Shown here: positions 1 to 64,000 of the stretch, one piece after another
Numbering within the stretch: position 1 is the first letter of the stretch
How the letters are laid out: each line of letters begins with the position of its first letter
Sequence record: LC788705.1
Source of the DNA: Escherichia coli phage NG_A1
Direction: 5' to 3' (one strand)
DNA length: 64,000 bases
Translations under genes and position numbers: made by a program
Notes under the pieces: model-generated
Databases searched by the model: none
What the model was told of the DNA's origin: nothing
The model's input: the letters and a program-made list of their open reading frames with translations, nothing else

Positions 1-684
1 GATAATAGCGGTAATGATATTCCTGATATTAGTAATAATGTCCTTCCTCCTAGAGACTTTAAGTATACCCCTACTCCTGGCGGTTTAGTAGGCTCTATAG
101 GTAAAAATGGTGAGTTATCCTGGCTTCCGAGTCTAACCAATAATGTAGTTTATTACTCTATTGTACATTCAGGCCATGCCGAACCTTACATAGTACAACA
201 GTTAGAGACCAACCCTAACGAACGTATGATCCAAGAAATAATTGGAGAACCAGCAGGTCTGGCTATATTTGAGATAAGGGCAGTAGATATTAATGGTAGA
301 AGAAGTTCCCCGGTGACTCTGTCTATAGAACTTAACTCTGCTAAAAACCTTAGTGTAGTATCCAATTTTAGGGTAATTAATACTGCTTCCGGAGATGTAA
401 CTGAGTTTGTTGGCCCAGATGTGAAACTAGCCTGGGATAGAATACCTGAAGAAGATATAATAGAGAGTATATTTTATACCCTTGAAATACACGATTCACA
501 AAATAGGATGTTAAGAAGTGTACGTATTGAAAATCAGTACACTTATGACTATTTATTAACGTATAATAAGGCAGACTTCGCTCTCCAGAACAGCGGTGCT
601 CTAGGTATAAATAGAAAATTATATTTTCGTATTAGGGCTGAAGGGGATGATGGAGAACAGTCTGTGGAGTGGGCATCCATTTAA
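1..684 (+). CDS. Tail baseplate/hub-like protein, C-terminal fragment with fibronectin-III-like domain (5' end outside window)
   Basis: Frame 1 open from base 1 to TAA 682-684; beta-sandwich FN3-like signature (LAWDRIPEED...YFRIRAEGDDGEQSVEW); TAATG coupling to next tail gene. Confidence 0.5.
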   Translation, partial: DNSGNDIPDISNNVLPPRDFKYTPTPGGLVGSIGKNGELSWLPSLTNNVVYYSIVHSGHAEPYIVQQLETNPNERMIQEIIGEPAGLAIFEIRAVDINGRRSSPVTLSIELNSAKNLSVVSNFRVINTASGDVTEFVGPDVKLAWDRIPEEDIIESIFYTLEIHDSQNRMLRSVRIENQYTYDYLLTYNKADFALQNSGALGINRKLYFRIRAEGDDGEQSVEWASI

Positions 685-2741
685 TGATTTCAAATAATGC
701 ACCAGCCAAAATGGTCTTAAATAGTATAATGACTGGATATACTTTGGCTTATGTCCAGCACTCCATCTATACTGATTATGATGTTATTGGTAGATCTTTT
801 TGGTTAAAAATAGGAGAAAGTATAGATAGACGTGATTACACCGGTATAGATACTTTCTTCGTAATGATTAATAATCTAACCCCCTCTACCTCCTATGAGA
901 TTCAGGGGGCTTTCTATGACTCAATTATTGACTCAGAGCTTTTAAATGCAAAAATTGGTATCAACCTCTCTAATGAAACTAACTTTAGAACAAAGGAAAA
1001 GCCAATAATTGTTGCAGCAAGATCTGAATCAGAACCCGTCGACGTAGGTGTTGGTGCTCCAATAGTTGTTGTAGATACTACTGGTGAAGCTAGTTACTGC
1101 ACTATTGAATTAAAAAGTACTGCATCAGAAGATAGTGAATGGGTTAAGTATTATATAGGTGCGCTGGGACCTACTATCAAATTTGGTGGTGTTCCTGTTG
1201 GTGACTATAAGATCAGAATATCTGGTCAAGTTACGATGCCAGATGGTGTTACAGTTGACTCATCTGGTTATTATGAATATCCTAGCGTTTTCACTGTAGC
1301 TTATAATTTCGTACCCCCTACTGCACCTACTAACATTGCCTTTAAAGCTGCACGAATTGCAGATGGTAAGGAACGATATGATGTTAGAATAGAATGGGAC
1401 TGGGAACGTGGTGCTGGTGCTAATGTCCGTGAATTTCTGGTTACTTATATAAACTCTGAAGAATATGCCAAGACTGGCTGGGCTAAAGCTCAAAAGATAA
1501 ACGTTGGAGCTGCTAGAGCTGCAACGATTATATCATTCCCATGGAAAGTTGAGCATACTTTTAAGGTATCATCAATTGCCTGGGGACCAAATAAGCAAGA
1601 TATAACAGAATCAGCTCCTGCAACATTTATATTGAATGAAGATACTCCTCTAGACAACAGTTTTGTCAATGAGACGGGTATTGATGTTAATTATGCCTTT
1701 ATTAAGGGCAGCATGAAAGATGGAGAAATCTGGAGACAGACATTCTTAATCGACGCAGCTACTGGTGCTATTAACATTGGTCTGCTAGATGAAGAAGGAA
1801 AAGCACCTATTTCTTTTGACCCTATAAACCGTGTTGTTAACGTTGATGGTAAAGTAATTACTAGAGATATTAATGCTGCGAACTTTATCATGACTAACTT
1901 ATCAGGTAAGGATAATCCAGCAATTTACACTCAAGGTAAATCTTGGGGGGATAATAATTCAGGTATTTGGATGGGTATGGATAATACCTCTGCCAAAGCT
2001 AAACTAGACATTGGTAATGCTACACAATGGATACGTTATGATGGTACTACTTTGCGTATCTCTAGTGGTGTAGTAATTGGAACACCAAATGGTGACGTAG
2101 ATATTGAAACTGGTTTACAAGGTAAACAGACAGTATTTGTTTATAAGTTAGCAACATCTCTACCTGCTAAACCACTAGAACAAGATTATCCGCCTCCTGG
2201 TTGGTCAAAAACTCCACCTAACCGTACAGATATGACACAGAATATCTATGCCACTACAGGTACGCTTGATCCCGTTACTAACAAACTTCTTGAAGGTACT
2301 AGCTGGTCTGATGTAGTTCAGTGGAGTGGTACTGAGGGTACTATAGGACATGATGGACAACGTGGTCCTGGAATGTACTCCTTAGGTATTCCTGGTCTTG
2401 GGGGCTGGGATGATGGGCAGGCTAATGCCTTCTTCCAGAATAACTTTGGTAGTCCTCCTGTTAGATATGATGTATTAACCGAATTTAATAGTAATGCTCC
2501 ACAATCAGCATTTACAAGGCAATGGAATGGGTCTGGTTGGGTTAGCCCTGCAATGGTTCTCCACGGAAACATGATTGTTAATGGGACGGTGACGGCAGAT
2601 AAAATTGTAGCAGGAAATGCTTTCTTATCTCAGATCGGTGTTAACATCATTTATGATAGAAATGCTGCGTTATCCGGGAATCCTGAGGCATACTACAAGA
2701 TGAAGATAGACCTAAATAGTGGGTATATCCATATAAGGTAA
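684..2741 (+). CDS. Tail tip/central fibre protein with FN3-like domain (T5 pb4-like)
   Basis: About 685 aa from ATG 684 overlapping upstream stop (TAATG); FN3-like segment (RYDVRIEWDWERGAGANVREFLVTY); Gly/Thr/Asn-rich beta-rich C-terminus; sits in tail gene block. Confidence 0.5.
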   Translation: MISNNAPAKMVLNSIMTGYTLAYVQHSIYTDYDVIGRSFWLKIGESIDRRDYTGIDTFFVMINNLTPSTSYEIQGAFYDSIIDSELLNAKIGINLSNETNFRTKEKPIIVAARSESEPVDVGVGAPIVVVDTTGEASYCTIELKSTASEDSEWVKYYIGALGPTIKFGGVPVGDYKIRISGQVTMPDGVTVDSSGYYEYPSVFTVAYNFVPPTAPTNIAFKAARIADGKERYDVRIEWDWERGAGANVREFLVTYINSEEYAKTGWAKAQKINVGAARAATIISFPWKVEHTFKVSSIAWGPNKQDITESAPATFILNEDTPLDNSFVNETGIDVNYAFIKGSMKDGEIWRQTFLIDAATGAINIGLLDEEGKAPISFDPINRVVNVDGKVITRDINAANFIMTNLSGKDNPAIYTQGKSWGDNNSGIWMGMDNTSAKAKLDIGNATQWIRYDGTTLRISSGVVIGTPNGDVDIETGLQGKQTVFVYKLATSLPAKPLEQDYPPPGWSKTPPNRTDMTQNIYATTGTLDPVTNKLLEGTSWSDVVQWSGTEGTIGHDGQRGPGMYSLGIPGLGGWDDGQANAFFQNNFGSPPVRYDVLTEFNSNAPQSAFTRQWNGSGWVSPAMVLHGNMIVNGTVTADKIVAGNAFLSQIGVNIIYDRNAALSGNPEAYYKMKIDLNSGYIHIR

Positions 2742-2747
2742 TAAATA

Positions 2748-3083
2748 ATGAGTACTGAAAATAGAGTTATAGACTTAGTGATAGATGAGAAAGTACCTTA
2801 TGGTCTAATGATGCAATTCTTAGATGTTGATGATAGTACTTATCCACCTACAAATACCCCTGTTAACTTAACGGGGTATTCTCTAAGGGGTACTATAAAG
2901 GCCGGGCTTGATGAGAATGCGGAAACTTTGGCATCTTTTACTACTAAAATTATTGATGCTGCTCAAGGTGCCATAGCTATAAGTTTACCTGTAGAGGCGG
3001 TAGATAATATTGGTGAAAAAGCTACCAAAGAGAGAGAGATAAGTATAACCCTCGCCAACGTTTTGCAGGATACTATGATATAA
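2748..3083 (+). CDS. Small tail-associated protein (possible collar/Ig-like protein)
   Basis: 111-aa ORF tightly packed between tail-tip and fibre genes; no catalytic motif. Confidence 0.4.
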
Positions 3084-3171
3084 TTATGACACGAGATGTC
3101 ATAGGATCAGCTATTAGCTCTTTTCGTATAATGGAGGGTAAAGTATTTATCAGTGATGGGGTAACTAGATA

Positions 3172-5226
3172 ATGGCAATAACTACTAAGATTATTGTACA
3201 ACAAATATTAAATATTGATGATACTAAAGCTACTGCTAGTAAATTTCCTAGATACACAGTAACTCTTGGAAATTCTATTAGCTCTATTACTGCTAATGAG
3301 TTAGTATCCTCTATAGAGGCCGCTGCTAAATCTGCTGCGGCTGCAAAAGATTCTGAAATAGCTGCTAAAACCTCAGAACTTAATGCTAAGAATTCGGAGC
3401 AGGAAGCTGCTATTTCTGCCGGGGCTTCAGAAGCTTCTGCTACTCAGTCTGCTACATCTGCTACTCAATCTGCTGCATCAGCTGATAAATCTGCAGAATC
3501 AGCCGCAGCAGCTAAAGTATCCGAGACTAATGCGAAGGCTAGTGAAACTAATGCTGCAGGATCTGCAACTTCTGCCAACCAATCTGTAACTACTATTCAA
3601 GGGCTTAAATCAGATGTTGAACAATTAAAATCTGATACCCAGGCCATTAAAAATAGTGCTGTAACAGAGACAGCAGCTTTAAAAGCAGATGTTGAGCAAT
3701 TAAAAACAGATACACAAGGTATTAAGGATAGCACGGTATCTGAGACAACAACTTTAAAAAACCAAGCTGCAACTTCTGCAACTAGTGCTGCTAATTCTGC
3801 TACTGAAGCAGGAAAACAAGCTACTAGTGCTGCCAATAGTGCTAATACTGCTAAAACTGAAGCCGACCGTTCAAAAACTGAGGCTGATAGATCAGAAGCT
3901 GCTGCTAATTCTACCCCCGACATTCAACCTCTTCCAGATGTATGGATACCGTTTAATGATTCTCTAGATATGATCACCGGCTTTGCACCAGGCTATAAAA
4001 AAATAACAGTTGGTGATGAGGAAATAACACTGCCTAGCGACAAGATTGTTAGCTTTACTCGTGCATCAACTGCGACCTATATCAATAAGTCCGGTATATT
4101 GACCATTGCTGAAGTTGACGAACCGCGATTTGAACGTGAAGGTTTGCTGATTGAAGGACAAAGAACTAACCTGCTAATCAATTCAACTGATCCGACTAAA
4201 TGGAACAAGTCATCAAATATGATCTTAGATAGATCAGGTGTAGATGATTTCGGATTCCAGTACGCAAAATTTACATTAAAACCAGAAATGGTAGGGCAAA
4301 CTTCAGCGATTAACATAGTAACCGTTTCCGGCAGCAGAGGTTTTGATGTAACAGGAAATGAAAAGTATGTAACCATATCATGCAGGGCGCAAAGTGGGAC
4401 TCCAAATTTAAGATGCCGATTACGATTTGAAAACTACGATGGATCTGCTTATACATTTTTGGGTGATGCTTACGTAAATCTGACAGATTTATCAATTGAA
4501 AAAACTGGCGGCGCTGCAAATCGTATTACTGCAAGGGCTGTTAAAGATGAAGCAAGCAAATGGATTTTCTTTGAGGCAACAATTAAAGCACTTGATACAG
4601 AAAATATGATCGGTGCAATGGTGCATTATGCACCAGCAAAAGGGGGAGGTACTGGTGTAGATGATTATATTTATATTGCGACCCCTCAAGTTGAAGGTGG
4701 GGCATGTGCTTCATCCTTTATTATTACAGAAGCAACTCCAGTGACAAGGGCTAGTGATATGGTTACAATGCCAATCAAAAACAACCTTTACAATTTGCCG
4801 TTTACAGTACTTGTGGAAGCTAATAAAAACTGGAGTATAACGCCAAATGCTGCGCCTCGTGTTTTCGATACTAGAGGTCATCAATCTGGTGCGGCAATTA
4901 TTCTTGCTTTCGGATCTGCCGAAGGCGATAATGATGGATTCCCTTATTGCGATATAGGTAAATCAAACAGAAGGGTTTACGAGAATGCAAAACTAAAAAA
5001 GATGATTATGGGAATGAGAGTAAAGAGTGATTACAATAATTGCTGTGTAAGTAATGCCAGAATATCAAGCGAAACAAAAACGGAATGGAGATACATACAA
5101 TCAACGGCTACTATAAGGATTGGAGGACAAACAAATACTGGAGAACGACATTTATTTGGCCATATCCGAAACTTTAGAATCTGGCATAAGGAACTAACTG
5201 ATAGACAAATGAAGGAGTATGTATGA
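3172..5226 (+). CDS. L-shaped tail fibre protein (LtfA-like) with Ala/Ser/Thr-rich repetitive shaft
   Basis: 684 aa; N-terminal low-complexity region with tandem ~20-aa repeats (SDVEQLKSDTQAIKNSAVTETAALKADVEQLKTDTQGIK); beta-rich C-terminal domain; context. Confidence 0.6.
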   Translation: MAITTKIIVQQILNIDDTKATASKFPRYTVTLGNSISSITANELVSSIEAAAKSAAAAKDSEIAAKTSELNAKNSEQEAAISAGASEASATQSATSATQSAASADKSAESAAAAKVSETNAKASETNAAGSATSANQSVTTIQGLKSDVEQLKSDTQAIKNSAVTETAALKADVEQLKTDTQGIKDSTVSETTTLKNQAATSATSAANSATEAGKQATSAANSANTAKTEADRSKTEADRSEAAANSTPDIQPLPDVWIPFNDSLDMITGFAPGYKKITVGDEEITLPSDKIVSFTRASTATYINKSGILTIAEVDEPRFEREGLLIEGQRTNLLINSTDPTKWNKSSNMILDRSGVDDFGFQYAKFTLKPEMVGQTSAINIVTVSGSRGFDVTGNEKYVTISCRAQSGTPNLRCRLRFENYDGSAYTFLGDAYVNLTDLSIEKTGGAANRITARAVKDEASKWIFFEATIKALDTENMIGAMVHYAPAKGGGTGVDDYIYIATPQVEGGACASSFIITEATPVTRASDMVTMPIKNNLYNLPFTVLVEANKNWSITPNAAPRVFDTRGHQSGAAIILAFGSAEGDNDGFPYCDIGKSNRRVYENAKLKKMIMGMRVKSDYNNCCVSNARISSETKTEWRYIQSTATIRIGGQTNTGERHLFGHIRNFRIWHKELTDRQMKEYV

Positions 5227-5501
5227 GAGATATAATCCTAAAGTTCACAGATAAATCAACATATAAAGATTTTCTCATTCAAATAGGGTGGGATACTAAT
5301 GAAACTTTGCAAAACCAAATAATGCTTGATGAAATTGGCTATACTTATACTGAAATCTCTCCGCTAGGCGATGAGGAGCCTAGATGCATCCGTAATGAAG
5401 GGTATTATGTTAATGTAAGGATTCTTGATGAATCCTTTACTTACGAATACTTCGAGCCTTTTATAGTTCAGCTAGAACAGCCTCTTAGAGTATGGGCATA
5501 A
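5223..5501 (+). CDS. Hypothetical protein between tail fibre genes
   Basis: 92-aa ORF, start overlaps upstream stop; no recognisable motif. Confidence 0.4.
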   Translation: MRDIILKFTDKSTYKDFLIQIGWDTNETLQNQIMLDEIGYTYTEISPLGDEEPRCIRNEGYYVNVRILDESFTYEYFEPFIVQLEQPLRVWA

Positions 5502-5510
5502 GGTTTTATA

Positions 5511-6122
5511 ATGGTAACTAAAACAGTAATTCCTACGGATATTACAAAACTTAAAAATGAGTCACTTAACAAGAATAATAACTTAAGTGACTTAGCAGAC
5601 CGTGCAGCAGCATGGCTAAATGTGCGTCCTATTGGGTCCACCCCTCTTGCGGGGGACCCTGTTGGGGACTACGATGCTGCAACCAAACGTTGGGTAGAGA
5701 ATAAGATTAACACTGGTACAGTCGGCCCCACTATGAATGGTGTTATGAACTACGGCGTTGGTGATTTCCACCTTCGAGATAGTCGTGCATATATTCAACC
5801 ATACGAAGTCGTTTCTGACGGACAGCTTCTTAATAGGGCTGACTGGCCTGAACTTTGGGCGTATGCACAAATGGTTGGGGCTATAGATGATTCAGTTTGG
5901 TTAGGAGATAAATTCCAGCGCGGTAAGTACTCATCAGGTAATGGAACAACAACCTTTCGTGTTCCAGATAAGAATGGGGTGCAGGAGGGATCAATACGCG
6001 CTCTTTATGGCCGTGGAGATGGTGGGAATAGTGGTGCAAATGGGCAACTGTTCGAATCCGCTGCGCCTAATATTACAGGTTTTTCACCACATATGCCTCT
6101 CAAACCTATGCCCAGGCATTAG
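5511..6122 (+). CDS. Tail fibre protein, N-terminal part with phage tail-collar domain (frame continues in -1 frame)
   Basis: Collar-domain signature (SDGQLLNRADWPELWAY...TTFRVPDKNGVQEGSIRALYGRGDGG); stops at TAG 6120-6122 while the -1 frame is open from 6071 to 7240. Confidence 0.55.
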   Translation: MVTKTVIPTDITKLKNESLNKNNNLSDLADRAAAWLNVRPIGSTPLAGDPVGDYDAATKRWVENKINTGTVGPTMNGVMNYGVGDFHLRDSRAYIQPYEVVSDGQLLNRADWPELWAYAQMVGAIDDSVWLGDKFQRGKYSSGNGTTTFRVPDKNGVQEGSIRALYGRGDGGNSGANGQLFESAAPNITGFSPHMPLKPMPRH

Positions 6123-6334
6123 GACATACAGGTGGTTGCTTTAGTGCAAACAATAATGCGTTTCCTGACGGAAGAGGTGACGGAATCGCTCCAGGGTCTA
6201 CAGCTCTTGCTGGACGTTATAATACCTGCGACTTCAATGCCTCAATATCAAGTCCGATTTACGGGGCATCAACAGATGAGATTCTTACACGAAACTTTGT
6301 CGGCGTCTGGGTAATCCGTGCTTCTGGTGGGTTC

Positions 6335-7240
6335 GTGGCAGCAAATACATCATGGAGTGTTATTAACGCTGATAAAACAACCCCCGATTCAGGTGTTGTT
6401 GTTTCTGGTGGTAGTGTTAAATCTGAATATAAATCTCCCAGTGCAAGTGTAACAGCGGAACTAAAATCAAGTAAAGTAATTAATGGTGCATGGGGTGTTA
6501 GCTTAACTATAACAGATGATAGAGGGATCCCTGTAAGCATTAAGTATGACAGTAATGGTCAGTTTTCAACATCTCATAGGCCATCTGGAGTCGGTACTGG
6601 GAGTTCCTATACTCATTGCGCTTATCGCGCGCCAGACTGGTGGAATAACACAGCATATAGTGCCTTCGTACCAATTCTTGGAGGTGGTAGCGGTAATTCA
6701 CTAAAGAACTATAGATCTTTTGCTTGTTTTGGACAAATATCTTATCCTGATTCTAGTAATAGTTATCCTAGAGCTGCAATTGCTCAAGTAAGGGATTGGG
6801 CACTACCAGATGGTGAACAAGGTAACGGCAAGAGTATTACCGTGTTTACGTTTATTGATAATTCATTTGACCTTCAATATGGGTACAACGATGGTTCGCT
6901 AAACTATATTTTTTCAAAATCTCCAATTTGTGATGAAAGATTAAAGAAAAATATTGAATCCATTGATACTAATATTGCAATAAGTAATATTAAGCAGATG
7001 TCATATAAATCATACATCTATAAAAATGACGAGAATGAACAGGTGCGCCGTGGTTTTATAGCTCAGGATTTACAGAAAATAGATCCCCAATATGTACGGG
7101 AATATGGAGATCCTGGAAGAGAGAAAACGTTGGCCATTGATGAAAACGTTATGTTGCTTGATTCAGTTGCTGCGGTTAAGTGGCTTATTAATAAAGTTGA
7201 GGAGTTGCAAGAAGAAATAAATGTATTGAAAGCTAAGTAA
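6335..7240 (+). CDS. Tail fibre C-terminal part with intramolecular chaperone / autoproteolytic (S74-like) domain; reading frame open from 6071
   Basis: C-terminus DERLKKNIESI...GFIAQDLQKIDPQYV matches the intramolecular chaperone domain of phage fibres; coding-like conserved sequence upstream of first ATG. Confidence 0.55.
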   Translation: MAANTSWSVINADKTTPDSGVVVSGGSVKSEYKSPSASVTAELKSSKVINGAWGVSLTITDDRGIPVSIKYDSNGQFSTSHRPSGVGTGSSYTHCAYRAPDWWNNTAYSAFVPILGGGSGNSLKNYRSFACFGQISYPDSSNSYPRAAIAQVRDWALPDGEQGNGKSITVFTFIDNSFDLQYGYNDGSLNYIFSKSPICDERLKKNIESIDTNIAISNIKQMSYKSYIYKNDENEQVRRGFIAQDLQKIDPQYVREYGDPGREKTLAIDENVMLLDSVAAVKWLINKVEELQEEINVLKAK

Positions 7241-7243
7241 AAG

Positions 7244-7277
7244 AAAACCCCAGAGGGATATCCCTCTGGGGTTTATT
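7244..7277. terminator. Bidirectional rho-independent terminator between convergent tail and dUTPase genes
   Basis: 10-bp perfect stem CCCCAGAGGG/CCCTCTGGGG with ATAT loop, flanked by A-run upstream and T-run downstream. Confidence 0.8.
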
Positions 7278-7301
7278 ATTATTATTTATTTGATACGTAG
7301 A

Positions 7302-7748
7302 TTATTTACTTCCTGAGCTTCCAAAGCCGCCTTCTCCACGATTAGTCTCCCCTAGTTCGTCAACGATTTCAAAATTATGGGTTGAATAGTGGGGTAGTAC
7401 CACTAGCTGACAAAGTCTTTCAAAATTTTCCAAAGTTTGAATTTCAGAACCATAGTTGAACAGGTTCATCTTAATAGTTCCACGATAGTCTGAGTCGATC
7501 ACTCCTGCAGTATTTGCAATCATCAGATGGCGTTTACCTAAAGAGCTGCGTGGAACTACCAAACCGAACCAACCTCGCGGAATTTCCACCGCGACACCGG
7601 TGTCAATCATTAAGGATTTGCCTGGTGCAATAGCGCGTAAGTCTGCGGCAGGGTTAGTACCAAAGAATGCTCGCAGATCCATACCTGCGGCATCTTCGGA
7701 ACCAATCTTAGGCATACAATCTGGATGAGTTAATTTAATTTTAATCAT
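7302..7748 (-). CDS. dut: dUTPase
   Basis: 148 aa; trimeric dUTPase motifs (AGMDLRA, VIDSDYRGTIKMNLFNYG, RGEGGFGSSG). Confidence 0.9.
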   Translation of the reverse strand: MIKIKLTHPDCMPKIGSEDAAGMDLRAFFGTNPAADLRAIAPGKSLMIDTGVAVEIPRGWFGLVVPRSSLGKRHLMIANTAGVIDSDYRGTIKMNLFNYGSEIQTLENFERLCQLVVLPHYSTHNFEIVDELGETNRGEGGFGSSGSK

Positions 7749-8620
7749 TGTTCTGCAATCTCCAAAATATCTTTTGTAAACTTATCTAATACATCTTGAC
7801 CTACAGCAGCAATAGCATCCACACAGTAGGTAGGTAAATCAACCAGAATTAGGTTTCGATAAAGCAATTCTTCCGAAGCATTTAAATTCTGTATATATTT
7901 CTGTTTTCCAGGCAGTGGAAGCTGCTCAATAATATCCAGAACGTTACCAAATTCACGAATAATGTTATACCCGCGTTTTGCCCCAATACCTTCAACACCA
8001 CGGATATTATCCCCTAAATCACCCATAATTGCTTTTAGAGAGATAAACTGCTCTACATCATCAACATTATGATGCTCATACATATCACGAAGATGGTATT
8101 CACGACGTGTTGTGAAAGAGAAACGAGAAACTTTATCTGTTAATAAAGTATCCCAGTCACCGTCTGTAGAGATTAACCAAACATGATCATATAGATGCCC
8201 GATCAGCTTAACAATATAAGCCGCCATATCATCTGCTTCTACACCACGAATAGTGAAAGTTGGGAATGTAGTTTCACACAATTCGAAAGCATCTTTCAAA
8301 TACTCGAAGAACTGCTCATCTAGTGCTTTCTCCTCTTCCGTACGCTGCGAGTATTTCTCATCTCGATTCCCCTTATACTCAGGGAGATGCTCTAAGCGGA
8401 ATGCAGACTTCCCTTTATCCCCTAAAACTATTGTAGTTCTAGCAGAATAAGATTTTGCTAGAGACTGAATAGTGGAAACATAACTTGAGGCAAATGGTTT
8501 TTTACTGTTGTTATGTTTGAAGCGAAAGCCTAAGTTAGTTCCATCGACAATCATTAGATTACGACGGGAAGCCATTTCAGCTTCCTCTTCTTCAATAAAT
8601 TTTCCCCAGGATTTACTCAT
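7745..8620 (-). CDS. Flap endonuclease / 5'-3' exonuclease (T5 D15-type)
   Basis: 291 aa; FEN/5'-nuclease family fold (LMIVDGTNLGFR..., acidic metal-binding residues, H3TH-like GDLGDNIRGVEGIG). Confidence 0.85.
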   Translation of the reverse strand: MSKSWGKFIEEEEAEMASRRNLMIVDGTNLGFRFKHNNSKKPFASSYVSTIQSLAKSYSARTTIVLGDKGKSAFRLEHLPEYKGNRDEKYSQRTEEEKALDEQFFEYLKDAFELCETTFPTFTIRGVEADDMAAYIVKLIGHLYDHVWLISTDGDWDTLLTDKVSRFSFTTRREYHLRDMYEHHNVDDVEQFISLKAIMGDLGDNIRGVEGIGAKRGYNIIREFGNVLDIIEQLPLPGKQKYIQNLNASEELLYRNLILVDLPTYCVDAIAAVGQDVLDKFTKDILEIAEQ

Positions 8621-9102
8621 TATTTAATTAAGTCCTCAACAGATGCATGATGTAGCCACGGCTCAAATAAACCAATTACGATTTCCATGTCTTTCTTATT
8701 TAACACCATATGGGTACGACTCATTAAGTTGTCAACCATCTGGTCTGAGCTATCCAAAGCTATTAACCACTGTCCTCTGTCTTTCTTGAATATTAATGCA
8801 GGTTTGGAGTTCATCTGCTCACCTTCACGTGAGCACTGCTGCCACCACTTCTCTAGAGTGGATTCACCAACATTAAATAAATTACTTGATAATGCGTCAT
8901 CTTTATACCACTTAACTTCGAAGCAGTATTTACTAATGTGTCCACTTTGTGGTGGAAGGTAGATGTCACCCTTCAATCCGTGGCTCTGGCCAAAAGCACC
9001 AGAACCAGGAACACGTTCCCACTCAAGACCCGTACGTTCACGTAAAATATCTCTTACCTGATATTCACCACGTTTACCTTTCTCTCTACTATCTACAGCC
9101 AT
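8620..9102 (-). CDS. Putative PD-(D/E)xK-type nuclease / resolvase-like protein (T5 D14 position)
   Basis: 160 aa; KGKRGE...GSGA...GDIYL...EVK pattern reminiscent of Hjc-like nucleases; position between FEN and SbcC-like gene. Confidence 0.45.
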   Translation of the reverse strand: MAVDSREKGKRGEYQVRDILRERTGLEWERVPGSGAFGQSHGLKGDIYLPPQSGHISKYCFEVKWYKDDALSSNLFNVGESTLEKWWQQCSREGEQMNSKPALIFKKDRGQWLIALDSSDQMVDNLMSRTHMVLNKKDMEIVIGLFEPWLHHASVEDLIK

Positions 9103-9105
9103 GTT

Positions 9106-10943
9106 TTATTCTAAGTAGGAAAATCCTTCTGCATCTTTTTTGACAGTAATCTTATGAGCTAATGGATGCGTATGCCCATGAGAAACAATGATAGAATTTA
9201 GACTTTCTTCCTCATTTAATAGCTCAACGAGAGTATCAAGTCCTTTCGTATCAATAAAGCTAATTACTTCATCAAGGAATAGAAGATTAATATTAACTTT
9301 ACTAATAGATGTTAACAGCATCCGAATAGCTAACAGGGTTGCTAGATTAATTCGACTTTGCTGACCAGTAGAGCAGTTTTCCATACTGGTACGGTTTCCA
9401 TCATTGAAGATTACTACTTGTAATTTAGTTTCATCTAGTTCAAATCCAAGTGCGAATTTACCGCCAGTCATAATAGAAAGATATTTATTAATTAGCTCTT
9501 CAAATACTTTCACACTATGCTCTAGTTTATATCCAACCAGATTTTTCAATGCAGCAATTAGAATATCGAGATCAGCAACAGCTTCTGATACTCCATCCAG
9601 TTTGGAAGTAATCTCAGACATTTCTGCCTCAGCTTTCTCAATCTGTTCTAGTTTCGCCTTATATTTTGCATTGGCTAACTCAATATTTGCATTATGTTCT
9701 TTAGCAATTGCAACCTTAGAACGTCCATCAGCTATTTCCTGTTCTAATTGTCGGATTTGCACCTGTAGGATTTGCACATTGAGTTCTTCAAAAGAAGCAT
9801 CACTCATTGAATTTTTGAACTCGTCTCTAGCTACCACTGCCTTATCCAAAGCATCCTTTGCTCTAGTATACGCAACGTACTCAAGTTGTTCCTTCTTCAA
9901 CTGTTCTAGCTTAGCTTCAAGAGATTGCTTCTCTTTGAACAGAGGATCATATTCTACTCTAGCCATATCCATTGCTTTTTGAGCAGTAGTTGTATCCAGG
10001 TGAGTACCACAAGTAGGGCATTCAGTATTTGAAGCCTCTTGCTTGAACTTCTGATAACGTTTCTTAACTTCGCTCGCACGTGAGGTCACAATCGTTAGGT
10101 CACGCGTAACACTCGAGATCTCTTCATTTTGGTCGGTGGGCGCGGGCAAATTTTTGAAAGGTTCGAAAGATTGTTCGGCAACTTGTACAGCTTTGTCCAA
10201 ATTACGCAACTTAGTAATATTAGCCTCTTGAGACTTGGCTAATGCCGCCTTAATTTTCGATTCAGTAAGTTCTTGTGCTAATGGCTCTTCATCAAACTCC
10301 GGTACTTCTACAGGTTCCTGCAAAGTTCCTAGATTATTTTTCCCATTAAGGATTTTCGTAATTACAGCCATCTGGCCCTGCAAATTATTTAAGGTATTTG
10401 CTATTTCTTTACGGTCGGCCTTAATAGTTTCCGACATTTCTTTGTATTGCTCTTGATTGAACAAGTTAACAAGAAACGCTTTACGTGTTGCATCCGTTGC
10501 TTTTAGAAAGTCTAGGTTGGAACCCACTGATTGATAAATCAGTTTGGTGAATGTTTGAAAGTCACCACCCATAATCTCTTCAATCATCTTGTATGTTTGG
10601 GTTGCAGTATGCCCGCTAATATCTTCCCCATTCTTAATCAACGTTACTTTAGCAGTTGACTTGACAACTTTATGCAGCTCATACTCATCATCATCTTTTG
10701 AAAAGTAAGCGTGCATATCGTATTCTTTCTTGGGGGCATTCCAAGAGAATAATGCATCTTTCTTAATACCACGTGAGTTCTTGTTATAAAACAATTCCTC
10801 GATAACCGTAGCGATGGTGGATTTCCCTAGCCCATTGCCACCAATTAGTTGAGTAACGGGATTCTTATCGAAATGAATTACGATGTCCTTACCGTAAGAC
10901 ATAACGTTACTAAATTTTAGTGTCTTAATTGTAATCTTTGACA
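9106..10943 (-). CDS. SbcC/Rad50-like recombination ATPase (T5 D13-type)
   Basis: Walker A GGNGLGKST, long coiled coil with CPTCG zinc hook, Walker B/D-loop LLFLDEVISFID; start taken at ATG 10943 (MSKITIK) rather than the longer 11025 extension. Confidence 0.8.
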
Positions 10944-11902
10944 TATTTCGCAGCTCTAGCCAAGATTCTATCAATGTCGCCTTGAGATAGCTTCTCGACT
11001 TCACGGAAGTAAAGTTCAAGTTCACCTAACATATCAAGATCAACAAGATTTAACTTAGCGTCTTTAGTAACTCGATGGTTAATCTTCTTATCTAATAAAT
11101 CAGAGTCTTTGATAGACTTTAATTGAACAACGTCACCAGTAACTTCGTAGACTACACGATCATAATCACTAGGTTCCATCTCTTCACCAGCTCCGATTGT
11201 TTTACGAATCAGTTGTGGTAAATCACCTAGTTCAATCCATTCTACTTTTAATGTGTCGGTATCAATGATAAAGCAACCATTTGTACCTTTTGTGCGTTCT
11301 CTATGGAACGATGTAGTTAATGGAGATCCTGGGTAGAGAAGTCTAGTAGATCCGATAGTCTGGCTATTAGTATAAGAATGTAAATCGCCAGCAATTACAG
11401 TATCATAACAGTTGTACTTAGTTAGATCAATTTCTGGTTTTACATGTGGAGGGATTTCACCACGAACATGCGTGAAACATAGTTTTGATTCAGCAGGTTT
11501 CCACTTGGGTTTATGAATCTCATCATATGGGACAATATCAAATTCAGGGGAACGATATGGTTTGGTAATTACTTCCCATTTCCCACTAGTTACTTTATTA
11601 ATAACCCCCGCATAATGATATAGACATGAAATGGTTTTAGTTAACATTTCATGATTTCCAGTAAAGATTTTACCTGGATGGTCAAGTCTTGACATGAACT
11701 GTTCAAGCAGTTCTATTTCTTCTGACGACGGGTCGGCAACATCAAGTATATCACCACCAGCAATATGAAGATCACAGTTATGATTATGGAATATATCATT
11801 TAACCGTTCTCCTAGCATCAGGAAGCGACGCTTCTGCCATTCCTTTGGAACTTTATCTTGTCCTAGTTTGATATGATGATCAGCACTAAATAATATTCTC
11901 AT
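10925..11902 (-). CDS. SbcD/Mre11-like nuclease (T5 D12-type)
   Basis: Calcineurin-like phosphoesterase motifs (ILFSADHH, GGDILD, GNHE); paired with SbcC-like gene. Confidence 0.8.
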   Translation of the reverse strand: MRILFSADHHIKLGQDKVPKEWQKRRFLMLGERLNDIFHNHNCDLHIAGGDILDVADPSSEEIELLEQFMSRLDHPGKIFTGNHEMLTKTISCLYHYAGVINKVTSGKWEVITKPYRSPEFDIVPYDEIHKPKWKPAESKLCFTHVRGEIPPHVKPEIDLTKYNCYDTVIAGDLHSYTNSQTIGSTRLLYPGSPLTTSFHRERTKGTNGCFIIDTDTLKVEWIELGDLPQLIRKTIGAGEEMEPSDYDRVVYEVTGDVVQLKSIKDSDLLDKKINHRVTKDAKLNLVDLDMLGELELYFREVEKLSQGDIDRILARAAKYVKDYN

Positions 11903-11904
11903 AT

Positions 11905-11931
11905 GTTAAAAAGAAAGGGGCCGAAGCCCCT
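11905..11931 (-). terminator. Rho-independent terminator/attenuator immediately upstream of SbcD-like start
   Basis: Minus-strand hairpin GGGGC-TTCG-GCCCC followed by TTCTTTTT, then the ATG of the next gene. Confidence 0.6.
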
Positions 11932-11938
11932 CTATTTA

Positions 11939-12712
11939 TTAGTCGTCCAGATCACTTGCAGCTTCTTGGTCAATACCTTTCTGGGAGCCAGCATTGCTGT
12001 TACCAGATTTGGCATCATCATCTTTATTCTCACGACCTTCCATGAAGGCTTGAATTGCTTCTTTCTGCTCTTCATAGGTAGGAACCGGATAGGTTTGTTC
12101 CAGAGAAGGGACTTTCTCAAACTTAATGATGTCGCCATCTTCATCACACATAGCTTCACCAATCAGATCTACATCTGCAGCATATTGCTTAGATTCTGCA
12201 CTGTTAGGATCTTGCAGCTTAATCTGGAACTGCATAGCAGCAATCTGCTGTACATCATACTCAGTATCGAAACCTTTGCCTTTTTTCTCGATAGAAATAT
12301 CAATATCAAACGGAGTTGCCAGATTCAGCTGCTTCATGATAGACTGGATGCCTTTCAGAATAGTAGCTTTGACTTCCATTACTTTCAGTTTGTTATCAGA
12401 ACGGTCGATAACAAAAGCGATATAGTTTTTCTTCGGTTTCAGCGGAACGCGATTGCCATCTTTATCCAGCTCTTTCTCAAAGAAGCCCATCTCATGAACC
12501 GGATCAGCTTTACCACGAACAAAGCTCTCTTTGTCGCGGTTAAAACGGAGACATTCGAAAGGAGCTACGCTACCTTCTTTATTAGTCAGCCAATAGACAT
12601 AACGTGGAAGAACACCAGAAACGATACGAACACGAGTGATACCGTTGTTGAACTTCAGGAATTCGATTTTATCGTTAGAACCGCCAGTAGTTTCGCCCCA
12701 AGACTTAGCCAT
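11939..12712 (-). CDS. Hypothetical replication-associated protein with acidic C-terminal tail (T5 D11 position)
   Basis: 257 aa; acidic C-terminus (EAASDLDD) as seen in SSB-type partner-binding tails; function not assignable. Confidence 0.45.
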   Translation of the reverse strand: MAKSWGETTGGSNDKIEFLKFNNGITRVRIVSGVLPRYVYWLTNKEGSVAPFECLRFNRDKESFVRGKADPVHEMGFFEKELDKDGNRVPLKPKKNYIAFVIDRSDNKLKVMEVKATILKGIQSIMKQLNLATPFDIDISIEKKGKGFDTEYDVQQIAAMQFQIKLQDPNSAESKQYAADVDLIGEAMCDEDGDIIKFEKVPSLEQTYPVPTYEEQKEAIQAFMEGRENKDDDAKSGNSNAGSQKGIDQEAASDLDD

Positions 12713-12989
12713 ATTTTATTTCCTCTTTAAAGATTAATTTCGATTTGTTAATTGCGATTAGTGGGTTAGTGTCGATTACTAAACGTGGTATCCATACTGG
12801 AACATATTGTATGTCCAAACTAGGATCGTTTGTAAACTTGTATTCGGCATAATTTCGTAGACTTAAAATTCCTAGATATTCTGCCAGTTGTCTATTAGAC
12901 AATTTATTTGGATTATCAATTATTGTTGATTCATTCAAAATGAATGAGGAACCGACCAATAATTGGTGAGCATCAGGCTCTGTAAGCAT
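12705..12989 (-). CDS. Hypothetical protein
   Basis: 94-aa ORF downstream of two tandem promoters. Confidence 0.4.
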   Translation of the reverse strand: MLTEPDAHQLLVGSSFILNESTIIDNPNKLSNRQLAEYLGILSLRNYAEYKFTNDPSLDIQYVPVWIPRLVIDTNPLIAINKSKLIFKEEIKYG

Positions 12990-13088
12990 TCTTTTGAATA
13001 GCTTAATAATTAGGTCGGAATTTCCTCTAGCTAGTAAGTATAGCTTTTCATAATCGAAGAATTTAATTTTTGTTTTCTCCTCGAATTT

Positions 13089-13118
13089 ATGTATATATTA
13101 TACTAGATTTCGAGAGAA
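13089..13118 (-). promoter_or_regulatory. Sigma70-type early promoter, copy 1 of tandem pair
   Basis: Minus-strand TTGCTA-N18-TATAAT with A/T-rich upstream element; the 17-nt block TTATGTATATATTATAC recurs about 100 nt away. Confidence 0.6.
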
Positions 13119-13188
13119 TTTAGCAACTAAAATTTTTATTTTTCTGCTTCGGACTTTCTTATCAATCCGAAACTTTCTCTCTCAAATT

Positions 13189-13235
13189 TATGTATATATT
13201 ATACATCATTTATGAGCTGTTGCCAAATGCAATTT
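13189..13235 (-). promoter_or_regulatory. Sigma70-type early promoter, copy 2 of tandem pair
   Basis: Minus-strand TTGGCA-N17-TATAAT; -35 lies in the 3' end of the helicase gene. Confidence 0.55.
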
Positions 13236-14562
13236 TAGCTAATTGAACTGCTTTCTCCGGAGTCATAGTAATAGTTTTCCACCCGTTGTTACGATACACT
13301 GCCATACGTCCAGAAGCCTGTCTTAGTCCAGTGCCACCTTTCATAATTAGATCTACAACAATAGGGTCGAGTTTGCCCTCGACAATACGTTGAACACGGC
13401 CTGCAAGCTGTTCAATGAGAGATTCATTATTAATGAGGCTTCCCATTATTAAACAAGACAGCTCATTAAGGGAAATGCCTTCAGAGAAGATACTTTGAGC
13501 TGCTGCAAGTACACAAGGCCCACCTTTTGCTATATCTTCCTGAATTTTTAATCGATCATCAAGTGGGGTTGCGCCAATAATCTCATAGATTATGACTCCT
13601 CGCTGAGATAATGCTTCTAGTACTGTTTGGATTAACTCTGTTCTATCACTTACAATGAGTACTTTATGTCCCATATTCACATATAAATGTGCTAGGTTTA
13701 TAATAGTCTCTCGATATTCGGGATGGTTATACACATCATTAGCACGTAATGCCCACGGTACGTTTTGGTTTCCTGATAGCTCAACAGGCACGGAGTACCT
13801 ATGGATTGTAGGTGCAACAGTATTATTAACCGGTGGGCTAAATATCTTATATCCAAAGAAATCTTTGAACATAACTTGTAAACCATCTTTTCGTTTTAGC
13901 GTACCGGATAGTCCAATTTTATAGCGAGCACATGATATTTCTAGGAAGTTAGTGAAAGTTGTAGCCACACAATGGTGAACTTCATCAACTATAACAGTAC
14001 CGAATACTTTAGAAAGATTATTCGCATGTTTATTCACTGTTTGAATATTACTGACCACAATTGGTGGATCAATATTGTATTTTCCAGAACCTATGATACC
14101 TGGTTCAAACCCAAACCATTTACGAACTTCTGCCGCCCACATTTCACGAATAGATGTGTTGGTACAAATTACCAAAGTTTTCTGGCCAAATTTATACGCA
14201 AGTGCCAGGGCTAGGATAGTTTTGCCAAATCCAGGCTTACCATTAATAATACAGGTATCATCGCACTCTTCATATATTGGGAGCTGGTCTTCTTCACGCA
14301 GCTTGAACTTAGGTCTTGGTATATCTACTGGAGCTAATGTGCGTTTATCGACTAATTCGTATTTTACTCCTTTAGCATCTAGTAAATCCAGACGCGTGAT
14401 AGGAATCCACTTAATCTCTTTGGCAACAACACCACTATTCTTATACATAATAGGGTATTTACTAGTCATTGTCTCAATGTGATAAGTGGTTTGTTTACTA
14501 CAATAATCCCAAAGTTCATCATCGGGCTTGAAATAGGCTTTATTAGATATAACAACCTTCAT
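13210..14562 (-). CDS. SF2 DNA helicase (T5 D10-type)
   Basis: Walker A GKPGFGKT, DEVH box (VIVDEVHH), helicase C-terminal motifs. Confidence 0.8.
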   Translation of the reverse strand: MKVVISNKAYFKPDDELWDYCSKQTTYHIETMTSKYPIMYKNSGVVAKEIKWIPITRLDLLDAKGVKYELVDKRTLAPVDIPRPKFKLREEDQLPIYEECDDTCIINGKPGFGKTILALALAYKFGQKTLVICTNTSIREMWAAEVRKWFGFEPGIIGSGKYNIDPPIVVSNIQTVNKHANNLSKVFGTVIVDEVHHCVATTFTNFLEISCARYKIGLSGTLKRKDGLQVMFKDFFGYKIFSPPVNNTVAPTIHRYSVPVELSGNQNVPWALRANDVYNHPEYRETIINLAHLYVNMGHKVLIVSDRTELIQTVLEALSQRGVIIYEIIGATPLDDRLKIQEDIAKGGPCVLAAAQSIFSEGISLNELSCLIMGSLINNESLIEQLAGRVQRIVEGKLDPIVVDLIMKGGTGLRQASGRMAVYRNNGWKTITMTPEKAVQLAKIAFGNSS

Positions 14563-15056
14563 AATTTTATTCTAAGTCTAGGAATTTCAGGCTCCTCTTG
14601 ATGGACTTGGTAAATAACAGGGCTATTATTTACCAGAATATAGCTTATATAAGCTGGAACATAGGATAATACAAATGGATATGGAACTTTAGCTACATAG
14701 CATTGGTATTTTCCGTTGTAAATTCTAGCTGAATGCAAAACTTTAGAGGTGACAACATCATAAAACGTAGTTTTCTTCCAGTTAATAAGATTTCCATCAG
14801 AATCTATAAATTGGCTACGCTTTGACCCAACTAATTGAGACAACATGGATATTCTGCCCCTAATAGGATAGAGCTTATATGGTAATTCTTTCCGTTTCTC
14901 AAATAGAATAAGCCTACGTTGAGAAAAAGTGCCAGGCAACTTCCTGTTATCTAGTACATATTTATTATATCTTGTTGTAATTACGGAATAATCACCTTCT
15001 TGCTCAATTGATACAAAAGCCCGTAAAGCATATACGGGCAATTTGAAATCAAGCAC
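14559..15056 (-). CDS. Hypothetical protein between polymerase and helicase
   Basis: 165-aa ORF with GTG start; no recognisable motif. Confidence 0.4.
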   Translation of the reverse strand: MLDFKLPVYALRAFVSIEQEGDYSVITTRYNKYVLDNRKLPGTFSQRRLILFEKRKELPYKLYPIRGRISMLSQLVGSKRSQFIDSDGNLINWKKTTFYDVVTSKVLHSARIYNGKYQCYVAKVPYPFVLSYVPAYISYILVNNSPVIYQVHQEEPEIPRLRIKL

Positions 15057-17616
15057 CGAGAATCCTTCTCACGTTATCCAAATCTTTACATACAGCAATA
15101 AACTTATCATCCTTGTATTTGCTATGATCTGGATGCTCTTTATCCATTGCAGCTAGTTTCTTATACTCGAATTCTGCATCAAGTAATACACCCTTGACAT
15201 AACGAGTATATTCATCATCATCAATACAAGCGATTGATGGGTGCTGTTTCTTCATCTTACCACAAGAGTAGTCGCGAGAACCTCCAGCTTCAGAATCTGA
15301 ATCAATACCAATCGGACAGCCAGGAATACTAATACCGCGGTCTTTCTGAATATTACGAATCAGGATTTCATTGTATTGGTCGATCAAATCCTCACGAACA
15401 ATAGCAACTACGGAGTCGTGAACCAGCATAACAATCTTCATCTCTTGTTCTAGGCCAAGAGAAATGATCTCATTATCTGCATCTACAGCACCTAAAAGGA
15501 GACTATCAGAAGAAGCAGACTGAATGATTGCGTTAAATCCAGAACGGATTTCTTCACCTTGAACACCACGGTCTTCGGAGTGGATATTATGCAGACGACG
15601 TTTACGACCAAAGTGACTATAGATAAATCCATGATTCTTGATCTGATCATGGCACTTATCAATCCAACGCTTAAGCTGCGGGAACTGACCGAAGTAAGTT
15701 TCTATATACTCTTTAGCATCTGCAACCGTACACTCTACAAACGGTTCGCCTGTCTTAGCAGCCTGTTCCAGAAGAGCTTCGTTAACAGAATGAGCTACTT
15801 TAGCTGGGCCAGAACCATACAGAATACCAAAGGTGATTGCTTTAGCTGCTTGACGCAGAGCTGGGAATAACTTTTTAACATCACGAGGCTCGCATTGGAG
15901 CTTAAATACCATGTGTGCGATGTTAGAGTGGAAGTCGGGGTATTTATCTGGTTCATTTCTCATGTTGATAAATACTTGTTGCATATTTCTATCACCAGAT
16001 AGAACAGCAGCATAATAAACTTCCGCAGTTGTTAAGTCCCATGCAATTACACGATACCCGGGAGGAGCTACTACACAACCCTTGATAATAGATTCATCAC
16101 GAGGTAACTGTTGCAGGTTCAGTTTACCAGAAGAACTCAGACGACCAGAAGTAGTCATATGTTCATGGAAACCAGTACGAATGCAACCATCTGCATCAAT
16201 ACTCAGAAGAATCTTCTCAACATAAGTAGAGATCAGCTTAGTCAGCTTACGAATCTCTAGTAGAGTCTTAGCAATTGGATGCTGCGTAGACAATTCGTTC
16301 AGAGCTTCTGCATCTGTAGAGTCTGCTCCAGTATCCGTCAATTTACCTGTTGGAGTTAAGCCAACATAATCAAATAGAAGAACACGGAGTTGTTTAACAG
16401 AGTTTGGGTTAAACGCTTCGTTCTGATCTTTCTCTAGCTGAACGACTTCTGGATAAGTATACAGTTTTTCACGAGCTTTATTCAGATTATGGGTTAACTG
16501 GTACTGAGCTTCTTTTAAACGATCAATAGAAATAGGTACACCACGATCCTCAACACGCTGGAGAAATACACAACCAGGCATTAGGACATCATAATACAGA
16601 CTACAAAGTTTTTCATTCTTCTCAATTTTTGGTAAGAAGAAGTTGTGCAAACGTATGGTAGCATCGGTATCTTTCGCAGCGTAAGGCCACATAATATCAA
16701 ACGGAATTAAATCATAGGTGAAATCTTCTTTCTTGATTTTATGTGCTTTGCAGTAATCCTCTTTGAACTTATCTAGTTCGAAGTCATAGTCACCCATATC
16801 GGTATACTTCATTGCTAGAGATTTCAAGCCATGAGTACCACGACGTTCATCTAGAACATAATGCTGCAACATAGTATCATGGAGCCTGCGTTCTTTATGC
16901 GCTTTATCAAAAGTAAGTCCCAGATGGTACTTATAAAAGTGCATATCAAACTTCAGGTTGTGAAAAACAATAGTGTGGTTTTCACTATCCAGAATTTTCT
17001 GGAGATAATATACTGCAACCTCTGTGAGACAATCAGAATCGATATATACACCCTGATACTCTTGGTGAGACATAGAAACACCAAGCAGATAACCATCTCG
17101 ACAGTATAGTGCTGAGGTTTCGGAGTCGAATGCGACAGGTCCGATAACCATATTATACACCATCTTGATATATTCTTCCGCCTCGTCAGGGTCAGTAATA
17201 GGACGGTAATCACCAGCTTTTGCAACCTTCTCACGACCATTGATAATATCGTGGATATTTTCTACTGTTGCATCGAAAACTGGTTTCATTTCAGGTTTAA
17301 AGTGTAACTGGGCTGGGCTGATACTCGCAATCCAGTTAGCATATCCATTATACTCTACACGTTTACCAGTATAGTCACCAATGCCTTTCTTACCTGCGAA
17401 ATACAGGAAAGGTTCAGCACCTACTAGTATAACAAAATCGTAATCATTCGGATCAAATGGGTTTTCTGGTGTTCCAATAGTAATGTGCTTTTTAAGCAAA
17501 CGACCAGATAACTTCTCATTACACATATGGAATACATCAACTTCCTCGCCGTATAGCTGGAAATGTTTATCGTAACGAGTGTTGTTTAGGGCTTTATCAA
17601 CTACTGCGATTTTCAA
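15049..17616 (-). CDS. DNA polymerase, family A with 3'-5' exonuclease domain
   Basis: 855 aa; exo motifs (FDSETS), Pol A motif B (RQAAKAITFGILYGSG) and motif C (VMLVHDSVV); TTG start preceded by GAGGAG. Confidence 0.95.
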   Translation of the reverse strand: MKIAVVDKALNNTRYDKHFQLYGEEVDVFHMCNEKLSGRLLKKHITIGTPENPFDPNDYDFVILVGAEPFLYFAGKKGIGDYTGKRVEYNGYANWIASISPAQLHFKPEMKPVFDATVENIHDIINGREKVAKAGDYRPITDPDEAEEYIKMVYNMVIGPVAFDSETSALYCRDGYLLGVSMSHQEYQGVYIDSDCLTEVAVYYLQKILDSENHTIVFHNLKFDMHFYKYHLGLTFDKAHKERRLHDTMLQHYVLDERRGTHGLKSLAMKYTDMGDYDFELDKFKEDYCKAHKIKKEDFTYDLIPFDIMWPYAAKDTDATIRLHNFFLPKIEKNEKLCSLYYDVLMPGCVFLQRVEDRGVPISIDRLKEAQYQLTHNLNKAREKLYTYPEVVQLEKDQNEAFNPNSVKQLRVLLFDYVGLTPTGKLTDTGADSTDAEALNELSTQHPIAKTLLEIRKLTKLISTYVEKILLSIDADGCIRTGFHEHMTTSGRLSSSGKLNLQQLPRDESIIKGCVVAPPGYRVIAWDLTTAEVYYAAVLSGDRNMQQVFINMRNEPDKYPDFHSNIAHMVFKLQCEPRDVKKLFPALRQAAKAITFGILYGSGPAKVAHSVNEALLEQAAKTGEPFVECTVADAKEYIETYFGQFPQLKRWIDKCHDQIKNHGFIYSHFGRKRRLHNIHSEDRGVQGEEIRSGFNAIIQSASSDSLLLGAVDADNEIISLGLEQEMKIVMLVHDSVVAIVREDLIDQYNEILIRNIQKDRGISIPGCPIGIDSDSEAGGSRDYSCGKMKKQHPSIACIDDDEYTRYVKGVLLDAEFEYKKLAAMDKEHPDHSKYKDDKFIAVCKDLDNVRRILGA

Positions 17617-17677
17617 ATTTAATCTCCTCTTGGTAAGTAAGTATAACTTCAGTGTTTCTTCTCTAACTTACCAATAT

Positions 17678-17706
17678 ATTATACCAAATCTTTAAGCGAT
17701 TCAGCA
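17678..17706 (-). promoter_or_regulatory. Promoter for DNA polymerase embedded in 3' end of primase gene
   Basis: Minus-strand TTGCTG-N17-TATAAT; followed by a 9-bp stem hairpin (17629-17673) in the polymerase leader. Confidence 0.55.
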
Positions 17707-18569
17707 ACTAAAATTTCAATACGTTTTGCTAACATATCAATTTCTTCTTTATTTAAGTCACCGGGGTCTTTACCTTCGGGTAGAAGAAAGTTAGCAACTA
17801 CAGGTGTTAAACGCGTTTTTGTACGAATTAACTTGGCCAATGCTTGTGCAGCCTTATTACCAGAAGCATCATTATCTAGTAAGATAACAACAACTTTTAC
17901 ACCAGCAATAATATAAGGGCTGAACTTATCTGCAATATTATCCGAGGTAAACTGATGTGTACCAAAGCAACAAGAAGCATAGTCTATACCATTATCCTCT
18001 AGGTTCAGCATATCAAAGATACCTTCAACTAGAATAAGAACTGGAGTATTATATCGTACAGGGAAAATCGGTGGTGAAACTTGTTTTGGTTTTACTAAGT
18101 ATTTAGGAGGGGCAGAACTGTTTATAGAACGACCCAAAAATAGGATATTGCGTCCAACAGCATCTGTGATTGGGAATACAATTCTGCCTTCCCAGTCTGC
18201 TTGGTGTTGGAAAGCAAAATATTTCTTCAAGGTCTTAGAACTTATACCTCGGAAATCACCTTCGAAAAGGTAAGCAGATTCAGGAATTGCAAGATTTGTA
18301 GATCCATTCCTAATCTCTGAAATCTTTTTACGTACCTGCGATAGTCTTGGAGACTGTCGGTACTGAGTCTCATTAAAATAATGGTAAATGCTCGGTATAC
18401 CTTTACCGAAGCCACAACTCAAGCAGTGCATAATACCTGTTTCAGGATCAATACGCAAACTTGGATGTTTATCGTCATGATCTGGATTTAAGCAACAGAT
18501 TAAAATATCTCCACCAGTATCTTTATACTCAATTCCCTTAAGATCAAGTAATTCTGTTATTCGACTCAT
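17679..18569 (-). CDS. DNA primase (zinc-finger + TOPRIM)
   Basis: CxxH...CxxC zinc-binding region (CCLNPDHDDKH...CLSCG), TOPRIM motif (LILVEGIFDMLN, DNDASG). Confidence 0.85.
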   Translation of the reverse strand: MSRITELLDLKGIEYKDTGGDILICCLNPDHDDKHPSLRIDPETGIMHCLSCGFGKGIPSIYHYFNETQYRQSPRLSQVRKKISEIRNGSTNLAIPESAYLFEGDFRGISSKTLKKYFAFQHQADWEGRIVFPITDAVGRNILFLGRSINSSAPPKYLVKPKQVSPPIFPVRYNTPVLILVEGIFDMLNLEDNGIDYASCCFGTHQFTSDNIADKFSPYIIAGVKVVVILLDNDASGNKAAQALAKLIRTKTRLTPVVANFLLPEGKDPGDLNKEEIDMLAKRIEILVAESLKDLV

Positions 18570-19087
18570 GAATTTAACTCCTCCAGTGAAGGATACTTAG
18601 TTGGATCAAAAATCTCTTGAACAGCATTTTCTCCATGTAATTGTAGACGTAGTTCATTGGCTTTAGTGACTGCAAGCTTTAGATCTGCATAATTAAAGAG
18701 CCCACCGTGAACTTTTTCTCCCATAGAATTTACTACTCTTACATGCCATTTGTGATCCCGCTTAAACCAGAAAACTCCCAAGTACCCAGATTTACTTCTA
18801 GCTGTTTTATTTCTGCTATTTTCTTGCCGGGTGGATGGCCTAATATTAATCCATCTATTATCCCAAGTAATTCGATTAATATGGTCTACTTCCCCTGGCA
18901 TATATCCTTCCATATATAGGAAGGCTAGTTGGTGTGCAAAGTATAATTTTCTATCTACCTTTATCCGTATGTATCCACTATCTAGAGTACCCGCAATACT
19001 ACCAGCTTTCTGATTGCCTCTAGATACTTTTCTAGTAAACTCCCCAGTCTCTGGGGAGTAGTCAAATAGTTCTGTTATTCTACTCAT
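18566..19087 (-). CDS. HNH homing endonuclease with AP2-like DNA-binding domain
   Basis: HNH motif (EVDHINRITWDNRWINIR...ENSRN) and YLGVFW AP2-like segment; paralog of 42577-43125. Confidence 0.8.
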   Translation of the reverse strand: MSRITELFDYSPETGEFTRKVSRGNQKAGSIAGTLDSGYIRIKVDRKLYFAHQLAFLYMEGYMPGEVDHINRITWDNRWINIRPSTRQENSRNKTARSKSGYLGVFWFKRDHKWHVRVVNSMGEKVHGGLFNYADLKLAVTKANELRLQLHGENAVQEIFDPTKYPSLEELNS

Positions 19088-20556
19088 ATATCGCTGGCCT
19101 GTTCACCTGTTGAATTTTCAGCTTTGTCTTTCTTAGCACGTTTAGATTGAGCCGGCTTATCCTTCTCAATAGGGATAACGAACTCAGCTTCCATTTGAGA
19201 TATATCTTCCATTGCTAGATTGGTAGTGTTATCCATCCGCAGGGTTTCCCAGTTCATTTTAGGCATAAACTTCACGCTATCAGAAGAACGAGTCTTAACG
19301 AAGTCAAACATAATAGCACCTTGACCATTATCAGCTTTTGCAGCATTAAGATTAGCAGCCATGTCTGCGGAATCAAGAATCCCCTTTGACATACGTGTTC
19401 TACCATCTTGATCGATCTGGTAAGGAGCTACGCCAGCCACGTTATGTTTCTGGCAGATGGATTTGAAAGACGAGCTAACAACCATCTGTTCTTTCCAGTC
19501 ATACATATCAATGGTTTTAGAATCTGGAAGTCGGGTTTGGTTAATATAGTCCAGTAAAGCTACTGTAACTTTATCACCATATCTAGCAACTAATTTATTT
19601 AATTCTACGTCAACTGTTGTAATGGACAGTTCAGGGTCATAAACGATAATCATAGGAGTATGTAGTTCATACCCTTCTATTAGCTTACTCTCCATATCGT
19701 AGAAATCACTCATCTTAGCCATTGTATACTGTTTAACGAAGTTATCGAAAAGCTCTTCACCACCGTTGAACATTCTAGCTCTAGTTCTGGCTAATCTCAA
19801 TAGAGCTGCACCTTCTAGAGTATTATTACGCATTGCTAGTGCTGATACCCCGGCTAACATGGCTAGATTACGTCTAAATACTTCATGTTCTTTCATCTCA
19901 ATTGAGAAGTATGGAGCAATATCTCCATTCAAATATTGCTGAACCTGTATGTTTGAACAGATAATGGATTTACCAGTACCACGCCAACCACCAAGCAGTA
20001 ACGTTTCTGTGCGAGCTAAACCAATTTGAGCGTCGAACTCATTACAAATACCAAGAGCGATTAAGTTCAGTTTGGTATCTTCTTCTCTCTGGAAAATACG
20101 CATGTTATCTGCGTTGAATACTTTTCCAGTATTCGTTACTTTCTCTTCTAATTTTAAGTGAAGGGAGGCAACTCGGTTGAGAATTTCTCCCTGATCCAGC
20201 ATTGTTAAATCTTGAAGCACGTCTGTTTCTAGAAGCTTCAGGAATAAATCCTGTGTATATTCAGCCTCTAGGACTTCAAGTGCCTGTTCCATGCTCACTT
20301 CTGGAATTTGAGTGTTAGCTAAGACGACTAGAGCTTGAGAAAGGCGGGCGTTCCTATTAGCTTCAAGCATAAGTGCGTCAATGGACGGCATTGTGTTATA
20401 TTTTTTATAATAATTCTGGACGGCTTGGTAAATTGAGGAGAAAGCGTCATTAAAATGATCTTTATGCAGTTTTGAGAATGTTTCCAATGCTATTTGCTTC
20501 TGTTCGGAAGCTAGAAGCATCTTCAACACTACAGCTTGCACGTTAAACAAGGTCAT
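19084..20556 (-). CDS. Replicative helicase-like ATPase (DnaB/RecA-fold)
   Basis: Walker A GGWRGTGKS, Walker B IIVYDPE; start placed at ATG 20556 with AAGGAG RBS because the longer ORF start lies inside a terminator hairpin. Confidence 0.7.
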   Translation of the reverse strand: MTLFNVQAVVLKMLLASEQKQIALETFSKLHKDHFNDAFSSIYQAVQNYYKKYNTMPSIDALMLEANRNARLSQALVVLANTQIPEVSMEQALEVLEAEYTQDLFLKLLETDVLQDLTMLDQGEILNRVASLHLKLEEKVTNTGKVFNADNMRIFQREEDTKLNLIALGICNEFDAQIGLARTETLLLGGWRGTGKSIICSNIQVQQYLNGDIAPYFSIEMKEHEVFRRNLAMLAGVSALAMRNNTLEGAALLRLARTRARMFNGGEELFDNFVKQYTMAKMSDFYDMESKLIEGYELHTPMIIVYDPELSITTVDVELNKLVARYGDKVTVALLDYINQTRLPDSKTIDMYDWKEQMVVSSSFKSICQKHNVAGVAPYQIDQDGRTRMSKGILDSADMAANLNAAKADNGQGAIMFDFVKTRSSDSVKFMPKMNWETLRMDNTTNLAMEDISQMEAEFVIPIEKDKPAQSKRAKKDKAENSTGEQASDI

Positions 20557-20590
20557 TCTCCTTTGCACGCTTTCGTGCCTTCTAAATGCA

Positions 20591-20628
20591 AAAAGGGGAA
20601 GGAGCATAGCCCCCTCCCCTTAGGTTTA
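20591..20628 (-). terminator. Rho-independent terminator after D5-like gene
   Basis: Minus-strand G/C-rich hairpin (AAGGGGA...TCCCCTT) followed by a T-run. Confidence 0.65.
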
Positions 20629-20638
20629 ATTTACCAGA

Positions 20639-21406
20639 TTATTCAGCAGCCGCAGCTTTTGCATCCAGTTTAGCACGCTTAGCGGCACCATCATAGTCCT
20701 TAGCAACCAGACCACGACGAGACAGCATAGATTTAACACCGCGCTCAGACTTACCAGTTTTCTCAGCGATCTCAGCAACAGTCATGTTAACCAGATCCAG
20801 ACCTTCTAACAGATCTTCACGAGTTTTAGCACTTGAGGTTTCCTGTACCGGCATAGCAGCGATACGACCTTCACGAAGCAGGCTCAGAGCTTTACCGCGG
20901 ATCTGCTTAATATTACGACCGAAGTGAGCAGCGATAGCTTCAATAGTAGCACCAGCAACAACCTGATTAACAAAATCAGTTTCTTCATCTGGAGTGAAGG
21001 AACGAACAGCAGCAGCTTTTTCGGTTGGCTTAACAGAAGCGGTCATTTCCAGACTCAGAATCTTACCCTGTACCTGCTTAGCACCGAACTGACCACCAGC
21101 CACAGCAGCAGCGATTTCAGCATAGGTATACTGACCAGCATGAGCGTTCAGGAAATCAACCAGTTCAGCTTCCTGCTCAGGAGTCCACGGGGATTTCTGT
21201 ACTTCGTTAGCTTTCTGTACTTCAAAACCTTCTTTACGCAGTTTAGAGCCAACAGAGCGAGCGGTAACATCTTTGCCAGTTTCAGCGGCCAGTTCAGCAG
21301 CGATAGCAGCTACTTGTTCTTGAGAGATTACAGCAACACCCAGAGCAGTGGCTTTTGCTTTCAGAGACTCGGTTACACCTTCTACGTTCCAGTTCAGTTT
21401 AGACAT
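20639..21406 (-). CDS. DNA-binding protein with three HTH-like repeat modules (T5 D5-like)
   Basis: 255 aa, Ala-rich; three ~45-aa repeats each ending in a helix-turn-helix-like stretch (e.g. MTVAEIAEKTGKSERGVKSMLSRRGL). Confidence 0.5.
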   Translation of the reverse strand: MSKLNWNVEGVTESLKAKATALGVAVISQEQVAAIAAELAAETGKDVTARSVGSKLRKEGFEVQKANEVQKSPWTPEQEAELVDFLNAHAGQYTYAEIAAAVAGGQFGAKQVQGKILSLEMTASVKPTEKAAAVRSFTPDEETDFVNQVVAGATIEAIAAHFGRNIKQIRGKALSLLREGRIAAMPVQETSSAKTREDLLEGLDLVNMTVAEIAEKTGKSERGVKSMLSRRGLVAKDYDGAAKRAKLDAKAAAAE

Positions 21407-22172
21407 TATTATTTTTCTCCAATAGTTCTTTAATCGACAGGATTTCTATCCCATTCGTTTCGGCTTTCTTATAAGATGAGGAAGAACGTTTTGATTCATC
21501 CTCACAGATTAGGTATTTGACGTCTTTGGTAACGGATTTCTTAACCGTGTATCCTAGACCTTCTAAGTAGTTTGTTGCATCCGTTCGATTTGCAAAATCT
21601 TGCAAAGATCCGGTAATACATACCGCGATTCCATTTGGCTGGGCAACTAAATCATCAGTAACGACGGTTTTAGCTTTAGCACCAGTTGAGAATTTCCACG
21701 GTAATTCGATAACATCCTTGCCTTGTGGGGAATTTAGCCAGGCTTTATAATTTTCTCCAGCCTTGCCGTCAGCCTTCACATCATGGAAGCTAGTGCAATT
21801 TTGGGATAATTTCTTTGCTGCAACCTCTCCAATTAGAGGGATTCCTAAAGAACCGAGAACTGAACCAAAGTCAATGTCTCCGCGAACTTTAGTATTTAAT
21901 TCGCTAATTAACTTAGCGGCAACCTTGCTACCCACGGCTCTAACCAAATCTTCTTCGGTTAGGTAAAAGAGTTCTGAAATCTTCGTCAGCTCCAGCTTCT
22001 CAATAGTTTTCGGGCCAAAGCCCTTTAACTTCATTTTTGAACAGAAGTTCTCAATTAACTTACTTGATTGCGCTGGACAGTTGGACTTATTCCGACAGAA
22101 TAATTGTCCGTTGACAAGATCTAGCTTAGAACCACAAGAGGGACATTGTGTTGGAATTTCGATTTTCATCAA
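21399..22172 (-). CDS. ligB: NAD-dependent DNA ligase, C-terminal subunit (Zn finger, HhH, BRCT)
   Basis: CPSCGSKL...C...C zinc finger, HhH segments, BRCT-like C-terminus (IAVCITGSL...YLICE). Confidence 0.8.
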   Translation of the reverse strand: MMKIEIPTQCPSCGSKLDLVNGQLFCRNKSNCPAQSSKLIENFCSKMKLKGFGPKTIEKLELTKISELFYLTEEDLVRAVGSKVAAKLISELNTKVRGDIDFGSVLGSLGIPLIGEVAAKKLSQNCTSFHDVKADGKAGENYKAWLNSPQGKDVIELPWKFSTGAKAKTVVTDDLVAQPNGIAVCITGSLQDFANRTDATNYLEGLGYTVKKSVTKDVKYLICEDESKRSSSSYKKAETNGIEILSIKELLEKNNNV

Positions 22173-22199
22173 ATTTCTTCCTTATCAATTTATATAAAT

Positions 22200-22228
22200 A
22201 TTATAGCAAGTATTTAAGCATTTAGCAA
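22200..22228 (-). promoter_or_regulatory. Early promoter inside the ligA-ligB spacer
   Basis: Minus-strand TTGCTA-N17-TATAAT with A/T-rich UP element; a second TTGACA-N17-TATACT lies about 100 nt upstream. Confidence 0.65.
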
Positions 22229-22371
22229 CTACAATTTTAACTAACTTTGCTTACCCTCGCCATAACTTTCTATCCCTCAACTGAATGATAATAGTATATA
22301 CCTAAGCGGCGAAAATGTCAATAACCACTTTATAATTCCGATATGGTAGATGGGTAGCAAAGGGTTATGTA

Positions 22372-23343
22372 TTAATCGTATACTCGCTCTACTATGCACG
22401 GGATTACACCACCAGCACGAATCACTCGAATTTGGCAACCGATCTCTAGATCAAGAGAGTTAATATAATCAACGTTATTAAGAGTCGCTTTAACAATTGT
22501 AGCATCATCAATAATTACCGGTTCGAAATAACCAACTGGAGTTACTTTACCAGAAGCCCCTACCTGCCATTCAACTTTAGTAAGAGTTGTAATCTCACCT
22601 TCTTCATCCTCTTTAATAGCGAATGCTCCACGAGGGAATTTATTAGTCCAGCCTTCTCGGAAGAACTTGTTGTTGTCGTTAATACGAACAACTTTACCGT
22701 CCGTCGGAATCCATTTAAAGAAGGAACGCACATTAACAACTGTTAAGAAGTTCTCATTCTCTAGCCAAAGCATATCTTTTAAATACGCTTCTGTAATACC
22801 TACAGATTCAGCAGAACACTGGATACCATATGCAACGAAGATTAAACCACCTTCCCCGATACGTTGTACAAAATCATCACTATCTTTGAGGTTAATAGCA
22901 CCAGAGGCAAAGTTACGTTTATTTTCTACTTCTTTTGTAATTAGAACTTCACCAGTGATTTGAGTAGGTACTTTTTGGGAAATCTTTTTAGGGATGTTCA
23001 GCAATCTTACGTTGCTTGTGACATCATTCCCTAGAATACCATTACCACGAGTTAGTGCTTGAACAAATTCGCCATTAATATATAACAGAGAAATCGCACA
23101 ACCATCTAACTTATCAGTTTCTACTTGACCTAACGGGTTAAATGGGGGTTTATCTCCACGATTATAATAAACTTTCTGTAAAGAATACATACGATACAGA
23201 TGTGGAATATCACCCTTAGGTCCGATCTCTTCTTCTAACGGGAAGCGTTTTACCAGGCAATCATACTCCTCATCTGAGATTAAAGACATACCTTGATAAT
23301 ATGCTTCTTGGCAACGTTTAATAAAGTCTTTTACATTGGTCAT
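22372..23343 (-). CDS. ligA: NAD-dependent DNA ligase, N-terminal subunit (adenylation + OB domain)
   Basis: KxDG adenylation motif (ETDKLDGCAISLLY), NAD-ligase motifs, OB-fold C-terminus. Confidence 0.85.
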   Translation of the reverse strand: MTNVKDFIKRCQEAYYQGMSLISDEEYDCLVKRFPLEEEIGPKGDIPHLYRMYSLQKVYYNRGDKPPFNPLGQVETDKLDGCAISLLYINGEFVQALTRGNGILGNDVTSNVRLLNIPKKISQKVPTQITGEVLITKEVENKRNFASGAINLKDSDDFVQRIGEGGLIFVAYGIQCSAESVGITEAYLKDMLWLENENFLTVVNVRSFFKWIPTDGKVVRINDNNKFFREGWTNKFPRGAFAIKEDEEGEITTLTKVEWQVGASGKVTPVGYFEPVIIDDATIVKATLNNVDYINSLDLEIGCQIRVIRAGGVIPCIVERVYD

Positions 23344-23616
23344 TTATTCTGCCTCATAGTATGTGGGTTGTCTAGTGGATCCGTGCCATGTATAATTTTT
23401 GCAAAGATGCAAATATGTAGTTTTTACTAGCCTATCTGACAACGGAGAGTATATTTCAGCTACTAATACTTCTTTTTCGTAATGAAGTGAAATCAGCTTA
23501 TACCCACTTCTAGTTTTAGTATACTTTTCTCCATTAATCTTCTCCTCCCACATAAGTATAAGAGGCTGTCCGATGTACGGGAAAGGTTTAAGTGTACTTA
23601 TACTTATCTTTTTCAC
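23344..23616 (-). CDS. Hypothetical protein
   Basis: 90-aa ORF immediately downstream of ligA start region; own promoter at 23647-23675. Confidence 0.45.
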   Translation of the reverse strand: MKKISISTLKPFPYIGQPLILMWEEKINGEKYTKTRSGYKLISLHYEKEVLVAEIYSPLSDRLVKTTYLHLCKNYTWHGSTRQPTYYEAE

Positions 23617-23646
23617 TTTGCAACCCTCTCATTAATTTATATAAAT

Positions 23647-23675
23647 ATTATATAACAAAACTGAGTTGAAAGCAA
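23647..23675 (-). promoter_or_regulatory. Early promoter
   Basis: Minus-strand TTGCTT-N17-TATAAT followed by the conserved AAATTAATGAGAGG leader. Confidence 0.65.
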
Positions 23676-23702
23676 GTACATTTATAAAGAAAAAGCCAAG
23701 AA

Positions 23703-24011
23703 CTAGGCATTCTTGGCTTTGAGTTCTTCAGCTCGTTTCTGTACTTCATGTAAAACCTCAGATTCGCTAAGAATCTGTGTAAACGCATAGAAAAGCTGTG
23801 ATGTTGTTTCTAGGGTGTAAGGAAAAGAGAAGCCAGATTTCGTTGGAAACCATTCATCATTAATATCAAGAAGCCAGTAACGAATACCCATGTATAGATT
23901 CCCACGAAATTCAGATACTGTTAATCTTACTTGTTCCCCCTCCTTCTCCCAAAGTATGATGGACTGGTCATCAACGTGTCCTTCATAGTTTTGATTTACC
24001 TGTTCGCTCAT
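23703..24011 (-). CDS. Hypothetical protein
   Basis: 102-aa ORF. Confidence 0.45.
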   Translation of the reverse strand: MSEQVNQNYEGHVDDQSIILWEKEGEQVRLTVSEFRGNLYMGIRYWLLDINDEWFPTKSGFSFPYTLETTSQLFYAFTQILSESEVLHEVQKRAEELKAKNA

Positions 24012-24026
24012 TTACATATCCCAAAT

Positions 24027-24051
24027 ACACAAAAAGCCCCATATAGGGGCT
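24027..24051 (-). terminator. Rho-independent terminator
   Basis: Minus-strand AGCCCC-TATAT-GGGGCT hairpin followed by TTTTTGTG. Confidence 0.65.
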
Positions 24052-24061
24052 AATTGGTTTC

Positions 24062-24358
24062 TTATCGGCCTACTGGAGAAGCACGATCTAACTCTGATTG
24101 GAGGCTAGTCACACGACGGACTTTCTCGACAGGAATAAAACGGAAGCTATCATTAGTACGAGAGAAGACAAGGATCTCATCATCTTTCGCTTTACGAATA
24201 CGTTCACGTTTAATACGCTCAGCCAGATATTTATCTTGGGCTGGATCAAATTCCATCGTACCCTGAAGGTACGTGGTTCCTTTCTGACGAAGTTTCTCGT
24301 AATGAAGATAAAACTCACCAAATTTTTCACATTGTGCGATAATTTCAGCTTTGGTCAT
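24062..24358 (-). CDS. Hypothetical protein
   Basis: 98-aa ORF with ATG start. Confidence 0.45.
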   Translation of the reverse strand: MTKAEIIAQCEKFGEFYLHYEKLRQKGTTYLQGTMEFDPAQDKYLAERIKRERIRKAKDDEILVFSRTNDSFRFIPVEKVRRVTSLQSELDRASPVGR

Positions 24359-24394
24359 AACTGTGTTCCTTTTGTTGGTGGATTTATCTAAAAA

Positions 24395-24805
24395 TTACTT
24401 AGTGATAGCTCGGATTGCTTCTGCCAGATGAGCAGCCGCTTTACCGGTCAGTTTGTCGATAATTGCATCATCCAGAAAATCTGGTGCTAGGCCAGCATCA
24501 GAGAATGCTGAACGAAGATCGGCATGAGCTTGGGCTTTGGAAGTGCGAGAACCACCAGAAGCTTTTTCTCCAGTAGATGCACTAGATTTAGAAGCAGAGC
24601 CAGCAGCTTTCTTGATATATACACCTGCTTTGGTCAACTTCATACGAAAACCGTTCGGAGTTACACCATTTTCCTGAGCAATTTCGCTAACAATTTCCAT
24701 GCTAACACCCGGACGTTCATCCTCTGGGAATTGCTCCATACGAGCAACGTATTCGGAAGACATTTTTTCGAACAGTTCATCAGTCCACTGAGTTGGAGTA
24801 GTCAT
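24395..24805 (-). CDS. DNA-binding protein, single-module paralog of the D5-like repeat protein
   Basis: 136 aa; HTH-like module and Ala/Ser-rich linker resembling the repeats of 20639-21406. Confidence 0.45.
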   Translation of the reverse strand: MTTPTQWTDELFEKMSSEYVARMEQFPEDERPGVSMEIVSEIAQENGVTPNGFRMKLTKAGVYIKKAAGSASKSSASTGEKASGGSRTSKAQAHADLRSAFSDAGLAPDFLDDAIIDKLTGKAAAHLAEAIRAITK

Positions 24806-24862
24806 ATTTTATATTTCCTTAATTAAGAATTAAACAGAATAGTTCTTTCAAACTATGAGAAT

Positions 24863-24891
24863 ATTATATCAAGAATTATAGGATTAAGCAA
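24863..24891 (-). promoter_or_regulatory. Early promoter
   Basis: Minus-strand TTGCTT-N17-TATAAT with A/T-rich upstream element. Confidence 0.65.
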
Positions 24892-24908
24892 CTGAAATTT
24901 TTCTGTAG

Positions 24909-25184
24909 TTACTCCACCAGGCCAACAGCAAGCATATCATCAATGCTGGCAATCTCCCAATCGTCAGCAATAGCTTCGCATACTGTTAACGTAACAACCT
25001 CACTATAGGGATAATTACCAGCTACCCAGGTATGTTGGGTAACTACATCTGAGTCAGCGTCTAAAGTTAGTAACACTAAGCCATTATTGTCATTATCCCA
25101 GCTTCTACGATATAGAGTTTTTACTTCCCCATCTTTAAGCAAATCTGTTAGCTTACTCACGGCGTTTTCCTTTTTCTTTATCAA
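24909..25184 (-). CDS. Hypothetical protein
   Basis: 91-aa ORF. Confidence 0.4.
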   Translation of the reverse strand: MIKKKENAVSKLTDLLKDGEVKTLYRRSWDNDNNGLVLLTLDADSDVVTQHTWVAGNYPYSEVVTLTVCEAIADDWEIASIDDMLAVGLVE

Positions 25185-25857
25185 GTTTCAGGGCAGCCTT
25201 AGCAGCTTCGTTAATCAACGTAATAATTTCTTCACGAGTCCACTTATATCCTAGAGATTTTACGTCTACCCCTAACTTTTCCAGATGTTTAACAGAAGCC
25301 AGCTCGTAATTCATATAATGAACGTTCTGTTGTTTGCCTTCTGATAGAAGCCATACACGGTAACAACCAACAGGGTTATCCATTGCTTTTTTGATTTCAC
25401 CGATACACTGGTATCCAGGAACCCAAACAAGCTCACCAACTGCAAATTCTTCTGCTACAGCATCATCAGGAATAATTGGAGGATTCAATGGATCTACAAT
25501 ATCATTCAAACGAAGCAGAGCACCATATCGTTCCAGAACAGATTTAACCATTGCTACAGAGCGGTAATTACGATCGGCAATCTCTTCGAAAGAATCACCA
25601 GATAAATACTGCTCAATAACGTTAGCTAACTCAATGCCTTCAATGAGTGTGCCACGTTTCTTTTTCTTCATTTCGGCAACTTGAATCTGGCGGTCTTGCC
25701 ATTCTTCAATCATCCTTTCCATAGTTGTGTTGGATGATACGCCAAGCATTTCACATGCTGCTTTCTTAGTACCACCGTTCTCTAGATGCTCTATAACTTT
25801 TTTAAAGACTTCATCAGGGATTTCATGGATATGTTTCTTTCTGCGAGAACCAGCCAT
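25153..25857 (-). CDS. Putative HTH DNA-binding/regulatory protein
   Basis: 234 aa; N-terminal HTH (GGTKKAACEMLGVSSNTTMERM) as in small-terminase/transposase-type HTH domains. Confidence 0.5.
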   Translation of the reverse strand: MAGSRRKKHIHEIPDEVFKKVIEHLENGGTKKAACEMLGVSSNTTMERMIEEWQDRQIQVAEMKKKKRGTLIEGIELANVIEQYLSGDSFEEIADRNYRSVAMVKSVLERYGALLRLNDIVDPLNPPIIPDDAVAEEFAVGELVWVPGYQCIGEIKKAMDNPVGCYRVWLLSEGKQQNVHYMNYELASVKHLEKLGVDVKSLGYKWTREEIITLINEAAKAALKLDKEKGKRRE

Positions 25858-25888
25858 ATTTAAACTCCTCTCTCAAATTTATGAATCT

Positions 25889-25917
25889 ATTATACAGAAA
25901 AATTTTCCTGAAAGCAA
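25889..25917 (-). promoter_or_regulatory. Early promoter
   Basis: Minus-strand TTGCTT-N17-TATAAT plus conserved AAATTTGAGAGAGG leader. Confidence 0.65.
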
Positions 25918-25925
25918 ATAAATTT

Positions 25926-26384
25926 TTAATTTGGATAGAGTTCGGACTTAAAATTAGCCCTAACTTTTTTAGCCTCTTCTATAGTATTGCACTGCTGGTA
26001 CTTACGAATAGACCCTTTCTGCATTAGCACACAGTATTTATCGCCCCTCATGTAGATATTAGGCTCGCCCAACTTATTGTCTTTACGTACATTAATATTG
26101 TGCATTTGCTTAGATCTATTGGAGTCTTCTAAATTCTCTATAAAGTTGCAATCTTTAATCCTGTTTTTGTGGTCTATCTCTTCTGGTATATACCCCTTAT
26201 GATATAAGAATACCAGCTGATGCTCTCCCCAGTGCCTACGCTTAAACCCTATTCTTATATACCCTTTATGTTTACCCCCGGCAAACTTACCTACTAGACT
26301 CTTCTGTCTTGTTTTCTTCCATTTAAGATGGCCTGTTTCAGGATCATACTCAAAAGCCTCCCTAACCTCTTCCTGTGTTATCAT
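25926..26384 (-). CDS. HNH homing endonuclease
   Basis: HNH motif (EEIDHKNRIKDCNFIENL...SNRSKQ). Confidence 0.75.
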   Translation of the reverse strand: MITQEEVREAFEYDPETGHLKWKKTRQKSLVGKFAGGKHKGYIRIGFKRRHWGEHQLVFLYHKGYIPEEIDHKNRIKDCNFIENLEDSNRSKQMHNINVRKDNKLGEPNIYMRGDKYCVLMQKGSIRKYQQCNTIEEAKKVRANFKSELYPN

Positions 26385-26622
26385 TTTCTTTAATCAATTC
26401 TCCCAATTCTCTATAGATTTGATCTAACTCAAAAGATATACGTAATGATATACTTTGCTTTCTCTGCTTTAGCAACCATGCGCCTATACCATTTATGGAT
26501 GCTAGTCTAGCAGGAACCACCCTACATAGCTTTTCCGAAGTATCATAAACAGGAACTTTACGTTCTTTTACTGGAAACTTCCTTGTTTCCCATTTTTTAT
26601 TCTTCACTGTCATTTCTAGCAC
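26362..26622 (-). CDS. Hypothetical protein
   Basis: 86-aa ORF overlapping neighbours. Confidence 0.35.
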   Translation of the reverse strand: MLEMTVKNKKWETRKFPVKERKVPVYDTSEKLCRVVPARLASINGIGAWLLKQRKQSISLRISFELDQIYRELGELIKENDNTGRG

Positions 26623-29386
26623 CTAGCTCTGACATTGCTTCATCGTGCATATGTTTTTCCTCGTCAGTCATGAACTTATAAGGAATCGGCATACATTCGA
26701 TTTTACAATAGGTTCTGTACCAGTCTACTATATTTTCAGTGTTCATATCCTTACCAATACCCATCATACCAAGATACATTCTTGCATATTTTGGATTAGC
26801 ACTCTGACCTGTTTTAAGGAAGAAGTCCTTCTTCTTACCTTTCAGAGCTTCTATGAATGGTTTAATGGTCACATTTGAACACTTCTTAATATCTTCCCAG
26901 AACATCTCGTGCATCTTATGAAAGAATGCAGCTCGATCATTTGGTTTATCTTTGATATATTGTTCAACATGCTCAACTGTTACATCTTTAATAGACTCAA
27001 GATGATAATAGCGAACAAGAAGTAGTTTAGCTTCATACGCATCTGCATGACGTGGGGCACAGTAATCCGGAGTTGAATGTAGGATAGCTTTGATTCGCTC
27101 TTCTGTATATTCTTTGCCTGCACCTTCGATAGTTCCCCAGCTTTCACTGAAAATATCAATAGTTGCACCCTGATCAAGCAAGTAATAACGTAAGGTACTA
27201 GTATAGTTCCTAGATTCCAGCTCCCTACGACGTGCGTATAATTGCTGTGCTAACTCCAGCCAACCCTCATCAATATTATATTGTTCAGAACCTGCGGAGA
27301 ATCCACTCGTAGATTTATCAATAAAGTAATAAATGTTCTGAGCACCACGGTCGCGCCTGATTGCTTGGAAACGCATGTTTGGCGCTTGGTTGCTGGTTCT
27401 AGTAATAACGAATACGTTATCAAAATAGTTGAAGTCAACGCCACTTGTTACGGATGGACTACATAATAAGCAATCAATTTGTTGGTCAATTAGCTCATTA
27501 GTTGTGTAATCCAGAATACGTCGAATATCTACATCGGATGTAGAATTTGAGTGGATTTCCTTAACTAACGCACCCGTATTACGACGCAATGCCATGCCCT
27601 TCTCATTCAGTTCATCCGGTCCACAGTCAGATACTAGGATAGATTTCTCACCCATCTCTAGAGAAGTCTGAAGTGCAACCCAAATACTGGATTCATCAGG
27701 GAACTCATAAGCATGAGCTTTTGACAGCATTTTACGGTGATGATTATAAAATGCAACTGGTTTATCAAACTCAATCAAAGAACCATATGCTTCAATTGTT
27801 TCTGCACTAATATCCCCATCAGATAATATAATGATTTTTGCAGTTGCAAGAATATCCCGAAGAACCTGAATACATTCACGACGTTGTTTAACAACCGGGG
27901 CGAATAATAGGTCGTTCATTACTGCATCACATTCATCGATAAAGATTGCATCAATTTGACCAATAAAACTCTTGAACTTATGCAAAGAGTGAATAGTTGT
28001 GGACATACGGTCAATAGCACCACGCTTAAAATTAAGCATATCTACAGACTTATCGTATTGTCCTGCACTAAATTTCTTAGCATTTGAAGATACCAGTGCT
28101 CTAGTATTGGTAATTGCTAAAAAATTACCTTTAATAACTCCTGAATCTAACCAACGCACAACCGCCGTGGTTTTACCTGTGCCTAAACTCGCTTTTACAA
28201 AAGTCATATAACCTTCTGGTGGCACAGTATTTAGTTTCAAGAAATTATCAGTTTCTAGAGAATTAGTTTCTAGCTTTTTAAGTGGAATACCTTTTAAAAT
28301 ATCGGGTATATCGCGTTTAGAATTATTAACAAACGCTTTCAGAGCCTGCTTACGACCGTTATTAAAATAATCTTGAATATTACGACTGTTATCTTTAGTT
28401 GCGATATATTCTGATAAGGCTGGACGGATTTCTTTTTCTAGCCATGCAAAATCAACACCATCCTCTAATGCTCTATGGTATAGTTTGGGGATAATACGCA
28501 AGTACACCCCATCCTCAGCTTCTTCTAGTTCGCTGATAGTTTCCTCTACTTTATCAGAGGCAGCTTTTTTACCTTTAATTTGATCGAGTAAAGAGTAAAA
28601 CTCCTCCTTAAACTCACCTCTAGTTGTTTCATAGTCAACCAGATTATTTGGTAAATTTACTTTAGAACCTTTAACAAATACCAGACGTGAAGCACCCTCC
28701 GCTTTAAACGGATCTACTATACCATCGGTAAATAACGGATCTGCAAAATAATGGAGCTGTACGGAAGAGTAATAAGCTAAGTCGGCAATATCAAAGCCGT
28801 ACTTTTGTCTACTACTTTCATTGATAGATGTAAATAAGAATTTGATTTGACCCTGAGTTACTTTAACATTAGATTCTAGTATTAAGTGCATTCGGATACC
28901 TGGTTTTAGCCCAGCCGAAGACGATGCATGAGCGATAAACCCTGCATCAAGAGGAAACATATCCTCACTAATACTATTTAACATCCTAATAATATGTCGA
29001 GCCATGCCAACAAGATCAAACTTGTTACAACCACCTGTATCTACAATACCATCCACGTCCATTGCAATTATATGACTTGGGTTAGATACATTAAAGTTGC
29101 CCTTCTTACGTCGCACATTATTTTTAGGTGCAAGACATCGACCTCGTACCGCAACGATATGAGGGTCAGACGTTAAACGTCTCATAAGAGGAAGCATTTC
29201 TACTAGGGTTTGAGGATCAACTTCATCAATTACATCAAACTTGAAGGGCATTGAGGCTGGTTTACCTTCAGGATGCTTTGAGGAAAATCTTTTAGCAAAA
29301 AGATAGTCTTCTGCTTTAACTTCTCGCCAATTGCCTGTGGCTAAATCGCGATGAAATCCTGCATGACCTTGTAGGATTGAGAACAT
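26597..29386 (-). CDS. Replication origin-binding-protein-like SF2 helicase
   Basis: About 929 aa; Walker A (GTGKTT), DExD-like Walker B (IFIDECDAV); start placed at ATG 29386 with AGGAG RBS, not the TTG at 29464. Confidence 0.7.
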   Translation of the reverse strand: MFSILQGHAGFHRDLATGNWREVKAEDYLFAKRFSSKHPEGKPASMPFKFDVIDEVDPQTLVEMLPLMRRLTSDPHIVAVRGRCLAPKNNVRRKKGNFNVSNPSHIIAMDVDGIVDTGGCNKFDLVGMARHIIRMLNSISEDMFPLDAGFIAHASSSAGLKPGIRMHLILESNVKVTQGQIKFLFTSINESSRQKYGFDIADLAYYSSVQLHYFADPLFTDGIVDPFKAEGASRLVFVKGSKVNLPNNLVDYETTRGEFKEEFYSLLDQIKGKKAASDKVEETISELEEAEDGVYLRIIPKLYHRALEDGVDFAWLEKEIRPALSEYIATKDNSRNIQDYFNNGRKQALKAFVNNSKRDIPDILKGIPLKKLETNSLETDNFLKLNTVPPEGYMTFVKASLGTGKTTAVVRWLDSGVIKGNFLAITNTRALVSSNAKKFSAGQYDKSVDMLNFKRGAIDRMSTTIHSLHKFKSFIGQIDAIFIDECDAVMNDLLFAPVVKQRRECIQVLRDILATAKIIILSDGDISAETIEAYGSLIEFDKPVAFYNHHRKMLSKAHAYEFPDESSIWVALQTSLEMGEKSILVSDCGPDELNEKGMALRRNTGALVKEIHSNSTSDVDIRRILDYTTNELIDQQIDCLLCSPSVTSGVDFNYFDNVFVITRTSNQAPNMRFQAIRRDRGAQNIYYFIDKSTSGFSAGSEQYNIDEGWLELAQQLYARRRELESRNYTSTLRYYLLDQGATIDIFSESWGTIEGAGKEYTEERIKAILHSTPDYCAPRHADAYEAKLLLVRYYHLESIKDVTVEHVEQYIKDKPNDRAAFFHKMHEMFWEDIKKCSNVTIKPFIEALKGKKKDFFLKTGQSANPKYARMYLGMMGIGKDMNTENIVDWYRTYCKIECMPIPYKFMTDEEKHMHDEAMSELGARNDSEE

Positions 29387-29885
29387 AACAATACTCCTGT
29401 GTTGGAAATAAAATAAGTTTTCTTTAGGACTATTCAGAAAGAATAGAACAACTGTTACTGTCAATTTCTCAACAAATTAATCGCAAATACTGAAGTGGGG
29501 TGGCAACTTCCACTTTCACGCTGCGCTGCTGCTTTGCTATATCGCACAAATCCTTGAGGATGGCCGCTAAGCCAGATTTGCTCACCTAATGCTTCATATA
29601 CTAGCTCATACTAGATGCAATATAACTTACAGAATCACGTCTCGGAGTTTTTCACTCCTCCCATCTCACTTCACAACCACCTCATACTAGGTTGCTTCGA
29701 GGCCTTACCAGGGTTCCTATGGGACGCAGATCGCTAAGTATTCTATTAACTATTTGTTTAAAAACTAACACGTAACAGTTAAAACAACCCTTAATGGGGC
29801 AGCCTAACTGTTCCGTATCGCGGATTGTAAACAAGAAAAATTAGCAAAATCAATTTTTACTAATGTCTCTCAATTCAATATAAAT

Positions 29886-29914
29886 ATTATATCAAGATTT
29901 TGGGCATCCTGCAA
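29886..29914 (-). promoter_or_regulatory. Promoter driving the long non-coding leader upstream of the origin-binding-protein gene
   Basis: Minus-strand TTGCAG-N17-TATAAT; about 480 nt of ORF-free transcript would precede the gene. Confidence 0.55.
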
Positions 29915-30005
29915 GTAAAATTTTCCGGATGGTGCTATCATTGGTCTTGAGTACGGATAAAACCGAGCCAAAATGACTCGGTAATCAGAGTTCAGCTAAT
30001 AAAAA

Positions 30006-30398
30006 TCATTCATCATTTAAGCCTGGAACATAAATCCCAACACGGTTTAATTGTTCTTTAGCTTCTTTGAGAATATCTGGAGTGTACTCCCAAATATCAT
30101 CTTCCACCTGTAAAAGATGGGGCGAACAACCATCATCCGACACACGACATATGGCCAAACCACGTGGGTGGAACAAAGAGAAATTTAGGGCAACAATTAA
30201 ACCCATAGCAGACAACTCATTCCAATCCAACTCCCATTCCCCCGCGTAGCCGGATAGGAAAACACCAACACAGGGATCATCTATTTGCTGCTCCGGAAAA
30301 GTGAAGGAGGCTTGTCTTACCCCCAACCAACGTTGCAGCAGCTTCTCCCCACGTTTCACCAAACTAGGATCAATCTGACGCCAATATACTTGTTCCAT
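30006..30398 (-). CDS. Hypothetical protein, tandem paralog A
   Basis: 130 aa; shares PC(V/I)G...W.EL..MGL..ALN..LF.P...PGL pattern with 30408-30836. Confidence 0.5.
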   Translation of the reverse strand: MEQVYWRQIDPSLVKRGEKLLQRWLGVRQASFTFPEQQIDDPCVGVFLSGYAGEWELDWNELSAMGLIVALNFSLFHPRGLAICRVSDDGCSPHLLQVEDDIWEYTPDILKEAKEQLNRVGIYVPGLNDE

Positions 30399-30407
30399 TC
30401 TGCCTCC

Positions 30408-30836
30408 TTAAGCAGTTAAACCTGGGATCATATACCCGAAACGTCGAAGTTTCTGAATCCCCTCATTTACTTCTTCCGGTGAGTAAGACCAACCATAACG
30501 TTCATTAACCTGAAAACCAGGAGATTCACTAGTTTTATAGTTAACAACAAGGCGATGCTTAGCAGGCATAAACAGCTTATAATTTAACGCAAAAACTAAG
30601 CCCATTTCGTCTAACTCTTTCCAGCCCACAATCTCTTCAAGACCCTCCTCTACCTGCACAATTAAACCAATACAGGGAGCCTCATCAATATCATCTTTAA
30701 AAGCAAAGGAGATTTCGTTATTCTCACACCATATTTTCAAAGAGTTAATAGCCTCATTATACAGGCTAGCTGGGAGAGTACGCCAAAAGTTAGCCAAAAT
30801 TGGGTTAGCTTTTTTAGAGAATACATTATTGAACAT
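30408..30836 (-). CDS. Hypothetical protein, tandem paralog B
   Basis: 142 aa; paralog of 30006-30398. Confidence 0.5.
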   Translation of the reverse strand: MFNNVFSKKANPILANFWRTLPASLYNEAINSLKIWCENNEISFAFKDDIDEAPCIGLIVQVEEGLEEIVGWKELDEMGLVFALNYKLFMPAKHRLVVNYKTSESPGFQVNERYGWSYSPEEVNEGIQKLRRFGYMIPGLTA

Positions 30837-30838
30837 AT

Positions 30839-31345
30839 TTACACCTTAAATTGTTGCAAGGATTTACACATTTCAAGATCTGGGCTAAATTCTAGCATAT
30901 AGCTAACAGCTTTTAAATCTTGAAGATTTATCCCAGTCCTACCATTGACTATAACCGTTGGATACTGGTACATCATAGCACCAGCGTCATCCAGAACACA
31001 CCAATGTTTGAGCTTATGCTTTTCAACGAAGCGAAGAACAGAATTACCCCTAGATAATCCACCCCCAGTAAAATCCGTTGTACCAAGAAAACGATCGATA
31101 AGACCTAATCCGGTCATAATCTGAACGTTCTCCATCTCATTCCTGACAGAGAACCATGAGGATACTCCAACAATCATTATCGGAGAAGGACGAATAAAGT
31201 CCTGAAAAGCCTTGAGAAGCGGTTTGAAAACCCAATCACTTCCAAAGAAAATCTTTTCGTCATCAGGTGCATGATGGTGGGAGATGCTCGAATTGAGCAC
31301 CCCATCAATATCTAGAAAAATAATTGGAGTATTACTTATTTCCAT
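30839..31345 (-). CDS. HAD-superfamily phosphatase-like protein
   Basis: N-terminal DxDGV motif (IIFLDIDGVLN) and later VLDDAG typical of HAD hydrolases. Confidence 0.6.
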   Translation of the reverse strand: MEISNTPIIFLDIDGVLNSSISHHHAPDDEKIFFGSDWVFKPLLKAFQDFIRPSPIMIVGVSSWFSVRNEMENVQIMTGLGLIDRFLGTTDFTGGGLSRGNSVLRFVEKHKLKHWCVLDDAGAMMYQYPTVIVNGRTGINLQDLKAVSYMLEFSPDLEMCKSLQQFKV

Positions 31346-31541
31346 TTTTGTTCCTTTCTAAGAACCTATCATACTCAACCGTATCAACATATATAACACC
31401 ATAGTCATCGGATTTATAGTCCATCTCCCACAGCTCACAGCGATAGCACCAACTACCATCCGCCCATACAAATATATCATCGGGGTGTGTATACACAGAT
31501 TTAACTATGGACATACCTGTTTCCCTTGCTTCTCGACACAT
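31332..31541 (-). CDS. Hypothetical small protein
   Basis: 69-aa ORF overlapping neighbours. Confidence 0.35.
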   Translation of the reverse strand: MCREARETGMSIVKSVYTHPDDIFVWADGSWCYRCELWEMDYKSDDYGVIYVDTVEYDRFLERNKNGNK

Positions 31542-32337
31542 AAGGTCTACCCTCTAAATGAGCTTCTACACGAGCAATAAAATCAGGATCACTAAAAGCA
31601 TCTACCGCACCTTTACTCCAGTAAGGGACACCACGTTCTTCCAGCTGGTACATCTCACTACGAGTCATACCTTGATAGCCCGGTTCCGCCGCGAGGGCAC
31701 TATCATAGTAGTTAACTACCATAAATTTCGCAGCAGTCCTATTAAGAACAGGAAATAATTCCCAGTAGAAGTTAATTACTTGGTTAGAGCAACCAACCAC
31801 AATGATCATATCTTGACTGGTAATACCATCAAAAACATTATACATTTCTGCGTATGCAGGAGCATGCTCTCCAAAGAAGATTACATTAGGTTTAACCCAT
31901 TTATAATCATCTGGATCAATAGAATTGTATCCTACATCAATAATCCGTTTATTGCTACTATTGTAGCTATCAGCTACAACAACCTCTTTTAAATATCCGT
32001 GAATATGCAGAATGTCACTATGTGGAACGCCAGCACGCTCAATAAGGTCATCAACGTTGGTAGTCAAGTTTACTACTTGACCTGGATATTGTTTATACCA
32101 TTCACCAATACGCAAATGCGCAAGATTGGGTTCAACAGTTTTTAGCTCTTCACGACGCTTGTTGTAAAACATATGGGTTTTATGATAAAAATTACCACGA
32201 AAGGCATGAATATTACATACTTCTTCTAGATCATAGTCATCCCACAATGCTTTACCACTAGCAGTATCAGTACGGAAGGCTCGTACACCACTTTCAACAC
32301 TCAAACCCGCACCACTAATAATAATTAATCTACGCAT
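31501..32337 (-). CDS. Sir2-family (sirtuin-like) NAD-dependent enzyme lacking the zinc ribbon
   Basis: Sirtuin motifs GAGxS...G...FR (ISGAGLSVESGVRAFR), TQN(I/V)D-like (LTTNVDDL), catalytic HG (ILHIHG); no CxxC...CxxC zinc module. Confidence 0.65.
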   Translation of the reverse strand: MRRLIIISGAGLSVESGVRAFRTDTASGKALWDDYDLEEVCNIHAFRGNFYHKTHMFYNKRREELKTVEPNLAHLRIGEWYKQYPGQVVNLTTNVDDLIERAGVPHSDILHIHGYLKEVVVADSYNSSNKRIIDVGYNSIDPDDYKWVKPNVIFFGEHAPAYAEMYNVFDGITSQDMIIVVGCSNQVINFYWELFPVLNRTAAKFMVVNYYDSALAAEPGYQGMTRSEMYQLEERGVPYWSKGAVDAFSDPDFIARVEAHLEGRPYVSRSKGNRYVHS

Positions 32338-32551
32338 TTTTCACCTGTTCTCTGAAGTTTTGCCCAATACTGTCTAATAGCTCAGCTAATTCTTTATTGC
32401 CTTTCTCCATTAAGGTATTAGCAATAACTTCTAGCATAGTAGCGCAGGATTCAACACCATCCTTATAGCCAGTTTCCCAGTGCTGCATTAATGCGTTTTC
32501 CAAAGCGGCGTTTAAACCCTTATCTGGTAGCATCGGCTTCGAGAATGCCAT
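32330..32551 (-). CDS. Hypothetical protein
   Basis: 73-aa ORF. Confidence 0.4.
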   Translation of the reverse strand: MAFSKPMLPDKGLNAALENALMQHWETGYKDGVESCATMLEVIANTLMEKGNKELAELLDSIGQNFREQVKNA

Positions 32552-32744
32552 AAAGTTTCTCCTCTAGTTCCATAACACGATTTTCATAAGAGGCACGCAA
32601 CTTTTCAATTGCCAGCGCACGCACTGTAACCTCATTAGAATTAATAGCTAACTGGGCCAGATCTTCTGTTTCCATACGTCCATTGTAAATTAAGCGATAT
32701 TTAAGATGTTTTACATTCTTAGTCATTATTAAACTCCACTGCAA
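32520..32744 (-). CDS. Hypothetical protein
   Basis: 74-aa ORF. Confidence 0.4.
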   Translation of the reverse strand: MQWSLIMTKNVKHLKYRLIYNGRMETEDLAQLAINSNEVTVRALAIEKLRASYENRVMELEEKLYGILEADATR

Positions 32745-33099
32745 CTGTTTCTAGGTCTTCATCAGAAAAATTAGAGTATACATCTTTAAGATATTGTTTA
32801 ATGCCTTCAGTAATATCTTCGTATCCCTCAGGACTACGTTGGTATACTTTTAGTACTCTATTATAAACAAATTCAATATCATACTTTATTTCACCCTCAT
32901 CCTCTTCAAACAAGCAATCTGAGTTATACGGTGATACATCTAGATTTGTTTCTACCCAATCACCAATAATTGATGAATATCCAATACCCTCTAGATGGGA
33001 ATAATCTCCAGTAGATGCAAAAATAGCTTCTCTAAGATCGTCTACGCCAAGATGGAAACCACCACATGTAGACTCAACTATATAGGGCTTTAATTCCAT
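32719..33099 (-). CDS. Hypothetical acidic protein
   Basis: 126-aa ORF downstream of promoter 33128-33156. Confidence 0.45.
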   Translation of the reverse strand: MELKPYIVESTCGGFHLGVDDLREAIFASTGDYSHLEGIGYSSIIGDWVETNLDVSPYNSDCLFEEDEGEIKYDIEFVYNRVLKVYQRSPEGYEDITEGIKQYLKDVYSNFSDEDLETVAVEFNND

Positions 33100-33127
33100 A
33101 TCTTTCTCCTCTCAAATTTATAAATCT

Positions 33128-33156
33128 ATTATATATAAATTTTTGGCTGAAAGCAA
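33128..33156 (-). promoter_or_regulatory. Early promoter
   Basis: Minus-strand TTGCTT-N17-TATAAT; conserved AAATTTGAGAGGAG leader. Confidence 0.65.
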
Positions 33157-33162
33157 ATAAAA

Positions 33163-33195
33163 TAAAAGCCAGGTCGACTAGCAACCCGGCTGATT
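33163..33195 (-). terminator. Terminator downstream of nrdD
   Basis: Minus-strand hairpin (AGCCGG...CCTGGCT) followed by TTTTATTTT. Confidence 0.55.
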
Positions 33196-33198
33196 AGC

Positions 33199-35046
33199 TT
33201 ATTTAGCTCGAATATCCTGATGTTTCACCCTGCCCATCACCTCGTGCTGTTTGCCAGGGTTAAATGGACGAGCACCCGGATTTCCAAGATACCCACAAAC
33301 TCGACGAGTTACTTCAAGAGTTTCGGGGTCATGATTACCACAGATAGGGCACTTAAATCCATCTTCGGATGCTATTGTTTCACCTAAGAATCCACATTTA
33401 CCACAAGAATCCACTGGAGTATTAATACCGAAGTAATGAACTTTACTAGCAGCATAATTAATAACCCATTCCAGTGCATCTGGGAATCGTTTCATATCTG
33501 GTAGTTCTACATAGGAAATGCACCCACCAGAAGCAATCGGAGTAAAATTAGATTCATAATCAAATTTCACATTGGGAGCAACTTTGCGTTCTACATCAAG
33601 GTGGTGCGAGTTAGTGTAGTATCCTTTAGACAGAATATCTTCATGCTCCGGGAAATATTCACGGTCTAGACGACAAAAACGATCACATAGGGATTCTGAT
33701 GGTGTAGCATACAGGCTATAACCTAACTTAGTTTCTTCCTTCTTCTGATCGACTCTATCCCGCATGTACTGCAATACACGCTGAACAAATTTGATGCAGG
33801 TCTCGGACATTGTGTCCACATCTTTGCCAAACATGAACTGTAGCATTTCATGGCAACCAATATACCCTAGAGATACAGAAGCACGGTTATAGAAATGATC
33901 AAATACATATTCATCAGGCTCCAAGCGTAACCCAAAGGCTCCTGACATATAGAGGATGGGTGCAGCTTTAGCTTGGATGTATTTTAAGCGATCAACTCTC
34001 CACTCCAATGCTTTTAACGCTGTATCCACACGTAGCTCAAGCAAATCAAAGAATAGATCAATATTTCCTTCAGCTTCGATAGCAATTCTAGGCAAGTTTA
34101 CAGAAACAACACCTAAGTTATTACGACCGGCAGTTTCACCATCTTCTGTAGCAGCTAGGAATGAACGGCAACCCATAGAAACTTTATAGTCTCCAGTAAC
34201 TTCCACAACCTTATCATAGCTGATATAATCTGGATACATACGTTCAGACGTACATTTCATAGCTAACTTCTTGATGTCATAATTAACATCTCCTGGTTTC
34301 ATATTTACGCCATCACGAAGTACAAATACCAGTTTCGGGAAGATAGCTGTACGTTTATTGATACCTAAACCATCCATGCGTACTTTCAGTATTGCTTTCT
34401 GTACTAGACGTGCTTCCCAAGAAGTTCCTAGACCAAAACCAAAGGTAATAAATGGACTCTGACCGTTAGAGTTGAACATCGTATTGATTTCATACTCTAG
34501 ACCCTGACAGGCATCATAGACTTCCTTTTCAGTCATCTCCGTAGCCATTACGGATGCTTTGGCTTCATCCTTAGTCCAACGTTTTGCAAACGCATGATTT
34601 TTGTCATATGATTTACGAACATAAGGGGCTAATACTTCATCAAGGCGGTCTACAGAAGTACCACCATACTGATGGGAGCTAACCTGAGTGATAATCTGAG
34701 CAGTAATAGCCGCCGCAGTAGTGATAGAGTTTGGAGTGCTAATTTCAGCATTACCAACCTTCATACCATTCTTCAACATATCTTCCAAAGCTACCAGACA
34801 ACAGTTAGTCATGCCTAATGCAGCATAATCAGCATCATGGAAATGAATATCCCCAATCATATGAGCATTTCGAATCTGGATTGGCATTTCTTCTAGAATT
34901 AGATACTTACTCAATTCACCTGCAAGCATATCCCTTTGTGTAGGGAAACGTTCTGAGGGTTTATTAGCATTATTAAACAGCAGCTCTTCATCTGCTGACC
35001 CTTCGATAATCTCTTTGCAGTTTCTAATCAATTCATCTTTGTTCAT
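33199..35046 (-). CDS. nrdD: Anaerobic ribonucleoside-triphosphate reductase (class III)
   Basis: 615 aa; C-terminal glycyl-radical motif RVCGYLG and Zn site (CGKCG...CPICG). Confidence 0.9.
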   Translation of the reverse strand: MNKDELIRNCKEIIEGSADEELLFNNANKPSERFPTQRDMLAGELSKYLILEEMPIQIRNAHMIGDIHFHDADYAALGMTNCCLVALEDMLKNGMKVGNAEISTPNSITTAAAITAQIITQVSSHQYGGTSVDRLDEVLAPYVRKSYDKNHAFAKRWTKDEAKASVMATEMTEKEVYDACQGLEYEINTMFNSNGQSPFITFGFGLGTSWEARLVQKAILKVRMDGLGINKRTAIFPKLVFVLRDGVNMKPGDVNYDIKKLAMKCTSERMYPDYISYDKVVEVTGDYKVSMGCRSFLAATEDGETAGRNNLGVVSVNLPRIAIEAEGNIDLFFDLLELRVDTALKALEWRVDRLKYIQAKAAPILYMSGAFGLRLEPDEYVFDHFYNRASVSLGYIGCHEMLQFMFGKDVDTMSETCIKFVQRVLQYMRDRVDQKKEETKLGYSLYATPSESLCDRFCRLDREYFPEHEDILSKGYYTNSHHLDVERKVAPNVKFDYESNFTPIASGGCISYVELPDMKRFPDALEWVINYAASKVHYFGINTPVDSCGKCGFLGETIASEDGFKCPICGNHDPETLEVTRRVCGYLGNPGARPFNPGKQHEVMGRVKHQDIRAK

Positions 35047-35704
35047 TAATTATTTCCTCAATAAACCTTGCTACTACTTCTGGCTCAATACTAAAAAATT
35101 CTGTAGCACCATCAAAATCTTTATATTGACAATTATATTCCTTAAACTGTAAATGGGTTTCTCTCTCAATATGCATAGCTTTTGATCTATCTGAAAAGCT
35201 ATACTCCTTAAATATTTTTAAATCATGTATGTTAGAGGAAGTTTTAATATCTCTGAGTCTATCTTTAGTTCTGCTAGACACACCTATTTTGGTTCCCACA
35301 TTACTTACTAAAATATATACGTTAGTAGGATAATTATCCTTCTCTAATAAACATATAGGACAACCAGAATTATGATTTCTAACACTATCAAGTGTAGACT
35401 CCCATTTATGATCATTCTCACAGCTGAACATGATTTTACTCTTGGAATTGATGTATTTACCTTCCATCTTTATTCCACGGGCAGCTAAAGATTCATTTAC
35501 TTCTTTAAGATCTAAAGTACGGCTAGCACAATAAGGGCAACCTCTACCACCTTTTACGTTATCTACTCTAGCTTCCCAACTATGCCCATTAGAGCACTTA
35601 AATATAGCCTTGGATTTAGCTGATATATACGTGCTTAGCATAACTATCCCTCTAGGAGCAAGTGCTAAGTTCACATCTTCTGTAGTTATTTTCTTTCTTA
35701 CCAT
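35033..35704 (-). CDS. Putative endonuclease with tandem zinc ribbons and GIY-YIG/T5orf172-like C-terminal domain
   Basis: Two CxxGHxW...CPxC zinc ribbons; C-terminal YILVSN...KIGVSSR...R pattern resembling GIY-YIG-related domain. Confidence 0.45.
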   Translation of the reverse strand: MVRKKITTEDVNLALAPRGIVMLSTYISAKSKAIFKCSNGHSWEARVDNVKGGRGCPYCASRTLDLKEVNESLAARGIKMEGKYINSKSKIMFSCENDHKWESTLDSVRNHNSGCPICLLEKDNYPTNVYILVSNVGTKIGVSSRTKDRLRDIKTSSNIHDLKIFKEYSFSDRSKAMHIERETHLQFKEYNCQYKDFDGATEFFSIEPEVVARFIEEIINEQR

Positions 35705-35720
35705 TAAATTCTCCTTAATT

Positions 35721-35751
35721 CACATATTATACATAATTCCACCCCATACGT
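35721..35751 (-). promoter_or_regulatory. Leftward promoter of divergent control region
   Basis: Minus-strand TTGACG-N17-TATAAT at the edge of the AT-rich 35705-36031 spacer. Confidence 0.5.
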
Positions 35752-35926
35752 CAACTACATTTTTCTAATACTATTTGACTTTTGATTTTTATCAATTTTT
35801 ATTGATGCTATACAGCATAATATCTTTACATATAAATAAATGATTATCTAGTATCATATTTCTACCTTTATAAGCAAGTAAATTTTTTATTTAAAAGCAA
35901 TATCATAGGTTTATTTAAAATTATAC

Positions 35927-35955
35927 TTGCTTTTTGCTGTAAACCTTGTTATAAT
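35927..35955 (+). promoter_or_regulatory. Rightward early promoter (phoH operon)
   Basis: TTGCTT-N17-TATAAT with A/T-rich upstream element. Confidence 0.65.
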
Positions 35956-36031
35956 ATATTTGTAAGTTGATAAACAAGATCTCTTTGTTGATCCTCTGTT
36001 AGAAGCGAAGTACACTATAGGAGTGTTATTT

Positions 36032-36784
36032 ATGGGAAAAGCACGTCAAAAAAGAGAGAACCGTAATGGTTCAAGAAAGCGTGGCAACAAATATGAGAAT
36101 AACGTAATTCAGGCTGATTTTTCTAATGATTACGCTAACCCAGTTGCTAAATCCCTAGTAGGTAAAAACCGCGAGCAAAAATCATATATCAATATGATCA
36201 AGAACAACACAGTGACTGTGGGTATTGGTGAGCCGGGTACTGGTAAAACCTTTATCCCGTCTGTTCTTGCAGCTCAGGAACTCGTAGACATTCACTCAGA
36301 TATTGAGCAAGTGATTCTCGTACGTCCTAATGAACCTCTAGGTAAGTCTCTTGGTATGCTTCCTGGTGATCTAGCAGAAAAGCTAGAGCCTTGGTTGGAG
36401 CCAATAGCTGATGGTATGAAATGGGCCATCGGTGATCATGCCTATAAGGGATATGTCGAACGCCAGAAAATTAAATTTTTGGCTATAGAACATGCTCGTG
36501 GCAGAACTTTCAACAACTCCTATGTAATTGTCGATGAAGCTCAGAATATTTCCGTTGAGGCAATGGTTTGTCTCCTAACTCGTGTAGGACAAGACTGCCG
36601 TTTAATTATCTGCGGAGATATAGCTCAGAAAGACATTAAAGGTGACTCAGGTCTAGCACTTCTTATGGAAGTTTATGAGAAATATGAAAATGCTCCATTC
36701 TCAATGATCGAATTGATTGATAACGTTCGTTCTGCTGAGTCTAAAGCATTCTACGATATTTTTAAAGACATGGGGAAGGTGTAA
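36032..36784 (+). CDS. phoH: PhoH-like ATPase
   Basis: Walker A GEPGTGKTF, Walker B VIVDEAQN; TAGGAG RBS 8 nt upstream of ATG 36032. Confidence 0.85.
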   Translation: MGKARQKRENRNGSRKRGNKYENNVIQADFSNDYANPVAKSLVGKNREQKSYINMIKNNTVTVGIGEPGTGKTFIPSVLAAQELVDIHSDIEQVILVRPNEPLGKSLGMLPGDLAEKLEPWLEPIADGMKWAIGDHAYKGYVERQKIKFLAIEHARGRTFNNSYVIVDEAQNISVEAMVCLLTRVGQDCRLIICGDIAQKDIKGDSGLALLMEVYEKYENAPFSMIELIDNVRSAESKAFYDIFKDMGKV

Positions 36785-36785
36785 T

Positions 36786-37028
36786 ATGGGAAACGTCGTA
36801 CATCTACACCGTAAAACTAAAATACATCGTACTTCACTGAGTGCTGCTAATATGATTACACGTAAGGAAGGGGAAGAAAGTCCTAAGACTACCCTAGCGT
36901 GGAAAATTGTAACCTCAAATCCAAATCGGCCCTTCAATTATAACGAGCTGAGCACCTCCATAGATATTCTATTAAAAGAAGTAGCTAGAGCTAAAGTAAT
37001 TGAACAAGCTAAAAAGCTAGACTGGTAA
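36786..37028 (+). CDS. Hypothetical small protein
   Basis: About 80 aa from ATG directly after the phoH stop; followed by terminator. Confidence 0.45.
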   Translation: MGNVVHLHRKTKIHRTSLSAANMITRKEGEESPKTTLAWKIVTSNPNRPFNYNELSTSIDILLKEVARAKVIEQAKKLDW

Positions 37029-37033
37029 TATAC

Positions 37034-37070
37034 AGGGCCTGGGTATGAAAATACTCGGGCCTTTTCTATC
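37034..37070 (+). terminator. Rho-independent terminator
   Basis: About 11-bp stem (GGGCCTGGGTAT...ATACTCGGGCC) followed by TTTTCT. Confidence 0.7.
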
Positions 37071-37149
37071 AGAAAATTTTATTTGCCTAATGACCAATAA
37101 TAAAGTAGAATATTCCTTAAATCCTGATAACTATAAAAAGGAAAGCCAA

Positions 37150-39480
37150 ATGAGCCATCGCATTGAAAAAGTAATTAAACGTGACGGTACTGTAGAAGAC
37201 TTTGCTCCTGAAAAACTCAATGGTTGGGCGGAGTATGGTTGCAAAACAGTTGATGTAAGTTGGTCAGCCATTACTATGGCTGCCCAAAAAACTCTGCCTA
37301 AAGGGGTTGTAGATTCCGACACTCTGATGGATGCATTAATTAAAGCTGCTGAAAGTCTTATCAAAGATAATCCAGCATACGATGTGCCAGCAAAGGAGTT
37401 ACGTCTTGCGCAAATGCGTAAACGCCTTTATGATTCTTTCGAACCACCTTCTCTACGATTCTTCCATGACCATATGGTTAGCGTAGGTGCATGGGAAGAC
37501 ATGAGTGCATGGATTACCGATGAGCAATTTGAAGCTCTGAATCAGGTTATCGACCATGATCGTGATCGTCTTTTTACTAGTGGTGGGCTGAAGCAGTTCT
37601 TTGATAAGTATTCCCGTCGTAACATAGCCACTGGTGAAATTTATGAAACTCCGCAGTTTGCCTACATGGGTATGGCAATGGCGATGTTATCTCAACCTAA
37701 CTGGACAATTCTAGATGCAATCGACCTCTACAACGCAATGTCACTCCACAAAATCAACGTCCCTACGCCGCCACTGGTTGGTCTGCGCTCTAGTGACCGT
37801 GGATTCGCTAGTTGCTGCCTCGTGGATTCCACTGACACGTTGGATTCAATCGATACCGCCGAGCACATCGTCTTCAAAATGGTCGCAGCCAGAGCGGGAA
37901 TCGGGTATCATCTTGAAAGCCGATCAATTGCTGATCCGGTGCGAAATGGGGCATTCCCGCATTCCGGAAAACTGCCATATTATCGACACATTGACCGCTC
38001 AGTAAAGGCCAATACTCAGCAAACTCGTGGTGGTTCTGCTACAGTGTCTTATCCATACTTCGACCCTGAAATCATTCAATTGATGCAGGTTAAGCAACAA
38101 CGTGCTACAGATGAGAATAAAATCGATAAGATGGATTATTCTCTGAGCTTTAACAATCTTTTGTTAAAACGTTATCTTAAAAACGAAGATATTACGCTAA
38201 TGTCATACTTCTATGCTCCAGAAGTTCATGAAGCGTTTTATAGTGATGACGAGGCTAAATTTGAAGAAAACTACGTGGCAGCGGAGAAACGTGTGGCATC
38301 TCTTACAAAGATCGACCACGAAGGAAAAACAGTTCCAGCAGCTCCTAAAGTCTCTGCAAAAGAAATCCTAGATACTTGGCTACGTATCCGAATGGAAACA
38401 GGACGTATGTATGCGCATCACATCGGGGAATCTAATCGTCACGGTAATTTCCTTGATCCGATCCGTATGACAAACCTTTGTGTTGAGATTACTCAGCCTA
38501 CACGCCCGTTCCACCATATCACGGAACTGTATAAAACAAAAGAACAACTTGATCAAACGAAGCCGGAGGATATTGGTGAAGTATCTCTGTGTAACTTAGG
38601 TGGTGTTGTACTTGGACGCATGGAATCTCTGGCCGAGTGGGAAAAAACTTGCTACATCCTCCTGAAATTCGTTGATACAATTATTGAAATTCAGGATTAT
38701 CCGTTCCCAACTATGGAATATACGGCTAAGAAACGTCGTAATGTTGGTATTGGCCTGATGAACGCAGCGGGTGCAATGGCAGCAGAAGGTCTGGCTTACG
38801 AAGGTATTGAAGCCCGTAACTGGATTCATCGTGAGGCTGAAAAACTGTCTTACTTCCTGCATAAAGCCTCCGTACGCCTAGCTAAAGAACAGGGTGCATG
38901 TGAGTGGTTTGATCGTACTAAACCATCTAAAGGAATTCTGGTAATCGACACGTACAAGAAAACTGTTGATGAACTGGTATCCGTAGGTCTAGAAATGGAT
39001 TGGGAGTCTCTGCGTGCAGATATCCTGAAATACGGTATGCGTAACTCTGTTCTGACTGCTCAGATGCCTGGAGAAAGTTCTTCTGTTCTGTTAGGTGTTA
39101 CTAACTCTATCGAACCACCTCGTAAGATTGTATCTATCAAGGGTAGTGCAGTAAATAAAGTAATTGCAATTGCTCCAGGTGCAACCGATTGGGAAACGTT
39201 AATGAGCTATAAACTGGCTTATGATGTAGATCGTATCGAGTGGATCAAATGGGTAGCAACTATGCAGAAATTCTTCAGTCAGTCTATCAGTACGAATATG
39301 TATTATGACTACACCAAGTTTGAGAATGAAATCATTCCTGGCCCAGTAGTAGTTCGTGATTTCATGACTGCTGTTAAGTATGGGTGGAAAACTTGGTATT
39401 ATGCTAACTTCAATACCGCAAATGGTGGAGGTGCTGGAGAAGAAGCAGCCGGTTGTGCATCCGGTGGTTGTACTATTTAA
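37150..39480 (+). CDS. nrdA: Ribonucleotide reductase class Ia large subunit
   Basis: ATP-cone N-terminus (HRIEKVIKRDGTVEDF), active-site NLCVEI, C-terminal Cys pair; start at ATG 37150 with AAAGGAAAG RBS (the longer ORF start lies in the terminator hairpin). Confidence 0.9.
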   Translation: MSHRIEKVIKRDGTVEDFAPEKLNGWAEYGCKTVDVSWSAITMAAQKTLPKGVVDSDTLMDALIKAAESLIKDNPAYDVPAKELRLAQMRKRLYDSFEPPSLRFFHDHMVSVGAWEDMSAWITDEQFEALNQVIDHDRDRLFTSGGLKQFFDKYSRRNIATGEIYETPQFAYMGMAMAMLSQPNWTILDAIDLYNAMSLHKINVPTPPLVGLRSSDRGFASCCLVDSTDTLDSIDTAEHIVFKMVAARAGIGYHLESRSIADPVRNGAFPHSGKLPYYRHIDRSVKANTQQTRGGSATVSYPYFDPEIIQLMQVKQQRATDENKIDKMDYSLSFNNLLLKRYLKNEDITLMSYFYAPEVHEAFYSDDEAKFEENYVAAEKRVASLTKIDHEGKTVPAAPKVSAKEILDTWLRIRMETGRMYAHHIGESNRHGNFLDPIRMTNLCVEITQPTRPFHHITELYKTKEQLDQTKPEDIGEVSLCNLGGVVLGRMESLAEWEKTCYILLKFVDTIIEIQDYPFPTMEYTAKKRRNVGIGLMNAAGAMAAEGLAYEGIEARNWIHREAEKLSYFLHKASVRLAKEQGACEWFDRTKPSKGILVIDTYKKTVDELVSVGLEMDWESLRADILKYGMRNSVLTAQMPGESSSVLLGVTNSIEPPRKIVSIKGSAVNKVIAIAPGATDWETLMSYKLAYDVDRIEWIKWVATMQKFFSQSISTNMYYDYTKFENEIIPGPVVVRDFMTAVKYGWKTWYYANFNTANGGGAGEEAAGCASGGCTI

Positions 39481-39490
39481 TAAAAACAAG

Positions 39491-39515
39491 GAGATCTTCG
39501 GGTCTCCTTTTTCTT
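39491..39515 (+). terminator. Rho-independent terminator after nrdA
   Basis: GGAGATC-TTCG-GGTCTCC hairpin followed by TTTTTCTTT. Confidence 0.75.
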
Positions 39516-39526
39516 TGAAATTTTAC

Positions 39527-39555
39527 TTGCTAATCGCTACCAGATTTGCTATAAT
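39527..39555 (+). promoter_or_regulatory. Early promoter (nrdB-frd-thyA)
   Basis: TTGCTA-N17-TATAAT. Confidence 0.65.
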
Positions 39556-39586
39556 ATTCCTGAAATAGTGAGAAAGAGGAAAATCA

Positions 39587-40732
39587 ATGACTACTTTACT
39601 AAACCTGAATTGGGATCATACTAACGCTGACCTTTTCCTGGGAGATTCTCTCGGTATCGCAGATTATGTACGTGTAGCACATCCAGAACTAGAACGTCTG
39701 GCACTTCTGCAACGCTCTCAATTTTGGACTGAAACTGAAATCAGTCTGGAAGCAGATAAGAAACAATGGCCTAATCTCCCACGTGAAATTCAGGAAATTA
39801 CACTCCTGAACTTAGCATGGCAGACTCAAACAGATTCCTTTATCAGTCGTGCTCCTGAAGCAGCTATTATGCCGCTTGTAAGTCGTCCAGAATTGGAAGG
39901 TATGCTCAAACAGTGGAGCTATTTTGAAGACTTGCATAGTCGTGCTTATAGCAATATTATTCGTAATGTGCTGACTGATCCAGCAGAATTTATTGATTCT
40001 GTAACCAAAAACCAAGAAGCATTCGCACGCATCGCTGATTCTGTTGAACTATTCGATGAACTGTACCAGTTAGGTCAGTATTTCATCGCAGTACGCGATC
40101 ATCGTGGCGACAATACATATCCAGAAACTGAGTTCCCTGAAGTTAAACGTGAAACTCAGGCTAAACTATTAGACGCTTACTTTGCGATCTATGGTCTGGA
40201 AGCAATGCAGTTTTACGCATCCTTTGCATGTACCTTTGCATTAGCAGAGAACGATATTCTGCAAGGTATTGCTAAAAATCTGCAATTAATCGCTAAAGAT
40301 GAAGCTCTGCACACTCAGATGTCCAAAGCAATCATCCAGATTATGTTTCAGCAATTTGACAAAGATCTGGTAGATGAAGCAGTGGCTAAAGCACCAGCAC
40401 AGCTCCTGAAAACTCTGAAAACTGAAATTGAATGGGGTCATTTCATTTTCAAAGGTCGTAGTCTGATTGGCTTGAATGCAGAACTTCTAGAAGAATATCT
40501 GTACTTTGTGGGGCGCAATGCATTTATGCACATCGGTGTAGAATGGCCAAGTAATCTGCCGGTAATCACCAAAAACCCTATTCCGTGGATCATGAACTGG
40601 TTGGATACCACTTCTTTACAGCCTGCTCCACAAGAAATCCAGATTGGTGCAGCATATCGTGTAGGTCAGGTAACTGAGACCTCTACTGATACTCTGAAAG
40701 ATCTGGGTAATGAATTTGGAGATTTCTTATGA
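39587..40732 (+). CDS. nrdB: Ribonucleotide reductase class Ia small subunit
   Basis: 381 aa; di-iron ligand pattern (E..H pairs) of R2 proteins (EALHTQMSK); follows nrdA. Confidence 0.9.
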   Translation: MTTLLNLNWDHTNADLFLGDSLGIADYVRVAHPELERLALLQRSQFWTETEISLEADKKQWPNLPREIQEITLLNLAWQTQTDSFISRAPEAAIMPLVSRPELEGMLKQWSYFEDLHSRAYSNIIRNVLTDPAEFIDSVTKNQEAFARIADSVELFDELYQLGQYFIAVRDHRGDNTYPETEFPEVKRETQAKLLDAYFAIYGLEAMQFYASFACTFALAENDILQGIAKNLQLIAKDEALHTQMSKAIIQIMFQQFDKDLVDEAVAKAPAQLLKTLKTEIEWGHFIFKGRSLIGLNAELLEEYLYFVGRNAFMHIGVEWPSNLPVITKNPIPWIMNWLDTTSLQPAPQEIQIGAAYRVGQVTETSTDTLKDLGNEFGDFL

Positions 40733-41262
40733 TTACAGCAATGTATGCAGTTGGGCCGAATGGGGAGTTCGGCCTCCGCGGTAAACTTCCATGGGGTTCC
40801 TTCAAAGAAGAACTAGATGCTTTCTATTCTCAACTGGACGTGTTGAATCCAGATAACATCATCATTGGTGCGGGTACTTATTTAGCTCTTCCATATGCCG
40901 TTAGGGAACGTATGATTGGAGCTTCTGACCTATTTATTCGTGCTGATCGTCCATTGCCAGACGATATTACACATGATATTTACACTCCCATATCAATGAT
41001 AGGTGATACATTACCTACCTTTCTAAAAGATCAACAAACAGTAGTTCTAGGCGGAGCTAATCTTCTTCTAGAAATGTACCAACATGGGCATATAGAAAGT
41101 GCTTTTGTATCTACAATCTTTAGCGAACAGAAGCTAGAGGCAGATATACACCTAGATAGTATGATACTGGATTATAACTATGAATCCACCCGATTAGTCT
41201 ATGCAGTTGGCGCAAACAGTGATAACAGCCTGCGATTTGTACAGGAATTGGTTACTTATTAA
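40729..41262 (+). CDS. frd: Dihydrofolate reductase
   Basis: 177 aa; N-terminal DHFR-like pattern (MYAVGPNGEFGLRGKLPW); position between nrdB and thyA; ATGA overlap with nrdB. Confidence 0.6.
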   Translation: MITAMYAVGPNGEFGLRGKLPWGSFKEELDAFYSQLDVLNPDNIIIGAGTYLALPYAVRERMIGASDLFIRADRPLPDDITHDIYTPISMIGDTLPTFLKDQQTVVLGGANLLLEMYQHGHIESAFVSTIFSEQKLEADIHLDSMILDYNYESTRLVYAVGANSDNSLRFVQELVTY

Positions 41263-42101
41263 TGCAACAATACTTAAAAATTTTGACAGATGTAATTTTA
41301 CTAGGTGAACCCCGTAATGACCGTACAGGAACAGGCACAGTTTCAATTTTTGATTCCTATGCTAAGTTCGACCTACGTGAAGGGTTCCCGGCTGTAACTA
41401 CTAAACGCCTGGCCTGGAAATCAGTAGTAGGAGAACTTTTATGGTTCTTGTCTGGTTCCACAAATCTTCATGATCTACGTGTATTCACATTTGGTCGTGA
41501 CGAAGGACAGTGGACTATCTGGACTCCAAATTATGAAGACCAAGCTATAAGTATGGGTTATGATAAGGGTAATCTAGGACCAGTATATGGTAAACAGTGG
41601 CGCAACTTTGGTGGGCGAGATCAGATTCTAGAACTTATTGAAGGACTCAAGAATAATCCTCATGGCCGCAGACATCTAGTTTCTGCATGGAACGTAGCTG
41701 AACTTGATAAAATGGCATTACCACCCTGTCACTACGGCTTCCAGTGCTATGTAAGTAACGATGGATACTTAGATCTTAAATGGACACAACGCTCTGTGGA
41801 TTGTTTCCTCGGTTTACCTTTCAATATTGCTAGTTATGCTTTATTAACACATATATTAGCAAAACTGACAGGATTAAAACCTCGTTATCTTATCTTTAGT
41901 GGCGGTGATACTCATATCTATAATGACCACATGGAACAGGTAGAAGAACAGGTAAAACGCAAGCCACGCCCTCTGCCAACTCTAGTAATGCCAGAGTTTG
42001 TAGATCTCTACGATTTACTGGAGAATAATACTGTAGCTTGGTCATTCCATTTAGAGGGGTACGATCCTCACCCAGCTCTTAAAGCTAAGATGTCTTCTTA
42101 A
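41262..42101 (+). CDS. thyA: Thymidylate synthase
   Basis: Active-site PPCH..FQCYV, DCFLGLPFNIASYALL, GDTHIY motifs. Confidence 0.9.
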   Translation: MQQYLKILTDVILLGEPRNDRTGTGTVSIFDSYAKFDLREGFPAVTTKRLAWKSVVGELLWFLSGSTNLHDLRVFTFGRDEGQWTIWTPNYEDQAISMGYDKGNLGPVYGKQWRNFGGRDQILELIEGLKNNPHGRRHLVSAWNVAELDKMALPPCHYGFQCYVSNDGYLDLKWTQRSVDCFLGLPFNIASYALLTHILAKLTGLKPRYLIFSGGDTHIYNDHMEQVEEQVKRKPRPLPTLVMPEFVDLYDLLENNTVAWSFHLEGYDPHPALKAKMSS

Positions 42102-42103
42102 TT

Positions 42104-42128
42104 TAAATAGCCCTTCGGGGCTATTATA
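42104..42128 (+). terminator. Rho-independent terminator after thyA
   Basis: TAGCCC-TTCG-GGGCTA hairpin followed by T-rich tract. Confidence 0.7.
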
Positions 42129-42165
42129 TTTGAAATTGTACTTGCTTATTAAGTACAATTTCAAA
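42129..42165. repeat. Perfect 15-bp inverted repeat overlapping promoter -35
   Basis: TTTGAAATTGTACTT-GCTTATT-AAGTACAATTTCAAA; the TTGCTT -35 lies in the loop, TATAAT just downstream. Confidence 0.8.
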
Positions 42166-42171
42166 TATAAT
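42142..42171 (+). promoter_or_regulatory. Early promoter embedded in palindrome
   Basis: TTGCTT-N18-TATAAT. Confidence 0.55.
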
Positions 42172-42200
42172 ATACTCAATAAGTACAAAAGGATAATAAA

Positions 42201-42584
42201 ATGAGTAAAGAAATTGAATTAGAACAAGCCCTTCTGAATTACTCCAATTACTTGCAGGGTGATAAAGAAACTATTACTAAGGAACAGGTATTACTAATAC
42301 TAGACTCTATCACTTCTAAATTCAGGACTTTAGAAGACTACTACTCTGTAGGCAATGGAGATGAGAAGATAGAGTTATGTCTAAATCTCCTAGAAGATAT
42401 GGGCTGGAATGTGGAAGATCAAGTAGGATATTTAGGTATATCTACAGAAATTCTAGAAAATACAGAGCATGAAAATATACTTGAAGTAAAGAGCAGAAGT
42501 GCTATTCGGTATAATACTTATGGTACAGGTATTACAGGAATAAAAGCATTACTTAGTATAGATATAGGATGGTTAGATGAATAA
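42201..42584 (+). CDS. Hypothetical protein
   Basis: 127-aa ORF with RBS AAAGGA. Confidence 0.5.
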   Translation: MSKEIELEQALLNYSNYLQGDKETITKEQVLLILDSITSKFRTLEDYYSVGNGDEKIELCLNLLEDMGWNVEDQVGYLGISTEILENTEHENILEVKSRSAIRYNTYGTGITGIKALLSIDIGWLDE

Positions 42585-43125
42585 AAAGTTACCTAGCCAA
42601 GAAAGATTAAAAGAATTATTAATCTATGATCCAGATACCGGTATATTTACTAATAAGGTAAGTCGTGGTAGGGGAGGAAAAGCAGGTTCACCCGCTGGAT
42701 ACCTAAGAAAAGATGGCTATATAACTATTAAGATAGATAAAATAGATTATTTAGCACATAGACTAGCCTTTCTATACATGACAGGATCAATACCAGATTT
42801 AATAGACCACAAAAATAGGATTAGGTCAGATAATAGGTGGATAAACCTAAGAGAAGCTACAAGCCAGTCTAATAATAGAAACTGTACCGCATCGAGTAAA
42901 TCTGGATATCTAGGTGTACACTGGAACAAACAACTACAGAAATGGCAAGTACAGGTGATTGATAATAAGGGTAAAAATATTTATGGGGGTGTTTTTGACT
43001 ACTTAGACCTAGAAAGTGCGGTCATAAAGGCTAATGAACTGAGAAAAACACTTCATGGTAGCGAAGCAGTTATAGAAGATTTCTATACTAACTATTACCC
43101 ACCAGTAGAGGAACTTAATAAGTGA
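42577..43125 (+). CDS. HNH homing endonuclease with AP2-like domain
   Basis: HNH motif (DLIDHKNRIRSDNRWINLR...QSNNRN), YLGVHW segment; paralog of 18566-19087. Confidence 0.8.
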   Translation: MNKKLPSQERLKELLIYDPDTGIFTNKVSRGRGGKAGSPAGYLRKDGYITIKIDKIDYLAHRLAFLYMTGSIPDLIDHKNRIRSDNRWINLREATSQSNNRNCTASSKSGYLGVHWNKQLQKWQVQVIDNKGKNIYGGVFDYLDLESAVIKANELRKTLHGSEAVIEDFYTNYYPPVEELNK

Positions 43126-43598
43126 GCGTTTTCCACATTTACACAGATGGTGCTTGTAAGTCTAACCCAGGTCCAGGTGCTTGGGGATTTATTGTCTATG
43201 ATGATAACGATGATCGTTTAGGTTCTAAATCTGGATATAGTCCTAAAACTACAAATAATGAGATGGAACTCACGGCTATTGTAGAGGCTCTACGTTGGTC
43301 AGTTAAAAAAGATAATAGACCAATTGTTATCTATACTGATTCTGCTTATTGCAAAAATGGTATGGAAAGTTGGATGTTTTCTTGGCAAAGGAAAGGCTGG
43401 AAGAAAGCAGATGGTGAAGTTCCTCTTAATCTAGAACTTTGGCAGGAAGCATTTAAATTAACACAACAGTATATCAACTTTCATAATACTAATCCTACCT
43501 TTATTAAGGTTAAAGGACATTCTGGTATTAGTGGTAATGAAGCTGTAGACGCCTTATGTAACACAGTTATTACTGAAGCTGAAATGGCTGAGATGTGA
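43122..43598 (+). CDS. rnh: Ribonuclease H
   Basis: RNase HI motifs (IYTDGACKSNPGPGAWG, ELTAIVEAL, IYTDSAY, GHSG...NE.VD). Confidence 0.85.
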   Translation: MSVFHIYTDGACKSNPGPGAWGFIVYDDNDDRLGSKSGYSPKTTNNEMELTAIVEALRWSVKKDNRPIVIYTDSAYCKNGMESWMFSWQRKGWKKADGEVPLNLELWQEAFKLTQQYINFHNTNPTFIKVKGHSGISGNEAVDALCNTVITEAEMAEM

Positions 43599-43619
43599 TA
43601 AATAAATTAAAAAATTTTC

Positions 43620-43648
43620 TTGCTTAAAGCCCTCTAATTTAGTATAAT
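43620..43648 (+). promoter_or_regulatory. Early promoter
   Basis: TTGCTT-N17-TATAAT with AAAAAATTTT UP-like element. Confidence 0.65.
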
Positions 43649-43675
43649 ATTCGTATTGAAAGTGAGGAGGGCTTT

Positions 43676-43954
43676 ATGAGAATTTATAACTCAAATTCAT
43701 TAGGATTTAAACCGTTGAGAAAACGTGCACAATCACCTCGTCAAATAAGAAAGGCTAATATTGGTGAGCCAGAAACACGTCTTCCACCTCCTCCGGAACA
43801 GCGTTTAGTTTATCTGGATGAAGAATTAGCTGAACGCGAAAGAAAAGCTCAAGAAGAGATTGAGCGTAAGAAAATGTGTACTGCTCCAGCGTATAATAAA
43901 GGAGCATATCAATATGTTTCCGATGCAGAACAAGCCAAGATGGTTGGTAGATAA
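43676..43954 (+). CDS. Hypothetical protein
   Basis: 92-aa ORF with GAGGAGG RBS. Confidence 0.5.
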   Translation: MRIYNSNSLGFKPLRKRAQSPRQIRKANIGEPETRLPPPPEQRLVYLDEELAERERKAQEEIERKKMCTAPAYNKGAYQYVSDAEQAKMVGR

Positions 43955-43970
43955 TTTTTAAAAAATTCAT

Positions 43971-43999
43971 TTGCTAAACGCTTCAAATTCTCGTATAAT
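43971..43999 (+). promoter_or_regulatory. Early promoter
   Basis: TTGCTA-N17-TATAAT. Confidence 0.65.
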
Positions 44000-44037
44000 A
44001 TACTTCATAAATTGATAAACAAAAAGGAAAATAAATA

Positions 44038-44553
44038 ATGGCTAAGCAGAAAAACGCAAAAACTCAAGCAGCCCCGGCAGTTAAAACTTTCCCTCAGACT
44101 GAGGCTAACCGCAAAGCTCGTCTGGAACGCCACCTGCGCAAGCACCCTACTGATGCTCAAGCTGCACAGGCACTGAATCGTCCGGCTCCGATTCGTCAAA
44201 AGCCGAAGGCTAAGAATGCCACTCGTTCTGTAGCCCGCCTTGTGACCTATGTACAGGGTTATGGTCACAAATCTGTTCCAGTAGCACTGAGTTTCAATGC
44301 TGGAGCAGAATTGTTCCCTCGTAATGGCATGTCCATGAAAGATTACGAGAAAGCAGTTAACCAGAAACGCAAACCAACGGCAGATGTATTGCGTGATACT
44401 CGTGGACAGTTTGGTTCTGTTAAGCCAAATATCTTTGGCGTAGAGTATAGTAAAGATAATGTTCGTGCTCTGTGTTACGGTGTAGGTATTAAGTTCACGG
44501 GTGATTCTGCTCGTAAATCTGCTAAACCAGCTCATAAGCGTAAAGCGAAGTAA
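44038..44553 (+). CDS. Basic (Lys/Arg-rich) protein, possible nucleic-acid binding
   Basis: 171 aa, strongly basic, Ala-rich; AAAGGAAAA RBS. Confidence 0.5.
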   Translation: MAKQKNAKTQAAPAVKTFPQTEANRKARLERHLRKHPTDAQAAQALNRPAPIRQKPKAKNATRSVARLVTYVQGYGHKSVPVALSFNAGAELFPRNGMSMKDYEKAVNQKRKPTADVLRDTRGQFGSVKPNIFGVEYSKDNVRALCYGVGIKFTGDSARKSAKPAHKRKAK

Positions 44554-44559
44554 TAGATA

Positions 44560-44578
44560 AATAGGGGCGAGAGCCCCT
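44560..44578 (+). terminator. GNRA-tetraloop hairpin (terminator or processing/stability element)
   Basis: GGGGC-GAGA-GCCCC; a related GGGGGC-GAAA-GCTCC hairpin sits at 44846-44863. Confidence 0.5.
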
Positions 44579-44617
44579 ACAATCTACTGATTCTCTAACT
44601 AATCAAGGATATTTTTT

Positions 44618-44833
44618 ATGTTCTCTAAGAAACCACGTTCCGTTACTGAAATCGTTGCTTCCTTTACCACTATCACTGATGAGCTTCAAGCTCGTATTGA
44701 GGCTGATCAAAAAATTGCTGCGGATATTCAGAAACAGCAGGAAGAGCTCGCTTTAAAGTTGGCTGAAACCAACAAGAGTGAAAAATCTGCCCAAACTATT
44801 ATGGAAAATATCCTTAAACTGCTGGGCAAGTAA
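44618..44833 (+). CDS. Hypothetical small protein
   Basis: 71-aa ORF. Confidence 0.45.
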   Translation: MFSKKPRSVTEIVASFTTITDELQARIEADQKIAADIQKQQEELALKLAETNKSEKSAQTIMENILKLLGK

Positions 44834-44874
44834 TTTAAATTAGGGGGCGAAAGCTCCTCTTATTTGGAGAAACT

Positions 44875-45111
44875 ATGCGTAATTTTGTAGCAAAGAATGA
44901 TTTTAACCGTGCTAGCACCCATAAGTCAGTTAGGGATTATACACGACTTTCTAGTCATGAGGTAATGGATACCTGTTATGAAGAGCTGGAAGGTAGCTGG
45001 GATGAATGGCCCGACTTCTCTATGGAAGAGAACTGGGATGTCAGTGAGGATATGCTTCCTGGTTTTAAAGACCCCAAGAAGTGGGAGTCTATTAAAGAGC
45101 TGTCTCTTTAA
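44875..45111 (+). CDS. Hypothetical acidic small protein
   Basis: 78-aa ORF. Confidence 0.45.
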   Translation: MRNFVAKNDFNRASTHKSVRDYTRLSSHEVMDTCYEELEGSWDEWPDFSMEENWDVSEDMLPGFKDPKKWESIKELSL

Positions 45112-45139
45112 TAGTTTTCTACACAATAAAGGATAAGTT

Positions 45140-45841
45140 ATGAAAGTAAAACCATTTGGTATGCTAGATATTGAATCTCTGGGAACTCCAGGAGATTGTG
45201 GTACTACTCATATCGCAATGCCTTCTTTCGCTTTTGTGGCTATGCATGGAATTGATAAAGACCCTGATCTAATATTTGTTACTTTGGATGTACAAGATCA
45301 GCTTAATTCTGGTGCCAAAGTTACAGCATCTACTCTAGCATTCTGGATGGATCAAGCTAAAAATAGCCCGTCTGCTATCCACATTATGGAAGCTATGAAG
45401 GAACGTAATCCAAAACTGATTGCCTTCCAAAATGGTAAACATCATTGCACTAATAAATTAGGCTCAAACTATGCTGCCTTCTCTATGGCTCAAAATATTA
45501 TGGAGTTGGCTCTAGGCGAAAATGCTTTGTATTACGGCAATGGCCCAGAGTTTGATATGACTATCTACTCTGCAAACACGTTCCATGCTGGAACCAATGA
45601 AGAGGTAGTTCCGTGGAAATTCTGGAATTTAGGCAATGTTCGATCTCTTCGTAATCTCTGGATGCAAGCTGGTTATAGTTACAAAGATCTAGAGGCTGAA
45701 GGTATTAGCTGGGCAATAGCTAAAATGGAGAAGATGGACACTATTCGTTATGGGATCTATCCGGCTAAGCACGACCCAGCATTTGATGCCTTAGTTGAGA
45801 GCTATTGTGTTGCAGCTATGATCGAAAAAATGAAAATTTGA
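45140..45841 (+). CDS. Hypothetical protein, possible DEDD-type 3'-5' exonuclease
   Basis: 233 aa; N-terminal LDIESLG (Exo I-like D.E) and C-terminal H..FDA pattern; weak assignment. Confidence 0.4.
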   Translation: MKVKPFGMLDIESLGTPGDCGTTHIAMPSFAFVAMHGIDKDPDLIFVTLDVQDQLNSGAKVTASTLAFWMDQAKNSPSAIHIMEAMKERNPKLIAFQNGKHHCTNKLGSNYAAFSMAQNIMELALGENALYYGNGPEFDMTIYSANTFHAGTNEEVVPWKFWNLGNVRSLRNLWMQAGYSYKDLEAEGISWAIAKMEKMDTIRYGIYPAKHDPAFDALVESYCVAAMIEKMKI

Positions 45842-45842
45842 T

Positions 45843-45871
45843 TTGCTTCCGGCTCCAAAATTCTGTATAAT
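45843..45871 (+). promoter_or_regulatory. Early promoter
   Basis: TTGCTT-N17-TATAAT. Confidence 0.65.
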
Positions 45872-45911
45872 ATATTCATAAATTTGAGAAAACAATAAAA
45901 GGAAAACAAAT

Positions 45912-46094
45912 ATGCCAGTATCTAAAAATATTCGTAAAAATGGTAAGAAAGCTACTCGTAATCTGGGTATCCGTCGTATGGCTGAACGTCAATCAGGTAT
46001 CCAGAAAATCTTTGATCTGTTAAATCGTGCTAATCCTAAAATTGATAACAGTAATGATACTGTTCTGCGCACTCTGCTGGCAATTGGTCTGTAA
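45912..46094 (+). CDS. Hypothetical small basic protein
   Basis: 60-aa ORF downstream of promoter with AAAGGAAAA RBS. Confidence 0.45.
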   Translation: MPVSKNIRKNGKKATRNLGIRRMAERQSGIQKIFDLLNRANPKIDNSNDTVLRTLLAIGL

Positions 46095-46147
46095 TAGATC
46101 AAATTTAAACAAATTCAAATCTCAAACTTCATATAAGGAAGCAAATA

Positions 46148-46786
46148 ATGACTACTCGTATTTCTAAAACTCGCGCTCTGGCAACTATCAAATCTCTGGA
46201 AGCTAAAATCCGTAAAGCTACTGAACAACAGCTTCTGATCGCTGTTGGTGAAGGTAAGGATAAAAATAAGGTTGTAGTTGGCGCTGCAATCGAAGTAGAC
46301 GATCTATCTGCTCGTATTAAGGCAGATTTCCAATCTCTCCTAGATATGATGTCCCAGCGTGATCGTATCAAAGCTGCTCTGATTAAGAGCAATGCGGAAA
46401 CAATCGTTGAGATTGGCTCTTGTAAGATGACTGTTGCGGAAGCAATTGAAGCTAAGCGTTCTATGGAGCTTAAAGCTCAGCTGCTGGCTAACATGCGTAA
46501 GCAGTTCCATGCCGCTACGGTTAAGTTTAATACGCAGAAAGCACAGTTTGATGCTAAATATGAGCGTTTGCAGGATAGCATGGCTACTCGCGATAAGAAA
46601 ACTTCCGAAGATGAAGTTAAAATGCAGCTCAACCTGCTGGAACTCAAGAATACTCCATTCTTGATTGATCCGCTGGAACTGGAGAAGCTGATTAAGCAGC
46701 ATGACGAGGAATACCAGGACTTTGCAACAAATGTTGACTTTGTTCTGTCCGAGTCTAACGCCTCTACCTTCATTGAAGTAGAGTAA
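46148..46786 (+). CDS. Hypothetical coiled-coil protein
   Basis: 212-aa ORF with GGAAG RBS. Confidence 0.5.
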   Translation: MTTRISKTRALATIKSLEAKIRKATEQQLLIAVGEGKDKNKVVVGAAIEVDDLSARIKADFQSLLDMMSQRDRIKAALIKSNAETIVEIGSCKMTVAEAIEAKRSMELKAQLLANMRKQFHAATVKFNTQKAQFDAKYERLQDSMATRDKKTSEDEVKMQLNLLELKNTPFLIDPLELEKLIKQHDEEYQDFATNVDFVLSESNASTFIEVE

Positions 46787-47169
46787 TAATTTAAAAGCTA
46801 GTAAATCGGTAGACGAAAGCCCAAGCATCTTACCTCGCAGCAGCGGTTGAAATACGAGGTTAAATAAGACCGCTGACCATACTATAAAGTATAATCTATT
46901 GGAGATTATGTTTATTACACCAGCCTTTTAAGCTGACACGTAAGAACAAAGCGTCGTTGATATTACCGACACAACTTCAAAGATCAACATTTAAGTATGA
47001 AAGCTGAAAAGTTTAAAGAACTCAAACTTCTAAACTTCTAAAGCTAAAAGATGCAAAGTATTCGTTGATGATTCAAACCCTAGATCAAAGGTACATGGCT
47101 CGTAAGATATGGCCTGTGGCGCCTCTAGGCTGTTTATCGGTTTACTAGTTTCACAATTTAAAAATGTAT

Positions 47170-47198
47170 TTGCTAATTTATTAAGTTTTCTGTATAAT
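47170..47198 (+). promoter_or_regulatory. Early promoter
   Basis: TTGCTA-N17-TATAAT. Confidence 0.65.
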
Positions 47199-47228
47199 AT
47201 ATTTTTAAATTGATGAAACGAGGCTATT

Positions 47229-47546
47229 ATGACTTTTCATATTTTGATTGATGATGTGCGTAATCTTCATGGAATGGACATTATCATTCGAACCCCAGAA
47301 GCCGCTGTCGAGTTTCTGAATAAAACTGATACCACAGGCCACTTTGTTTATATGGATAATGACTTGGCTGTAGATGGTATGGAAGGTTATCAAATTCTTC
47401 GTTTACTCTTAGAATTTGGGCAGAGACCAAAGAAAGTGGTACTAGTAACCTCGAATCCCGTAGCTAAGCAAACTATGCGTAATGATTTGCTTGACTTAGG
47501 GTATAAAGAAAATCCCAATCGTGTCGAATATGATTGGCAGGAGTAA
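47229..47546 (+). CDS. Hypothetical protein
   Basis: 105-aa ORF. Confidence 0.5.
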   Translation: MTFHILIDDVRNLHGMDIIIRTPEAAVEFLNKTDTTGHFVYMDNDLAVDGMEGYQILRLLLEFGQRPKKVVLVTSNPVAKQTMRNDLLDLGYKENPNRVEYDWQE

Positions 47547-47551
47547 AAAGA

Positions 47552-48001
47552 ATGAAGACAGCTTTGCTTTTAGTAGCTGCCCTTACCTTCAGCTTTAGTA
47601 GTCAGGCATCGCACGATGCAAAAGAAATAGATTGCATTGCTAAAAATATCTATTTCGAAAGTCGTGGTGAGGGCATAAAGGGAATGACGGCGATTGCACA
47701 TGTTACTAAAAACCGTGTAAACTCCGGTAAATTCCCAGATTCCTACTGTAAAGTAGTATATCAGTCTAACCAGTTCTCTTGGGTATCTAAGAGACCAAAA
47801 GTTGATAAAACTGATGAGGCTTGGCAAACCGCCAAGAATTTAGCTAGAGTGATATACTACGTTGATTTACCACAAGATCCTACACATGGAGCTTTATACT
47901 TCCATAGTGGTAAAGATAAACCATACTGGACAAAGAAGTTTAAGAAAACAACTAAGATTAAGGGACATACATTTTATAAGCCTGTTGTCACTAAAACTTA
48001 A
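47552..48001 (+). CDS. Secreted cell-wall hydrolase, SleB/CwlJ-like
   Basis: Signal peptide (MKTALLLVAALTFSFSSQA), Hydrolase_2-like core (NIYFESRGEG...TKNRV...FHS); AGGAG RBS. Confidence 0.65.
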   Translation: MKTALLLVAALTFSFSSQASHDAKEIDCIAKNIYFESRGEGIKGMTAIAHVTKNRVNSGKFPDSYCKVVYQSNQFSWVSKRPKVDKTDEAWQTAKNLARVIYYVDLPQDPTHGALYFHSGKDKPYWTKKFKKTTKIKGHTFYKPVVTKT

Positions 48002-48009
48002 AAATTTAT

Positions 48010-48038
48010 TTGCTTAAATACTTAAACTTCTGTATAAT
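48010..48038 (+). promoter_or_regulatory. Early promoter
   Basis: TTGCTT-N17-TATAAT. Confidence 0.65.
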
Positions 48039-48069
48039 ACTTTCATAAATTAATGAGGGGAAGCGAAAT

Positions 48070-48240
48070 ATGAAATCAGTTGTAATTATTGGTGTTAATA
48101 CTCGCGGTATTCGTACTACGAAAACTGTTAAAACTTCCAACGTTGCTGAGATCACTACGAACCCTAAAAAGTTTGATTTCGCCAAAGTCTCAGCAGTTAT
48201 GACAGAACAATCTTTTAACCAAGCGTTAGGAATGAAATAA
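48070..48240 (+). CDS. Hypothetical small protein (56 aa)
   Basis: Below ORF-track cut-off; GAGGGG RBS; stop overlaps next ATG (TAATG). Confidence 0.4.
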   Translation: MKSVVIIGVNTRGIRTTKTVKTSNVAEITTNPKKFDFAKVSAVMTEQSFNQALGMK

Positions 48241-48683
48241 TGGAAGAGGATATTTTAGATGTTTTGCGTAGAGCTTTGCAGGATTCTAAGTTTAATGGTT
48301 CTGATAAAGAAGTCGCTAAAAGCTATCAGACCATAATCGGGGATCTTCAGCGTATTAATAAAGATTTCATCACTTCTGAACAATTTGTGTCTTATCTCAA
48401 AGCTCAACTAAAAAGCATTAACCAGATGAAAGCTAAACTTCATGGTCAAGATCTTGATAGTTATAGCTTGCAGTCCGCTCAGTATGAATACATTCTAAAT
48501 AAGTGGTTGCAGGAGTATCTGCCCTCTCAGTTATCTGATACTGAGATTCGTAAATACTTTGCAGAATTAGTTAAGCTAAACCCTGGAATTACAAAAGGTA
48601 TGCTGATGAAAGCGATCAAGGAAGAATTTCCTGGGCGTTATGATGGTGGTACTGCTGCTCAGATTGCTGGCGAATTTAATTAA
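48240..48683 (+). CDS. Hypothetical protein
   Basis: 147-aa ORF. Confidence 0.5.
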   Translation: MEEDILDVLRRALQDSKFNGSDKEVAKSYQTIIGDLQRINKDFITSEQFVSYLKAQLKSINQMKAKLHGQDLDSYSLQSAQYEYILNKWLQEYLPSQLSDTEIRKYFAELVKLNPGITKGMLMKAIKEEFPGRYDGGTAAQIAGEFN

Positions 48684-48691
48684 AAATTTAT

Positions 48692-48720
48692 TTGCTAAAT
48701 GCTTATAAATTCTGTATAAT
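48692..48720 (+). promoter_or_regulatory. Early promoter heading the tRNA/structured-RNA island
   Basis: TTGCTA-N17-TATAAT; no ORF for about 1 kb downstream. Confidence 0.65.
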
Positions 48721-49732
48721 ATATTCATAAATTAGAGAACAGCGAGCCGATTACGCTGAACTTGTCTTAATGTAAGATGCGTCGAGCACTAAGATTCGTT
48801 GAATAGAGTCGGTGGGTTAGTTGTAAAACTAGTACACAGGGGGCGGCAATCCCGGTTAGTGGCTAGAACGTGTAAAATGAGGCGTCTGAAACCTCTCCCC
48901 TAAACTCTTCTCTAATTTATAAATAGTGGGGTGTGGAAATCACTTATGTAGTAACACTGCCGTCCTAGTATAATTGGTATTATCAAGCCGTAACTGGTGG
49001 AAGATGTAGGTTCGAATCCTACGGTCGGTAAGAACTGGATAACTGATGCTTTTAATGTAAAAGCTTCCGAGGTTAGTTGCGCACTGCCTAAACCACGCGG
49101 TAGTTGGTTCCAGACTAACCAACCAGTCTGCTGAATAGTTTTATTACGATTTAACTATGTCCAGGCTAAAGAAGAACTTTAGAAGGTATTCTAGGATAGT
49201 GAAGTTCTTTCTCCATATCGGAGTAGTTTTTCAAGCTATCCACAAAGTGGGAAATGCTGACATGAGAGATGTCACTAATGGTGCACAATAGCACAGGTAA
49301 TTCGCGATAACTCCTGTTGAGTAGCAGCAAAAGGTGGGAAGTCATGACCCCAAGCCTAACCGAGTCCTCAATATACCGCAGGACATAACTACTAAGTCAC
49401 CCTGACTTAAACTGGAAAATAATAGACGTTACTGTATTTTGTCTTGAAATACTTAATGAGTGAGACTTATGACTCTCCCGGTATCGTCTGTATTTTTAAG
49501 AGTTTTTACGAGAGTTCTTAAAAATACTTAAACGGGGTGTAGTCTAAGGGAGAGGCAGGAGTCTTCTAAATTCCTTTATGCAGGTTCGAATCCCTTGTCA
49601 CGCACCAAATTTGATGGTCAGAGTAAATTAAACCTACTATCTCGGTTGAGCTGTTTTAATGGGTTCGAATCCCAGCGAGGCGTAACTGCCTGGTGTGATA
49701 GAGGCATCATTCCACTAACATTGGAAAAACTA

Positions 49733-49963
49733 ATGAAACGAAAATTAAAAAAGTCTTATATAATTAAGATAAATAAGCTACGAAGTAGGGCAAAAGGATG
49801 GCCACTTCGAATATTAATTGCGGATAACCATACTAGATACCATGCGGAACAACGTCATTACAAACAGTGGGAGTCATACTGCCGCTCAAAAGCAGGTCGT
49901 TTAGATGGATCTTATGAGTTTCTATTTGGTAAAAAGCCTACTAGAGTAGCTTTAGGTAATTAA
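49733..49963 (+). CDS. Hypothetical small basic protein inside tRNA island
   Basis: 76 aa from internal ATG of the 49595 ORF; weak RBS; the upstream part of that ORF overlaps tRNA-like motifs. Confidence 0.3.
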   Translation: MKRKLKKSYIIKINKLRSRAKGWPLRILIADNHTRYHAEQRHYKQWESYCRSKAGRLDGSYEFLFGKKPTRVALGN

Positions 49964-49968
49964 TACTT

Positions 49969-50059
49969 GGAAGAGCAAATCGAATTGGCGACGAAAACCG
50001 CTTGGAAAGTGGCTGACTGGTAAAACGGCTTGAGAGTTCAAATCTCTCCTCTTCCGCCA
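49969..50059 (+). tRNA. tRNA-Ser(GGA)-like, type II, CCA encoded
   Basis: 7-bp acceptor GGAAGAG/CTCTTCC, T-arm GAGAG-TTCAAAT-CTCTC, discriminator G + CCA, anticodon loop TTGGAAA; D-arm atypical (4-nt linker). Confidence 0.5.
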
Positions 50060-50071
50060 AACAATTTATAT

Positions 50072-50166
50072 GGTAGGTCAATCCAACGGCTGGCGCTGGA
50101 CTCCGACTTGAAATCGGTTGATCGTAGTGATACGGTGTAAGGGTTCGATCCCCTTACCTACCTCCA
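50072..50166 (+). tRNA. tRNA-Ser(TGA), type II, CCA encoded
   Basis: Acceptor GGTAGGT/ACCTACC, anticodon stem-loop CCGA-CTTGAAA-TCGG, variable arm CGTA-GTGA-TACG, T-arm AAGGG-TTCGATC-CCCTT. Confidence 0.6.
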
Positions 50167-50171
50167 AATCT

Positions 50172-50302
50172 TGGAATATGCCGGAATTGGTAGACGGGAC
50201 TGCCGAATAGGTTTACTAGGAACATCCACTCCTAGAAATATACCTTAAAAGCGGTTGAGTTAAATGGTCTAACTCATGAAGGTTCAAGCCCTTCTATTCC
50301 TT
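50172..50302 (+). ncRNA. Oversized tRNA-like element (131 nt) with Leu-type D-arm and canonical T-arm
   Basis: 5' TGGAATA-TG-CCG-GAATTGGTAGA-CGG; 3' GAAGG-TTCAAGC-CCTTC + TATTCCT pairing the 5' end; internal arms do not fit a cloverleaf. Confidence 0.4.
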
Positions 50303-50531
50303 GATACATCAATGGCTCAAAGTGTAACGGTGCTATTTGATGCTCTTGGAAAGACTTTCCCGACATGCGTTCGGGGGTAAGCTTCTGAGGCTAGAATAGA
50401 AGAGTTTCTGAGAGCCGCCACAATTGAAAATTCGTACTCGTCTTGAGCTGCATGCAATAGGAGATAACTTGATTAGTATTCTAGAACATGCTAATTGAGG
50501 ATGGTTTCGCTAACCCTGCGAGTTTTCAATT

Positions 50532-50605
50532 GTGGCTATATCATAATTGGTTAATGATCCTGATTGTGAATCAGGCCTATGTGGATTCGAATTCCACTAG
50601 CCACC
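50532..50605 (+). tRNA. tRNA-His(GTG)
   Basis: Acceptor GTGGCTA/TAGCCAC, D-arm TCAT-AATTGGTTA-ATGA, anticodon arm CCTGA-TTGTGAA-TCAGG, T-arm GTGGA-TTCGAAT-TCCAC. Confidence 0.85.
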
Positions 50606-50634
50606 CCCAAATTAACTTAAATAGGAAATAAAAT

Positions 50635-50829
50635 ATGGCTGATTTCTGCAAACAATGCTCCATTGATATGTGGGGCAGAGATACTGGTGATCTTTCTGGG
50701 CTGATTACAGAAGCCGAAGTCAAAGAAGGTTATGGTGCAGTTGTGGTTTGTGAAGGATGCGGAGTCATTCGAGTAGATCATGAGGGTAAGCGCCTTGAAG
50801 AACCTGAGCCAGTTACCCTATTTCCCTAA
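50635..50829 (+). CDS. Small zinc-ribbon protein
   Basis: 64 aa with CxxC...CxxC (CKQC...CEGC); AGGAAATAAAAT RBS. Confidence 0.45.
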   Translation: MADFCKQCSIDMWGRDTGDLSGLITEAEVKEGYGAVVVCEGCGVIRVDHEGKRLEEPEPVTLFP

Positions 50830-50842
50830 AGTAAAGAATTAT

Positions 50843-50918
50843 TGGGATGTAGATCAATTGGCAGATCGTCGGCCTCTGACTCCGAAGGTTCCACGTTCGA
50901 TCCGTGGCATCCCAGCCA
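50843..50918 (+). tRNA. tRNA-Gln(CTG), CCA encoded
   Basis: U1-A72 acceptor TGGGATG/CATCCCA, D-arm GATC-AATTGGCA-GATC, anticodon loop CTCTGAC, T-arm CCACG-TTCGATC-CGTGG. Confidence 0.75.
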
Positions 50919-50924
50919 AATACT

Positions 50925-51000
50925 TGGAGAGTAGTGTAACGGTTAGCACAACGGCCTTTGACTCCGTTAATGGTAGGTTCGATTCCTCCTTCTCCAGCCA
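50925..51000 (+). tRNA. tRNA-Gln(TTG), CCA encoded
   Basis: Acceptor TGGAGAG/TTCTCCA, anticodon loop CTTTGAC; near-duplicate architecture of the preceding tRNA-Gln. Confidence 0.7.
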
Positions 51001-51007
51001 AATTAAT

Positions 51008-51082
51008 GCGTGATTAGTTCAGTGGCTAGAATAACTGGCTTCCAACCAGTAGACACGAGTTCGACTCTCGTATCCCGCACCA
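51008..51082 (+). tRNA. tRNA-Gly(TCC), CCA encoded
   Basis: Anticodon arm ACTGG-CTTCCAA-CCAGT, T-arm ACGAG-TTCGACT-CTCGT, acceptor with one mismatch. Confidence 0.8.
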
Positions 51083-51096
51083 AATAAGGAAACACT

Positions 51097-51348
51097 ATGC
51101 ACGTTTTTGAGTTTCGTAATAAAAGTACTGATAAGCGAGTTATCATTATTGGAGAAACATATCGAGCATATGAACAAACTGATGGCTCTGTTATCTTGAA
51201 TGATGAGAAAGGAGGTTTTAGCTTTTATCCAGAAGAACCTTATGAAGAGTTTCGAAAACAATTTAACCTAGACTGGAGAAAGCATTTAAACACTGTTGCT
51301 TCATCTGTAGTATTGCCAACTACCAGTACTGTACTCTCTAATGGCTGA
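51097..51348 (+). CDS. Hypothetical small protein
   Basis: 83-aa ORF with AAGGAAAC RBS directly after the tRNA-Gly gene. Confidence 0.45.
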   Translation: MHVFEFRNKSTDKRVIIIGETYRAYEQTDGSVILNDEKGGFSFYPEEPYEEFRKQFNLDWRKHLNTVASSVVLPTTSTVLSNG

Positions 51349-51505
51349 CAACCTAAAAGTAAAGATTGATAAACAAAAGAAACGTGTAGAAGTAGAGATT
51401 GGTGAAGAACGTGTTGCCTTTACTTTTGAATTTCTACAGCAAATGGCAATGGCAGTTATGACTGATAAGTCTCCTGTTATTGAAAAAGAAATCCCGTTGA
51501 AATAA
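51341..51505 (+). CDS. Hypothetical small protein (54 aa)
   Basis: Translationally coupled ATG overlapping upstream stop; below ORF-track cut-off. Confidence 0.35.
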   Translation: MADNLKVKIDKQKKRVEVEIGEERVAFTFEFLQQMAMAVMTDKSPVIEKEIPLK

Positions 51506-51515
51506 CGGGATCATC

Positions 51516-51590
51516 GCTCCTAAAGCATTGCTGGCGATGCAGTTGCCTTGTAAGCATCTGAACCGGGTTCGATTCCTGGTGGGAGCACCA
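51516..51590 (+). tRNA. tRNA-Thr(TGT), CCA encoded
   Basis: Acceptor GCTCCTA/TGGGAGC, D-arm GCAT-TGCTGGCG-ATGC, anticodon loop CTTGTAA, T-arm CCGGG-TTCGATT-CCTGG. Confidence 0.65.
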
Positions 51591-51605
51591 AATTTAAAAA
51601 TTCAT

Positions 51606-51634
51606 TTGCCTTCTCTCTTATTTATTGTTATAAT
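51606..51634 (+). promoter_or_regulatory. Early promoter
   Basis: TTGCCT-N17-TATAAT. Confidence 0.6.
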
Positions 51635-51664
51635 ATTTATATAAATTAATGAGAGGGAAACCAA

Positions 51665-51955
51665 ATGAAACGTTATCTTTCTATTGTATTCCAAACTGGT
51701 GGTCAAAGATATACCTATGAATTTCCATCTTCTTGGAAAATCAAAGAAGGTGATCAAGTAGTAGTGTTAACACCGCGTGAAGGGTATAAAGTAGTAATGG
51801 TTAAACAAGTATTCCCAAAAGATCATGAACCAGCTAAAGGCATTCGCTATAAGATGATTCATGGTGTGGTCCGTCAAGTACCACGAACTGAGGTAGAAGT
51901 AGATAAGACTGGAGAAACTAAATTCCATTATACTTCTTACTTAGATAGTGTGTGA
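51665..51955 (+). CDS. Hypothetical protein
   Basis: 96-aa ORF with GAGAGGGAAA RBS. Confidence 0.5.
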   Translation: MKRYLSIVFQTGGQRYTYEFPSSWKIKEGDQVVVLTPREGYKVVMVKQVFPKDHEPAKGIRYKMIHGVVRQVPRTEVEVDKTGETKFHYTSYLDSV

Positions 51956-51970
51956 TGTAAATATTCTAAT

Positions 51971-52047
51971 ACTTCGGTAGCTTAGCGATCTAAAGCACCC
52001 GGCTGATAACCGAGAGATCGGGGGTTTAAATCCCTCCCGGAGTACCA
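51971..52047 (+). tRNA. tRNA-Ile(GAT), CCA encoded
   Basis: Acceptor ACTTCGG/CCGGAGT, anticodon loop CTGATAA, atypical T-loop TTTAAAT. Confidence 0.55.
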
Positions 52048-52143
52048 AATTTAGGAATTAAGACTATGCGTCCAGGAAAGTTTAAAAAAGCTAATTGGTC
52101 TAAAGAGTATAAAGAATACTTACTTAGTCTAGTAAAACATAAC

Positions 52144-52219
52144 AGTTAGTTGGCAGAGTGGTTATGCACCTCCTTCATACGGAGCGACTACAGTGGTTCA
52201 AATCCACTACTAACTACCA
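52144..52219 (+). tRNA. tRNA-Met(CAT), CCA encoded (initiator/elongator/Ile2 not resolved)
   Basis: Acceptor AGTTAGT/ACTAACT, D-arm GCA-GAGTGGTTA-TGC, anticodon loop TTCATAC, T-arm AGTGG-TTCAAAT-CCACT. Confidence 0.75.
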
Positions 52220-52256
52220 TTAAAAGAGCTAGAGATAGCTAAATTTAGGAGCAGCT

Positions 52257-52451
52257 ATGTTAACAATTAAAATAATGTCAGCCAAGAATGGTGAACATAT
52301 CCATACAGGCAAAAGTGTAAGCTTTAATCCTAGAAATAAAAGATTGGCTATAGTTGGAGTAGACCAAGCCATCTTTTTAAAAGAAGATGAAGTAGCATAT
52401 GTCATGAACCAAACTGGTAAGACAGTTTCCGTATACTATGGAAAAGTATAA
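52257..52451 (+). CDS. Hypothetical small protein
   Basis: 64-aa ORF with TAGGAG RBS. Confidence 0.45.
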   Translation: MLTIKIMSAKNGEHIHTGKSVSFNPRNKRLAIVGVDQAIFLKEDEVAYVMNQTGKTVSVYYGKV

Positions 52452-52493
52452 AGAATAAATAGCTGAGCCAAATTCTAACATCGGGGAGATCTA

Positions 52494-52862
52494 ATGAAAG
52501 CATATCAAAGTCTTAAATCTGGCGTAATTAACCTTGTTCATGAAAATCAGATTATTCAGCTATACTCCGACAACGGTGAACTTAAACAGAAAGTTCTAGT
52601 TGAAGATCTAGAAGGTATCACACCACAATTCGATCCCGAAGCCTTCCGTGAAGTCAAAGTGGAAGTCGCCCCTCAAATCGAAGGTGGTCAGCACCTAAAT
52701 GTCAATGTGTTAAGCCGTGATCAGCTTTTGGATGTGCAGAAACATCCTGAAAAATATCCTCAGTTGACCATCCGTGTCTCTGGCTACGCTGTTCGATTTA
52801 ACGCACTGACTCGTGAACAACAGAACGACGTTATTAGTCGTACATTTACTCAGGCGATGTAA
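52494..52862 (+). CDS. Hypothetical protein
   Basis: 122-aa ORF with GGGGAG RBS. Confidence 0.5.
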
Positions 52863-52943
52863 TGGGGTTTGGATACGATTTCTCCCAGCTACGCAAGGTA
52901 GTCGAGCAAACTCCGTTTATCTCCCAAGTTTTAGGAGAAATGG

Positions 52944-53258
52944 GTGGATCGAGCATTAAGACGCCATCACCGGCAACGTGTGAAGAACAACCGCAAGAAG
53001 TATTGGACAGTCTTTCCACATGAAGAAAGCCCTAAGCGGTTAGGTATTATCACTACTACTCCTTGCATCTGTTCTTGCTGGATGTGTGGGAACCCTCGCA
53101 AATATTATAAGAATAGTAAAGCAGGTATGAAAACCTCGGAGATTAGGAAAATGGAAGCAATGATTACGGATATTTCAAATGATGAATTTGATGGCTTTGT
53201 AGGATTCGGAGAAGGAATTAGCTCAGGCTGTTTCGAAGATGTACGCCCCGATTTGTAA
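52944..53258 (+). CDS. Basic Cys-rich small protein
   Basis: GTG start 6 nt after AGGAG; Arg/Lys-rich N-terminus and CICSCWMC cluster. Confidence 0.4.
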   Translation: MDRALRRHHRQRVKNNRKKYWTVFPHEESPKRLGIITTTPCICSCWMCGNPRKYYKNSKAGMKTSEIRKMEAMITDISNDEFDGFVGFGEGISSGCFEDVRPDL

Positions 53259-53267
53259 TTAATAACA

Positions 53268-53304
53268 AACCCCAGCTATTGAATAGGTAGTCTGGGGTTT
53301 TTCT
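53268..53304 (+). terminator. Rho-independent terminator
   Basis: AAACCCCAG...CTGGGGTTT stem followed by T-run. Confidence 0.7.
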
Positions 53305-53379
53305 GTATACAGGTAGATAATTTATGTATAATAAAATTCATCCACATTAGGTTAATTTAAAAAACTTAATGGAGGTAAT

Positions 53380-53727
53380 ATGAGCCGTACTTATCGTAAA
53401 CAATCTGGTGATCAGTGGTGGAAGTCTAAAGAACAATTCTCTCAAGAATATTCTTTCATCAAAGAAAATGGATACTGGATTCGTGTTATTTATGCCAAAT
53501 CTTGGGACGACATCAAAAAAGAAATGAAGGAAGCAACCATTCGTAATGAGAAAAAGGATGGTTATAACTGGAATTCTATTAGCAAGAATGTTAAGTGGCA
53601 TTCTAATAAAATGGTTCGTCAAGGAAATCGTCAAGAACTCCACCGCGTGATGAAAGATCCAGAAAATTACGACTATAATCGCGATCATGACATGCGTAAG
53701 CGTGGATTATGGTGGTGCTATGACTAA
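53380..53727 (+). CDS. Hypothetical protein
   Basis: 115-aa ORF with GGAGG RBS. Confidence 0.5.
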   Translation: MSRTYRKQSGDQWWKSKEQFSQEYSFIKENGYWIRVIYAKSWDDIKKEMKEATIRNEKKDGYNWNSISKNVKWHSNKMVRQGNRQELHRVMKDPENYDYNRDHDMRKRGLWWCYD

Positions 53728-53744
53728 TTTCTGAAATAATTCAT

Positions 53745-53773
53745 TTGCTAAACCTCTCTTTTCTTGTTATAAT
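53745..53773 (+). promoter_or_regulatory. Early promoter
   Basis: TTGCTA-N17-TATAAT. Confidence 0.65.
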
Positions 53774-53803
53774 ATTTATATAAATTGATGAGAGAGGTTT
53801 GAA

Positions 53804-54085
53804 ATGAAAACTCGTCTAGACTGTGCTATTCACGTTGTCGAGCATAGTGTTGTTGGAACCTGTATGTCTTACCATGAAGCAGGTCGTTTAATTAAAGAAC
53901 GTGTGGCAGATGTGTGTGGATTGAAGATTACTGCTGAGGAATCTGATGATCTTTTAGGTCAAGCACTGGAGAAAACCGAAATGTTCCTCTGCGATTCTTG
54001 TTCTTGGTGGTGTGAAGCTCACGAACGTTCTTTCAATGATTATGATGTATGTCGTGATTGTAGTGGGGAGGATGAAGATGAATAA
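53804..54085 (+). CDS. Small Cys-rich zinc-ribbon protein with acidic C-terminus
   Basis: CDSCSWWC...CRDC cluster and C-terminal GEDEDE. Confidence 0.5.
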   Translation: MKTRLDCAIHVVEHSVVGTCMSYHEAGRLIKERVADVCGLKITAEESDDLLGQALEKTEMFLCDSCSWWCEAHERSFNDYDVCRDCSGEDEDE

Positions 54086-54377
54086 GTTTATTATTGCACT
54101 GATGATCTCCGCAGTTAGTTTCGGTTCTCTGGCATCTACCAAAGTTTCTATGAAAAATGGTAATGTTAAAGTCCAACAGAACGGCATTATTACCGAGTAT
54201 GGTAAAGTTCGTGATGTTAAGGAACGTAATGGTAAAGTAGAAATATATACTAATAAAAACTTCACTACTCCAGCCGTTACTATTAGCAAACGTGGTGAGA
54301 TAACTACTCAACGTACTAATAGCTCTAGTTCTTTTACTTGTCGTTATGATTGCGACTTTGAAGGTGAAGATGAATAA
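54072..54377 (+). CDS. Secreted small protein (signal peptide)
   Basis: N-terminal hydrophobic signal (MKMNKFIIALMISAVSFGSLA); ends in CDFEGEDE. Confidence 0.5.
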   Translation: MKMNKFIIALMISAVSFGSLASTKVSMKNGNVKVQQNGIITEYGKVRDVKERNGKVEIYTNKNFTTPAVTISKRGEITTQRTNSSSSFTCRYDCDFEGEDE

Positions 54378-54789
54378 TTTAGATCCTAGAATTAATTTTG
54401 CTATTACAGAAATCCAAGATCAAATTGATGAGGACTTCACTGTTTGGTCAAGGTCTGGCAATGGAGAGTATTGCCAGCTTTATAGCATGAAAATGGGTAT
54501 CTCAATTGAGCTTAATATCAACTCTGAAGGTAGAGTAGAAGCCCAGCCCATGTTCAGTGTTCCAGGCTTCTCTGGATTTGTTGCAGGTATAAAATTGTGT
54601 CTACCAAATAACCATCTTCATCGAGTTATTTGTCAGCTAGTGACTATTAAGCATTTCTTGCCAGAAGGTAATATTAATGACTACTACCACGAAGTTGTAG
54701 CAGCTCATATGATGAAAGAACGCAAACGTCGGAGAGAAGAACGTGAAAAGACTAAACATCAACAGCACAGTGCAGATTCCAGCAACTAA
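54370..54789 (+). CDS. Hypothetical protein
   Basis: About 139 aa from ATG 54370 embedded in the repeated GAAGATGAATAA junction. Confidence 0.45.
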   Translation: MNNLDPRINFAITEIQDQIDEDFTVWSRSGNGEYCQLYSMKMGISIELNINSEGRVEAQPMFSVPGFSGFVAGIKLCLPNNHLHRVICQLVTIKHFLPEGNINDYYHEVVAAHMMKERKRRREEREKTKHQQHSADSSN

Positions 54790-55039
54790 GGATGTTTTAA
54801 TATTCCTACGTAGTGAGAATACCCAGTTTTGGCATGACTATATTCAGGAAAATAAAAATAATCCAGACATAGTTGCTTTTGCCAAGAAACGTATTGGTGA
54901 ATATAAAGATCCAGAGATTAAAGATGGGATGATTACCATGCAGTTATGGATAGCTATGAAAACCTTTGGACCCACTATGAGTCTAGGATTTACTCCGCTG
55001 TTTACTAATATTCTAATTAATGAAAAGGATCTGAAATGA
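54743..55039 (+). CDS. Hypothetical protein (start uncertain)
   Basis: 98-aa ORF with GTG start overlapping the previous gene. Confidence 0.35.
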   Translation: MKRLNINSTVQIPATKDVLIFLRSENTQFWHDYIQENKNNPDIVAFAKKRIGEYKDPEIKDGMITMQLWIAMKTFGPTMSLGFTPLFTNILINEKDLK

Positions 55040-55287
55040 TTATCTCTCCATTTGCTCTTTGGTTCATCATTGGATCTGTAGTTGCTATTTACAGCTTGGT
55101 TGATGATCTGTATATTTCTAAGAATAAAGATGTAATATTATACGTTATACATAAAACTCGACCGTTAGATCTGCCACCTCTTGATGATAAAACATTACTC
55201 AGATGTGCTAGATCTGTGATATTTATTGTGGATATTCTTCTAGGCCCAACATCTGTGTTTTTCTTTATAGAAAAACTCGTAATATGA
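55036..55287 (+). CDS. Small membrane protein
   Basis: 83 aa with N-terminal TM helix. Confidence 0.45.
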   Translation: MIISPFALWFIIGSVVAIYSLVDDLYISKNKDVILYVIHKTRPLDLPPLDDKTLLRCARSVIFIVDILLGPTSVFFFIEKLVI

Positions 55288-55429
55288 AAAAATTTAAAGC
55301 TGAAATGCAGAATACTTAAAGAACTCGCGTAGGACCGAGTTGCGTCACCTGCAACTGTTACGGATAAGGGAGTCGTGCCCCTTAGTGCGGTAAGTGGTGA
55401 GGTGGCTGCTAGCCCTAACTGGAGATAAT

Positions 55430-55774
55430 ATGACTATATTACTAATTCTTGTTACAACTTGGTTTTTAATCGGTGCTGGATATGCGATAGCTATTATTAG
55501 ACATTTGGACGAACATTCTGCTGAATGGTTTGTTAAGTATCTACGTATTGATGATCAAGAACAGAAGTTTAAAGATGAAAAGCAGAAAAAAGCAGTAAAT
55601 AATATGACAGCCAAAGAATGCTTGTTCTACATGCGTATTGTAGGGTTCTTTGGACTATTAGTTGCTGGCCCAATTGGTTCTACCATTGCTCCATATAAAG
55701 AAACAGTTGCTGACATCAAATTGTGGAGAAATGCAGGGGTACTACGCAAAGCTAGAGAAACTAATATTACATAA
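55430..55774 (+). CDS. Small membrane protein (two predicted TM helices)
   Basis: ATG 55430 after GGAG; TM segments ILLILVTTWFLIGAGYAIAII and VGFFGLLVAGPIGSTIA. Confidence 0.45.
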   Translation: MTILLILVTTWFLIGAGYAIAIIRHLDEHSAEWFVKYLRIDDQEQKFKDEKQKKAVNNMTAKECLFYMRIVGFFGLLVAGPIGSTIAPYKETVADIKLWRNAGVLRKARETNIT

Positions 55775-55821
55775 GATTGACACTAAGTCAGCTTACTAGC
55801 AAAAGCAAATAATGACAAAGC

Positions 55822-55856
55822 CCAGCCTGCACTTTTGCGACTGGGCTATTTTTATA
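55822..55856 (+). terminator. Rho-independent terminator
   Basis: GCCCAG...CTGGGC stem followed by TATTTTT. Confidence 0.7.
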
Positions 55857-55868
55857 ATAAAATTTTAG

Positions 55869-55897
55869 TTGCTTAGATGCCCAAACTTTTGTATAAT
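55869..55897 (+). promoter_or_regulatory. Early promoter
   Basis: TTGCTT-N17-TATAAT. Confidence 0.65.
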
Positions 55898-55928
55898 ATG
55901 TTTATAGATTGAGGCAAGAGGATTAAAT

Positions 55929-56627
55929 ATGAGGATTATTTCTAAGTTCGCCGATGTGTATGATTTGCAGAACAGTTTGTTCGACCCAGATCGTGTGTGG
56001 GAACGTAAAACCGAGGAGTTGCTGGTTAAAGTAACCGATGATGCAGAAAAGAACATTGTGCATACTCGCCAGGTATTTCGTGATGGTTCGCTATCTTTCC
56101 GTGGTGATTTCGAATACTTTGTAAACCCACTATTTGTTGCGGGTGAAGTTTACTGGTTACACGAGCTGTACTGCTGGCATCCAACATTTAGCTTCAAAAC
56201 GTTCGACCTCGACACTATGTTCGATAAAATGGAAGAGATGGGATTGCATGCTCGCTCTTACTTAATGGATAAGAGTCGTGGAGATGTTCGTGAAACAATG
56301 CGTGATCTGCTCGCTGAAGCAAAACCTAAAGCAGAACGTATCTTATCCGAACTGCGTGTACCGATTGCATATGTGAAAGGTATTAAAAAGAACGATAACG
56401 ATGATGTTCGTAACTTCGTAATTCAGACTAACATTCGTTTCCATCAGTCCGGTATTCCGTGGCAGGAAATTGAAAGTAACTTATACCGTTTACACCAAGT
56501 TCTCGAACAGTATATCTTCGGTGTACTAGGAACTGGTGAGCCTGATATGATTAAAGTATCAGATAAAGACAGGTTAGCAGCGCATGGATTTGATACAAAA
56601 ACTTCTTTCAGGAATATGGCACGGTAA
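55929..56627 (+). CDS. Hypothetical protein
   Basis: 232-aa ORF with GAGGA RBS. Confidence 0.5.
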   Translation: MRIISKFADVYDLQNSLFDPDRVWERKTEELLVKVTDDAEKNIVHTRQVFRDGSLSFRGDFEYFVNPLFVAGEVYWLHELYCWHPTFSFKTFDLDTMFDKMEEMGLHARSYLMDKSRGDVRETMRDLLAEAKPKAERILSELRVPIAYVKGIKKNDNDDVRNFVIQTNIRFHQSGIPWQEIESNLYRLHQVLEQYIFGVLGTGEPDMIKVSDKDRLAAHGFDTKTSFRNMAR

Positions 56628-57033
56628 GTGGTATATCCTGGGAGCAGGTCTAGCGATAGGCATCGGGTTCGGTGCTTATCACTTAGTAGATAAAGTGGAG
56701 ACTTTAGCAGGAGATCTTGCGGTAGCTACTAAAAAGATTTCTTCTCTAGAGACTTCCCTCAATAAGGTGAAAGGTGAAAGCGAACTTCGTGAGACTAGAA
56801 TGAATCAGTATTTCACAATGAATAATATTTCGCAAGCAGATCTAGACAAAAAGATTAAGCAGTTAGACAAAGCTCTTAGTCGCCAAGATATTATAGCTGC
56901 AAAGCCTGGATTGGTAACATTAATTGCTAAAAAGCAGAGTAAAGAGTTCGAGGAAAGATTAGCATGTTTAACTGGAAACTTGGAATACTGCTCGCAGCCG
57001 CAATCACAATCACAGGCTGTGCAGAAGAAATAA
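56584..57033 (+). CDS. Putative i-spanin (inner-membrane anchored coiled-coil protein)
   Basis: N-terminal TM helix (WYILGAGLAIGIGFGAY) followed by coiled-coil periplasmic domain; gene overlaps a lipoprotein gene. Confidence 0.5.
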   Translation: MDLIQKLLSGIWHGKWYILGAGLAIGIGFGAYHLVDKVETLAGDLAVATKKISSLETSLNKVKGESELRETRMNQYFTMNNISQADLDKKIKQLDKALSRQDIIAAKPGLVTLIAKKQSKEFEERLACLTGNLEYCSQPQSQSQAVQKK

Positions 57034-57317
57034 AACCAGAGCCATCTCATGAGTTAAAGCAAGCTCATGTAGACTGGCCTAAAGGACTTCAACCTTGTAG
57101 CTTTGACTTTAAGTTTGAAAAGAAAGTAGCTACAAATGGAGAAGATGGCGTAGTAGTTGTTGTACCATATAAAGATTGGAATATGTTGGCAAAATGCCGT
57201 GAGGCAGAATATTCATATATTTCACGACTGACAAGTATGGTTTGCTTCTATCGCCAAGATTTACAAGAAAAACGTTGCTTAGTTTACTATCCACCCATTA
57301 CAAATAGGAAAGATTAA
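56964..57317 (+). CDS. Putative o-spanin (outer-membrane lipoprotein)
   Basis: Signal peptide with lipobox (LLAAAITITGC), several periplasmic Cys; starts inside the 3' end of the i-spanin-like gene in another frame. Confidence 0.5.
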   Translation: MFNWKLGILLAAAITITGCAEEIKPEPSHELKQAHVDWPKGLQPCSFDFKFEKKVATNGEDGVVVVVPYKDWNMLAKCREAEYSYISRLTSMVCFYRQDLQEKRCLVYYPPITNRKD

Positions 57318-58069
57318 TGTCAGTATTAGTCGGTTTACATGGTGAAGCTGGTTCGGGAAAAGATACCGTTGCAAAATTAATTATCGATTGGTGTAATGAC
57401 ACGTATCCAACGTGTTTACCCCGTCGTTATAGTTTTGCTAAGCCCGTTTATGAACTTGCATCCGTAATCCTCGGTGTAACTCCGGAGTTTCTAGGAGAGC
57501 GCAGGGGAAAAGAGGTTGACCAATGGTTTACGGTCACACAATCTCAATTGGAGCGAGCCAGAGATGTGTGGTTTAAGTATGGTATCGATAAGTTTGAAGA
57601 CTTCTCGTACGTTTGGCCTATTTTTGAGGAAAAATATCTTAATCCTCAACAACTTATCTCAGAGAGTAAAAAAGACGGACTTTATAGTTTATTTATTTCT
57701 CCGAGAAAAATGTTACAGCTCGTAGGGACAGAGCTAGGAAGGCAGCTGGTGCATGAACGCATTTGGCTCATAATTCTGGAGCAATCCATCGCTAAAGACG
57801 ACCCAGATGTCGCCGTAATAACAGATGTTAGATTCCCCAATGAAGGAGAGTTACTCAGAGAAACAAACCATTTAGATATGGATTCTTTGATAGTAAATGT
57901 AGTACCCGCTGAGCAGAAGTTCACTATTAAATCAGATCATCCATCTGAAAGTGGTATTCCTGCAAAATATATTACTCACGAATTAGTTAATAAATTCGAT
58001 GGTATCAATAACCTTAAACTAGAAGTTTATAACTTCTGTGACTTAGAGCTAGAACCACTAGTTGGATAA
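57317..58069 (+). CDS. Deoxynucleoside monophosphate kinase-like P-loop kinase
   Basis: P-loop GLHGEAGSGKDT; 250 aa. Confidence 0.65.
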   Translation: MSVLVGLHGEAGSGKDTVAKLIIDWCNDTYPTCLPRRYSFAKPVYELASVILGVTPEFLGERRGKEVDQWFTVTQSQLERARDVWFKYGIDKFEDFSYVWPIFEEKYLNPQQLISESKKDGLYSLFISPRKMLQLVGTELGRQLVHERIWLIILEQSIAKDDPDVAVITDVRFPNEGELLRETNHLDMDSLIVNVVPAEQKFTIKSDHPSESGIPAKYITHELVNKFDGINNLKLEVYNFCDLELEPLVG

Positions 58070-58081
58070 TCAAGGATCACT

Positions 58082-58681
58082 ATGACTAATAAAAAAGAAG
58101 AAAAGACTAACCTGTTTCACTCCATTCGCCAATCTAATGAGTATACCTTTTTCTTTGATGAAGAATTAGGCCCGCCGGATGAATACCGTGATTTATCAAT
58201 GGTACTTATGCAAGCAAATGAGGACGACGAAATTAATCTGATGATTAATGGCCCTGGTGGTTATGTTGATACTGCTGCACAGTTATCTAACTTAATTGCT
58301 AATTGCCGTGGAACAGTTATAGGACATCTGGTTGGTCCTAGTGCTTCTGCTTACTGCACAATTTTCCTATCCTGTCATGGGTGGGTAGTACATCCACATG
58401 CTACGCTAATGGGACACACGTTCTCTGGCGGATTCTGTGAGAAGGGTCAAGAAATCAAGAAAGCCTATGAATCTTACAACAAGTTCGTAGAAGATATGAT
58501 GCTAGATGTCTACTATCCGTTTTTCTCAATAGACGAAATCGATGAGATGGTAAAAGACAACAAAAATATCTATCTAGATAGCAAAGAAATCCATAAGCGT
58601 ATTGAAATCTTGGCAAAATATCGATCTGAGCAGTATAATAAAGCCCAGTTACCTCAATCAGAGGAGCATAAAGAAGAGTAA
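58082..58681 (+). CDS. ClpP-like serine protease
   Basis: ClpP-type motif LMINGPGGYVDTAAQL with downstream Ser and His candidates. Confidence 0.55.
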   Translation: MTNKKEEKTNLFHSIRQSNEYTFFFDEELGPPDEYRDLSMVLMQANEDDEINLMINGPGGYVDTAAQLSNLIANCRGTVIGHLVGPSASAYCTIFLSCHGWVVHPHATLMGHTFSGGFCEKGQEIKKAYESYNKFVEDMMLDVYYPFFSIDEIDEMVKDNKNIYLDSKEIHKRIEILAKYRSEQYNKAQLPQSEEHKEE

Positions 58682-58684
58682 GTA

Positions 58685-58712
58685 GTTTTAAGCCAGGGTT
58701 TAACGACCCTGG
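58685..58712 (+). terminator. Rho-independent terminator
   Basis: GCCAGGG...CCCTGGC stem followed by TTTTCTTTT. Confidence 0.75.
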
Positions 58713-58784
58713 CTTTTCTTTTATCTAAAATTCTTCTTGACAACGACAAAATTTTGTGCTCCAAAGAAAATCTTTAAAAACACA

Positions 58785-58813
58785 TTGTAATTTTCCTCCA
58801 AAATTAGTATAAT
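58785..58813 (+). promoter_or_regulatory. Promoter of lysis cassette
   Basis: TTGTAA-N17-TATAAT; weaker -35 than the early promoters. Confidence 0.5.
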
Positions 58814-58837
58814 GGTACTGGTTAGAGGAGGTTACAA

Positions 58838-59494
58838 TTGGAAAAGTTCTTACAATTATTAACGGTACTGCTCCAAGAAGCGAAAGATCCAGCATCGCTT
58901 CTTAAACGTCTGCTAACTATCTTAGTTGCTGTCATTATTTTCTTATTTGTTAGTAATACTAGCGAGGTGATGTCATTCTTAAAGACTTTCTCCACGTCTG
59001 CGGTTCTACAGGATGTTCAAACTCAAAGGATAGATAACTTTCCTAATGTAGCTAGAGAAAAGAGCATGGTACTCTTTTCTCAAACGGGTGCGGATGCTGT
59101 TTTTGTAGTCAAGTATAAACCCGATGCCATTAATGATTATTCTAACATTATTGCATGGGAAAGCAATGCGCAATTAGATAGGGCTGACTTGGCCGATAAA
59201 GCAGTAAATAAAACGTCTGAGCTATACAGACGTCACTTAGAGGGCTTTAACTACGCATCGGATTTAAGTGTAAGAGTAAATAAATATACGGGGTTAAATA
59301 TACCTGCGTTTAAGAACGTTACTTTTAATTACATATACACTTGTCCATATTTCAATCTAAACAATATCTATGCTGGATATATTGGTATTGCTTGGAAAGA
59401 TAATCCTGTAGATGCAGCCGATTCTGAGAAATTTAAGGAATATTTAACAAAGCTCTGTTCCCCACAACAGAGATCTTTAGGTAGATCAATATGA
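58838..59494 (+). CDS. Putative holin (single N-terminal TM)
   Basis: 218 aa, TTG start 6 nt after GAGGAGG; TM helix LTILVAVIIFLFV; immediately upstream of and overlapping the endolysin gene. Confidence 0.55.
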   Translation: MEKFLQLLTVLLQEAKDPASLLKRLLTILVAVIIFLFVSNTSEVMSFLKTFSTSAVLQDVQTQRIDNFPNVAREKSMVLFSQTGADAVFVVKYKPDAINDYSNIIAWESNAQLDRADLADKAVNKTSELYRRHLEGFNYASDLSVRVNKYTGLNIPAFKNVTFNYIYTCPYFNLNNIYAGYIGIAWKDNPVDAADSEKFKEYLTKLCSPQQRSLGRSI

Positions 59495-59904
59495 GTTTTA
59501 AATTTGGTAAAAATAGCGAAAAACAATTAGCTACCGTTAAGCCAGAGCTACAAAAAGTAGCTCGTAGAGCTTTAGAATTATCTCCATATGATTTCACGAT
59601 CGTACAGGGTATTCGTACAGTAGCACAAAGTGCCCAGAATATTGCTAATGGTACTTCATTTTTAAAAGATCCTAGTAAAAGCAAGCATATTACTGGGGAT
59701 GCCCTTGATTTTGCTCCATACATTAATGGCAAAATTGATTGGAATGATTTAGAAGCATTTTGGGCAGTTAAAAAGGCTTTTGAACAAGCGGGTAAAGAAC
59801 TAGGCATTAAACTTCGTTTTGGTGCTGATTGGAATGCTTCGGGAGATTATCACGACGAAATAAAACGTGGTACCTATGATGGCGGTCATGTCGAACTAGT
59901 TTAA
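59491..59904 (+). CDS. Endolysin, L-alanyl-D-glutamate peptidase type
   Basis: 137 aa; VanY/peptidase M15-like metal-binding pattern (H...D...H: KHITGDALDF...GGHVEL). Confidence 0.8.
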   Translation: MSFKFGKNSEKQLATVKPELQKVARRALELSPYDFTIVQGIRTVAQSAQNIANGTSFLKDPSKSKHITGDALDFAPYINGKIDWNDLEAFWAVKKAFEQAGKELGIKLRFGADWNASGDYHDEIKRGTYDGGHVELV

Positions 59905-59981
59905 TTAATAACTGAGGCGGGAATATTCCCGCCTTTTTAGGCAAAGGGGGCTTTAATAATTTTTGAAGATAGGAGAAAGCC

Positions 59982-60398
59982 ATGTTTGCAGAACTATTCA
60001 CTATGATGCTGCTAGGTATCTGGAAAATAAGTCTAGTAGTATTCGTTTTAATGATAGTCTTTACTATCATTGCATTAACTACCCGAAATAGCTTATTAAT
60101 AAAGGTTATTCACGGACTAGAGTATATAATTATGGGTTCATTCGGCGTTTGTAAATGCAATTGCCATAGAGATACGAAATATTGTTGGTTATGGATGGAA
60201 CTAGAGAATCCTATATCCATAGCTTTGGCTGTTTCATTCGGTATGATTCTTATGGCCCTTACTCTAGCATTAATACCTTTGATGTTAGCTGGGGGAGTTA
60301 CAGCGTATTTCACCCTTTTCTCCCCGATACTTATGTACTCAATTTACCCAATAACTATGTATCTAGTTAGGAAAAAATTTATACATACAGTAGATTAA
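59982..60398 (+). CDS. Polytopic membrane protein (possible lysis regulator)
   Basis: 138 aa with about four hydrophobic helices; AGGAGAAAGCC RBS. Confidence 0.45.
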   Translation: MFAELFTMMLLGIWKISLVVFVLMIVFTIIALTTRNSLLIKVIHGLEYIIMGSFGVCKCNCHRDTKYCWLWMELENPISIALAVSFGMILMALTLALIPLMLAGGVTAYFTLFSPILMYSIYPITMYLVRKKFIHTVD

Positions 60399-60411
60399 GA
60401 TAAAAAAGTAG

Positions 60412-60440
60412 TTGACTTTTAGCCCTAGTTATTATATAAT
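60412..60440 (+). promoter_or_regulatory. Early promoter
   Basis: TTGACT-N17-TATAAT. Confidence 0.65.
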
Positions 60441-60473
60441 ATATACATAAATTAGTTAAGAGAGGTATATATT

Positions 60474-60905
60474 ATGTCTGATCGTTTCTATACTCAAATG
60501 GCGGAACATTTTCGTATACCACATTACGAGCTAAACATTGCACTCCGTGATCATGACTCTCCTGAGTACAAAAAGCTCGAAAAGAAAGCGGAAAAATCTA
60601 TTGATACAAAGGTAGGTGCATCTATGTCTAAGGGCAAAAAGTTAACTCGTCTTGATCTTAATAAAATTTTAACTGAACTTTTGGGTACTGATATTGAAGG
60701 TGCTAAATTACCGCTTCTTGTACTAGAGACTATGATTAAAAAGGTCAAAAATAAAGAATATAAGAAGGTAGAAGTCCCGGAAGGCAGATTAAAAGCTCCT
60801 TATCAGGAAGCATTAACCGAGTGTTTGGGTGTAAATCTTGATCTAAGCACCGCAACCGTAAAAACTATGAAAAACTTCTTAGAGGCCATTAATAACTATG
60901 AGTAA
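60474..60905 (+). CDS. Hypothetical protein
   Basis: 143-aa ORF with GAGAGG RBS. Confidence 0.5.
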   Translation: MSDRFYTQMAEHFRIPHYELNIALRDHDSPEYKKLEKKAEKSIDTKVGASMSKGKKLTRLDLNKILTELLGTDIEGAKLPLLVLETMIKKVKNKEYKKVEVPEGRLKAPYQEALTECLGVNLDLSTATVKTMKNFLEAINNYE

Positions 60906-61188
60906 ATTAGTATATCTATTGAAAGGTTCCACTTGCAATCCTTGCAAAATGTTTGAGCCAGTATTTGATAAAGTAGTCAATGACTATAATTTGGAAATCC
61001 ATAAAGAGACTGATAATACAGAATTAATGCAGAAATTTGGTGTGCGCCAAGTTCCTGTAGTAGTTCTGGCAGATCGCTTACCTAATGGTCGAGTAGAAGC
61101 TAATCATATTCTGATTGGACGTCAGCTTCGTAAAGAAACTATGCACGAAGCTATTAAAAATTTCCTGGATGATAATCCAGAGGACTAA
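60898..61188 (+). CDS. Thioredoxin/glutaredoxin-like protein
   Basis: CxxC redox motif (STCNPCKMFEPVF) in a 96-aa thioredoxin-fold-sized protein. Confidence 0.55.
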   Translation: MSKLVYLLKGSTCNPCKMFEPVFDKVVNDYNLEIHKETDNTELMQKFGVRQVPVVVLADRLPNGRVEANHILIGRQLRKETMHEAIKNFLDDNPED

Positions 61189-61192
61189 TAAA

Positions 61193-61226
61193 CAAAGCCT
61201 GATCTTAGCGGATCAGGCTTTTATTT
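61193..61226 (+). terminator. Rho-independent terminator
   Basis: GCCTGATC...GATCAGGC stem followed by TTTTATTTT. Confidence 0.75.
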
Positions 61227-61229
61227 TAC

Positions 61230-61258
61230 TTGCTTTTTGCTAAAAATTTTGGTATAAT
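61230..61258 (+). promoter_or_regulatory. Early promoter
   Basis: TTGCTT-N17-TATAAT. Confidence 0.65.
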
Positions 61259-61285
61259 ATTTATATAAATTGATCGGAGGATTAA

Positions 61286-61531
61286 ATGTTAGCGGAACAG
61301 GCAAAACGTTTAGCCAGAATAAATAGAGCTGCACTTCTTAAAAGCAGAAAGAAACAATATAAGTATGTTAAAAAGAGAATAGTTTCTTCTGTGGGGATTG
61401 GAGGTTCTTTTGTACAGTTTAATCGTGATGAAATTGGTTATGAAGCTATAAAAGCCCTCTATAAAGAGGGTTATACCCTCCAACTATCTAATGATTATGG
61501 CACAACTATTTTAACTGTTATTTGGGAATAA
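61286..61531 (+). CDS. Hypothetical protein
   Basis: 81-aa ORF with GGAGG RBS. Confidence 0.5.
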   Translation: MLAEQAKRLARINRAALLKSRKKQYKYVKKRIVSSVGIGGSFVQFNRDEIGYEAIKALYKEGYTLQLSNDYGTTILTVIWE

Positions 61532-61533
61532 TT

Positions 61534-62397
61534 ATGAAAAAAGAATTTAATGTACATAAAACTCTAGTAGTGCCGGATGATGCCAACTTGTTTTTCGTTG
61601 GTGATATTCATGGGTGCAACGATTTGCTAGAAGATGCGTTAAAATTAGCTGGGTATAATAGCAAAAAAGATTGCGTAGTATGTGTTGGTGACTTAATTGA
61701 CCGAGGCACACAAAACTTACAAGTTTTAGCCAAATTCCTGTATAATCCACGCTTTATCAGTGTCCGTGGCAATCATGACCAATTTATGATTGTGGGAGAT
61801 TGGGCTAACTGGATGTATAATGGTGGTATGTGGGCCATGAATGAACTAGATGCTGACACCATTAAAAATATTGCCGAAGATATGGCTGAAAAAATGCCAG
61901 TATTCCTAACTGTTAGACATCGTGGTAAGAAGTTTGGTGTTGTTCATGGTGGTATACCTTTTACATACAAAGAATGTGGTAATGAAGTAGAAACCCCAGT
62001 ATGGGATAATCTTATTGCACAAGTAGAAGCAACTAAGGAAGACCCACATGACCATCCGGGATACCATGTTGAACCATATTTATGGGATCGAGATGTAATC
62101 CAAGAAATAGGCTTCTACTTGTCCAAAAATGGTGAGGAACACCCATATTTCCAGCGTTATGCAGGATTTAAAGAAAAATACATGGTAGAAGTGCCTGAAG
62201 TTAAAGGGGTAGATTTCGTGTTTCACGGGCATACTGGGGTCCCTTACCCACTTCTTTATAAAAACCGTGTTTATCTTGATACTGGCGGTGTTTTCAACGG
62301 GCAGTTGACGGTTGCGCAGGTTAATGATGAAACGGGCAAAATCACCACATTTACTACACTCCGGGAAGATAGCTGTGGTGTACAGAGGATTCTTTAA
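61534..62397 (+). CDS. Ser/Thr protein phosphatase (calcineurin-like metallophosphoesterase)
   Basis: GDIHG, GDLIDRG, GNHD motifs. Confidence 0.75.
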   Translation: MKKEFNVHKTLVVPDDANLFFVGDIHGCNDLLEDALKLAGYNSKKDCVVCVGDLIDRGTQNLQVLAKFLYNPRFISVRGNHDQFMIVGDWANWMYNGGMWAMNELDADTIKNIAEDMAEKMPVFLTVRHRGKKFGVVHGGIPFTYKECGNEVETPVWDNLIAQVEATKEDPHDHPGYHVEPYLWDRDVIQEIGFYLSKNGEEHPYFQRYAGFKEKYMVEVPEVKGVDFVFHGHTGVPYPLLYKNRVYLDTGGVFNGQLTVAQVNDETGKITTFTTLREDSCGVQRIL

Positions 62398-62684
62398 TGA
62401 ATGATAGAATGAAAGAAGTACGAGAAGAATTACGAGCAATGCGTATTGATGCCCTTCGTTGGAGGGCATTAGTTAATGCTTTCGTCAAAGGAGATACTGG
62501 GGTAATATATTCTGGGATAGCAGTCAATTTTTGTTTTAATTCTCCTGCTGAAATAGAGATAGAAACAAGGCTTACTACCTACCTTAATGAGGTAGACCTT
62601 AAGGAAGGAGAGACTCCAGAGGAGTTTAAAACTAGAGTATTAACTACCTGGGTTGATAATTTAATACAAAAAAGGAGTAAGTGA
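62397..62684 (+). CDS. Hypothetical protein
   Basis: 95-aa ORF, TAATG-coupled. Confidence 0.45.
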   Translation: MNDRMKEVREELRAMRIDALRWRALVNAFVKGDTGVIYSGIAVNFCFNSPAEIEIETRLTTYLNEVDLKEGETPEEFKTRVLTTWVDNLIQKRSK

Positions 62685-63274
62685 TGAAGGTTAAATTCTG
62701 GTCAGACTTGCACTTAGACCACCCTGGAGCACTACGTTTCCGTCCGTGGTTTAAGAACATGAAAGAGCACGATGAGTATATTCTAGATACTTTGTCCAAG
62801 CATATTGGTAAACGAACAAAACTTATTTTGCTAGGAGATATTGCAGTAGGTCGTGAAGGTCTGGCCAAGTTAAAGTCGGTTATCCACAATGTCCCTAATC
62901 AACTCATTATGGGTAATCATGATGCGGAGCGTCAAGGACTGAGTATTAGGGACTTAGCGGAAGTTTATGACGATATTCAAGCTCTAGGCAAACAGACTGG
63001 AGGTGGCAAAAAGTTTTGGCTATCTCACTGCCCTTTGCATCCCAATGAACTTCGTGGCAAACTAAATATTCACGGACATGTACATACTACTTCTTTACGT
63101 GACCCACGTTATATTAATGTCTCATTTGAAATGAGTAGAACTCCAATTCCACTAGAGGATATTGTGTCTGGTAAGTTTACTAGTTACGATAGAGTGGTTA
63201 ATTGTACTACCGGCGAGGTATTACAAATAGGAGAAGACGTAGCTGCTGTATTGCGTGGCGATATAAATGTCTAA
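62684..63274 (+). CDS. Metallophosphoesterase (second calcineurin-like enzyme)
   Basis: LGDIAVG, GNHD, GHVH motifs; AAGGAG RBS. Confidence 0.7.
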   Translation: MKVKFWSDLHLDHPGALRFRPWFKNMKEHDEYILDTLSKHIGKRTKLILLGDIAVGREGLAKLKSVIHNVPNQLIMGNHDAERQGLSIRDLAEVYDDIQALGKQTGGGKKFWLSHCPLHPNELRGKLNIHGHVHTTSLRDPRYINVSFEMSRTPIPLEDIVSGKFTSYDRVVNCTTGEVLQIGEDVAAVLRGDINV

Positions 63275-63381
63275 GTATATAGCTGAGGTTATTATTAAAC
63301 GAATCATACAGGCGATAGCAATACTTATAATCATTTGTATTGCTGTTGGCACAGGATTAGGCATTTTAATTAAAAGTTTTA

Positions 63382-63410
63382 TTTGCTAAAATGCTTAAGT
63401 TTCTGTATAA
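63382..63410 (+). promoter_or_regulatory. Early promoter
   Basis: TTGCTA-N17-TATAAT. Confidence 0.65.
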
Positions 63411-63441
63411 TTACTGTATAAATTGATGAGAAGGAATCAAA

Positions 63442-63873
63442 ATGAACAAAGTTGATAAAGCTCTAGTTTTTGCAGCAGCAGATAAGTTTGAACAAGTTAA
63501 AGCTACTTTCAGAACCCTGTTTCAGTCCTACGTTCAGGATAAGTCTAATCCTATTTCTGAACGCTTGATGGTTTGGGAGTGTCATGCTTGTAATGCCCTG
63601 CTAATTGCTGATTACCGTAGTGATATAGATAAAGATCTTTGTGAAATCCTTATCCCCGAGGAAGCAGAACGTTATCAGTTAATCTCTTTTCAAGATTTAG
63701 CAGAACACATCATCCCAGATGATCTTTGGGACAAGTATTATGGTGATCCTGAAGACGAAGGAATGGCTCCAGAAGCATGTATTGAGTTAATCTGTAAAGA
63801 TCATCCTGAAATTGCAGAAAAATTTGAAAAAGTTTTTGCTTCTGAGTTCTCAGGTTTCGTTAACGATTGGTAA
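63442..63873 (+). CDS. Hypothetical acidic protein
   Basis: 143-aa ORF with GAAGGAAT RBS. Confidence 0.5.
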   Translation: MNKVDKALVFAAADKFEQVKATFRTLFQSYVQDKSNPISERLMVWECHACNALLIADYRSDIDKDLCEILIPEEAERYQLISFQDLAEHIIPDDLWDKYYGDPEDEGMAPEACIELICKDHPEIAEKFEKVFASEFSGFVNDW

Positions 63874-63890
63874 GTAATTAAAAAATTCAG

Positions 63891-63919
63891 TTGCTTTAAG
63901 CCTTAAAATTCTGTATAAT
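63891..63919 (+). promoter_or_regulatory. Early promoter
   Basis: TTGCTT-N17-TATAAT. Confidence 0.65.
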
Positions 63920-63951
63920 AAGTTCATAAATTAATGAGAGAGGAAATTCTA

Positions 63952-64000
63952 ATGGAAAACATGACTAAAAATGAAATGGCTAACGTTCTGGCAATTCTCC
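63952..64000 (+). CDS. Hypothetical protein, 5' fragment (continues beyond window)
   Basis: ATG after GAGAGG RBS; open to the window end. Confidence 0.4.
   Translation, partial: MENMTKNEMANVLAIL

What the first reader, a model, noticed from the sequence alone, without database searches (positions are those of the whole stretch)
20639..24805. HTH-repeat DNA-binding protein and a single-module paralog
The 255-aa Ala-rich protein (20639-21406) is built of three ~45-aa repeats each ending in a helix-turn-helix-like stretch, and the 136-aa protein at 24395-24805 looks like one copy of the same module with an Ala/Ser-rich linker. Both stand out compositionally, with GC-rich Ala codons in an AT-rich genome. 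The repeat architecture suggests multivalent DNA binding.
Basis: seen in the sequence. Interest (0 to 1): 0.35.

Follow-up and report, generated by a model that had tools for sequence, protein, structure and literature searches.

The report
T5 D5 and D3 DNA-binding proteins
These two genes are the long-known phage T5 early genes D5 (a characterised DNA-binding protein) and D3; D5 is a chain of four, not three, related helix-turn-helix modules, and D3, like the pre-early protein A2, carries one copy of the first module, so the finding is real but mostly ordinary.

Summary
The window is a T5-like phage (Tequintavirus), about 99% identical to sequenced T5 relatives. ORF 20639-21406(-) is gene D5, annotated in T5 as a DNA-binding protein needed for replication, late transcription and early shut-off. 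ORF 24395-24805(-) is gene D3.

The repeat observation holds, but the count is wrong. D5 has four modules of about 60-68 aa, each a helical HTH module, plus a C-terminal helix. Profile comparisons beat every column-shuffle control. M2 and M3 are the closest pair (probability 96%, E 2.7e-9). Fourteen of the 19 invariant residues lie in the four basic third helices (p 1.8e-8).

D3 residues 1-66 align end to end with D5 module M1 (probability about 90%) and have matching predicted helices.

D3 is a paralog of the pre-early dsDNA-binding protein A2, which lies outside the window. Both fall in phrog_1725, and their profiles align at 96% probability. A2's N-terminal module is the best match to D5 M1 (97%, E 1.3e-10).

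D5 and D3 are the two most Ala-rich proteins in the window. Both sit behind conserved strong early promoter sequences (P-N26, P-K28a/b).

Verdict: known genes, with a modestly new architectural description. Interest is low to moderate.

The parts
20639..21406 (-). Gene D5 (255 aa, 27 kDa), early dsDNA-binding protein
   Evidence: phrog_323 'transcriptional regulator, D5-like', E 1.5e-71, full length. Annotated 'D5 protein/DNA-binding protein' in records that are 98.9% identical. 902 phage records hold a homolog.
21203..21406 (-). D5 module M1 (residues 1-68): helices 11-22, 29-43, 49-58, with an invariant Trp at position 6
   Evidence: AF2 model. Best match to the A2 N-module (probability 96.9%, E 1.3e-10) and to the D3 N-module (91%). 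Weak Pfam hits to HTH_33 and Tc3 HTH. Profile hit to a designed engrailed homeodomain, E 1.4e-3.
21011..21202 (-). D5 module M2 (residues 69-132): helices 76-88, 95-101, 109-118; starts W-T-P-E and is Myb-like
   Evidence: M2-M3 hhalign probability 96%, E 2.7e-9, z = 21. The pooled M2/M3 profile hits c-Myb at 2.8e-4 and MYB21 at 7e-4. Pfam Myb scores are below the cutoff.
20831..21010 (-). D5 module M3 (residues 133-192): helices 139-150, 155-162, 166-178
   Evidence: Weak Pfam hits to EutK_C, HTH_28 and HTH_23.
20693..20830 (-). D5 module M4 (residues 193-238): short 205-207 turn plus helices 210-217 and 221-231; sigma-70 region-4-like HTH
   Evidence: Pfam Sigma70_r4_2 at 28.7 bits against a gathering cutoff of 25.7. 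Matches the HTH part of the D3 N-module at probability 90% over 30 columns.
20639..20692 (-). D5 C-terminal Ala/Lys-rich helix (residues 239-255) and stop codon
   Evidence: AF2 helix 240-254. G240 is invariant; D237 and K246 are nearly invariant.
20593..20621 (-). Intrinsic terminator directly after D5
   Evidence: 13-bp stem with 8 G-C pairs followed by a T run.
22200..22321 (-). Two sigma-70 promoter-like sites upstream of ligB-D5, at the position where T5 annotates P-K28b and P-K28a
   Evidence: TTGACA-17-TATACT and TTGCTA-17-TGnTATAAT. T5 annotation. The ligB stop codon overlaps the D5 ATG.
24395..24805 (-). Gene D3 (136 aa, 14.5 kDa), an A2-like protein
   Evidence: Annotated 'D3 protein'. 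phrog_1725 'DNA binding protein', E 1.7e-50. T5 A2 matches the same PHROG at 4e-52. 593 phage records hold a homolog. 247 representatives at the 50% identity level.
24608..24805 (-). D3 N-terminal HTH module (residues 1-66), same type as D5 M1 and the A2 N-module
24542..24607 (-). D3 Ser/Ala/Gly-rich linker (residues 67-88), ending in the conserved GGxR(T/V)SK motif
   Evidence: pLDDT below 50 for residues 68-86. K90 is invariant; R87 and S89 are nearly invariant. The motif aligns with A2's GGGSSxRKAH.
24395..24541 (-). D3 C-terminal helical domain (residues 89-136) with the invariant D..I..KLTGKAA motif, plus stop codon
   Evidence: AF2 helices 90-103, 113-117, 121-135. Conservation. No relation to the three D5 modules tested (M1, M2, M3). 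Only its first 27 columns align weakly with A2.
24863..24891 (-). Early promoter P-N26 (TTGCTT-17-TGATATAAT) driving D3
   Evidence: 96% identical to the annotated T5 P-N26 region.
24035..24051 (-). Terminator ending the D3-T5.114 transcription unit
   Evidence: T5 annotates a terminator at the same place.

Best explanation
**Identity and architecture (shown).** The 255-aa ORF is T5 gene D5. It is a single chain of four tandem helical HTH modules, homeodomain-, Myb- or sigma-4-like, followed by a short C-terminal helix. M2 and M3 are a clear internal duplication. M1 belongs to the same module type as the N-termini of A2 and D3. M4 is a sigma-region-4-like HTH.

**How D5 most likely works (inferred, plus prior knowledge).** Each module presents a conserved, positively charged third helix. 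The modules are confidently folded, but their relative orientation is not fixed, like beads on a string. One D5 monomer can therefore contact several adjacent sites on duplex DNA. Together with very high expression from strong early promoters, this would give high-avidity, largely sequence-independent coating of dsDNA. That fits the recorded phenotypes: requirement for replication and late transcription, and shut-off of early genes.

**D3.** The 136-aa ORF is T5 gene D3, a paralog of the pre-early protein A2. It has one M1-type HTH module, a disordered linker ending in a conserved GGxR(T/V)SK motif, and a small helical C-terminal domain. By analogy with A2, which is reported to be a dsDNA-binding dimer that also binds A1, D3 most likely binds DNA through its N-module and uses its C-terminal part for dimerisation or partner binding. 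It would then reach bivalency by oligomerisation rather than by tandem duplication. This part is inferred.
For: - Identity.
- Four modules: AF2 mean pLDDT 93.8 with pTM only 0.53. hhalign on family sub-alignments, with every shuffle-tested pair above all 60 column shuffles. Smith-Waterman shuffles.
- Third helices: 14 of 19 invariant residues lie in the four third helices, which are 44 of 255 residues (hypergeometric p 1.8e-8). Those helices carry net charge +2 to +4, while the whole protein has pI 6.8.
- HTH nature: Pfam Sigma70_r4_2 above its cutoff on M4, weak HTH or Myb hits on M1-M3. Profile hits to c-Myb, MYB21, the Timeless DNA-binding domain and an engrailed homeodomain.
- D3-D5 link.
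- A2-D3-D5 link. A2 and D3 fall in one PHROG. Pfam PF26822 is recorded on all A2 homologs, some D3 homologs and some D5 homologs.
- Expression: the P-N26 sequence and P-K28a/b-like sites are conserved, ligB-D5 overlap, and both units end in terminators.
- Literature: the T5 annotation of D5. D5 is a 26-kDa monomer that binds a retron msdDNA stem-loop; the escape mutations G53D, W74*, V149I and G232D fall in M1, M2, M3 and M4; D3-only escapers carry E30Q and G85D (bioRxiv 10.64898/2026.07.11.737809). A2 is a dsDNA-binding dimer that binds A1 (bioRxiv 10.1101/866236).
Against:
- Foldseek found no significant solved-structure match for either model. The best E values were 0.13 and 0.29.
- M1-M2, M1-M3 and M1-M4 hhalign probabilities are only 27-46%, and M2-M4 only 4.7%. 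A common origin of all four modules is therefore less certain than for M2-M3.
- D3's N-module has no Pfam HTH hit of its own, and its pI is acidic at 4.8.
- D3 dimerisation is only an analogy with A2. The far C-terminal parts of A2 and D3 are not demonstrably homologous (probability 3.5%).
- Sequence-independent binding rests on my memory of the 1979-1983 D5 biochemistry. Those papers could not be read here.
Confidence: 0.7

Rival explanations
1. D5 is a sequence-specific transcription factor. Its Myb-like and sigma-4-like modules would read specific sites, for example at early or late T5 promoters, to switch transcription, rather than acting mainly as a non-specific DNA coat.
For: M4 passes the Pfam Sigma70_r4_2 cutoff. 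The M2/M3 profile hits sequence-specific Myb repeats. D5 is required for late transcription and for early shut-off. T5 early promoters share a specific discriminator motif, and the temporal switch is still unexplained (PMC7472727). The retron preprint describes some specificity for an msdDNA stem-loop.
Against: D5 sits behind very strong promoter sequences and is highly abundant in phiR2-01 virion preparations, which suits a stoichiometric binder. As I recall, the classical biochemistry reports cooperative, non-specific dsDNA binding; I could not verify this here. Sigma regions 2 and 3 are absent.
Confidence: 0.2
2. The D3-D5 resemblance is only generic HTH or Ala-rich-helix similarity. D3 would be related to A2 alone, and the D5 'repeats' would be independently acquired HTH domains rather than duplications.
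For: Each D5 module weakly hits a different Pfam HTH family. Several inter-module probabilities are below 50%. Foldseek with the D3 model hits a Vibrio-phage D5 only at E 0.72.
Against: Column shuffles keep composition, yet none reaches the observed scores. The D3N-M1 and A2N-M1 alignments are collinear over 51-62 columns, including the N-terminal invariant Trp. D5 is the only hit of the D3N HMM among 533 window ORFs, although other HTH proteins such as D2 are present. The PF26822 model of the A2 family is recorded on both D3 and D5 relatives.
Confidence: 0.08
3. D3 is not primarily a DNA binder. It would be an adaptor that uses its conserved C-terminal domain and GGxRTSK motif to bind a protein partner, such as RNA polymerase, D5 or an A1-like enzyme, much as A2 binds A1.
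For: A2 binds A1. The most invariant D3 residues are in the linker motif and C-domain: K90, D112, I115, K118, T120, G121, K122, A124. The D3 N-module is acidic. D3-only mutants (E30Q, G85D) escape a retron that is triggered by D5, although D3 alone does not trigger it. An unassigned 15-kDa early protein co-purifies with RNAP.
Against: The N-module keeps the conserved third-helix pattern N51, R54 and L57 (invariant) plus G52, which aligns with the D5 M1 recognition helix. The PHROG label is 'DNA binding protein'. There is no direct evidence for any partner.
Confidence: 0.25

Closest known systems
Bacteriophage T5 D5 protein (T5.118; phrog_323)
   Same: It is the same gene. The match to the family is full-length, the DNA is 98-99% identical to T5-group phages, and the position between ligB and the DnaB-like helicase gene is the same.
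   Different: Nothing material differs. What this analysis adds is the explicit four-module repeat description. The only structural statement I found in the literature is 'contains a helix-turn-helix motif'.
Bacteriophage T5 A2 protein (T5.006; phrog_1725; Pfam PF26822)
   Same: D3 and A2 match the same PHROG over their full length. They are 136 and 135 aa long. They share the N-terminal W-[NT]-x-E HTH module, the GG-S-x-R-K linker motif and the first helix after it (hhalign probability 96.3%, E 1.5e-9, 94 columns). D5 M1 is the same module type (96.9%).
   Different: A2 is pre-early, lies in the terminal repeat outside this window, is basic (pI 8.8) and is essential for second-step DNA transfer. 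D3 is early, acidic (pI 5.7) and of unknown function. Their last roughly 40 residues are not demonstrably homologous.
Myb/SANT and homeodomain-like tandem three-helix DNA-binding repeats (c-Myb R1R2R3, Tc3 bipartite domain, POU)
   Same: Both have tandem three-helix modules of about 50-60 aa with an aromatic-T-x-E-E start and a recognition third helix. There are weak profile hits to c-Myb, MYB21, Timeless and engrailed, and Foldseek's top hits are multi-HTH proteins.
   Different: Pfam Myb scores are below the gathering cutoff. The third conserved aromatic residue is missing. No Foldseek hit is significant. Four modules in one small phage protein with an Ala-rich composition has no solved counterpart.
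GcrA cell-cycle regulator (N-terminal DNA-binding domain, linker, C-terminal sigma70-binding domain)
   Same: The overall layout of D3 and A2 is similar: a small N-terminal DNA-binding module, a flexible linker and a small helical C-domain. Foldseek hits phage 'GcrA-like' proteins at E 0.28, probability 0.80. By eye, the W-T-x-E...GK..L motif is reminiscent of GcrA.
   Different: There is no Pfam GcrA hit. The GcrA DNA-binding domain in the PDB scores only E 0.25-1.5 against the module profiles. I do not file D3 as a member.

Membership tests
T5 D5 protein family (phrog_323) | Full-length match to the family profile | tested here: met
   E 1.5e-71, residues 1-253.
T5 D5 protein family (phrog_323) | Conserved position downstream of ligB and upstream of the DnaB-like helicase in a Demerecviridae replication module | tested here: met
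T5 D5 protein family (phrog_323) | Cooperative binding to double-stranded DNA; requirement for replication and late transcription | not testable with these tools
   Known only from the T5 annotation note and the title of McCorquodale 1979 as cited.
A2/D3 family (phrog_1725; Pfam PF26822) | Full-length match of D3 to the same profile that T5 A2 matches | tested here: met
   D3 E 1.7e-50, profile positions 1-127 of 129. A2 E 4.1e-52, positions 1-128 of 129.
A2/D3 family (phrog_1725; Pfam PF26822) | Direct profile-profile homology between the D3 and A2 families | tested here: met
   Probability 96.3%, E 1.5e-9, 94 columns. N-modules alone give 95.1%, with 0 of 40 shuffles reaching the score.
A2/D3 family (phrog_1725; Pfam PF26822) | Dimeric dsDNA-binding protein | not testable with these tools
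   Reported for A2 only.
Myb/SANT DNA-binding repeat (PF00249) | Score at or above the Pfam gathering cutoff | tested here: not met
   13.0-17.6 bits against a cutoff of 24.4.
Myb/SANT DNA-binding repeat (PF00249) | Three regularly spaced aromatic residues, about 19 apart, forming the core | tested here: not met
   M2 has W74 and Y93/Y95, but the third position is aliphatic (V112/I116). M3 starts with F137. This is read directly from the sequence.
Sigma-70 family | Region 4 HTH | tested here: met
   Sigma70_r4_2 scores 28.7 bits against a cutoff of 25.7 on residues 204-230.
Sigma-70 family | Region 2 (core binding and -10 recognition) | tested here: not met
   No Sigma70_r2 hit at E up to 1. 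TIGR02937 scores 12.6 bits against a cutoff of 42.9. D5 is not a sigma factor.
GcrA (PF07750) | Sequence match to the GcrA family or to the solved GcrA DNA-binding domain | tested here: not met
   No Pfam hit. PDB 5yiu scores E 0.25 and 1.5.
Homeodomain-like three-helix HTH fold | Three-helix bundle with the third helix as the conserved, basic recognition helix | tested here: inconclusive
   The AF2 helices and the clustering of invariant residues fit. All Foldseek PDB hits have E of 0.13 or higher, and model coordinates could not be superposed here.

The most novel reading that the evidence does not exclude
A2, D3 and D5 would form one Demerecviridae-specific family built on a shared HTH module and used in temporal succession: A2 pre-early, then D3 and D5 early. 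D3 would act as a functional partner or modulator of D5 on DNA. That would explain why D3-only mutants escape a retron whose trigger is D5. D3 might also be the still-unassigned 15-kDa early protein that co-purifies with host RNA polymerase, which would link this family to the unexplained early-to-late transcription switch of T5.
Probability: 0.12. Interest if true: 0.5.

Novelty: already known. Interest (0 to 1): 0.25.

Why it matters
D5 is an essential T5 protein that has been known for a long time. How it acts in replication, in early shut-off and in late transcription has never been resolved, and it was recently reported as the trigger of a type IX retron.

Knowing that it is a chain of four related HTH modules, with the conserved residues concentrated in four basic third helices, gives a concrete basis for truncation and mutagenesis experiments. 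It also places the four published escape mutations in four different modules.

The link from A2 through D3 to D5 module M1 ties the enigmatic second-step-transfer protein A2 to the early DNA-binding proteins. It gives D3, which has no assigned function, a testable role.

None of this changes what kind of thing these genes are.

Tried and rejected
- **GcrA-like membership.** Suggested by my reading of the motif and by Foldseek hits to phage GcrA-like proteins. Rejected because there is no Pfam hit and the PDB GcrA domain scores only E 0.25-1.5.
- **D2 (25153-25857) as a further paralog.** Not supported: module HMMs give E of 0.2 or higher.
- **D3 C-terminal domain against D5 modules or the D3 N-module.** No relation. 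Against the A2 C-terminal half there is only a weak 27-column match.
- **Foldseek against the PDB for both models.** No significant hit.
- **Sequence profiles of the A2 and D3 families against the PDB.** Nothing.
- **NCBIfam.** Nothing.
- **The 8vd6 'CAP REPEAT' hit (E 6e-12).** It is the sum of five weak matches to a generic 'EIAE.LG.S' helix in a repeat protein, so I treat it as uninformative.
- **Longer proteins hit by the D3 profile.** These are fusions or gene-calling artefacts, not D3-D5 intermediates.
- **Primary literature.** The D5 paper (PMC353123) and Davison 2015 (PMC4743489) are not held.
- **PF26822.** It is absent from the local Pfam copy, so its name and thresholds are unknown.
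- **Direct superposition of the D3 N-module on D5 M1.** Not possible because model coordinates are not exposed.

Full report
**What the window is.** A megablast of 20000-25000 finds 454 phage records. The best are 98.9% identical over the full 5 kb, and all are T5-like phages (Tequintavirus, Demerecviridae). In annotated relatives and in the T5 reference, ORF 20639-21406(-) is gene D5 (T5.118). Its note reads 'DNA-binding protein; required for DNA replication and late transcription; also is involved in shutoff of expression of ...'. ORF 24395-24805(-) is gene D3 (T5.113). D5 matches phrog_323 'transcriptional regulator, D5-like' at E 1.5e-71. D3 matches phrog_1725 'DNA binding protein' at E 1.7e-50. 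D5 lies between ligB and the DnaB-like helicase gene. D3 lies about 3 kb away, in the same early, minus-strand replication cluster.

**Checking the composition.** D5 is 17.6% Ala and D3 is 15.4% Ala. They rank first and second among 71 non-overlapping ORFs of at least 90 aa, which average 6.4% with sd 3.1%. Gene GC is 0.478 and 0.455 against 0.388 for the window. Third-position GC stays low, at 0.33 and 0.31, because Ala is encoded mostly by GCT.

**Checking the repeats in D5.**
- Smith-Waterman scores against 500 shuffles show that segment 69-132 against 133-192 is clearly significant (z = 8.4, 0 of 500). Other intra-D5 pairs are marginal at the single-sequence level.
- I built a 64-sequence family alignment with identity down to 50%, cut it into four segments and compared them by hhalign. 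M2-M3 gives probability 96.2%, E 2.7e-9. M3-M4 gives 57%, M1-M4 46%, M1-M3 33% and M1-M2 27%. M2-M4 reached only 4.7% and was not included in the shuffle control.
- For each of these pairs, none of 60 column-shuffled controls, which keep composition, reaches the observed score (z 5.6-21).
- AlphaFold2 on the family alignment gives mean pLDDT 93.8 but pTM only 0.53. The domains are confident; their mutual arrangement is not. Helices fall at 11-22/29-43/49-58, 76-88/95-101/109-118, 139-150/155-162/166-178 and (205-207)/210-217/221-231, with a terminal helix at 240-254.

So D5 has four modules with a period of about 60-68 residues, not three of about 45.

**HTH character of the modules.** M4 passes the curated cutoff for Sigma70_r4_2 (28.7 bits against 25.7). 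M1-M3 give only sub-threshold hits to HTH_33/Tc3, Myb, and HTH_23/HTH_28/EutK_C. Of the 19 invariant columns in the family, 14 lie in the four third helices, which make up 44 of 255 residues (hypergeometric p 1.8e-8). Those helices carry net charge +2 to +4, although the whole protein is neutral at pI 6.8. This is the expected signature of recognition helices.

**Checking D3 as a single-module relative.**
- D3 residues 1-68 score z = 5.8 against both M1 and M4.
- With a 23-sequence D3 family alignment, the D3 N-module aligns with M1 over 59 columns (probability 91%, E 9e-7, z = 14). It aligns with the HTH part of M4 over 30 columns (90%, z = 13).
- The whole-family comparison aligns D3 1-70 with D5 1-69 (89%).
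- In HMM searches of all 533 stop-to-stop ORFs of the window, the M1 model finds D3 as its only non-self hit (E 0.0047). The D3 N-module model finds D5 as its only non-self hit (E 0.0012). The next best hits are at E 0.8 or higher.
- The AF2 model of D3 (mean pLDDT 78) has helices at 9-23, 31-45 and 50-60, almost the same as in M1. It then has a disordered stretch at 68-86 and a second helical domain at 90-103, 113-117 and 121-135.
- The pooled alignment is collinear from the invariant N-terminal Trp (W6 in D5, W7 in D3) through the third helix.

It misses the conserved C-terminal domain, whose invariant residues are K90, D112, I115, K118, T120, G121, K122 and A124. That domain is unrelated to any D5 module tested (M1-M3; it was not compared with M4).

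**A wider family: A2.** A Foldseek search of viral models with D3 returned, besides D3 orthologs, an 'A2 protein' of a Vibrio phage (E 0.012) and weak GcrA-like and D5 hits. I fetched the real T5 A2 (T5.006, 135 aa). It is pre-early, lies in the terminal repeat and is not in this window.
- A2 matches the same PHROG as D3 over its full length (E 4.1e-52).
- The A2 and D3 family profiles align over 94 columns (probability 96.3%, E 1.5e-9). This covers the N-module, the linker motif (GGGSSxRKAH in A2, GGxR(T/V)SKA in D3) and the next helix.
- The A2 N-module is the best outside match of D5 M1 (probability 96.9%, E 1.3e-10, 0 of 40 shuffles). It also matches M2 and M3 at 66-69%.
- Independently, the precomputed Pfam family PF26822 is recorded on every A2 homolog, on five D3 homologs and on five D5 homologs. 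Its name is not in the local Pfam copy.
- The far C-terminal parts of A2 and D3 are not demonstrably related.

So D3 is best described as an A2 paralog, and D5 M1 as the same module type fused to three further HTH modules.

**Distribution.** D5 homologs are found in 902 phage records and D3 homologs in 593, across phages of Escherichia, Salmonella, Klebsiella, Vibrio, Aeromonas, Proteus, Pectobacterium and others. D3 diverges faster: 61% against 77% identity in Klebsiella phages, and 32-39% against 48-54% in Vibrio and Aeromonas phages. An exhaustive profile search with the D3 family finds 247 representatives at the 50% identity level. Nearly all are 110-150 aa with full-length matches. The few longer ones are fusions or artefacts, except one with a duplicated C-terminal domain.

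**Expression context.** The T5 reference annotates the early promoters P-N25 before D2, P-N26 before D3 and P-K28b/a before ligB-D5. From my own knowledge, these are among the strongest sigma-70 promoters known. The P-N26 region is 96% identical in the window (TTGCTT-17-TGATATAAT at 24891-24863). Two strong promoter-like sites lie at 22321-22200. The ligB stop codon overlaps the D5 ATG. A 13-bp-stem terminator follows D5 directly, and another ends the D3-T5.114 unit. Both proteins are therefore expected to be made in large amounts. In the T5-like phage phiR2-01, D5 was among the most abundant proteins in virion preparations (PMC8624392).

**Comparison with known structures and families.** Neither model has a significant PDB match by Foldseek. 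The best E values are 0.13 for D5 and 0.29 for D3. The top hits are multi-HTH or homeodomain-like proteins: Tc3 transposase, POU, the Timeless DNA-binding domain, spliceosomal Myb proteins, an IS transposase HTH protein and Pitx2. Profile searches of PDB sequences give c-Myb 2.8e-4, MYB21 7e-4 and Timeless 1.2e-3 for the M2/M3 profile. They give a designed engrailed homeodomain at 1.4e-3 for the M1/D3N profile. GcrA appears only at E 0.25-1.5. The full A2 and D3 profiles hit nothing, and NCBIfam gives nothing. The modules thus belong to the broad homeodomain- or Myb-like three-helix HTH class. They meet the criteria of no specific family except the sigma-4-type HTH for M4, and D5 lacks the rest of a sigma factor.

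**Literature.** A 2026 preprint (10.64898/2026.07.11.737809) reports D5 as the trigger of retron-Kva2. In that work D5 is a 26-kDa monomer by mass photometry. An AlphaFold3 model has 'a helix-turn-helix motif' binding the msdDNA stem-loop. Escaper T5.1 carries D5 G53D, W74*, V149I and G232D, plus D2 E76Q. Escaper T5.2 carries only D3 E30Q and G85D. In my module map the four D5 changes fall in M1 (third helix), M2 (the conserved Trp), M3 (first helix) and M4 (just after the third helix). D3 G85 lies in the conserved GGxRTSK motif. In the parts I read, that paper does not describe a repeat architecture or a D3-D5-A2 relationship.

A2 is described as a dsDNA-binding dimer that binds A1 and is essential for second-step transfer (10.1101/866236; 10.64898/2026.04.02.716235). 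An unassigned 15-kDa early protein co-purifies with host RNA polymerase (PMC7472727).

**Most likely mechanism.**
- Shown: D5 is a single chain of four related HTH modules whose conserved, basic third helices are the obvious DNA-contact surfaces. D3 and A2 each carry one such module plus a linker and a small helical domain.
- Inferred: D5 binds duplex DNA multivalently, one module per adjacent site. With its high abundance this would give the avid, cooperative coating that blocks early transcription and conditions the template for replication and late transcription. D3, like dimeric A2, probably reaches bivalency by oligomerisation and/or uses its C-terminal part to recruit a partner.
- The rival that D5 is mainly a sequence-specific factor cannot be excluded with these tools.

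**Verdict.** The genes are well-known T5 genes and D5's DNA binding is established. The A2-D3 grouping is already implicit in PHROGs and Pfam. The new content is the four-module map and the A2/D3/D5-M1 link, which is descriptive. Interest is low to moderate.

Noticed in passing
window 20554-20621 (-): The ATG at 20607, used as the start of the DnaB-like helicase gene (D6) here and in the T5 reference, lies in the loop of the strong terminator hairpin that follows D5. A downstream ATG at 20556-20554 is preceded by AAGGAG and gives MTLFNVQ... It looks like the more plausible start.
   Followed up: partly
window 18566-19087 (-) and 25926-26384 (-): Two HNH-type homing-endonuclease ORFs are inserted in the replication cluster. 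The first sits between the primase and DnaB-like genes. It is absent at that place in T5_ev212 but present in Salmonella phage FGS029.
   Followed up: no
window 21399-23343 (-): The NAD-dependent DNA ligase is split into two genes, ligA (22372-23343) and ligB (21399-22172). They are separated by about 200 bp that carry the P-K28a/b-like promoters.
   Followed up: no
window 25153-25857 (-): D2 (234 aa) looks HTH-rich by eye and is driven by P-N25 in T5. Its PHROG label 'helicase' (phrog_3611) seems doubtful for a protein of this size and content. It is not significantly related to the D5/D3 modules. The retron preprint reports it as toxic in E. coli and mutated (E76Q) in an escaper.
   Followed up: partly
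window 23703-24011 (-): This 102-aa ORF between D3 and ligA is annotated 'putative ssDNA-binding transcriptional regulator' (phrog_4053). It is probably the PC4-like protein of T5-like phages.
   Followed up: no
P0348 (207 aa): A metagenomic D3-like protein carries two copies of the C-terminal 'K(L/F)TGKA' domain. This suggests that the domain is an independent, duplicable unit.
   Followed up: no
P0018, P0038, P0151, P0231; OR849466.1: Partial proteins 97-100% identical to T5-type D5, D3 and A2 are deposited as Enterococcus faecalis proteins. A 1.5-kb 'Listeria phage' record is 100% identical to D3. These are most likely contamination or mislabelling in public assemblies.
   Followed up: no
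PMC8624392: In Yersinia phage phiR2-01, the D5 homolog was among the most abundant proteins detected in virion preparations. D5 is not reported as part of the T5 virion. This could reflect carry-over on DNA or genuine packaging.
   Followed up: no

What the first reader, a model, noticed from the sequence alone, without database searches (positions are those of the whole stretch)
29387..30005. 620-nt ORF-free, promoter-driven region with direct repeats beside the origin-binding-protein gene: candidate replication origin or structured leader/ncRNA
In an otherwise tightly packed genome, about 620 nt upstream (minus strand) of the SF2 origin-binding-protein-like helicase gene contain no ORF over a few codons. 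A TTGCAG-N17-TATAAT promoter (29886-29914) points into the region. It carries short direct repeats (CTCATACTAG at about 29604 and 29682, plus a CATATACTAG variant), pyrimidine-rich CTCAC tracts and hairpins (e.g. GAAGTGG...CCACTT at 29492-29515). Promoter-primed origins next to the initiator gene are known from T7 and T4; here that reading is inference.
Basis: partly seen in the sequence, partly recalled or inferred. Interest (0 to 1): 0.65.

Follow-up and report, generated by a model that had tools for sequence, protein, structure and literature searches.

The report
Structured leader RNA of T5 helicase
The "empty" 620 bases in front of the replication-helicase gene of this T5-like phage hold a terminator, an early promoter and an undescribed, roughly 430-base intricately folded RNA whose shape, not sequence, is kept across T5-like phages of enterobacteria, and whose function is unknown but probably tied to starting DNA replication.

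Summary
The window is a T5-like phage (99.8% identical to T5_ev212). Region 29387-30005 lies between the T5.107 homologue and the UL9-like helicase gene (OBP/T5.108). All features are on the minus strand. It contains a covarying terminator hairpin (29956-29981), the annotated early promoter (29886-29914) and a ~490-nt leader.

The leader is a large structured RNA. The consensus has 103 base pairs in 19 helices. 96% of cells are paired, against 37-45% when partners are slid. Fifty pairs carry compensatory changes, against 6-18 in the slid controls. There are 269 G·U cells but only 16 A·C cells, so the fold exists only on the OBP-sense strand.

T5 itself carries a core of the same length and architecture that cannot be aligned by sequence. 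Covariance models find the central domain at the same position in Pectobacterium, Klebsiella and Providencia phages, and nowhere in 712 kb of unrelated viral DNA.

No Rfam family matches, no ORF is conserved, and I found no published description.

Origin function remains untested. My best reading is an RNA element that works together with OBP. The mechanism is inferred.

The parts
29956..29981 (-). Intrinsic terminator hairpin of the upstream operon (ACCGAGUC-AUUUU-GGCUCGGU followed by a U-run).
   Evidence: Sequence. Annotated as a terminator in T5 and Lindwurm. The stem covaries in Pectobacterium (GACCAAGUC/GACUUGGUC) and Klebsiella (GACCAGAGG/CCUCUGGUC) phages.
29886..29914 (-). Early promoter (TTGCAG-17-TATAAT with an A/T-rich upstream element). 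The transcription start is inferred near 29879.
   Evidence: Annotated as a promoter in NC_005859 and as 'putative early promoter T5P32' in AY587007. ACTTGCA and TATAAT are invariant in 9 lineages. The start site itself is inferred, not mapped.
29833..29871 (-). 5'-terminal hairpin H1 (GAGAGA..UUAGUAAAA / UUUUGCUAA..UUUCUU). It is a separate module from the core.
   Evidence: MFE folds of all lineages show it with different stem sequences (UUAGACAAG/UUUGUCUAA, UUAGGCGUUU/AAGCGCCUAA and others). Insertions of 28-98 nt are tolerated just 3' of it.
29794..29816 (-). Conserved single-stranded or small-hairpin island ACGGAACAGUUAGGCUGCCCCAU.
   Evidence: Nearly invariant in type A, type B, Pectobacterium and Klebsiella phages. 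It occurs once in the window, against 0.02 expected.
29453..29777 (-). Autonomous core domain (~325 nt) closed by the long helix P2 (29765-29777 with 29453-29464, extended by 29748-29752/29478-29482 and 29739-29743/29485-29489). This is the block that differs completely between type A (this window) and type B (T5).
   Evidence: Consensus structure and pair counts. Window coordinates. Identity profile of the window against T5: 38-60% here, 94-100% in the flanks.
29518..29734 (-). Helix P4 (GCGAUCUGCGU 29724-29734 with GCGCAGCGU 29518-29526), which closes the multi-branch junction.
   Evidence: CUGCG/CGCAG changes to CUACA/UGUAG and to CUGUA/UACAG in relatives. 4 of 9 pairs carry compensatory changes. 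The same helix covaries in type B (UA to CG).
29660..29723 (-). Helix P5 (CCCAU 29719-29723 with AUGGG 29660-29664). It encloses hairpin P5a (29703-29712) and P5b (UCG/UGA 29698-29700 with 29666-29668, and GCAACC 29690-29695 with GGUUGU 29673-29678).
   Evidence: P5: 3 of 5 pairs compensatory. P5b: 4 of 6 (GCAACC/GGUUGU, GCUAUC/GAUAGC, ACAAUC/GAUUGU, CGGCA/UGCCG).
29644..29658 (-). Hairpin P6 (GGAGU-GAAAA-ACUCC), followed by the conserved GAGA(A/C)GUG at 29636-29643.
   Evidence: 3 of 5 pairs compensatory (GGAG/CUCC, AGAG/CUCU, GGGG/CCCU, CCG/CGG).
29533..29628 (-).
   Evidence: Covariance models R1 and R2 hit exactly here and at the same position in Pectobacterium, Klebsiella, Providencia and type-B phages. 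In alignment A10, 93.4% of cells are paired and 22 of 28 pairs are compensatory.
29562..29573 (-). Invariant motif GGCUUAGCGGCC in the P7b loop. It forms a mini-stem GCU/GGC around UAGC.
   Evidence: GCTTAGCGGC is identical in type A, type B, Pectobacterium DU_PP_V, Klebsiella and Providencia phages. CTTAGCGG is kept in My1-like and Proteus phages. The outer mini-stem pair covaries (G-C to A-U in L037).
29494..29514 (-). Hairpin P8 (AGUGG/CCACU) with the conserved loop AAGUUGCCACC.
   Evidence: 4 of 5 pairs compensatory (AGUGG/CCACU, AGGGG/CCCCU, AAGGG/CCCUU, GAGG/CCUC).
29430..29446 (-). Hairpin P9 (CUAUUC-UUUCU-GAAUAG) in the A/U-rich 3' linker.
   Evidence: The stem differs in Pectobacterium (CUUUCC/GGAAAG) and Klebsiella (CUAUC/GAUAG) phages.
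29384..29398 (-). Shine-Dalgarno AGGAG (29394-29398) and the OBP start codon ATG (29384-29386).
   Evidence: RBS annotated in Lindwurm. No conserved long-range sequestration is predicted.
26597..29386 (-). OBP / T5.108 gene, a 929-aa SF2 helicase with a Herpes_ori_bp match at residues 394-533. This is the gene the RNA always precedes.
   Evidence: Characterised biochemically as the T5 'D2' bipolar helicase (PMC3632103).

Best explanation
SHOWN.
- The region holds the terminator of the upstream operon and then a conserved early promoter.
- Its transcript runs about 490 nt to the OBP start codon with no terminator in between.
- About 325 nt of the leader (29453-29777) form an autonomous multi-branched domain closed by a long helix. 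It contains at least 12 covarying helices and a few invariant loops: GCU[UAGC]GGC, AGUUGCCAC and ACGGAACAGUUnGGCUGCCCCAU. A 5' hairpin and a 3' hairpin flank it.
- The fold exists only on the OBP-sense strand, so it acts as RNA (or as that single strand), not as duplex DNA.
- Architecture and length are kept across Tequintavirus, Epseptimavirus, Pectobacterium, Klebsiella and Providencia phages, while the sequence turns over completely.

INFERRED.
The element is found only directly upstream of OBP. It behaves as an exchangeable cassette together with the more variable N-terminal half of OBP. I therefore propose that it works in cis with OBP as a folded binding platform. OBP itself, or another early factor, would bind the platform. 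This binding would couple OBP synthesis, or loading of OBP on the neighbouring DNA, to the start of replication. It is not an iteron array and not a small protein gene.
For: - Covariation on the consensus structure: 103 pairs, 96.0% of cells paired against 37-45% for slid partners; 50 pairs with changes on both sides against 6-18 slid and 12.3±2.7 shuffled (0 of 500).
- The same test with a structure predicted from the window sequence alone: 49 compensatory pairs against 14-24 slid.
- Strand specificity: 269 G·U against 16 A·C cells. Sense MFE -135.2 kcal/mol (z -2.97) against antisense -105.9 (z -1.91).
- Type B (T5): same helix order and same length, with 6 compensatory pairs between the T5 and Epseptimavirus groups against 0-1 slid.
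- A covariance model built from window-type sequences finds full-length hits at the same position in four other lineages. The rebuilt model finds held-out L036 (E 4e-12) and L037 (E 0.008). It gives no hit in 72 unrelated viral loci (712 kb).
- Leader length is 468-493 nt in four genera.
- No ORF is conserved.
- The element is always immediately 5' of OBP, behind its own promoter.
- Vibrio members of the family also have a promoter and a 600-840-nt gap upstream of OBP.
- The divergent block between the window and T5 is the RNA core plus the first ~1600 nt of OBP.
Against: - There is no transcript, 5'-end or structure-probing data. The start site and RNA ends are inferred.
- The ensemble calculation shows no conserved long-range sequestration of the Shine-Dalgarno sequence by the core, and no terminator follows the core. 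The usual expression platforms of cis-regulators are therefore missing.
- Proteus phage Stubb has a perfect-consensus promoter between the RNA region and OBP. OBP can probably be made there without the leader.
- The RNA core and the OBP N-terminus do not track each other closely. Types A and B have OBP N-termini 91% identical but cores that cannot be aligned, whereas L054 has a type-A-like core with an OBP only 71% identical.
- Homology of the Vibrio and Proteus regions could not be shown.
Confidence: 0.5

Rival explanations
1. Transcription-primed replication origin with a structured pre-primer RNA, as in ColE1 RNA II. The early promoter makes the folded RNA. Its 3' A/U-rich part (about 29387-29452) forms a persistent hybrid or R-loop with the template. 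The hybrid primes leading-strand synthesis and gives OBP helicase an entry site. The fold directs hybrid formation.
For: - The promoter points into the region next to the initiator-like helicase gene.
- The RNA is about 490 nt and highly structured, like RNA II (my knowledge).
- The 3' ~70 nt are A/U-rich and are conserved between types A and B (87-97%) while the core is not.
- The site lies at 59.0-59.5 kb of the 121.75-kb T5 genome, about 48.7%. From memory, Bourguignon et al. 1976 (cited in PMC3632103) placed the main first-round origin near the middle of the T5 genome.
- The variable block of RNA core plus OBP N-terminal half resembles a replicon-specificity module.
- The extra OBP promoter in Stubb fits an RNA role independent of OBP expression.
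Against: - No origin has been mapped here.
- There is no conserved antisense promoter. The only opposite-strand promoter-like site scores 9 of 12, at 29385-29414.
- An RNA that is 96% internally paired is a poor R-loop former over most of its length.
- The core is G+C-rich relative to its flanks.
- No G-cluster or C-tract hybrid signal is evident.
Confidence: 0.25
2. A trans-acting non-coding RNA that merely sits in the OBP 5' UTR and is perhaps processed out of it. It could be an RNP scaffold (as phi29 pRNA is for its ATPase), a self-assembling ornate RNA like ROOL or GOLLD, or a decoy against a host defence or a host RNA-binding protein.
For: - The core is a self-contained domain closed by a long helix, and about 55 nt and a hairpin separate it from the ribosome-binding site.
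- No expression platform was found.
- Its size and complexity resemble the large ornate phage RNAs (my knowledge).
- Sequence turnover is extreme and cassette-like, and core similarity disagrees with the OBP tree. This is typical of arms-race loci.
- Stubb has a separate OBP promoter.
Against: - The element was never found away from OBP.
- No terminator or recognisable processing site defines a separate RNA.
- The one candidate base-pairing target of the invariant loop is at chance level and is not conserved.
- There is no match to any Rfam ncRNA.
Confidence: 0.2
3. A duplex-DNA origin of the iteron type. OBP would bind the repeated CTCATACTAG boxes and melt an adjacent AT-rich element.
For: Two exact copies and one variant of a decamer lie within 90 nt. 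The site is next to a gene named 'replication origin binding protein'.
Against: - The decamers are not conserved even among close relatives and are absent in other lineages.
- About 0.2 such repeats are expected by chance.
- They lie in RNA hairpin loops.
- Conservation follows base-pairing with abundant G·U, which duplex DNA sites do not need.
- The invariant motifs (GCTTAGCGGC and the 23-nt island) are single-copy in the region.
Confidence: 0.04
4. The region encodes one or more small proteins, as some GenBank annotations suggest.
For: ORFs of 27-50 codons exist on both strands. Salmonella phage WP85 annotates three of them as hypothetical proteins.
Against: No ORF is kept between types A and B, Pectobacterium, Klebsiella and Providencia phages. 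Most have GTG or TTG starts. There is no cross-lineage protein similarity beyond what nucleotide identity explains. Substitutions are compensatory for RNA pairing, not codon-patterned.
Confidence: 0.01

Closest known systems
ColE1 RNA II pre-primer and the promoter-primed phage origins (T7 phi1.1A/B, T4 oriF and oriG)
   Same: A strong promoter fires into a non-coding stretch beside replication genes. For RNA II, the transcript is also ~500 nt, its folding matters, its 5' part diverges and its 3' part is conserved.
   Different: No origin activity, R-loop or RNase H processing is known here. There is no antisense RNA I-like partner. The T4 and T7 origins rely on an AT-rich unwinding element rather than a conserved RNA fold. 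The fold here is far more elaborate.
Structured leaders of replication-initiator genes (IncFII repA/CopT, IncI-alpha repZ pseudoknot) and T4 gene 32/43 translational operators
   Same: An RNA structure in the 5' UTR of a replication protein gene. In T4 the protein binds its own mRNA.
   Different: Those elements are small (20-150 nt) and overlap or directly control the ribosome-binding site. This domain is ~325 nt and self-contained, and no conserved pairing with the RBS is predicted. No antisense RNA is evident.
Large ornate phage-associated ncRNAs (GOLLD, ROOL; Rfam)
   Same: Hundreds of nucleotides, many helices, phage-borne, structure conserved with few invariant loops, function not evident from context.
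   Different: No similarity to their covariance models. Those RNAs are stand-alone genes, often near tRNAs. This one is fixed in the 5' UTR of one particular gene.
phi29 pRNA
   Same: A phage-encoded RNA, driven by an early promoter, whose secondary structure is kept among relatives with almost no sequence identity, and which works with a phage ATPase.
   Different: pRNA is 120-174 nt, is a separate transcript and acts in DNA packaging. No RNP has been shown here.
HSV-1 oriS* hairpin recognised by UL9
   Same: OBP here is a UL9 homologue (Pfam Herpes_ori_bp). From my knowledge, UL9 recognises a folded single-stranded form of its origin, so a covarying single-strand fold beside an OBP gene has a precedent.
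   Different: OriS* is a short DNA hairpin inside a palindromic duplex origin. This is a 325-nt multi-branch fold downstream of a promoter with 17% G·U pairs, which is much more RNA-like.

Membership tests
Any Rfam 15 RNA family | Match to a family covariance model at or near its gathering score | tested here: not met
   The gathering-score scan of the whole window finds only tRNAs. The permissive scan of 29300-30100 finds nothing better than E 2.2 and 15 bits. Nothing overlaps the homologous regions of 8 diverse loci.
Conserved structured RNA (generic) | Base pairs maintained by compensatory substitutions beyond relatedness controls | tested here: met
   Example: 50 compensatory pairs against 6-18 in slid controls.
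Conserved structured RNA (generic) | Strand specificity (G·U tolerated, A·C not) | tested here: met
   269 G·U against 16 A·C cells. MFE differs by 30 kcal/mol between strands.
Conserved structured RNA (generic) | Evidence that the strand is transcribed | tested here: inconclusive
   A conserved, annotated promoter in the right orientation and no intervening terminator. No expression data were available.
Promoter-primed phage origin (T7/T4 type) | Promoter directed into the element | tested here: met
Promoter-primed phage origin (T7/T4 type) | AT-rich DNA unwinding element just downstream of the promoter | tested here: inconclusive
   The first ~180 nt (GC 0.335) and the last ~65 nt are A/T-rich, but the core is GC 0.46, above its flanks.
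Promoter-primed phage origin (T7/T4 type) | Origin activity, R-loop, RNA-DNA junctions | not testable with these tools
   Needs replication-intermediate mapping.
Iteron-type origin | Several copies of a binding-site repeat conserved among relatives | tested here: not met
   The decamer repeats are not conserved. The invariant motifs are single-copy.
ColE1 RNA II-like primer | Antisense regulator RNA with its own promoter on the opposite strand | tested here: not met
   The only opposite-strand promoter-like site scores 9 of 12, at 29385-29414, within the number expected by chance.
Riboswitch / cis-regulatory leader | Expression platform: a conserved terminator, or Shine-Dalgarno sequestration coupled to the sensor domain | tested here: not met
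   No terminator-like site after the core. Predicted SD pairing is local and inconsistent among 9 lineages. An RNAalifold helix UUCUUGU/ACAGGAG (92% paired, 2 compensatory pairs) is possible, but the ensemble does not favour it.
Small protein-coding gene | ORF conserved in frame across lineages | tested here: not met
GOLLD / ROOL-type ornate ncRNA | Homology to the family model; stand-alone gene | tested here: not met
   No Rfam match. The element is always embedded in the OBP leader. The resemblance is in size and complexity only.

The most novel reading that the evidence does not exclude
The folded RNA is an obligatory RNA component of replication initiation in T5-like phages. As transcript or R-loop, it would specify the origin and recruit or activate the UL9-like OBP helicase. 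That would make it an RNA-specified origin whose exchangeable core cassette sets replicon specificity. It would also be the first large ornate RNA with a defined role in DNA replication of a classical model phage.
Probability: 0.2. Interest if true: 0.9.

Novelty: new variant of a known kind. Interest (0 to 1): 0.72.

Why it matters
T5 is a classical model phage, yet its origin of replication and its initiation mechanism have never been defined at the sequence level.

A ~430-nt RNA with many helices, conserved in architecture across several genera and fixed in front of the putative initiator helicase gene, is a concrete and testable handle on that question.

It also adds a new class to the short list of large, complex bacterial and phage RNAs. 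It does so in E. coli phages, which are easy to mutate, and for a protein (D2/OBP) that has already been purified (PMC3632103).

Two unalignable versions of the core with the same architecture exist among phages whose flanking genes are ~95% identical. That offers a natural swap experiment for specificity.

Practically, genome annotations that place 'hypothetical proteins' in this gap should be corrected.

Tried and rejected
1. Known RNA family: three Rfam scans gave no match. ARAGORN finds no tRNA or tmRNA in the region.
3. Small ORFs: none is conserved.
4. Trans target of the invariant loop: complementary 10-mers at 20677 and 21911 are at chance frequency (3 found against 1.74 expected) and absent from the homologous genes of Providencia phage PR1.
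5. SD sequestration by the core: not consistent across lineages.
6. Loop-loop (kissing) pairing between the P5a loop (GGUAA) and the P8 loop (UUGCC): checked by eye on A3. It is compatible in types A and B and mostly in L054, but broken in L026, so I do not claim it.
7. Homology of the Proteus (Stubb) and Vibrio upstream regions: model R2 with filters off gives only E>1. Folding z-scores are mixed, from +1.15 to -3.1. The Quinn-KIT04 alignment is too divergent for pair counting.
8. GC skew as an origin marker: the cumulative minimum is at ~35.7-36.0 kb, where the direction of transcription switches, not here.
9. N-terminal domain of OBP: no Pfam, PDB or informative PHROG match. Only 2 homologues could be retrieved for an alignment, so I did not attempt a structure prediction.
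10. A loose two-motif DNA pattern scan of viral contigs returned mostly chance hits. The covariance model kept only T5-like contigs.
11. Literature: five full-text searches and look-ups in two papers found no description of an RNA or a mapped origin at this locus. Two papers could not be opened.
Full report
IDENTITY AND LAYOUT

The window is a Tequintavirus. Region 29300-30100 is 99.8% identical to Escherichia phage T5_ev212, and 525-535 phage records match it.

All genes here are on the minus strand. The finding is the 619-nt gap between a DUF7415 gene (30006-30398, the T5.107 homologue) and the 929-aa 'replication origin binding protein' (26597-29386, T5.108). The protein is an SF2 helicase with a Herpes_ori_bp match at residues 394-533. 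Wong et al. characterised it biochemically as the bipolar helicase 'D2' and proposed it as an initiator (PMC3632103).

Read on the gene strand, the gap contains three things:
- A terminator hairpin (29981-29956).
- The promoter TTGCAG-17-TATAAT (29914-29886).
- About 490 nt of leader ending in AGGAG-N8-ATG.

T5 GenBank records annotate the terminator and the promoter ('putative early promoter T5P32') and nothing else in the gap.

CHECK OF THE OBSERVATION

The gap, the promoter, the hairpin at 29492-29515 and the CTCATACTAG copies are all present.

Two points are weaker than stated:
- ORFs of 27-50 codons do exist, but none is conserved.
- The decamer repeat is within chance and varies even among near-identical phages.

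COMPARATIVE PATTERN

I collected OBP loci from IMG/VR, metagenomes and GenBank phages.

The distance from promoter to ATG is strikingly constant:
- 468-493 nt in Tequintavirus, Epseptimavirus, Klebsiella (Sugarland-like) and Pectobacterium phages.
- 519 nt in a metagenomic relative.
- About 610 nt in Providencia phages.
- 761 nt in Proteus phage Stubb.

Larger insertions in some phages lie between the terminator and the promoter, or just after the 5' hairpin, never inside the core.

T5 itself and about half of the relatives ('type B') share the first ~240 nt and the last ~74 nt of the gap with this window ('type A'). They carry a ~300-nt core of the same length that BLAST cannot align.

Inside otherwise unrelated sequence a few islands are invariant. 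GCTTAGCGGC is identical from E. coli to Providencia phages. ACGGAACAGTTnGGCTGCCCCAT is nearly so.

STRUCTURE

An alignment of 15 type-A-like leaders was folded with RNAalifold. It included a metagenomic phage with 70% OBP identity and two Pectobacterium phages. The result is 103 pairs in 19 helices, 50 of them with compensatory double changes.

Independent pair counting on that structure gives:
- 96.0% of cells paired, against 37-45% when the 3' partners are slid by 1-3 columns.
- 50 compensatory pairs, against 6-18 slid and 12.3±2.7 in shuffles (0 of 500).

To avoid circularity I projected the minimum-free-energy fold of the window sequence alone onto the alignment. It still gives 49 compensatory pairs against 14-24 slid.

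Pairing is strand-specific. There are 269 G·U cells against 16 A·C cells, so 96% of cells pair on the sense strand but only 80% would pair on the antisense strand. The sense strand folds 30 kcal/mol better (z -2.97 against -1.91).

The architecture, with window coordinates, runs from 5' to 3' as follows:
- A 5' hairpin H1.
- The conserved island.
- A long closing helix P2.
- P4, which closes a junction from which three branches emerge: P5 (with P5a and P5b), P6, and P7 (with P7a and P7b).
- P8.
- A 3' hairpin P9 in an A/U-rich linker before the ribosome-binding site.

P7b carries the invariant GCU[UAGC]GGC.

TYPE B AND OTHER GENERA

The T5-type leaders fold into the same order of helices with the same conserved loops. 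The few substitutions that separate the T5 group from the Epseptimavirus group include 6 compensatory pairs, in P4, P7, P7a, P7b (two pairs) and P8. The slid controls give 0-1.

A covariance model built only from window-type P7 domains (R1) finds full-length matches at the same position in:
- Pectobacterium phage (E 1e-3),
- Klebsiella phage (0.01),
- Providencia phage (0.01),
- type-B phages (0.06-0.08).

In the resulting alignment 93.4% of cells pair and 22 of 28 pairs are compensatory. That alignment is fitted to the model, so it leans that way. The slid controls give 34-45% paired and 8-14 compensatory pairs.

The rebuilt model R2 recovers two sequences it was not trained on: L036 (E 4e-12) and L037 (E 0.008). 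It gives no hit at E≤0.01 in 72 unrelated viral loci totalling about 0.7 Mb, while re-finding all 8 T5-like contigs among them.

It does not detect the Proteus or Vibrio regions. For those I can only say the following:
- A promoter and a 600-840-nt gap precede OBP.
- Thalassavirus relatives repeat the pattern of conserved ends and an unalignable core.

WHAT IT IS NOT

- No Rfam 15 family matches.
- There is no tRNA or tmRNA.
- No ORF is conserved.
- There are no conserved repeats.
- The core is richer in G+C than its flanks.

FUNCTION

Three facts constrain it.

1. Strict synteny. The RNA is found only immediately 5' of OBP, behind its own promoter and after a terminator.

2. The core is a self-contained cassette.
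   - The switch between types A and B starts and ends at the base of P2.
   - Between this window and T5 the flanks are 94-100% identical.
   - The core is 38-60% identical.
   - The first ~1600 nt of OBP are 67-97% identical in a mosaic.
   - The rest of OBP is 93-97% identical.

3. The usual read-outs of a cis-regulator are missing.
   - No terminator follows the core.
   - No conserved sequestration of the ribosome-binding site is predicted.
   - Stubb has a perfect-consensus promoter between the RNA and OBP.

Against tight RNA-protein co-evolution, types A and B have 91% identical OBP N-termini, while the type-A-like core of L054 goes with a 71% identical OBP.

I therefore commit, at moderate confidence, to an RNA element that acts together with OBP at its own locus. 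It would be a folded platform that couples OBP synthesis or loading to replication initiation.

The sharper rival is a ColE1 RNA II-like, promoter-primed origin. The locus lies at 48.7% of the T5 genome. From memory, electron microscopy placed the main first-round origin near the centre of the genome. The paper I could read states only 'multiple internal origins'.

A trans-acting ncRNA, such as an RNP scaffold, a self-assembling RNA or a decoy, is the third option. One candidate antisense target of the invariant loop was tested and rejected.

NOVELTY

The terminator and the promoter are already annotated. The structured RNA is not: it is in no GenBank record examined, not in Rfam 15, and not in any paper found.

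It is a new RNA class within the known kind 'large structured phage RNA or leader'. It would become categorically new only if an RNA-dependent origin were shown.

Noticed in passing
window 35705-36022: A 318-nt divergent intergenic region with GC of only 0.225-0.315. Gene orientation and GC skew both flip here, and the cumulative skew reaches its minimum. It is an AT-rich candidate for divergent promoters, or an alternative origin.
   Followed up: partly
L004/L005/L023, L008/L013/L032, L030 (between terminator and promoter upstream of the RNA): Insertions of about 170, 506 and 630 nt between the terminator and the RNA promoter in some T5-like phages. The 506-nt insert brings a different promoter (TTGCAAGGGAGTATTATTTTATAGTATAAT) that then drives the same RNA.
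   Followed up: partly
L009, L024, L031 (leader ~590 nt); L054:363-881: An extra segment is tolerated exactly between the 5' hairpin H1 and the conserved island: ~98 nt in three phages and a 28-nt hairpin in L054. H1 and the core therefore appear to be separate modules.
   Followed up: partly
L038:2435-2464 (Proteus phage Stubb): A perfect-consensus promoter TTGACA-18-TATAAT lies between the long upstream non-coding region and the OBP start codon, so OBP may be transcribed there without the long leader.
   Followed up: no
L044:1936-1991 and 2047-2102 (Vibrio phage PG07): Two copies of a ~56-nt direct repeat (GACTATCACTTTGTAGCCTCAATCCTCGGATTGTGTGAGTCAGTTAACTTCTGTCG) lie inside the OBP-upstream gap.
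   Followed up: no
L042, L056, L057 (Vibrio Thalassavirus-like phages): The OBP-upstream gap of Quinn and Chloris, compared with KIT04, has a conserved 5' ~160 nt and a conserved 3' ~30 nt but an unalignable core. This is the same pattern as T5 type A against type B.
   Followed up: partly
window 48959-49030 and 49532-49607: The two tRNA callers disagree. Rfam alone reports a weak tRNA (35.5 bits) at 48959-49030. ARAGORN alone reports tRNA-Arg(tct) at 49532-49607.
   Followed up: no
window 26597-29386 (OBP), residues 1-390: The N-terminal 390 residues of the helicase have no Pfam or PDB sequence match, and the large protein collection returned only two fragmentary homologues. The first ~530 residues (first ~1600 nt) are also the part of OBP that is more variable between phage types.
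   Followed up: partly
L002 (Salmonella phage WP85) 1670-2172, and other GenBank records: Several deposited genomes annotate 33-60-codon 'hypothetical proteins' inside the structured RNA region. Other records label OBP as 'DNA primase C', 'tail tube protein' or 'U3 snoRNA-associated protein 25'. These are probably annotation artefacts.
   Followed up: partly

What the first reader, a model, noticed from the sequence alone, without database searches (positions are those of the whole stretch)
30006..32337. Cluster of a zinc-less Sir2-like enzyme, HAD-like phosphatase and two tandem paralogs of unknown function
The Sir2-family protein (31501-32337) keeps the NAD-pocket motifs and catalytic His but lacks the CxxC...CxxC zinc ribbon of classical deacetylases, an architecture shared with NAD-cleaving Sir2 domains of bacterial defence systems. 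It is co-oriented and nearly contiguous with a small ORF, a HAD-fold phosphatase and two diverged paralogs ending in PGL. One hypothesis is a phage module acting on NAD or ADP-ribose metabolism, for instance to counter NAD-depleting abortive-infection systems; this is speculative and rests on motif reading only.
Basis: inference. Interest (0 to 1): 0.6.

Follow-up and report, generated by a model that had tools for sequence, protein, structure and literature searches.

The report
T5-phage zinc-less sirtuin and phosphatase operon
This is the well-conserved early operon of T5-like phages that encodes a CobB/SIRT5-type sirtuin without zinc cysteines next to a small phosphatase; the pairing was already described and predicted, but never shown, to repair cut RNA ends, so the find is real but not new.

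Summary
Window 30006-32337 (minus strand) carries a Sir2 protein (Pfam 8e-25), a small conserved ORF, a cap-less HAD phosphatase (HAD_SAK_2, 4e-20) and two DUF7415 paralogs (31% identical, E 2e-20). They lie in one early operon of a Tequintavirus that is 99% identical to phage EC148.

The missing zinc cysteines are a trait of the whole phage clade. This sirtuin does not resemble defence NADases. Its nearest sequence and structural relatives are E. coli CobB, Sir2Af1 and SIRT5. It keeps the catalytic His, the FGE loop and the class III Y-x-x-R anion pocket. It has no PADLOC hit.

Iyer et al. 2022 already described this sirtuin-plus-HAD neighbourhood and predicted Tpt1/KptA-like removal of RNA 2'-phosphates. 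I confirmed the supporting contexts. Orthologs at 57-66% identity sit in RNA ligase/cREC/kinase operons, and more distant ones in Nudix/cREC/PIN-PhoH operons.

New here:
- The HAD-Sir2 adjacency survives a gene-order inversion in distant T5-like phages.
- The Sir2 allele appears to have been swapped between phage groups.
- DUF7415 modules associate with deoxynucleotide enzymes rather than with NAD.

I found no support for the anti-NAD-depletion idea. The function remains untested.

The parts
33128..33156 (-). Early promoter of the operon (-35 TTGCTT, 17-nt spacer, -10 TATAAT); equivalent of promoter T5P31 of phage T5
   Evidence: Sequence read. 91% identical to the T5 region annotated as promoter T5P31. 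It lies just after the nrdD terminator hairpin at 33191-33167. The -35 matches only 3 of 6, so the consensus scan missed it.
32719..33099 (-). First gene of the operon, 126 aa, unknown function (T5 ORF094 homolog)
   Evidence: ORF; phrog_11748 1.9e-69. A homolog sits directly upstream of Sir2 in Erwinia phage KEY (E 2e-12).
32520..32744 (-). Small gene (about 68-74 aa), unknown function (T5 ORF095 homolog)
   Evidence: phrog_5236 1e-45; 86-90% identical in Epseptimavirus and T5.
32330..32551 (-). Small gene, 73 aa, unknown function; variable (no match in the T5 locus L007, 34% identical in Epseptimavirus)
   Evidence: phrog_5827 7e-31.
31501..32337 (-). Phage-clade sirtuin (Sir2/CobB-like, class III signature, no zinc cysteines), 278 aa
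   Evidence: PF02146 8.2e-25; phrog_2162 8e-122; CobB 1s5p 2e-17 by sequence; AF2 pLDDT 89.8; Foldseek CobB 9e-18, TM 0.84 on the target; invariant G9-A10-G11, S13, S16, R22, Y58, R61, N94, D96, H113, F154, F155, E157, S184, N209.
31332..31514 (-). Small conserved protein (about 60 aa, motif W-x-D/N-G-x-W-C-Y-R). It overlaps both neighbours and is always immediately 3' of Sir2 in the four T5-like lineages that have it.
   Evidence: phrog_5116 1.6e-29; annotated with this start in EC148; homologs directly after Sir2 in Epseptimavirus, Sugarlandvirus and contig L015. Only one Cys is conserved, so it does not supply a zinc ribbon in trans.
30839..31345 (-). Cap-less HAD-superfamily phosphatase of the HAD_SAK_2 family, 168 aa
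   Evidence: PF18143 4e-20, 73 bits against a cut-off of 27.5. Motifs FLDIDGVLN, VSSW, GGGLxRG and (V/I)DD(A/G)G are conserved in the KEY and L015 homologs (E about 1e-29). No solved relative by sequence.
30408..30836 (-). DUF7415 paralog A, 142 aa, made of two DUF7415 modules
30006..30398 (-). DUF7415 paralog B, 130 aa, made of two DUF7415 modules
   Evidence: PF24187 2.2e-29; halves 1.4e-14 and 1.7e-13; 31% identical to paralog A, E 2e-20.
29957..29982 (-). Hairpin (9-bp stem accgagtca/tggctcggt, loop ttt) followed by TTTAT; likely intrinsic terminator closing the operon
   Evidence: Sequence read. The T5 record annotates a rho-independent terminator at the equivalent place. The T-run is too short for the consensus scan.

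Best explanation
The region is one early operon of a T5-like phage (Tequintavirus). Its enzymatic core is a phage-specific sirtuin of the CobB/SIRT5 type, with the zinc cysteines lost across the whole clade, plus a cap-less HAD phosphatase.

Most likely reading: the two enzymes heal RNA ends left by host ribonucleases.
- The sirtuin uses NAD+ as Tpt1/KptA does. An RNA 2'-phosphate oxygen, held by the Y58/R61 anion pocket, attacks C1'' of NAD+ and nicotinamide leaves.
- The ADP-ribose 2''-OH, activated by His113, then attacks the phosphate. This frees RNA 2'-OH and ADP-ribose 1'',2''-cyclic phosphate.
- The HAD enzyme removes a terminal 3'/2' phosphate from RNA, or dephosphorylates the ADP-ribose-phosphate by-product.
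- No ligase or kinase gene was found in the window. Sealing would therefore rely on host enzymes, or on repair of tRNA 3' ends that needs no ligase.

The two DUF7415 proteins (four modules) and the small W-C-Y-R protein are accessory. The DUF7415 module looks like a small adaptor or ligand-binding unit of phage deoxynucleotide metabolism, not part of the NAD chemistry.

Shown: gene content, family membership, active-site conservation, operon structure and contexts in other phages.
Inferred: the RNA substrate, the reaction, the role of the HAD enzyme and the role of DUF7415.
For: 1. Orthologs in RNA-repair operons.
   - Sir2 proteins 57-66% identical to this one lie inside healing-and-sealing operons in rV5-like and Mydovirus phages: RNA_lig_T4_1 8e-15, cREC_REC 2e-13 and 4e-17, AAA_33 kinase 5e-11, Metallophos.
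   - In jumbo Asteriusvirus the order is Sir2-Nudix-cREC-x-PIN/PhoH.
   - A ligase, a kinase and a cyclic-phosphate-processing domain without a 2'-phosphotransferase is the yeast Trl1 logic, which needs a Tpt1-like step (established knowledge).
2. The HAD here belongs to the family that Pfam defines from RNA-repair 'Swiss Army Knife' proteins.
3. Sir2-HAD adjacency is kept although gene order is inverted (HAD-x-Sir2) in Erwinia phage KEY and contig L015, where DUF7415 is absent.
4. Tequintavirus Sir2 is closer to the Mydovirus and Erwinia KEY proteins (66%) than to sister-genus Epseptimavirus (53-55%), while flanking genes are 90-98% identical. The alleles therefore seem interchangeable between RNA-ligase-linked and HAD-linked contexts.
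5. The invariant Y-x-x-R pair, which binds an acyl carboxylate in CobB/SIRT5, could hold a phosphate (inference). Sirtuin and Tpt1 chemistry share the same two steps (established knowledge).
6. Iyer et al. 2022 (PMC9503650, section 3.7.3) made the same prediction for this neighbourhood, typified by the T5-like phage SP15.
7. tRNA-targeting immunity acts on T5 (Burman et al. 2024, PMC11464382). The window carries 8 tRNA genes.
Against: - There is no biochemical or genetic test in the held literature.
- The T5-like operon has no RNA ligase, polynucleotide kinase, cREC or 2H gene. No homolog of the rV5/Mydovirus repair genes is in the 64-kb window. The T5 stretch I inspected (28-76 kb of the record) annotates none.
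- Every active-site feature is also exactly what a protein lysine deacylase needs, including the FGE substrate-stapling loop.
- Sir2 in Phapecoctavirus and in Vibrio phage nt-1 has no recognisable RNA-repair neighbour.
- Adjacency within Demerecviridae is partly inherited synteny.
- The HAD gene is missing in the Sugarlandvirus and Slocum-like lineages, which keep Sir2.
Confidence: 0.4

Rival explanations
1. The sirtuin is simply a phage CobB: an NAD-dependent protein lysine deacylase (deacetylase or desuccinylase). It strips acyl marks from host or phage proteins early in infection, for example metabolic, transcription or nucleotide-synthesis enzymes. The HAD phosphatase and the DUF7415 proteins would be unrelated nucleotide-metabolism genes that share the operon.
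For: - The best sequence and structure matches are CobB, Sir2Af1/2 and SIRT5.
- All deacylase determinants are invariant: catalytic His113, N94/D96, the FGE loop, and the class III Y58/R61 pair that recognises succinyl/malonyl groups in CobB and SIRT5.
- NCBIfam CobB subfamily models match at 1e-25 to 6e-29, though below their cut-offs.
- The operon lies among nucleotide-metabolism genes: nrdD, phoH, nrdAB, thy, frd.
- Skliros et al. 2016 argued this for the zinc-less Vibrio phage homolog (PMC5107563).
Against: - It does not explain why orthologs are embedded in RNA ligase/cREC/kinase or Nudix/cREC/PIN-PhoH operons.
- It does not explain why the HAD_SAK_2 gene stays adjacent after a gene-order inversion.
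- The V-Y-P substrate strand of CobB is V-I-N/D here.
- The host already has CobB.
Confidence: 0.28
2. The genes have no joint function. The operon is a mosaic of independently useful early genes, and the apparent cluster is inherited synteny in the T5 nucleotide-metabolism/replication region. The DUF7415 proteins and the HAD enzyme serve deoxynucleotide supply (the HAD as a nucleotidase). The sirtuin does something separate.
For: - Operon membership varies between T5-like lineages: HAD absent in Sugarlandvirus and Slocum-like phages, DUF7415 absent in KEY and L015, one or two DUF7415 copies, orf73 variable.
- Divergence is very uneven. Against Epseptimavirus: Sir2 53%, HAD 90%, DUF7415 71-73%.
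- DUF7415 is fused to thymidylate kinase and to MazZ-like dNTP pyrophosphohydrolase.
- In T4-like phages it lies between nrdD and nrdG, with no Sir2 gene among the genes annotated within 5 kb on either side.
Against: - The genes are tightly packed with overlapping or near-abutting reading frames between one promoter and one terminator.
- Sir2-HAD adjacency survives rearrangement.
- The HAD family is defined from RNA-repair proteins.
Confidence: 0.17
3. One reading: the module acts on NAD or ADP-ribose pools or signals to counter NAD-depleting or ADP-ribose-signalling defence systems (Thoeris, DSR, SIR2-HerA and similar).
For: - The sirtuin certainly binds NAD (motifs).
- A phosphatase could in principle destroy phosphorylated ADP-ribose signals or toxic ADPR-1''-phosphate.
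- The gene is early.
- The apparent Sir2 allele swapping could reflect an arms race.
- T5 depends on NAD through its NAD-dependent DNA ligase.
Against: - A sirtuin consumes NAD rather than restoring it.
- No NAD-salvage, Macro, NADAR or Nudix gene is in the operon.
- There is no PADLOC match and no likeness to defence Sir2 NADases.
- I found no report of an anti-defence role.
Confidence: 0.07

Closest known systems
Phage sirtuin-centred RNA-repair neighbourhoods, type 3 (sirtuin + 'Swiss-army-knife-like' HAD phosphatase, typified by Escherichia phage SP15); Iyer, Burroughs, Anantharaman & Aravind 2022, Viruses 14:1977
   Same: It is the same gene pair in the same phage group. SP15 carries the same DUF7415 protein at 90% identity. 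The Sir2 is PF02146 and the HAD is PF18143.
   Different: Nothing essential differs; this window is another instance. In the passages I read, that paper does not mention the DUF7415 pair, the small W-C-Y-R protein, the inverted HAD-Sir2 order in other T5-like phages or the Sir2 allele replacement. The predicted activity has not been tested.
E. coli CobB and class III sirtuins (SIRT5, Sir2Af1)
   Same: - Fold: Foldseek E 9e-18, TM 0.84 on CobB.
- The NAD-pocket motifs, catalytic His, FGE loop and Y-x-x-R anion pocket are all present.
   Different: - All four zinc cysteines are missing, although the beta module is kept.
- TQNID is TTNVD and GTS is GCS.
- The V-Y-P strand is V-I-N.
- There is an extra helical C-terminal extension of about 60 residues.
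- NCBIfam CobB equivalog scores are far below the cut-offs: 90 bits against 320.
Tpt1/KptA RNA 2'-phosphotransferase
   Same: The proposed reaction is the same: NAD-dependent transfer of an RNA 2'-phosphate to ADP-ribose. The genomic logic is also the same, pairing with ligase/kinase/cyclic-phosphodiesterase-type genes in rV5-like phages.
   Different: The fold is unrelated (sirtuin Rossmann fold, not the Tpt1/KptA fold). This is a functional analogy only, and it is untested.
Defence-associated SIR2 NADases (ThsA, DSR1/2, SIR2-HerA, SPARSA)
   Same: They share the Sir2 superfamily fold and the absence of the classical zinc ribbon.
   Different: - No PADLOC hit.
- None among the 50 best structural matches listed.
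- The phage protein keeps the substrate-stapling FGE loop and the Y-x-x-R pair.
- It is a stand-alone enzyme with no sensor or partner domains, encoded by a lytic phage.
Zinc-less Sir2/CobB of KVP40-like Vibrio phages (Skliros et al. 2016, Front Microbiol 7:1807)
   Same: It belongs to the same phage sirtuin clade (36-42% identity). The absence of a zinc site was already noted there, and T5 was listed as carrying a homolog.
   Different: The neighbourhood differs, and that paper proposed activation of acetyl-CoA synthetase by deacetylation.

Membership tests
Sirtuin / Sir2 family (PF02146) | Profile match above the curated threshold | tested here: met
   88.2 bits against a cut-off of 24, covering profile positions 1-178 of 180.
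Sirtuin / Sir2 family (PF02146) | NAD-pocket motifs (GAGxSxxSGIPxFR; N and D of TQNxD) and the catalytic His | tested here: met
   G9, A10, G11, S13, S16, G17, F21, R22, N94, D96 and H113 are invariant in 62 relatives. The Gln of TQNID is Thr in all of them.
Sirtuin / Sir2 family (PF02146) | Cys4 zinc-binding module | tested here: not met
   Residues 114-152 have no Cys. Relatives have at most 1-2 Cys there. The AF2 model keeps a three-stranded module at that place.
Class III sirtuins (CobB/SIRT5 type) | Y-x-x-R pair lining the acyl pocket (CobB Y92/R95) | tested here: met
   Y58 and R61 align with CobB Y92 and R95. The numbering offset was checked against the mutant names A76G, I131C and Y92A of PDB entries 6rxq and 6rxs. 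Both residues are invariant.
Class III sirtuins (CobB/SIRT5 type) | Protein lysine deacylase activity | not testable with these tools
   This needs an enzyme assay.
Defence-associated SIR2 NADases (Thoeris ThsA, DSR, SIR2-HerA, pAgo-SIR2) | Match to defence-system profiles, closest structural relatives among defence SIR2 proteins, and linked sensor or partner gene | tested here: not met
   No PADLOC family at E up to 0.1. The 50 best Foldseek PDB hits listed are all deacylases. No TIR, SLOG, HerA, Argonaute or similar partner is in the operon.
HAD superfamily, HAD_SAK_2 (PF18143) | Profile match above threshold and the four HAD motifs (DxD nucleophile, S/T, K/R, acidic pair) | tested here: met
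   73 bits against 27.5. FLDIDGV, VSSW, GGGLSRG and VLDDAG are conserved in the KEY and L015 homologs. No cap insertion is evident in a 168-aa protein (sequence reading).
Phage sirtuin RNA-repair neighbourhood (Iyer et al. 2022) | Sirtuin of the phage clade adjacent to an RNA-end-processing gene | tested here: met
   The Sir2 belongs to phrog_2162 and is 57-66% identical to the rV5 and Mydovirus proteins. The HAD_SAK_2 gene is one small ORF away.
Phage sirtuin RNA-repair neighbourhood (Iyer et al. 2022) | Complete healing-and-sealing set (ligase, kinase, cyclic phosphodiesterase) | tested here: not met
   No homolog of the rV5/Mydovirus Rnl1, cREC, kinase or Metallophos proteins is in the 64-kb window at E up to 1.
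Tpt1/KptA-like RNA 2'-phosphotransferase activity | NAD-dependent removal of RNA 2'-phosphate | not testable with these tools
   Inference from context only.
Phage NAD-reconstitution / anti-NAD-depletion modules | NAD-synthesis or ADPR-processing enzymes (NadV, NMNAT, Adps/Namat, Macro, NADAR, Nudix) in the module | tested here: not met
   None of the eight operon proteins matches such families in Pfam or PHROGs.
DUF7415 (PF24187) | Profile match above threshold | tested here: met
   122 and 102 bits against a cut-off of 27. Each half of each paralog scores 51-71 bits on its own.

The most novel reading that the evidence does not exclude
The phage sirtuin is the first sirtuin-fold enzyme that acts on RNA. 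It would be a convergent replacement of Tpt1/KptA, using the class III anion pocket to take an RNA 2'-phosphate instead of an acyl-lysine. In T5 it would work with a cap-less HAD phosphatase as a ligase-independent tRNA-end healing pair against host anticodon or acceptor-end nucleases. The DUF7415 modules would be a new adaptor that tethers enzymes to the phage deoxynucleotide-synthesis machinery.
Probability: 0.3. Interest if true: 0.7.

Novelty: already known. Interest (0 to 1): 0.33.

Why it matters
T5 is a classic model phage, and about a thousand sequenced phages carry this sirtuin. No activity has been shown for any of them.

If the enzyme removes RNA 2'-phosphates, the chemistry of the sirtuin fold would extend from proteins to RNA. 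It would also reveal a widespread phage counter-measure to RNA-cleaving immunity. If it is a plain deacylase, it would show that phages reprogramme the host acylome.

Either result is reachable with simple assays, because the competing hypotheses make distinct and testable predictions. The window itself adds no new kind of system.

Tried and rejected
- **Defence-like Sir2.** Rejected on PADLOC and on the sequence and structure neighbours.
- **Small ORF supplying the missing zinc ribbon in trans.** Rejected. CxxC occurs in this phage only, and a single Cys is conserved across homologs.
- **Internal duplication of the DUF7415 proteins.** My own half-against-half profile tests were negative (hhalign probability 19%, hmmsearch E above 0.1). 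Each half does match the full Pfam model significantly, so I accept two modules per protein on Pfam's broader profile only.
- **DUF7415 near the HAD homologs of T4-like Aeromonas and Proteus phages.** The T5 record names Aeh1 ORF298c and ORF302c as homologs. I found none within 6 kb in the two loci fetched. Phage Aeh1 itself was not fetched.
- **DUF7275/DUF7277 protein near Sir2 in Phapecoctavirus and nt-1 as a hidden RNA ligase.** It has no similarity to Rnl1 or to any solved structure.
- **RNA ligase, kinase or cREC homologs in the window.** None found.
- **Literature on any tested function of a T5-like Sir2, or on DUF7415.** None found.
- **Burroughs & Aravind 2016 paper on RNA repair.** It could not be retrieved.
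Full report
**Source of the window.** The flagged DNA is 99.1% identical over 2.7 kb to Escherichia phage EC148 (Demerecviridae, Tequintavirus). It matches 446 phage records. Phage T5 itself has the same genes. Its record annotates them as one early unit: promoter T5P31, ORF094, ORF095, 'cobB', an Aeh1ORF302c-like protein, ORF098, an Aeh1ORF298c-like protein, then a terminator.

**The observation.** All five ORFs are present on the minus strand at the given coordinates. Their Pfam assignments are:

| ORF | Family | E-value |
|---|---|---|
| 31501-32337 | SIR2 | 8.2e-25 |
| 30839-31345 | HAD_SAK_2 | 4e-20 |
| 30408-30836 | DUF7415 | 1e-35 |
| 30006-30398 | DUF7415 | 2.2e-29 |

- The small ORF belongs to phrog_5116. 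It most likely starts at 31514, giving 60 aa.
- The two DUF7415 proteins are true paralogs: 31% identity, E 2e-20. A conserved PGL lies two to three residues before each C-terminus.
- Reading frames overlap or nearly abut throughout.
- The unit is bounded upstream by the nrdD terminator hairpin (33191-33167) and a T5P31-equivalent promoter (33156-33128).
- It is bounded downstream by a 9-bp hairpin at 29982-29962.
- Three further small ORFs (32330-33099) belong to the same unit.

**The sirtuin.**
- In an alignment of 62 relatives, the NAD-pocket residues, N94/D96, the catalytic H113, the FFGE loop and S184/N209 are invariant.
- The module between H113 and the FGE loop has no cysteine here and never more than two in any relative. 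Loss of the zinc site is therefore a clade-wide trait. It was already reported for the Vibrio phage homologs, in a paper that also lists T5 as a carrier (PMC5107563).
- An AlphaFold model (pLDDT 89.8) keeps a three-stranded module at that place.
- By sequence the nearest solved proteins are E. coli CobB (2e-17), Sir2Af1/2 and SIRT5.
- By structure, the 50 best matches listed are all deacylase sirtuins, led by CobB (E 9e-18).
- There is no PADLOC hit.
- The class III Y-x-x-R pair (CobB Y92/R95) corresponds to invariant Y58/R61.

**Distribution and context.**
- tblastn finds the protein in 1007 phage records. These include T5-like phages, rV5-like phages, Mydovirus, Phapecoctavirus, KVP40-like Vibrio phages and jumbo phages.
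- In rV5-like and Mydovirus genomes, the ortholog (57-66% identity) directly follows genes for a T4 Rnl1-type RNA ligase, a cREC cyclic-phosphate-processing domain and a P-loop kinase. A calcineurin-like phosphoesterase lies nearby.
- In a jumbo Asteriusvirus the order is Sir2, Nudix, cREC, one ORF, PIN-PhoH.
- These are the neighbourhoods published by Iyer et al. 2022. They also list a third type, sirtuin plus 'Swiss-army-knife-like' HAD phosphatase in phages typified by SP15, and propose a KptA-like removal of RNA 2'-phosphates (PMC9503650). SP15 is a T5-like phage carrying the same DUF7415 protein.
- The core of the finding is therefore already described, as a computational prediction. I found no experimental test.

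**What my analysis adds.**

1. *Operon membership varies, with Sir2 as the constant*:

| Lineage | Gene order |
|---|---|
| Tequintavirus, Epseptimavirus | Sir2 - small ORF(s) - HAD - DUF7415 - DUF7415 (Epseptimavirus Sepoy has a second small ORF after the first) |
| Sugarlandvirus | Sir2 - small - DUF7415 - DUF7415 (no HAD) |
| Slocum-like contig | Sir2 - DUF7415 (one copy, no HAD) |
| Erwinia phage KEY, contig L015 | HAD - x - Sir2 - short ORF (no DUF7415) |

Sir2-HAD adjacency thus survives a change of gene order. That is better evidence of a functional link than inherited synteny. The short ORF after Sir2 in L015 is homologous to the small W-C-Y-R protein; the one in KEY is not.

2. *Divergence inside the operon is very uneven.* Identity of the window's proteins to Epseptimavirus:

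| Gene | Identity |
|---|---|
| NrdD | 98% |
| Origin-binding protein | 90.5% |
| HAD | 90% |
| DUF7415 paralogs | 71-73% |
| Sir2 | 53% |

The same Sir2 is 66% identical to the Mydovirus and Erwinia KEY proteins. This points to replacement of the Sir2 allele across phage groups. It suggests that ligase-linked and HAD-linked sirtuins are interchangeable. The neighbour-joining tree has no bootstrap support, so this is an indication and not a proof.

3. *A phoH gene lies divergently beside the operon region in the T5-like lineages examined, and a PIN-PhoH follows the jumbo-phage set*. In T5, Epseptimavirus, Sugarlandvirus and L015, nrdD lies between phoH and the operon.

**DUF7415.**
- Each half of each paralog matches the whole 53-position Pfam profile, so the cluster holds four modules. 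My own half-against-half tests were negative.
- An exhaustive profile search found 153 cluster representatives, mostly small proteins.
- The informative fusions are to thymidylate kinase, to a MazZ-like dATP/dGTP pyrophosphohydrolase (two representatives) and to an ASCH/DUF3850 domain.
- In T4-like Klebsiella and Morganella phages, a DUF7415-like ORF lies between nrdD and nrdG.
- The domain thus tracks deoxynucleotide enzymes, not NAD enzymes. Its link to Sir2 is confined to T5-like phages.

**Mechanism.** I rank the hypotheses as follows.

- *RNA-end healing, 0.40.* Ortholog contexts, the HAD family and the preserved adjacency favour it. Sirtuin and Tpt1 chemistries share the same two steps: an oxyanion attacks C1'' of NAD+, then the ADP-ribose 2''-OH attacks the acyl or phosphoryl centre. 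An anion pocket is already in place. Against it, T5-like phages have no ligase, kinase or cyclic phosphodiesterase in the window, and the active site is indistinguishable from that of a lysine deacylase.
- *Plain CobB-like deacylase, 0.28.*
- *No joint function, with the HAD and DUF7415 serving nucleotide supply, 0.17.*

**Verdict.** The defence-like reading and the counter-defence hypothesis are not supported. The cluster is a known, widely sequenced and previously analysed feature of T5-like phages whose biochemical function is still open.

Noticed in passing
window 31501-32337 compared with loci L005, L004, L014: The Sir2 gene is far more diverged between Tequintavirus and Epseptimavirus (53%) than its neighbours are (HAD 90%, NrdD 98%, origin-binding protein 90.5%). 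It is closer to the Mydovirus and Erwinia KEY alleles (66%). This suggests in-place allele replacement between unrelated phage groups.
   Followed up: partly
proteins P0206, P0272, P0278, P0304; loci L011 4980-5213 and L012 4953-5348: The DUF7415 module is fused to thymidylate kinase, to MazZ-like dATP/dGTP pyrophosphohydrolase and to ASCH/DUF3850. In T4-like Klebsiella and Morganella phages it sits between nrdD and nrdG. This links it to deoxynucleotide metabolism.
   Followed up: partly
window 35033-35704 (minus strand): A 223-aa ORF with repeated Cys-pair segments lies between nrdD and phoH and is not annotated in EC148. The ORF at the corresponding position in contig L015 carries T5orf172/MUG113 hits, but its homology to the window ORF was not tested. 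It may be a homing-endonuclease-like insert.
   Followed up: no
window 29465-29957: About 490 bases without an annotated gene lie between the operon terminator and the origin-binding-protein gene. The stretch contains an extended -10-like TGATATAAT at about 29894-29886 (promoter T5P32 in the T5 record). The function of the long leader is unknown.
   Followed up: no
window 48959-49030 and 49532-49607: The two tRNA finders disagree. Rfam reports a tRNA at 48959-49030 (35.5 bits) that ARAGORN does not list. ARAGORN reports tRNA-Arg(tct) at 49532-49607, which does not reach Rfam's gathering score.
   Followed up: no
L003 4820-5761 and L009 5843-6604: A DUF7277+DUF7275 protein lies 2-3 kb upstream of Sir2 in both Phapecoctavirus ESCO5 and Vibrio phage nt-1, two unrelated phage groups. 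It has no similarity to RNA ligase or to any solved structure.
   Followed up: partly
L004 583-3130: Mydovirus KPP-1 carries nicotinamide phosphoribosyltransferase and ribose-phosphate pyrophosphokinase genes about 5 kb upstream of its RNA ligase-cREC-kinase-Sir2 operon. An NAD-salvage capacity thus sits near an NAD-consuming enzyme.
   Followed up: no
window 36023-36784 (plus strand); L014, L015, L016, L017: A phoH-like gene lies divergently beside the Sir2 operon region in T5-like lineages, with nrdD in between in several of them. A PIN-PhoH gene closes the Sir2-Nudix-cREC set in a jumbo phage. This Sir2-PhoH proximity recurs and is not explained. The window ORF was not itself profiled; its identity is inferred from the EC148 annotation.
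   Followed up: partly
GenBank annotations seen: Annotation transfer errors are common in this cluster. The HAD is often labelled 'Sir2 (NAD-dependent deacetylase)' via phrog_18062. The DUF7415 proteins are labelled 'exonuclease', 'tail tube protein' or 'tail protein'.
   Followed up: no
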